A DNA stretch of 32,000 nucleotides from assembly GCA_000002455.1 (NCBI GenBank), contig DQ158858.1, positions 1-32,000 of the forward strand, read 5' to 3'. The notes beneath the pieces are model-generated. The model made no database searches, was not told the DNA's origin, and worked only from the letters and a program-made list of their open reading frames with translations. A program made the position numbers and the translations under genes. Position 1 is the first letter of the stretch. Every line of letters starts with the position of its first letter. The DNA is from Bigelowiella natans nucleomorph. Its lineage: Eukaryota > Protista > Cercozoa. Below are positions 1-32,000 of this stretch, piece by piece.

Positions 1-12905: not shown

Positions 12906-13642
12906 ATGATACACAAACCTGTAATTTATTTCAAGAGTAAAATTTGTTTAAACATTCACGACGGAATGAATTATTATATGTACAATTTAAAAAATTCTAT
13001 GATAAATCATGTAAAATATACATATCAAATTAATAATGAAATAGCACAAAAAATGGTAAAACACAATGAATAGTCTAAGACTAAAAGTATTTTTATTTAT
13101 GGATATCTAAATGATTCTTTATCAATCCAAATTATATCAAATTTGTTATTCTTTAACGGTAAAAACGAGCAAGGAATTAGTTTAATTCTAAATTCTAATG
13201 GATCTAATGTATAAATGTAAAAACTAGATAACAGATTCTATTAATATAAATGAGTGTATGAATTATATTTACCCTGAAGTTTATACAGTTGGAATTGGAA
13301 ATATAATGGATTCAATTATATTGATATTAGCGAATGGAAAGAAAGTATGTATATAAAATAAAGGATAGTAGAGCAATCTTTCCTAATGCAAAGATATCAA
13401 TTTCCAAAAAACTTTTGAGAAGTTATGGCAAGTACAATACTATACAAGAAAAATGCGTTTTTTTAGTTCATGCTTCTTTTTTATTCAGTAGAATTCTAAA
13501 CCATATAGCTCTAGAAACTCATTATTCTGCAGTCAATGACCGCAAAAAAAATGACCTATTTATAGATAAAAATCGTTTTTTTTCAATATCAAACAAAGAG
13601 GCATTGAGTTACGGCATAATAGACAAAGTATTAAATTTATGA
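12906..13642 (+). CDS. clpP: ClpP-family subunit, probably non-catalytic (ClpR-like) and plastid-targeted; at least 3 introns
   Basis: Spliced: IFIYGYLNDSLSIQIISNLLF...LILNSNG...PEVYTVGIG...RAIFPNAKI...EALSYGIIDKVL, with an N-terminal extension of about 50 aa. Confidence 0.85.
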
Positions 13643-13757
13643 TTTTTAACTATTTGAATATTTCTGTTTTATAATATTTTCAATCTATGATTAATTTTTG
13701 TATTATGACTTAATATTTTAGTGAAAAAGTAAATCTTTTTTGAAGTCCCTAATTAAA

Positions 13758-14258
13758 ATGCGGCAACTTTCTATTCAATATCAATGCAACGATATTATCA
13801 AAATACTAAGTAAAGACCCTGATGGAAAGCTTTATGAGAAAGGTTTTTTTATGATCAAAAGTTTCTAGAATTATTGCACAAAGTTATTATTTAAACATGG
13901 AACTGTGGTTTGATATAAACTCTCATCTGTTTCCGATTTACGTTCTCGAATATTATTTAGGTTGGTGATTCATTAAACTTATCTATTTATACTATCAGCG
14001 ATGAATCATTCAATAGTACTATTAAAGTATTAAAATTTCTATAAGGATAATCAATTTAGTTACCTTGTTGATAAATATGAATATTTTATGATAGGCAAAG
14101 TCTTTAACATTATTACTTCTATAGAAAGAGAAACTTCTTTTAATTTAATTTATGCCTCTTTTGGTGGACTACTCTTAAAACTCAAAGTCAAAAAGAAATA
14201 CTTAAAATCTTTTCTACCAAATAGTCATTTATGTTTAGGATTAAATCGATTAAATTAA
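13758..14258 (+). CDS. rpb8: RNA polymerase I/II/III common subunit RPB8, 147 aa, three 19-nt introns
   Basis: Spliced: DPDGKLYEKVSRI...FDINSHLFPI...YEYFMIGKVF...YASFGGLLLKL. Not in the ORF track. Confidence 0.93.
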
Positions 14259-14323
14259 TCAATTATTAGTTTTTGTTCTAAAAATTGTTACTTATTAGAT
14301 AATAAATTATCAAAAAAATATTA

Positions 14324-15807
14324 TTAAATAAGTAGACTATCAAATAAGTCAACAAAATCATATTTTTTTATTTTTCGTTTGTAAAAAGCATAATACATTT
14401 TGAATAAGTTTTTAAAAGCGGAAGATTTGTTACAATTTGGTAGTTTGATAGATTTCAACATGAAGTTATAAAAACTAGAAAAGTAGGATATTATTTTCTT
14501 TTTTATTTTTAATTTCTTAGATAACATTTTATTTTTTTTAAATAAATCGTAAAACTCTTTGACATTCTCGTTTCTTATAAAAGATATGCAAATGCCATAA
14601 TTGTTTAAGCTAATTTTATCAATTGTAACCGTGAAAGTCTTCCAATTTGTTTTAAAAAACAAAATTTTGAAAAAAGATTAAAATGAACCAATAACCATTT
14701 TGCGTGCCATAGATCTATACCATGATAAGAAGTATCATCTAAAATTAAAATTGAATTATGTGAGGCAATAAAAGAATTAATATTGTATATTTTATTCTTA
14801 AAATTCATTTTCTTTGTCAATCGAAAGAGCGGCTTATCCAGGAGTAGCCTAGTGAAGCATTGTTCTAGTACAAATGCCTAAAAATACAAATTTACTTGAT
14901 ATGAAAATTGCATAATGACTATAATATTCCCTTCAATAATATTCAAAACTAATACAACGATAAACCATACCAGCTCTGAAGGACTGTAAGTGACATAATA
15001 TTTACAGATATTCACCGATACTATATTTTCGGTTTTTAAACTGATTGCGATTAAATTAGAATAAATTTGAGAAATTCTTAATATCTTAGTCTTGATTGGT
15101 TTGAGTAAAGTTGAGCAAGTAAATATATTTTGCTTACAGTTATGAAATTTGTCATAAAAACCCTCGATTTTATGATTAGAATTATGATCTAAAAAAATAT
15201 CAAATTCGTCATAGACTAACATCTTTATTTTAATACAAAACTTTGATGTATATGTTTTCAGGAATTTTAATACTTTTATATTTATTTGATAAAGAAAAAA
15301 CAACATATTTTGATAAATTTTTTTTTTCTAGATCTTCATTTATCAAAAGAATGCTACGTTTAAAAATGTTAGAACCACTTACAAGTGTTTTGTAAACGAG
15401 CATAGATTGTAAGCATAGTTCAAAAGTAGGAGAGAATATTAGGGTTAACGAGTTATAAATCGATATTAAAAAATCTTTTGATATAGATTCTAATATCTAA
15501 AACAAAGATTTCATACCGGTATCATGATTAATAATGTTTTACCAGTACCAGGCTTGGAGTTTATCAAAATACTACTTCCAGCTAAAAGATAAGGCAGACT
15601 TAGTCTTTGAATACTAGTCATTCGAACAAAATTGTTTTGATTTAAAATTAATTTTGTTGATTTAGTCAAGGGCATTTGTTCAAAATTATTTATAATATTA
15701 AGATAAATTTTTGTTGATATTAGTTCTTGCGAAAAAACTAGCATATATCTTATCTGTTTTTTTATCGTTAGATATTTTTTTATTTTTGAAAACAGATGGA
15801 CACTCAT
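14324..15807 (-). CDS. Divergent DEAD-box RNA helicase (tentatively Dbp4/Has1-like); start approximate
   Basis: Q motif FVRMTSIQ, motif I KPGTGKT, Ia SPTFELCLQ, II DEFD, III CST, V GIDL, VI QIGRLSR, joined across short introns. Confidence 0.85.
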
Positions 15808-15912
15808 ATCAATGTATTTTTCTACTGTAAAAAAACTTTTACTGATAAATATTAGTTTCTAAAGCAAACATTTTACAAATTAATTGCAATAGAGTAATAG
15901 CTAAAGATAAAA

Positions 15913-18798
15913 TTAAATAATATCATTTAATAATTTAATTGTAGAAAATTTTTTTATATATTTATGAAAGGAAGGGTATAGTGGTGTTATCATATGTTGA
16001 GAGCCTAAGTAGATTAAGTTGTATATTCGCCAATATATGTCTCGCACTTTTTTACTGGTGTGAAAAATACCTGCAAAAACGTAAAACATCATTATTTCAG
16101 GCCCTATTGTTAATCTCAGTGCGTCGATGGCATTCCATACAGCTTTGTTTATTTGATGAGTAGTTTCAAAAATATTGGGCCATAAATAATTAAAGAAGTG
16201 TAACAATATTCTCTTGTAATCTAGTCCTACTAAGCCAATTGAAATATGCTAATTTTTTAAATAAATACTTGTATTATATTGCAGCATATTTGTCGATGAA
16301 CCAAATCAGAGTGTATTAAAGCCTTTTCTAGTAACGGAGTCATTCCTAAAACGTATTCCTCCCCAAGTTCTCCGATATATTCAAATATAAAAGCGATTGC
16401 CTTGAGAACACCGTTCTGAGTATTAGAATCACAGTCCTGGTATTCATTCATTAGAAACGGAAAAACTGTAAAAGGAGAACAATTTTCAGCAATAACAGCC
16501 ATTGCTATTGTTGTACATATTCTTACATGTCTATCCTGTACTTTCAAATTTTTAATTAGAGATACCATAAGATCCTATCTTAACTATTTAAACCTGAGGG
16601 CCTATTATTGACGAAATTAGACCAAAAGTATTAATGGCTGATCTTCTTACGCTTTTTTTATTTACTCTGAATACTTCTAGGATATCAAAACAAATGCGCA
16701 TCCATTCTCTAGGGAATATATAAAGTCCTGATCTTTGTGCTATAATATTGATAAGCTCAATGGAATTTTGCTTGTTAATAAGATTTTTACTTTTACAGCA
16801 TTATTTCCTTGTTTTAGTACAGGAATTAACTTAAAAATGAGATCTCTTGGGGATGGGTTAACTAAATTTAAATTAGTTGATTTATATATTTTCGATAAAC
16901 CCTTAAGAATGGAGGCTAAGACTTCATGATTTTCGTCATTAATTGATTCATATAGAATTATCAAAATTTTATCAGTGAAATTTTTATATTGTTGGGTTTG
17001 AAAAAGATTTGAAGTAATAGAAATCAAATCAGAAGCTTGTTTTCTTATTACAGGATCAATGTTATCTAATTTCTCTTTCAAGGTTACTAGAATCTAAATT
17101 CAAAAATCAAACTTGTTCAAAGAATCCTTGAGACTCTTTATCATATCTAACCATAAACATTCCAAAGAAATCTATGAAATGATTATTATCATCAATAAAA
17201 TTGTTGGTAAAAAGGAATAAAGAATGTTTTAGTATTAGCTTAATTGTATTGGAAGGAAGGTTAACTGTATTTTCGCTTTTAGTAAGAATTTCAGACATAA
17301 CCCCTATAGCAAAACTTTTAATCTTTTTATTTTGTGACTTGTAGTAATTCAATAAATCTTGAATAACTATCGTTGAATTTATCTAAATCTAAAAGCACTA
17401 CCTTTTTGGTTAAGTACAATATTGTTTTTTTAATAATTAAAGCCATCTTTCTATCACTCAAAATTCTTGTGTTGATAAAGCTTAAAAAAAATCTTGAGTA
17501 AATATCATCTCTGAAGCTTTTTTGGTTTATATTTGAATTTTCACAAAAATTTATTATTATTCTCAAAATTATTTTTTTAATTTCGATATTTGGGTTTAAT
17601 ATTTCTCTTTTTAATATTTTCATTATTTCACTTGAATAATAAAAACTAGATTGCAGATCAAGAACCTGGAATATATTGATCAAAGCTTTTAAGCATGCCG
17701 CTAGTACCTTACCTTGAGCTAGGATAATACTTTTCCATAGAATTTCAACTAATGGTTTAAAACACCTGACTCCGTAAGGATATGTAACTTCTGCTAAAGT
17801 AGATATGGTAAGAGCGGTGAGAGTTTTTACTCTGATATTTTCATCTAATAAACCATGTTTTATAATTTCTACAAACTTGTTTAAATATGGCAAAACTCCA
17901 AGTCTCATTAGATTGGCTATATGTTGAACGATTTTAATTCCAGTATGTCTAGCCTGCCATGATTTTTTGCTTTTGCAAACGGCCTCGATAAAAGGTATTA
18001 TATTATTCACACCTAAGGAAACTGCAACCACGCTTAAAGATCGAGCACAAGAAATTCTAACAAACTCGTCTGTGTTATCAATATCAGGCCTCAAAGCAGA
18101 TAACATTGATGCAAGCCCAACCGCCTTTGATAGACTTGCTATGATTTCTCTGGCTTCTATCCGGGCAAAATAGTCATCTTCTAATAATAAAGGCTCTATT
18201 ATTATTAAAATTTTAGATACATATGGCCTCATCAGTGTTTTTAATTTTAATAATATTCTATCAATAACCTTGTACTATAACTATTACTTTGACTAAAAGA
18301 TGTCTTTCATGATCATCTAAATTAGGGAGTAACATGAGAGGAAAAACGTGATGGAATATTACACTGGGACCAAACTCTAGAGCTTTTGCACTTATTTGCT
18401 TAAATGCAGTTTTTCTCTGTAACGGCAATCCGTTTTTGATCTTCAAAAGTAGCTTTAATAGTTTTTGTTCTTTTATTTCAAGAAACTTTGGCTTACTTTT
18501 TTGCTGTTGTTTTTAAATTTACTTCAAAATATTCCTTATTTTGGTATGGGCTTTTGTTTTTTGAGTTGGATATGCTTTGAACAATCAAATTTTCTTTAGA
18601 CTCCTGGCGACTTTTTTTTAACAATCTAATTATCCTAAATCCATCAGATTCTCCAGGTAAGTATTTATCCAATAAAGTACTGTTAATAACACTTTACTTT
18701 ACTGATATTTCGTTTTCTTGTGTATAGTCCCATTCATTGAGTTTATTAATATCATTTATTAAAGATGTTTTTTTGGATAATCCAGAGCTTTCGCACAT
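15913..18798 (-). CDS. sf3b1: U2 snRNP SF3B1 (SAP155/Hsh155), HEAT repeats, many short introns
   Basis: KIKNGLPLQRK; RPYVSKILIIIEPLL; KSKKSWQARHTGIKIVQ; NLKVQDRHVRICTT; LWPNIFETT; IYWRIYN. Confidence 0.96.
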
Positions 18799-19017
18799 GT
18801 TATTTTATCAATTATTATTACTATCTGTTTTCTTTACCATTAAACCTGAACAATAGTTTCGTTAAAAAATGTTGGGGTCTAAAATTGCATTTGGATAAAA
18901 TTTTTCATTTTCGTGGTATAGGAATAGTATAGAAATTATGTGTTAATAATAATCTTCACCGTGAGGTTGATATCACAATTCAAGAGAGTAGATTCATAAA
19001 GTAGTAATTTATTAAAA

Positions 19018-19088
19018 AAGCAGCACCGAGATTTGAACTCGGGATTTCGGATTCAGAGTCCAACGTGATACCACTACACCATGCTGCC
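19018..19088 (-). tRNA. trnQ: tRNA-Gln(CTG)
   Basis: GGCAGCA...GGA-CTCTGAA-TCC...CCGAGTTCAAATCTCGG-TGCTGCT folds as a cloverleaf. Confidence 0.95.
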
Positions 19089-19090
19089 GA

Positions 19091-19164
19091 TAGCCCTTAT
19101 TGGAATCGAACCAATGACCCTCGCGTTATTAGCACGATGCTCTAACCAACTGAGCTAAAAGGCC
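19091..19164 (-). tRNA. trnI: tRNA-Ile(AAT)
   Basis: GGCCTTTTAGCTCAGTTGGTTAGAGCATCGTGCTAATAACGCGAGGGTCATTGGTTCGATTCCAATAAGGGCTA. Confidence 0.96.
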
Positions 19165-19185
19165 AATGGGTTAACTTAAATTAAA

Positions 19186-19257
19186 TGAAACAGGTAAGAT
19201 TTGAACTCACAACTTTCTGATCTGGAGTCAGACGCTCTACCGTTGAGCTACTGTTCC
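19186..19257 (-). tRNA. trnW: tRNA-Trp(CCA)
   Basis: GGAACAGTAGCTCAACGGTAGAGCGTCTGACTCCAGATCAGAAAGTTGTGAGTTCAAATCTTACCTGTTTCA. Confidence 0.96.
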
Positions 19258-19278
19258 AATAAATTTTATTGTGATGTG

Positions 19279-20057
19279 CTACAATTCGTTATCAAACCAT
19301 TTGGAATGTGTTGGAGTAAAAAAAAGAAACTCTAAAAAATCAAAAATCTTTAAGACTATTTTTTTTATACGATACCTGTAAAAATATCTTTTTTATTAAT
19401 AGGTTTTTCTGTCGAATTGATTAAAATGTAATAAATGATTTTTTTGACTTGATTTGTTTCTAGTAAAACTACATTATGAAGTTTGCTCGCTTCATTCTCG
19501 AAAACTAGATTTTTGGGTTTAATTTTTAAAGTATATAATTGCAAAGCATTCTAATAATTTAGTAATCAACGTGCAATAATATGGTCAAAAGCTTATGAAA
19601 ATTCATAAATTCGGAGACGAAAAAAATATTTATAACAAAAATTTTTATTTTTAGACTGGTTAAATGATCAGATAGAATCTTATAAATATGTAAAGAATTC
19701 AATAATTCACTTTGTATTGGAAGATTGAAGACTACAATATCGTAATTTTCAAATCTATCAAAAATCATTTTTAAAAATATAGGAAAATTACTTTTTATTA
19801 GATTCAAAATAGTACTCGCATAACTAATGAATGTGATAATACCTACTGTTGTGATTAAATAAAGTTTTATCAATTTCTTCTTGATTGATTATGTCTTTAA
19901 TGTTTAACAGAAATAAATTTTCTTTTTCGATTGATTTTTCAATTAAATTTAAAATACCTATCTTTGATTTATCAATGTTCAAAATACTTGCAATAGAGTT
20001 TACATTCAAGTGAAAATTTTTGCTTTCTCTAGTAAAAAAAAAGTAAAAGTATTTCAT
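19279..20057 (-). CDS. Highly degenerate GPN-loop GTPase-like protein (GPN2/GPN3-like), about 239 aa, 3 introns
   Basis: Spliced frame is open. IGILNL resembles VVNLDP, LNIKDII resembles DIRDLI, YDIVVFNLPIQSEL resembles YLIFDCPGQIEL, and LKIKPKNLV resembles LELPHVNVL, all in the expected order. Confidence 0.6.
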
Positions 20058-20104
20058 ATATTATGTATTTTAGAAGTTTAAAATAAACTCAAAAACTATC
20101 AATT

Positions 20105-20631
20105 ATGCTAACAGTGACAAGTTATCCGGCATCTAAATGGGTTACTTACTATGTTATGGAAGAATTTATTCAGAAATCACAAACAGAAAAAGAAATAAAG
20201 TGAAAGTTGTAATAATTAGATTATTTGTCTTTATATATAAAAAATGGATCAAAAATTTAACTTTAAGTTCTCATACTCTATTTCAAATGGATCAAATTTT
20301 CTATAATTGTAATATTTTCATGTTTTACATGCTATTTTTAGGAAATATAAATATAATGCACTTTCTAATAAATCATATTCCTCAGATTGGGTTAAAATAA
20401 AACGTTTAGAATGAAGAGGATGACTCAAAGACCGAAACGCATCGAACGTATCAAAAAAATTACATAAAACATCTTAAAGAAAGATTACGCTATGGTGTTT
20501 ACTTGGTGGCAAAATTTGAAAAGAAGAGAAAAAGAAAAAATAGATGGTATTTTGATCTTCTACATGGAATTTTTACTGTGCATAAGCAAGAGTTTCTTTT
20601 TAATACAGCTAAAGCTCGATTTGATTTTTAG
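20105..20631 (+). CDS. TFIIA large subunit (alpha/beta, TOA1), 155 aa, 3 introns
   Basis: C-terminus LVAKFEKKRKRKNRWYFDLLHGIFTVHKQEFLFNTAKARFDF matches the TFIIA-L beta-barrel. N-terminal helices YYVMEEFI...YKKWIKNL and a short acidic linker are present. Confidence 0.88.
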
Positions 20632-20641
20632 TGAGATCAAA

Positions 20642-20889
20642 TTAAATATTTAGTCTTAATAATTTTTTAACGTAATTTTTAGACTTTCGTAACTTATTAA
20701 ACTCTTTAATTTTTATATACTTTTTTTCTTAAAGTTCTTTTTATCTTTTTATCTTTTTGTAATTGACTATAAACAAATAATTTTTTATCTTTTTCGCTTT
20801 TTTCAATTAGATTGTGTTTTAAAATATCAATCAGATAATTTTTATACGATTTTATCTTATATTCAAAATATAACTTTTACTACTCTCAT
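20642..20889 (-). CDS. Small basic protein (69 aa, two 19-nt introns), weak resemblance to ribosomal eL36
   Basis: Spliced: MRVVKIKSYKNYLIDILKHNLIEKSEKDKKLFVYSQLQKDKKIKRTLRKKFNKLRKSKNYVKKLLRLNI. It fills the whole intergenic gap. Confidence 0.5.
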
Positions 20890-20960
20890 TACTATTTTAT
20901 CAGCAAAGGAGGACTATTAAATAAAAGTTATTTATTCTAGTTTTAAGGTTTTATTTATTA

Positions 20961-22105
20961 ATGCAACATACAAAGTGGAACTTTTACAAAAAAGACTCGG
21001 TTCAAGTATTACATTTATTATTAGAATCAACGGCTGTTGGAGAAGGATTTTATAGAAAAATATAATAATATTTTTATGAGTAATATAAACGCCAACCATG
21101 TAGATATGGAATTAGATGATAAATATTCTTTTTCTAATCTAGAAAATGATTCAATCGAACCAGCTTTATTTGAATCTCATTGGCAGAGAATGAAAAAAGC
21201 TTATGAGCTCAAACGAAAAAGAGTACCTTCTACAAGTGGTTCAGAATATCTCAAAAATAGTATTGAAAAATGTTCAAGAAAAATTTTATATTTCACCCCG
21301 GAAGCTCTGGAAAGTAGTCTTTTAATAAATATAATAAAAAAGAAAGCTCCAGAATTTAGTAAAATTGCAGAACCTTTAGATGTTAAAATCAATTGTTTTG
21401 TCTCTGATTCAAATAGTATAACTAATGGAAAAAATTCTACTAATCTACTAAAAATTACTATTGCCGGTGAGTCCAATATTAACGTAAGAAATTAATTAAT
21501 AGATAGTTAAAGCATCTAACTTAATAAAAAAACTGTTAGAACTAAAACAAAAAACGATTAAAATTAGAAACCCGAATAAAAGAAATCTGGATTTACTAAA
21601 AAGAAAATTCAATAGTAGACAATGTTATATTTGTGGTAGTAAAGACCATGATTTTGCATCTTGTTTTAAAGGTTCTAAAAAATTGAATATTGCTAGTGTA
21701 AACCAAAAAACTGGACTTGAAATGAAAGATAAAAAATCAATGTTTTTGTTAAAAAATTCTAATATGAAATCGAATTATTTGTCATTCCTTGAGAATATTT
21801 ATAATATAAATTATAGAGAATATATATCAGCAAGCAATACAAAAGTAAGAAATTCTAGAAAATATAATGCTTTAATTGCCTTTAATCTCAATCAAAACAT
21901 AGACAAAACTTGTATTTTTAATACCTTTATCCCTTTTGGATCTTTAAAATTAGTCAAGAAACTCACCAGAGATATTTTACATGTCAAGTCACGGTATTTC
22001 TTAGTTTGCTTTTTTTCAAAATCTGCAATGATAAATTCATTTTTAAGTATCAATGGTAGGTTTTTTCGTGGTAAACTAATATCTTTATTTGTAATGCAAA
22101 ATTAA
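20961..22105 (+). CDS. sf1: Splicing factor 1 / branchpoint-binding protein, plant-type (KH-QUA2 + CCHC knuckle + RRM), 368 aa, 2 introns
   Basis: KH-like RKILYF...LKITIAGES...ASNLIKKLL; zinc knuckle CYICGSKDHDFASC; YLSFLENI; C-terminal RRM FIPFG...INGRFFRGKLISL. Confidence 0.82.
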
Positions 22106-22168
22106 TACTAGCTATATTTTTTAATTATTAAAAAAGTTATTGAATTTAAATAAAATAAGAATACATCA

Positions 22169-23304
22169 TTAATAGTACCTTCTTTCGATTTGTGAAATTA
22201 ATTTATTCCTTTTTACATACTTCATTCCAGAGAGTATTTCAAAGCAAATGTCCAATAGAAAAACGAAAGACAGATTAGCAAATATAGATAGTGTTTTTCT
22301 TCTTATATTTTTTTTAAACAACGGAAAGAGCTGATCACTTTTCTTATATTTTTGCACTAGATTTTTTTCTGTTAATAATTCCCTTTATTTTAAGATTATA
22401 CTGTAACACATCTAAAAGTACTATATAGTTATTTTCATAGATATCGTCTCTCCAATAATATTTCAAAGAAATAGAATCATCAATTAGATTCGAAAAAACG
22501 TTTTTTATTAATTTTAAATTTTTGTTAAATAGAAGCAATGATACTTATTATCATTTTTTATACATGTATTATCTCTAACCATTAAATAAGTATTGATAAA
22601 ATTGAGTGATTCCTTTAGATATGAATCAATGTGTTTAATTACTGAAGATTGATTTCGACGATCTGAAAGGAAATTTTTATCATGAAATAAGAGCACGGTA
22701 TTGATGTTTAAATACTTTATAAAATTGTAAACGGATTTGATAGCCTACTTAGAAATTTAGTACGGGTTTGTCCGTTTTTCCTAGATTTATGAGATTTGGT
22801 GTAAATATCAGTACGATATTGAAATCGTACCATTTATTTATTACATAATCAACTAAGAATCCTCGGAAGTTTCGAGTATTATTAGAACTAAAAAAATTGA
22901 TTAATTGATGATAATAATGAGTTGAGCTGGAACAACTTTCATCTATAAAAATTTCAATATACTTAACAATAAAATATTGATATTATTAGAGCAGTTTTTT
23001 CTCTGGAAGAGAGATTTGGCAAGTAAAAGTTTTTCCTTAGAAGTTTTCTATTGTTAAAACTAAAACATTTAGGCTATTTTTTAAAGAAATTTTAGTTTTG
23101 AATAGTAATTTATCAATTTCATTTATTTTTACTGAAAGGTTTTTTTTAAAAATTACTATCTCTCCAATCTAATTCAAAAAAAGCAACTTTTATTAAATTT
23201 ATTTTATTTGAATTATATTTTTTTGGTTCGGCTACTATATTACATGTGAACAAAATTAATGCATATAATAAGCTAAAAGTTAATAACTTATTTTTATTGA
23301 CCAT
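22169..23304 (-). CDS. Hypothetical protein (about 340 aa, about 6 introns) with a hydrophobic signal-peptide-like N-terminus
   Basis: Frame stays open after removing 19-20 nt GT-AG introns (5' four resolved) and runs into ORF 22514-22696; linkage to ORFs 22344-22538 and 22169-22357 is inferred. Starts MVNKNKLLTFSLLYALILFTCNIVAEPKK. Confidence 0.6.
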
Positions 23305-23348
23305 TAAGTTTAATAATTAGTAATAATTAGTTTATTATTTACGAAACA

Positions 23349-23854
23349 TCATAATTTATAAATAGAGGGAATAAAATGTAGTTTATACAGCAAGATTAGT
23401 AGATATTTTAGTTCCTATCTAATAGTAATTTACGATATAGAGTTTTGAAAATTTTTGAAGACCATATGGATCTCTACTATAGAAAGACTTATAAAAAGGA
23501 ATAAGATTTGAAGACTTGAATGAAAAATGTCTATTTCTATATAGTATCTCTAGTTCTTGAAAACCAGTTTTATCGTTTCTTATCCAAGATTTGTCTGTTT
23601 CCCTCAGAATCTTATTTAATTTTTTTTTACTTCATGATATATTATTATATGGCTGATGATATTCATCAATAAAGAACAAGTTTTTATTTTCTTAAGATTC
23701 AAATTTGAAGACTTTCCAGATGAGTAATTAAAATAGTTTATCTAAGTTGTTATACATTTACTTCTCCCTCTGAATTAAGCTCTATTTCTTCTATTTCTTT
23801 TGAGACTGATCCTAAGAAAAGGCTGCTAATTCGTAAATAATTTAAGCTTTCCAT
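23349..23854 (-). CDS. mago: Mago nashi (EJC core), 148 aa, introns 23742-23761, 23611-23630, 23415-23433
   Basis: Spliced: YLRISSLFLGSVSKEIEEIELNSEGEINYFNYS...EILRETDKSWIRNDKTGFQELEILYRNRHFSFKSS...SRDPYGLQKFSKLYIELKYLLILLYKLHF. Collinear with Mago EILKEDD.NWP.PDRVG.QELEI...HISF.TSK...S.DPEGLR.FYYLVQDLK...LHF. Confidence 0.9.
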
Positions 23855-23914
23855 AAGCTAGTTTTAGTAGTAGTTTAAGATACCAATAATAAGAATTGTT
23901 ATAAACTTAAATTA

Positions 23915-24341
23915 ATGAGTAGTACTTCAAAAAATGTTGGAATACCATTAAAATTGATTCATCAAGCCGAAAAGCATCAAATTTCCGTTAGAATTTATTA
24001 ATTAGGTTAAATTAAAAGATGGAAAATTATTGATTGGAGAATTAATGAATAGTGAGGATAACTGGAATTTATGTCTTAAAAAGGTCATCATAAAAGAAAA
24101 AGTATTAATTTCATAATCTAGGAAAATAAAAGTTCCAAATCAATGCTTTATTTTGTTAGGGGAAATCAGATTACATTTATAATTATTCCTGAAATTTTAA
24201 AATATTCACCTTTATTTTATGAGCTTAGATTGAAAATGACTGTTAAATTTATTATTTTAGAAAAATATACCAAGTGGTCTAGGAATCGTAGGCAGATCTG
24301 GAGCAGCAAACTCGATAATAAAATCAACACAATGGAAGTGA
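23915..24341 (+). CDS. snrpD3: Spliceosomal Sm protein D3, 122 aa, 3 introns
   Basis: Spliced: GIPLKLIHQAE...GELMNSEDNWN...VRGNQITFIIIPEILKYSPLF. Confidence 0.93.
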
Positions 24342-24385
24342 TAATACACAAATCAATTAAAAGAAGACTATATTTCTAAATAATT

Positions 24386-25270
24386 ATGAGAAGAGTAAAT
24401 GCTTTTTCAAAGTCTATATCTAGCGAAAAAGTTTTAGATAATATAAATAAAGTAATTGCAATTTAATTTAGTTAAAAATAAGCGACTTATCAATAATATT
24501 AAAGTCTAATAATACAAAGATTGTAGAAAACTTAAACTTAACTGTGAATCCTGGTGAAATACATGTTTTAATGGGAAGAAATGGATCTGGTAAATCTACT
24601 CTGTCTAAAACGATCGTCGGTCATCCATCATACGAAGTAATAGATGGATCTATTACTTATAAAAATATAGACATAACACAAATTGATGCTAGTTTAAGAG
24701 CATTGAACGGTATATTTATGTGTTTTCAAAGTCCAGTTGAAATTCAGGGTGTTAAAAACCTAGATTTTTTGAGAAAGATTAGCAATTCACGTAGAAAATT
24801 CCTATCTCAGCCTATTTTCGATCCTCTCGATTTTTATAGTTTTATCAGTGACAAAGTTATTTATGTTTTTATAGATTGAGTCCGTAGGACTTGATAATAC
24901 TTTTTTGACAAGAAATGTCAATGAGGGATTTTCGGGAGGAGAAAAGAAAAGAAATGAGATGCTCCAATTAATAACAGTTCAAGTATAATTAAGAAAGTAT
25001 AGGCGGACTTTTGCATATTTGACGAAATTGATTCAGGTTTAGATATCGATTCAATAAAAAATCTTGTGGACATTATTTCAACTTTAAGGAATAGAGGAGT
25101 TGGAATGATAATTATTACTCATTATAATGTATTTTGAAAATTAAAAGAAACTAATAGATTTGGTTAGACCAGATTATGTTCATATATTAAAAAATGGAAA
25201 AATAATAAAATCAGGAGATATGGAGTTGTCAAAAATAATCGAGAGGGAAGGTTTTGATGCTATCAATTAA
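24386..25270 (+). CDS. sufC: SufC (Ycf16) Fe-S assembly ABC ATPase, probably plastid-targeted; about 4 introns
   Basis: [17 protein letters not shown]; GHPSYEV; [10 protein letters not shown]; [16 protein letters not shown]; [10 protein letters not shown]; ITHY; RPDYVHI. Confidence 0.95.
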
Positions 25271-25483
25271 AATATTCTTTTTCTGTTGTAAATTATTCAA
25301 AAATGAATTTTAACTTATTAAATTAAGTATCTTGAGACTTTATAATTAAGTAATTTTTCAAAAAGCTGATTGTAAATTAACTTCTTTACAATACGTACAA
25401 CATTGCTTAAAGCAGGATCTTAATTTTTTTGGAACCATAATTATTTTAAAATATTAAAATTTCTTAGTCATTAGTTTTATAAA

Positions 25484-26832
25484 TCATAAGAAATCTATAA
25501 TTTTGAAAGATTTGAGAACGTCATTCTTAAGATAAGTATCTGTAGAGGATTTAATTAAAGAAATTGAAATACCTTTTTTATTTAATCTTCCTACTCTTCC
25601 TATCTAGTAAAAATCTAAATACTCTATTTGTTAAATTAGAAAAGTAACTTTTTCCTTGATTTGTACTACCCAGATAAATCAAAATTTATTACAATATCTA
25701 CTTGTTCAAAGTCTAATCCTCTGGAAAGTAAATCCGTTCCAATGAGTATCATTTTATCAATTTGAGAGAATTTTTTTAATATTCTTAATCTATAAGAGTT
25801 TTAAGAACCTAAATGATTGTTTCAATCTGGAATGAATACAGTATGATTTAATATTGTTATTATTTAAAATTTCGTTCAAAGCTCTGGCTCTACTTATAGA
25901 ACTGGTAAATATTATTACCTTAAACAATAAAAAATACTTTATTATAGTTGAGATTACGCAACATTAAGAATAACAAATAAAGATCATTATTATTATTTGT
26001 AGAAATTGAATAATTAATTGAATTGGGAACAGTACTAGTTTTGGAATCGTTAATATAAACTTCAAACGCCATTTTCTAATATTAATAAATAGTACTGTAA
26101 GGTTTTTACAAACTAATTTGGTTTGAATACTCATAGTAGTTGACATTAAAATGACTTGCTTATTAGAATGAGTTTCTTCAAATATCTTTATCAAAATTTT
26201 AAATAATTCTTTACATATTAAGTAACTTTGAGATTCTATAATATGATCGCATTCATCGATAGCTAAAAAATTTACAAAATTTAATAATACTTTCTTTGTT
26301 CTTACTTGCTGTAATTAAGAAATTTACTTGGTAAAGTCTGCCTAATGTGGAAACTATCAATTTAGGAGTTATTTTTCGAATTTTTCTTGCTTGATTGTCA
26401 AATGGAGTTCCGCCAATTAAACAAAAGATTTTTAAAGATTCTTCGTTCTGAGATAATTTTTTAAAAATCCAAAATATCTTTATATTCATTGAGAACTTGA
26501 ATTGCTAATTCCCGTGTGGGAGCTATTGAAAGTGCTTGTACAGTATTAAAAGACTCGTTTATTTGTTCAATAAAAGCAACAACGTATATCAATGTTTTTC
26601 CGATACCAGGTCTTCCTTGACAAATAATATCACAGTTGCTTACGGCATGAACAAGAGTCAGGAGCTGAACTATTTTAAAGAAGAAACTTTCCGTTAATAA
26701 ATTGTAGTTATATTTAATTAAATTATTTCGTAAAACTTTTTTTTTAATTATTTGCTTGAATGAAATATTTGAAAAAAGTTCTGAACTTTGGTAAAATTTT
26801 TTATCTATATTGCCTGAGTTTTGGCATTCCAT
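25484..26832 (-). CDS. uap56: DECD-box RNA helicase UAP56/Sub2-like, many short introns
   Basis: GRPGIGKT; APTRELAIQ; GG; STLGRL; motif II IDECD; STT; TDLLSRGLDFEQVDIVINFD; IGRVGR. Confidence 0.85.
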
Positions 26833-26917
26833 TGTTATAATCTTTATTACAATGATTATAACAAGTTTTACTCATCATATATTTTCATAAATACGTAACT
26901 TAATTTTATTTAAGATC

Positions 26918-28613
26918 TTAATTAGATGTAACTATAAAATCATCTATTCGTAATATAAAATTTAAAAATTCTTTACAATGGTAATTGATAGAGTATTTTG
27001 ACAAACTAATATCAAATATACCGAATTTTGCCATATTACAAATTCTTTCATCGTTAATGTTGAAACCATAATAATTTAAATTTTTAGAATGTAATAGTAA
27101 GAGAATTTTAATATTTGATATAAACTCATTGTTTCGATTTGTGACGATAAATTTTATAAAATGATAGAAAGCTGTAATATAAATTCTTAGAACTAAATTG
27201 TATAACTTACCCTATAAAATAAAAATATACCACACTCGAATATTTTAAAGTATATAATTGTTTGCTTAACATGGTAAGAATACAAAGTTCAAAAGCGGAG
27301 CCCCCAGGTATGACAAAGGGATATTTAAAAATTGTTTTTACTATAGTTATGATATTTAGCAAAAAACAATTTATAAAACTGTTAGTGAAATTGTGTAGTA
27401 TTAAGAGACTATAATTATGACTTTTCCTAGAATTATGTATTAAGAATATGGTATTTTTGTTATTCTTTATGAAAATATAATACTTTAAAGGCAGATGCCT
27501 TATCAAAAAAGTATAAGTCAAATGAATTTTCTTTATTGTTCTTTTGAAGTTCAGATGAAAGATAATTTTGCACTTTAACCAATTTCGCATGCTCAATGTT
27601 ATAGATTAATTTTATACCATGATAATACTAATTTTAAAAGTAATTACGAATAAAGACAAAAATGTATTTATGTTTTTGTTATCAATATTGAATGACTCTA
27701 GTAAGATAATATCGCAGTTTTGTGATTTCAGATGAATAAGTAATTTTCTTAGATGAAATGATTCTTGATAATATAAATTAAGTAGATAATCTTTATTCTT
27801 TACGATGTCCTTTGTAAAAAATTTTTTTTTAACAAGATCTTTAAAATTCGAATCCAATAATATCTTTTTTTTAGTTGTCGTAAAAGAAGTTGGCAAAGAT
27901 ACACAATTATTGCTTATTAAACATGTTCCTTTGTACATTTTAGTTTTTAATCTAGTTTTTTTTTTAAGTATTATAAAGGAAATTTTTGTTTTTAGAGCAC
28001 TTTTTAAAATAACAAAACTTTTCTTGTTTAAAACAAAAGGCTAAATAAACTAGCATGAATTTTTGTAATAAATCGTTTTTTAAAGTGGCTAGTGGCATAT
28101 GTTTACCGATACTTTTATAAAGAATAAAACTTTTCCAAAATTAGTAGGAGACATCTAAAGTTTGACAAATTCAATACGCATGACAACTTTCTAAGATTCT
28201 ATCGATAATACTATTTACTTTAGATATTAGATGAAATATTAAAGATGTAAAATACTTTAAGCTAGTCCATAAAATTGAATTTCTCATAAAGTTTTGCATT
28301 TTAGACATAATATAGCATAATAAAAATATTAAACTTTTTTTGCCATCGAAACTAAATCTGTTCTAGTTAATGCAAGAGAACATGACTATTCATAAAAGTA
28401 CGAAATATTAGACAAATTGGGTTATTTAATTTCAAAACATGTGATAAAGGATTATTTGATCTAGAAAAGCATAATTTTGTTTTATTGATAAACAACTTTT
28501 ATTTAATTTTTTACCATTGTTTTTTTTGAACTTGGTCCCAAGGAGTTAGTTATTAATTTTTTAAGAAATATTGATTCCCATATTAATAGCTTTGTATGAA
28601 GTGAAAACAGCAT
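26918..28613 (-). CDS. Chaperonin CCT/TCP-1 subunit (delta-like, tentative), highly divergent, multiple introns; start approximate
   Basis: NSLGPSSKKTM resembles SLGPKGMDKM; LKSQNCDIILLES resembles KATGCNVLLIQKS; VIPGGSAFEL; C-terminal FILRIDDFIV. Confidence 0.82.
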
Positions 28614-28656
28614 TATTTAGATAATATCTAATAAATTAGTAAAAAAAGTACATTAT

Positions 28657-28944
28657 TTAGCTGAAAAGATAGATAATCTCGCTTCCCCTAAGTACCATTA
28701 ATCCTAAAACTCTTCTTATTTCTTGACTCTATTAAAAAAAAGTTAAACGTCTTTTTTATCATTAATATACTCCTCTACATCAGATAATACCAAATTCATA
28801 AATTTATCATATGCTAATAATCTATAGAATTTTTTATACCTTCCGTTGATTCTATCATAGTTTTTTGTTACTATATTTATCCCTATTTATGCTTATGGTA
28901 CTTTTATTAATATACTTTTTAAGACTGATAGTCGAATTCACCAT
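28657..28944 (-). CDS. Sm-fold protein, most like the SmB core (76 aa, 3 introns)
   Basis: Spliced: ...GRLLAYDKFMNLVLSDVEEY...EIRRVLGLMVLRGSEIIYLFS. An LSm7/8 identity is not excluded. Not in the ORF track. Confidence 0.85.
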
Positions 28945-28981
28945 AAATTAGCTAACTTTCTATAATTGTTATTAAAATGTT

Positions 28982-29449
28982 ATGGATTTTACAGTCCTAG
29001 CTCCAATTAGTCCATTCTATACAAATACCAAAACTGTAATGATTTAAAAAATAGCATAAAAAAGCACCGAAAGCGACAACTTTATATAATAATCATACCT
29101 TTATTTTAGAAATACTAATTTTTATTATGAATAAGGTATCTTTTTCAAATGTAGATCAAAGAAGGGAGTAATTTCAATTCTAACAAGTTTTTTGTAAATG
29201 CACCTACAAAGTATTACAAAGCCAATATGTATAAAAAAGTAAATACGATAATATTAGGAAAGTAAAAAGTACCATTCATCTTGGACAATTCGCTTTAATC
29301 ATATTAATAAGGCAAGAAAGATTAAGCACACGAATCCCAGGATATCCTCGCAAGAAATAAGATATAGCGTTTCTAGTTTAGTGTATACTTCAAAAAAGAA
29401 GACAATGTGCTGTTTAATTAATGTTCTAAAAAATATTTATTTACAATAA
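28982..29449 (+). CDS. Hypothetical protein (about 136 aa, three 19-nt introns)
   Basis: Open frame from ATG 28982 after removing gtaatgatttaaaaaatag, gtatctttttcaaatgtag and gtaaatacgataatattag. Confidence 0.55.
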
Positions 29450-29586
29450 TATTAACTGAAAAAGTTTAATTTACTCGAAAATGATTATTTTTTATAATTA
29501 TAATTAAAATTCTATCAGAGAATAGTTTAGTTTATAGTTTTCTAGCATTAATTAGATTTTAAATGTGTTGTATAATTATAATACAT

Positions 29587-31307
29587 ATGAGCCTTGAGGT
29601 ATTTAAGTTATTAAGCTATCGAAATAATATTATTCTTGATAGAAAGGAAATTGTAATTATTACTATAATAGAAAGTTGAATATACAAACTTAAAAAAAAC
29701 ACCTGTTAGTAAAGAAATATAAATTTTTATAGAATGAATTTAAAAATCTTTTTACTTCTAAATTTCCCCTACACTCGACTCTATTTTTAAATATTCATAG
29801 AATTAGCTATAAGGTATTATGAAAAAATATAGTTCGGTGGTACGAAAATGCTTATTGATATCTTTATATATAATAATAAAAATAGCTACATAAAGATAGA
29901 ATCTAGAAATAAATTATTAAAAGTCTGATTTTTGTTTAGAGAATAAAGAAATACTTATATTAGATATTAAAAAGCGAAGAACATTAAAGCAAAAAAAAAA
30001 TCAACTAAAATCAAAGTTTGGCACAAAAAAGTTTCAGGGATAATTTGTTAACTAAATAAGTTATGTTTTAAATTAACTGATATGTATTATGATGGTATAG
30101 TAATTTTGCAACTTAAAAAACTACCTATCCAGCAGATAAAAAATTCAAAGAAGAATAATAAATTCATAAGCAATGTATGTTAAAAATTTAATAATAGTAA
30201 ATCTATATTCATGTTTTTGTAAGGAAAAGTCTTCGTTAAGTAAACTCAATGATAAAATAAATTTTCTAGAAATAAAAAAATCTAAATTTTCAAATAATAT
30301 TGTCCTATCTTTAAAAAAGCAAGATAATTCCTTCTCTAATTTTCTTTTATTGATAAAATTAATAAGTACACATTATTTTTTCATCGAAAAAAGTAAGCAA
30401 TCTGATTTATGTATCATAATTTTGCTTTCTAATAGATTTCTTATTAAAATACTGGTAAAGGAACTAATACTTTTAGTATTATGATATGTGTTTTAAATTT
30501 TAACTATGAGATGTTACTTATTAAAATTATAAGAGTGAAGTTTGGTTAATGAAATCCATTTCGTGTAAAACAACGAAAAGTGCTTTAATGATGGCAATTT
30601 TTTGAAATTTAAAAAACATTTAATAATATCTTTCTTTTAAAATTACTATAACTTTAAAAAAGGTATGGGCTTGTACTTTATTTAAGGTGTGTGCAAGCAT
30701 TTTAAATGAGCATTTTAAACTTTTTGGATTCTTCAGAAAATTGTTCCTACATTTAGAGCGACAAAAAACTAAGCACTATAAATTTTTATTTACAATATAA
30801 TTATTTTTGAATATCATTATATTATTATGTTTAATTTTATTTTTACAATAAGAACAGTTGTCCTTGACCATATGGTATCAATATAAAATAAAAATACTTT
30901 TAGAAAGATTACTAATGAATTTTAAATTAGATAATATCATTAAGGTAAATCTTTATCTATCTGAATATTTTATTAGATGTATCAATAATAGATTATTTTA
31001 CTCTATTGAAAATAAGATTATAAGAAAATCCCTATTAATCAAAAAAAAATATAATTACAGAAGAAATGGTTTAACTAATGTGAATCGACCTGAAGAAATA
31101 TTTACTAATATCAAATTAAGTATGTTCGGATTAGCTCTTAAGGAAAAAAAATTAAATTTAGTATTACGGAAAATTGAATTTATGATATATTTAATAAAAA
31201 AAACAAAATTTAATGATTTTTACTATTTTGAGAAGAAGAACTTTATTATCTTTTTAAATTTACAAAGTAAGCTTCTTCATTATTTAAATTCTGAATATGT
31301 GCTATAA
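29587..31307 (+). CDS. Large divergent hypothetical protein(s), intron-rich; exon structure not fully resolved
   Basis: Plus-strand ORFs 30173-30484 and 30858-31307 plus candidate 18-20 nt GT-AG introns. No confidently recognisable motif. Confidence 0.4.
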
Positions 31308-31341
31308 CTTTTTAATTATGTAATTATTTTGCTTTATAATT

Positions 31342-31608
31342 ATGGAACCATTGAGATCATCAAAAGGCTGGATTTTGATATATAAAGGCATGTCTTTTAA
31401 TCTAATGAATTATATAATAAAAATGTTCTTAAACTTAAAAGATCAAGAAAAATTAGACATATACCTACCAAATAAAGAGTTTTTTCCTATTAAGAATTTT
31501 GGTTTTATCGTAACCAATTCCCTTTCAAATAGTCTATTACTAATAAATCTAAATGGTCTGATAATTAAGGGGAAAGAAATCCGTATTGAATGGGTTTTCC
31601 TGAAATAG
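31342..31608 (+). CDS. y14: Y14/RBM8 (Tsunagi), EJC core RRM protein, 88 aa, intronless
   Basis: EPLRSSKGWILI resembles GPQRSVEGWILF, and LNGLIIKGKEIRIEWVF resembles LNGQDLMGQPISVDWCF. These are the two Y14-diagnostic ends of the RRM. Confidence 0.85.
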   Translation: MEPLRSSKGWILIYKGMSFNLMNYIIKMFLNLKDQEKLDIYLPNKEFFPIKNFGFIVTNSLSNSLLLINLNGLIIKGKEIRIEWVFLK

Positions 31609-31636
31609 TTGTCATTCATCAATTAAATTTATAAAT

Positions 31637-32000
31637 TCAGATAAGTAATTTACACATAAAAATGTCTACTTTAATTTTTTTTACCGCTGATTCTATGAAT
31701 GTGAGAATAAAATCTTTTGCAGTACTTCAAAGAATTGGGGTAAATTCGATTTTTATAACGAGTGAAGCCAGGTCTACCAAAATTAAAGTCGAATTTAGCA
31801 ATTTGAAGATCGAACTTTTTTAAACAATGACTTATAATTTCTTCATTTTCTTGAATAAAAATCGACTTTGATATAATTACTAAAATTTTAGATTTATTTT
31901 TCTTATTCTTTTTAATACTTTTTATGATTTCTTCAATAGCATTCTTTTTATCTGATAAGCGCTTTTGTATTTTTTTATATACATTAATTTCATCTTTCTT
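31637..32000 (-). CDS. nop2: 3' part of a NOP2/NSUN1-like rRNA m5C methyltransferase (continues beyond the window)
   Basis: Spliced: ILVIISKSIFIQENEEIISHCLKK...FGRPGFTRYKNRIYPNSLKYCKRFYSHIHRISDIFMCKL. Compare NOP2 LVYSTCSI...ENEAVIDYALKK...FGR.GFTRF...RRFYPHVHNMDGFFVAKL. Confidence 0.88.

What the first reader, a model, noticed from the sequence alone, without database searches (positions are those of the whole stretch)
23349..31608. Candidate nucleomorph exon junction complex: divergent Mago + minimal Y14 + UAP56
Seen: a 148-aa Mago-like gene appears only after removing three 19-20 nt introns and is absent from the ORF track. About 7.5 kb away is an 88-aa RRM with Y14-specific termini, and a DECD helicase (UAP56-like) lies between them. 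Known: Mago and Y14 form an obligate heterodimer that locks eIF4AIII about 24 nt upstream of exon junctions, and both are normally extremely conserved. Inference: this miniaturised nucleus keeps an EJC/mRNA-export (possibly NMD) module for transcripts with many tiny introns, and both partners have co-diverged strongly. I cannot tell from here whether these genes are already annotated.
Basis: partly seen in the sequence, partly recalled or inferred. Interest (0 to 1): 0.85.

Follow-up and report, generated by a model that had tools for sequence, protein, structure and literature searches.

The report
Nucleomorph Mago, unrecognised Y14, UAP56 helicase
In the tiny relict nucleus (nucleomorph) of the alga Bigelowiella natans, the already-annotated Mago gene has a likely partner, an 88-residue Y14 that the public record holds only as a truncated 61-residue product, so the core pair of the exon junction complex probably survives in the smallest known nucleus.

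Summary
The window is the first 32 kb of the 98,136-bp chromosome of a 372,870-bp, three-chromosome genome, and the deposited protein names it as the Bigelowiella natans nucleomorph.

- **Mago.** The four-exon, 148-aa model is exactly the deposited protein "Mago (nucleomorph) [Bigelowiella natans]" (ABA27360.1). It is already known, and a published nucleomorph gene list includes it. cDNA contigs lack precisely the three 19-20 nt introns. The protein is about 32% identical to canonical Mago proteins, which are about 77% identical to each other, and its model still has the Mago fold.
- **Helicase.** The DECD helicase is a clear UAP56/Sub2 orthologue (150.7 bits against 92.5 for eIF4A-I).
- **Y14 candidate.** The 88-aa ORF is transcribed and under strong purifying selection (pN/pS about 0.08). 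Its best match among solved structures is Y14, end to end, but weakly (E 0.31). It is predicted to bind nucleomorph Mago (score 0.70, best control 0.01). The interface is the RRM sheet against Mago's two long helices, which I recall to be the canonical arrangement. Pfam RRM_1 does not detect it. NCBI holds only a 61-aa truncated product here.

Not supported: a physical gene "module", and NMD. No PYM, Btz, UPF3 or UPF1-type helicase was found, at low sensitivity. The single eIF4A-family gene cannot be assigned to eIF4AIII. A CWC22-type MA3 domain is present.

The parts
23349..23854 (-). Mago nashi gene: four exons, 148 aa, identical to the deposited 'Mago (nucleomorph) [Bigelowiella natans]'
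   Evidence: Exon translations equal P0015. P0015 is named by NCBI and UniRef. Pfam Mago_nashi: exon 3 alone E 1e-8; the full-length orthologue P0010 scores 1.5e-19 over profile positions 10-137 of 142. The AF2 model has pLDDT 85.7. Foldseek against human Magoh 1p27_A gives TM 0.88, and all nine significant hits are Mago.
23742..23761 (-). Mago intron 1, 20 nt, GT..AG
   Evidence: Absent from cDNA contigs L012, L013 and L014.
23611..23630 (-). Mago intron 2, 20 nt, GT..AG
   Evidence: Absent from cDNA contigs L012-L014.
23415..23433 (-). Mago intron 3, 19 nt, GT..AG
   Evidence: Absent from cDNA contigs L012-L014. The aligner places the gap at 23414-23432, a one-base ambiguity.
25484..26832 (-). 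UAP56/Sub2 (DDX39-type) DECD-box helicase with at least eight 18-20 nt introns. The 3' end coordinate is approximate.
   Evidence: The spliced cDNA L012:1-876 (292 aa) scores 150.7 bits against Sub2, 136 against DDX39B, and 92.5 against the next family, eIF4A-I. Pfam finds DEAD plus Helicase_C. The DECD motif is visible. cDNA confirms introns at 26309-26327, 26209-26226, 26076-26095, about 25916-25936, 25790-25808 and 25604-25622. The introns at 26670-26687 and 26478-26496 were read from the sequence only.
31342..31608 (+). 88-aa RRM-only protein, the likely Y14/RBM8A orthologue and partner of Mago
   Evidence: - Transcribed: cDNA contigs L009-L011.
- Selected: against a relative (L015), 27 synonymous and 8 non-synonymous codon differences, pN/pS 0.08; the first 27 codons alone show 7 synonymous and 1 non-synonymous.
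- Best solved-structure match is Drosophila Y14 1oo0_B, end to end, E 0.31. 10 of the 20 hits are Y14/RBM8A and 4 more are other RRM proteins.
- Protein-atlas features point to RRM (0.90).
- Predicted complex with P0015: 0.70 against a best control of 0.01, partner pLDDT at least 78.
- Against: no Pfam RRM_1 hit.

Best explanation
The window is one end of the 98-kb Bigelowiella natans nucleomorph chromosome. It carries three separate housekeeping genes of post-splicing mRNA handling.

1. A genuine but extremely divergent Mago, already annotated.
2. A UAP56/Sub2 DECD-box helicase.
3. An 88-residue protein that is only an RRM. It is the nucleomorph's Y14.

Mago and Y14 form a heterodimer in which Mago's two long helices cover the RNP1/RNP2 face and the C-terminal strand of the Y14 RRM. 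I recall this to be the canonical arrangement.

The rest is inferred, not shown. After removal of the roughly 950 pygmy introns, the dimer locks an eIF4A-family helicase onto the mRNA. That helicase is the one nucleomorph gene at G000:C1 about 111.1-112.3 kb, or an imported host protein. A nucleomorph-encoded CWC22-type protein helps load it. UAP56 then packages the mRNP for exit to the periplastidial compartment.

The three genes are not a linked module. Their closeness reflects how densely the genome is packed.
For: Genome identity:
- 372,870 bp in 3 contigs of 140,590, 134,144 and 98,136 bp.
- An rDNA operon and U6 snRNA lie at the window's start.
- The deposited name of P0015 gives the organism.

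Mago:
- The exon translations equal the deposited protein.
- Splicing is shown by cDNA.
- Pfam and solved-structure matches are collinear over the full length.
- The fold matches Magoh at TM 0.88.

UAP56:
- A 58-bit margin over the next helicase family, plus the DECD motif.

Y14:
- The ORF is transcribed.
- pN/pS is 0.08.
- Y14 is the first-ranked solved-structure match, aligned end to end.
- KNFGFIVT reads like an RNP1 motif, and GWIL and EWVF sit at the two termini.
- No other RRM in the genome looks like Y14. The RRM_1 hits lie at four other loci; the one read through (C3:33523-33705) resembles the RRM of PPIL4-type cyclophilins by eye.

Predicted complex:
- ipSAE 0.70 against a best control of 0.01.
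- The tool's calibration: 51 of 78 solved complexes and 2 of 108 mismatched pairs reached the mark.
- The runs agree in at least 79% of contacts, and partner pLDDT is at least 78.
- The interface is Mago 50-66 and 124-144, that is helices 54-67 and 116-141 of the model, against Y14 4-15, 41-57 and 81-88.

Context:
- A CWC22-type MA3 domain lies at G000:C3:79943-80143.
- 'cwc22', 'eif4A' and 'mago' are in the published gene list.
- B. natans nucleomorph introns are spliced at over 90% (PMC6009652).
Against: - Pfam RRM_1 gives no hit for the 88-aa protein, even at E 10.
- Its match to Y14 is not significant on its own (E 0.31).
- AF2 on the single sequence gave pLDDT 49.
- No orthologue was found outside Bigelowiella.
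- Mago-Y14 complexes are solved, so the complex pass may be model memory. It shows likeness to Mago-Y14, not binding.
- No other nucleomorph RRM could be run as a control, because only one job was allowed.
- The eIF4A-family gene is not assignable to eIF4AIII. Exon 1 favours eIF4A-I by 10.5 bits; exons 2 and 3 favour eIF4A-III by 11 and 4.8 bits.
- No Btz, PYM, UPF3 or UPF1-type domain is encoded in the nucleomorph.
- Mago has lost 48 of the 84 columns that are at least 90% conserved in canonical Mago. Binding to eIF4AIII may therefore be altered.
Confidence: 0.72

Rival explanations
1. The 88-aa ORF is a real, conserved RRM protein of some other family, or a lineage-specific one, and not Y14. 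Mago's partner is then imported from the host, or Mago works without one.
For: No Pfam RRM_1 hit. The Y14 match has E 0.31, with CIRBP, RBM3 and TIA-1 close behind. Protein-atlas hits are generic RRM clusters. The complex predictor may favour any RRM placed beside Mago because of solved Mago-Y14 structures (caveat).
Against: Y14 entries take 10 of the 20 solved-structure hits, including rank 1, and align end to end with both terminal Trp motifs. The complex scores 0.70 against 0.01. In the tool's calibration, distant cousins of a true partner never reached the mark (0 of 84). From my own knowledge, Mago and Y14 occur together as an obligate pair.
Confidence: 0.13
2. Mago and Y14 pair, but they do not build a canonical exon junction complex. 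The dimer has a different or reduced role, for example in splicing fidelity or mRNP export, without a clamped eIF4AIII. A paper title and abstract report that trypanosomes lack a canonical EJC (PMC11888146).
For: No unambiguous eIF4AIII. No Btz, PYM or UPF3. Mago has lost more than half of its otherwise near-invariant residues, including most of the conserved N-terminal sheet motif. The trypanosome precedent appears in the title and abstract listed.
Against: The genome is intron-rich: 951 introns (PMC4035089), spliced at over 90%. It keeps a CWC22-type gene and one eIF4A-family helicase whose two largest exons score higher against eIF4A-III. Imported host factors were not searchable here.
Confidence: 0.3
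3. Mago, the helicase and the RRM gene form a co-regulated or co-inherited gene cluster, a genomic 'module'.
For: All three lie within 8.3 kb, and long multi-gene cDNA contigs cross gene borders.
Against: At least six unrelated genes lie between and around them: an Sm-like gene, an ABC ATPase, a region a first-stage note (unchecked) calls a CCT subunit, unassigned ORFs, and a gene first-stage notes (unchecked) call NOP2. The genes sit on both strands. RNA-processing genes make up a large share of the published list of nucleomorph genes, so proximity is expected by chance. The other candidate EJC parts are far away, at C1:111 kb and C3:80 kb.
Confidence: 0.05

Closest known systems
Mago nashi / MAGOH (Pfam PF02792), as in human 1P27 and Drosophila 1OO0
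   Same: Same length and collinear, with no indels (residues 7-142 against 6-141 of MAGOH). Same fold (TM 0.88, rmsd 1.8 A). 23 alignment columns are invariant, including the GxQELE motif.
   Different: Only about 32% identical to the canonical consensus, while canonical Mago proteins average 77% (minimum 67%). It keeps only 36 of the 84 near-invariant columns. Composition is shifted towards I, L, S and Y.
Y14 / RBM8A (RRM subunit of the exon junction complex core)
   Same: End-to-end alignment to the Y14 RRM, sharing GWIL before strand 1 and the W-x-F motif after the last strand. Predicted to bind Mago's helices through the RNP face of its sheet.
   Different: 88 aa against the 165-aa Drosophila chain listed; from my knowledge, about 174 aa in human. 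It is the RRM only and lacks the N-terminal region and the C-terminal RS/RG tail (my knowledge). About 26% identical to Drosophila Y14 over the RRM, counted from the alignment. Not detected by Pfam RRM_1.
UAP56 / DDX39B / yeast Sub2 (TREX helicase)
   Same: DECD motif II. Best and clearly separated match to Sub2 and DDX39B over 270-283 residues.
   Different: Degenerate motifs, compared with canonical forms recalled from memory: GRPGIGKT for motif I and STT for SAT. It has an insertion before motif VI. It is interrupted by at least eight 18-20 nt introns. The reference sequence carries one extra G at 25669 relative to cDNA.
Exon junction complex core (eIF4AIII-Mago-Y14-MLN51, loaded by CWC22)
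   Same: The nucleomorph genome encodes candidates for Mago, Y14, one eIF4A-family helicase and a CWC22-type MA3 protein.
   Different: No MLN51/Btz, PYM or UPF3 was detected. The helicase is not clearly eIF4AIII. Assembly is untested.

Membership tests
Mago nashi (PF02792) | Significant full-length match to the family profile | tested here: met
   Exon 3 alone: E 1e-8, 35.7 bits, above the cut-off of 27. The natural full-length orthologue P0010: E 1.5e-19, profile 10-137 of 142. P0015 carries a precomputed PF02792 hit.
Mago nashi (PF02792) | Mago fold: a flat antiparallel sheet with two long helices on one face | tested here: met
   AF2 model pLDDT 85.7, pTM 0.81. All nine significant Foldseek hits are Mago chains; the best is 1p27_A at TM 0.88.
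Mago nashi (PF02792) | Forms a heterodimer with Y14 through its helical face | tested here: met
   In silico only: ipSAE 0.70 against a best control of 0.01. The interface is on helices 54-67 and 116-141. Physical binding was not tested.
Y14 / RBM8A | RRM domain with RNP1 and RNP2 | tested here: inconclusive
   No Pfam RRM_1 hit at E up to 10. However, 14 of 20 weak solved-structure hits are RRM proteins aligned over the whole domain. Protein-atlas features score 0.90 for RRM. KNFGFIVT reads as RNP1. Partner pLDDT is 78-80 within the complex, against 49 alone.
Y14 / RBM8A | Closer to Y14 than to other RRM families | tested here: inconclusive
   Y14 ranks first among solved structures and takes 10 of the 20 hits. 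But E is 0.31, and the margin over CIRBP is only about 1 bit. No Y14-specific profile was available.
Y14 / RBM8A | Binds Mago with the RNP face of the sheet | tested here: met
   In silico only. Interface residues are 4-15 (strand 1), 41-57 (including F53, F55 and V57 of RNP1) and 81-88. Score 0.70 against 0.01.
UAP56 / Sub2 (DDX39) | DECD in place of DEAD in motif II | tested here: met
   AIDECDH appears in the exon translation and in the cDNA.
UAP56 / Sub2 (DDX39) | Best match to Sub2/DDX39, clearly separated from other DEAD-box families | tested here: met
   150.7 bits (Sub2) and 136 bits (DDX39B) against 92.5 bits (eIF4A-I). An exon-level search with the DECD exon returned almost only Sub2 and DDX39: its top 14 hits.
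Exon junction complex | An eIF4AIII orthologue is present | tested here: inconclusive
   There is one eIF4A-family gene (L003). Exon 1: eIF4A-I 39.5 against eIF4A-III 29 bits. Exon 2: 102.2 against 113.2. Exon 3: 82.2 against 87. No tree could be built.
Exon junction complex | CWC22 loader present | tested here: inconclusive
   MA3 domain hit at G000:C3:79943-80143, E 1.6e-11. 'cwc22' is in the published list. The MIF4G domain, which binds eIF4AIII (my knowledge), was not detected.
Exon junction complex | MLN51/Btz, PYM and UPF3 partners | tested here: not met
   No hits in the nucleomorph genome at E up to 10. Sensitivity is low for split, divergent genes, and imported host proteins could not be searched.
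Exon junction complex | Splicing-dependent deposition about 24 nt upstream of junctions | not testable with these tools
   This needs CLIP or RIP on nucleomorph transcripts.

The most novel reading that the evidence does not exclude
The smallest known nucleus runs a stripped-down exon junction complex made of a 148-aa Mago, an RRM-only 88-aa Y14 and its single eIF4A-family helicase. That helicase would then serve both as translation factor eIF4A and as the EJC clamp eIF4AIII. There would be no Btz, PYM or UPF3, and the Mago-Y14 interface would have been rebuilt on both sides.
Probability: 0.2. Interest if true: 0.65.

Novelty: new member of a known kind. Interest (0 to 1): 0.4.

Why it matters
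Mago in this genome has been known since the genome was deposited. A helicase gene also appears in the published list, though I could not tell under which name.

What may be new is the recognition of its partner. NCBI holds only a 61-aa product that lacks the first strand of the RRM and has no domain hit. The searchable nucleomorph literature lists 'mago' but never Y14 or an exon junction complex.

If the pair is real, it gives a minimal, naturally pared-down Mago-Y14 with a heavily substituted interface. Such a pair would help define what the heterodimer truly needs. It would also make one question testable: does an intron-rich but extremely reduced nucleus still mark its exon junctions?

It is a modest gain for nucleomorph and EJC specialists, not a new kind of system.

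Tried and rejected
**Joined spliced model.** Exons were searched one by one by reference. For whole proteins I used natural records: the deposited protein P0015, the MMETSP protein P0010, and cDNA loci L012-L014.

**Y14 candidate, searches that gave nothing:**
- Pfam on the 88-aa ORF and on its relative P0012: no family.
- The search for homologous proteins with the 88-aa ORF: only itself and its close variants.
- AF2 on the single sequence: pLDDT 49, too poor for a fold search.
- No canonical Y14 sequence could be obtained by reference. So I could not run a Y14-specific profile or a profile-profile test.

**Public collections:**
- An exon-3 DNA pattern in metagenome contigs: no match.
- The search for related loci with the Y14 alignment: 326 pattern matches, none confirmed.

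**Reads:**
- The look-up of sequencing runs listed 20 holders, none on record as RNA.
- Read laying placed nothing from two presumed RNA runs and only fragments from a third. The one well-covered run (X18) is collinear with the genome. The read test of splicing therefore failed, and cDNA contigs were used instead.

**Assignments that stayed open:**
- eIF4AIII: exon-wise comparison with solved eIF4A-I and eIF4A-III gave conflicting signs. No sequences were available for a tree.
- The MIF4G search was blank although cwc22 is annotated. Blanks for PYM, Btz, UPF3 and AAA_12 are therefore weak evidence of absence.
- The name NCBI gives the 61-aa product is withheld by the tools. I cannot say whether it is 'hypothetical' or one of the listed 'rnabp' genes.

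**Rejected:** the RRM at C3:33523-33705 as an alternative Y14. By eye it resembles the RRM of PPIL4-type cyclophilins.

Full report
**Where the window comes from.** The window is G000:C3:1-32000. The genome has 372,870 bp in three contigs of 140,590, 134,144 and 98,136 bp. The window starts with an 18S-5.8S-28S rDNA unit followed by U6 snRNA and three tRNAs. It then drops to about 24% G+C. A deposited protein encoded on the 98,136-bp contig is named "Mago (nucleomorph) [Bigelowiella natans]". This is therefore one end of the smallest B. natans nucleomorph chromosome, a published and annotated genome.

| Part | Coordinates | Size |
|---|---|---|
| Exon 1 | 23854-23762 | 31 aa |
| Intron 1 | 23761-23742 | 20 nt |
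| Exon 2 | 23741-23631 | 37 aa |
| Intron 2 | 23630-23611 | 20 nt |
| Exon 3 | 23610-23434 | 59 aa |
| Intron 3 | 23433-23415 | 19 nt |
| Exon 4 | 23414-23349 (with stop) | 21 aa |

All three introns are GT..AG, and the total is 148 aa.

- Exon 3 alone passes Pfam Mago_nashi (E 1e-8, 35.7 bits, cut-off 27). It also matches human MAGOH among solved structures (E 3.6e-5).
- A whole-library search with exon 3 and cluster look-ups returned two natural full-length proteins.
- P0015 is 148 aa (NCBI ABA27360.1 / XP_001712972.1, UniProt Q3LW06, also in MMETSP). Its sequence is the four exon translations in order.
- P0010 is 149 aa, from a transcript of a close relative, 88% identical, with the same three junctions.
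- Three cDNA contigs that encode P0015 (L012-L014) lack exactly 23742-23761, 23611-23630 and 23414/5-23432/3. They show 1 mismatch over about 3.2 kb.
- The introns are thus spliced as predicted, and the model equals the public annotation.
- 'mago' is also in the published nucleomorph gene list for L. oceanica and B. natans (PMC4035089, Additional file 1).

**How divergent Mago is.**
- P0010 matches the Pfam profile over positions 10-137 of 142 (E 1.5e-19). It matches MAGOH collinearly, 7-142 against 6-141.
- In an alignment with 50 canonical Mago proteins (A1), the nucleomorph protein is 27-34% identical to them. It is 32% identical to their consensus.
- The canonical proteins average 77% identity to each other, with a minimum of 67%.
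- The nucleomorph protein keeps 36 of the 84 columns that are at least 90% conserved in the canonical set.
- The AF2 model is nevertheless confident (pLDDT 85.7, pTM 0.81). Its only significant structural matches are Mago chains, the best being 1p27_A at TM 0.88 and rmsd 1.8 A.

**The helicase.**
- The minus-strand gene at about 25484-26832 is split by many 18-20 nt introns.
- cDNA L012 gives a natural spliced reading of its last 292 residues. It confirms introns at 26309-26327, 26209-26226, 26076-26095, about 25916-25936, 25790-25808 and 25604-25622.
- That protein scores 150.7 bits against yeast Sub2 and 136 against human DDX39B/UAP56. The next family, eIF4A-I, scores 92.5.
- Motif II reads DECD. 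It is a UAP56/Sub2 orthologue.
- Two further 5' introns, 26670-26687 and 26478-26496, are read from the sequence only.

**The 88-aa ORF (31342-31608, +).** Sequence evidence alone is weak.
- Pfam finds nothing, even at E 10. The six-frame RRM_1 scan of the genome does not pick it up.
- Against solved structures, however, the best hit is Drosophila Y14 (1oo0_B). It aligns from residue 3 to 88 of the query, with E 0.31.
- 10 of the 20 hits are Y14/RBM8A chains, and 4 more are other RRM proteins.
- The alignment pairs GWIL with GWIL, KNFGFIVT with the RNP1 octamer KGYALVEY, LNG with LNG, and IEWVF with VDWCF.
- Protein-language-model features and the Atlas's own model also point to an RRM.

Three further lines of evidence support it.

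1. *It is transcribed.* cDNA contigs L009-L011 cover it. In L010, eight intron-sized gaps elsewhere in the contig show that the contig is cDNA.

2. *It is under strong purifying selection.*
   - Against the orthologue in a relative (L015), 35 codons differ: 27 synonymously and 8 not (pS 0.54, pN 0.042, ratio 0.08).
   - The first 27 codons show 7 synonymous changes and 1 non-synonymous change.
   - NCBI holds only a 61-aa product starting at Met28 (P0002). That product would lack strand 1 with RNP2.
   - The selection pattern, and the 88-91-aa products called on transcripts (P0013, P0012), favour the long form.

3. *It is predicted to bind Mago.*
   - The complex of P0015 with the 88-aa protein passes the test: ipSAE 0.70 against a best control of 0.01.
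   - By the tool's calibration, the mark was reached by 51 of 78 solved complexes and 2 of 108 mismatched pairs.
   - The runs agree in at least 79% of contacts, and partner pLDDT is at least 78.
   - The interface is Mago 50-66 and 124-144, against Y14 residues 4-15, 41-57 (F53, F55 and V57 of RNP1) and 81-88. The Mago segments are the two long helices of the AF2 model (H54-67, H116-141).
   - That is the arrangement I recall from the solved Mago-Y14 complexes, in which Mago's helices cover the RNP face of the RRM.
   - Because such complexes are solved, the pass may be model memory. It shows likeness to Mago-Y14, not that this copy binds.
   - For assigning identity, likeness is what matters. 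In the tool's calibration, distant cousins of a true partner never passed (0 of 84).
   - I could not run a second nucleomorph RRM as a control, because only one job was allowed.

No other RRM in the genome looks like Y14. RRM_1 hits lie at four other loci. The one I read through, C3:33523-33705, resembles the RRM of PPIL4-type cyclophilins by eye.

I put the Y14 assignment at about 0.8-0.85.

**Is there an exon junction complex?** The nucleomorph genome holds one eIF4A-family gene (G000:C1 about 111.1-112.3 kb, locus L003).

| Exon of the eIF4A-family gene | eIF4A-I (bits) | eIF4A-III (bits) |
|---|---|---|
| Exon 1 (80 aa) | 39.5 | 29 |
| Exon 2 (143 aa) | 102.2 | 113.2 |
| Exon 3 (96 aa) | 82.2 | 87 |

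- The net difference is about 5 bits in favour of eIF4A-III, which does not resolve the question.
- A CWC22-type MA3 domain lies at G000:C3:79943-80143 (E 1.6e-11). 'cwc22' is in the published list. The MIF4G scan was blank, which shows how insensitive these six-frame scans are here.
- No PYM (Mago-bind), Btz, UPF3 or UPF1-type (AAA_12) domain was found.
- The host nuclear genome is not in G000 and could not be searched.
- The Mago-Y14 dimer is therefore supported. An EJC is plausible in an intron-rich genome (951 introns in PMC4035089; over 90% spliced in PMC6009652), but it is inferred. NMD has no support.

**Not a module.**
- Several unrelated genes lie between Mago and Y14, on both strands.
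- They include an Sm-like gene (LSM hit), an ABC ATPase that the published list would call ycf16 (my reading), a region a first-stage note (unchecked) calls a CCT subunit, and unassigned ORFs.
- The other EJC candidates are on another chromosome or 50 kb away.
- RNA-processing genes make up a large share of the published gene list. Three within 8 kb is therefore unremarkable.

**Co-divergence.**
- Both proteins are far from their canonical relatives, and the predicted interface of Mago is no better conserved than the rest.
- 25% of the predicted contact residues match the canonical consensus; in the interface segments the figure is 26%, against 34% elsewhere.
- This fits a rebuilt interface. 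It equally fits the general fast, AT-biased divergence I expect of this genome. No specific co-evolution signal was tested.

**Novelty.**
- Mago is already known.
- UAP56 is presumably annotated as a helicase, but I could not see its name.
- Y14 is not named in the gene list. It is not named in any nucleomorph paper in the searchable library.
- The deposited product is truncated and has no domain hit. Its name is withheld by the tools, so an 'rnabp' label cannot be excluded.
- Another first-stage note in this scan (s1-534126) raised the same Y14 idea on an overlapping window.
- Overall this is a new member of a known kind, of moderate interest.

**Failed or blank steps.**
- The RNA-read test gave nothing usable.
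- Two metagenome scans were blank.
- No canonical Y14 sequence could be brought in by reference, so no Y14-specific profile test was possible.

Noticed in passing
window 31342-31608 (+): NCBI, UniRef and nr hold only a 61-aa product here, starting at Met28 (P0002). The 27 upstream codons differ from a relative by 7 synonymous changes and 1 non-synonymous change. Transcript-based calls give 88-91 aa. The deposited coding sequence looks truncated at its 5' end.
   Followed up: yes
window 25669: The window has one extra G (GGG rather than GG on the minus strand) inside the UAP56 gene, relative to cDNA L012 and to the contig of a DNA-like public run (X18). As written, it puts a stop after ...NFDLSG. 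This is either a reference sequencing error or a strain difference.
   Followed up: partly
window 26209-26226 and 26670-26687 (-): Two 18-nt introns lie in the helicase gene and do not change the reading frame. The first is removed in cDNA, taking out SYLICE and rebuilding a Lys codon. The second, in the Q-motif region, is stop-free in frame and was not covered by cDNA.
   Followed up: partly
G000:C1:111100-112340 (+), locus L003: This is the only eIF4A-family gene of the nucleomorph. It has several motifs that I recall as eIF4A-III-like (NKxFK, YRYL, IFCNT, GLxIPxVSL, AINF), but an eIF4A-I-like first exon. Published lists call it eif4A.
   Followed up: partly
window 23916-24154 (+): A small Sm/LSM-like gene lies head to head with Mago, about 60 nt away. 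cDNA confirms two introns: 23987-24005 in L012-L014 and 24102-24121 in L014 only. L013 appears to keep the second intron.
   Followed up: partly
window 15166-15618 (-): A further DEAD-domain match (33.9 bits) is crossed by nine stop codons in the six-frame reading. It is either a heavily intron-split helicase gene or a decayed one.
   Followed up: no
L009-L014 (JGI cDNA contigs): cDNA contigs of 2-3.4 kb run across three to five neighbouring genes on both strands, with introns of both strands removed. This fits long overlapping or multi-gene nucleomorph transcripts, or it is an assembly merger of overlapping transcripts.
   Followed up: no
L002 287-691 (-) = G000:C1 about 98586-98990: A 134-aa ORF next to a DEAD-box gene carries what looks by eye like a GYF-type motif (WYYKD...GP...W..G). 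It was not tested.
   Followed up: no
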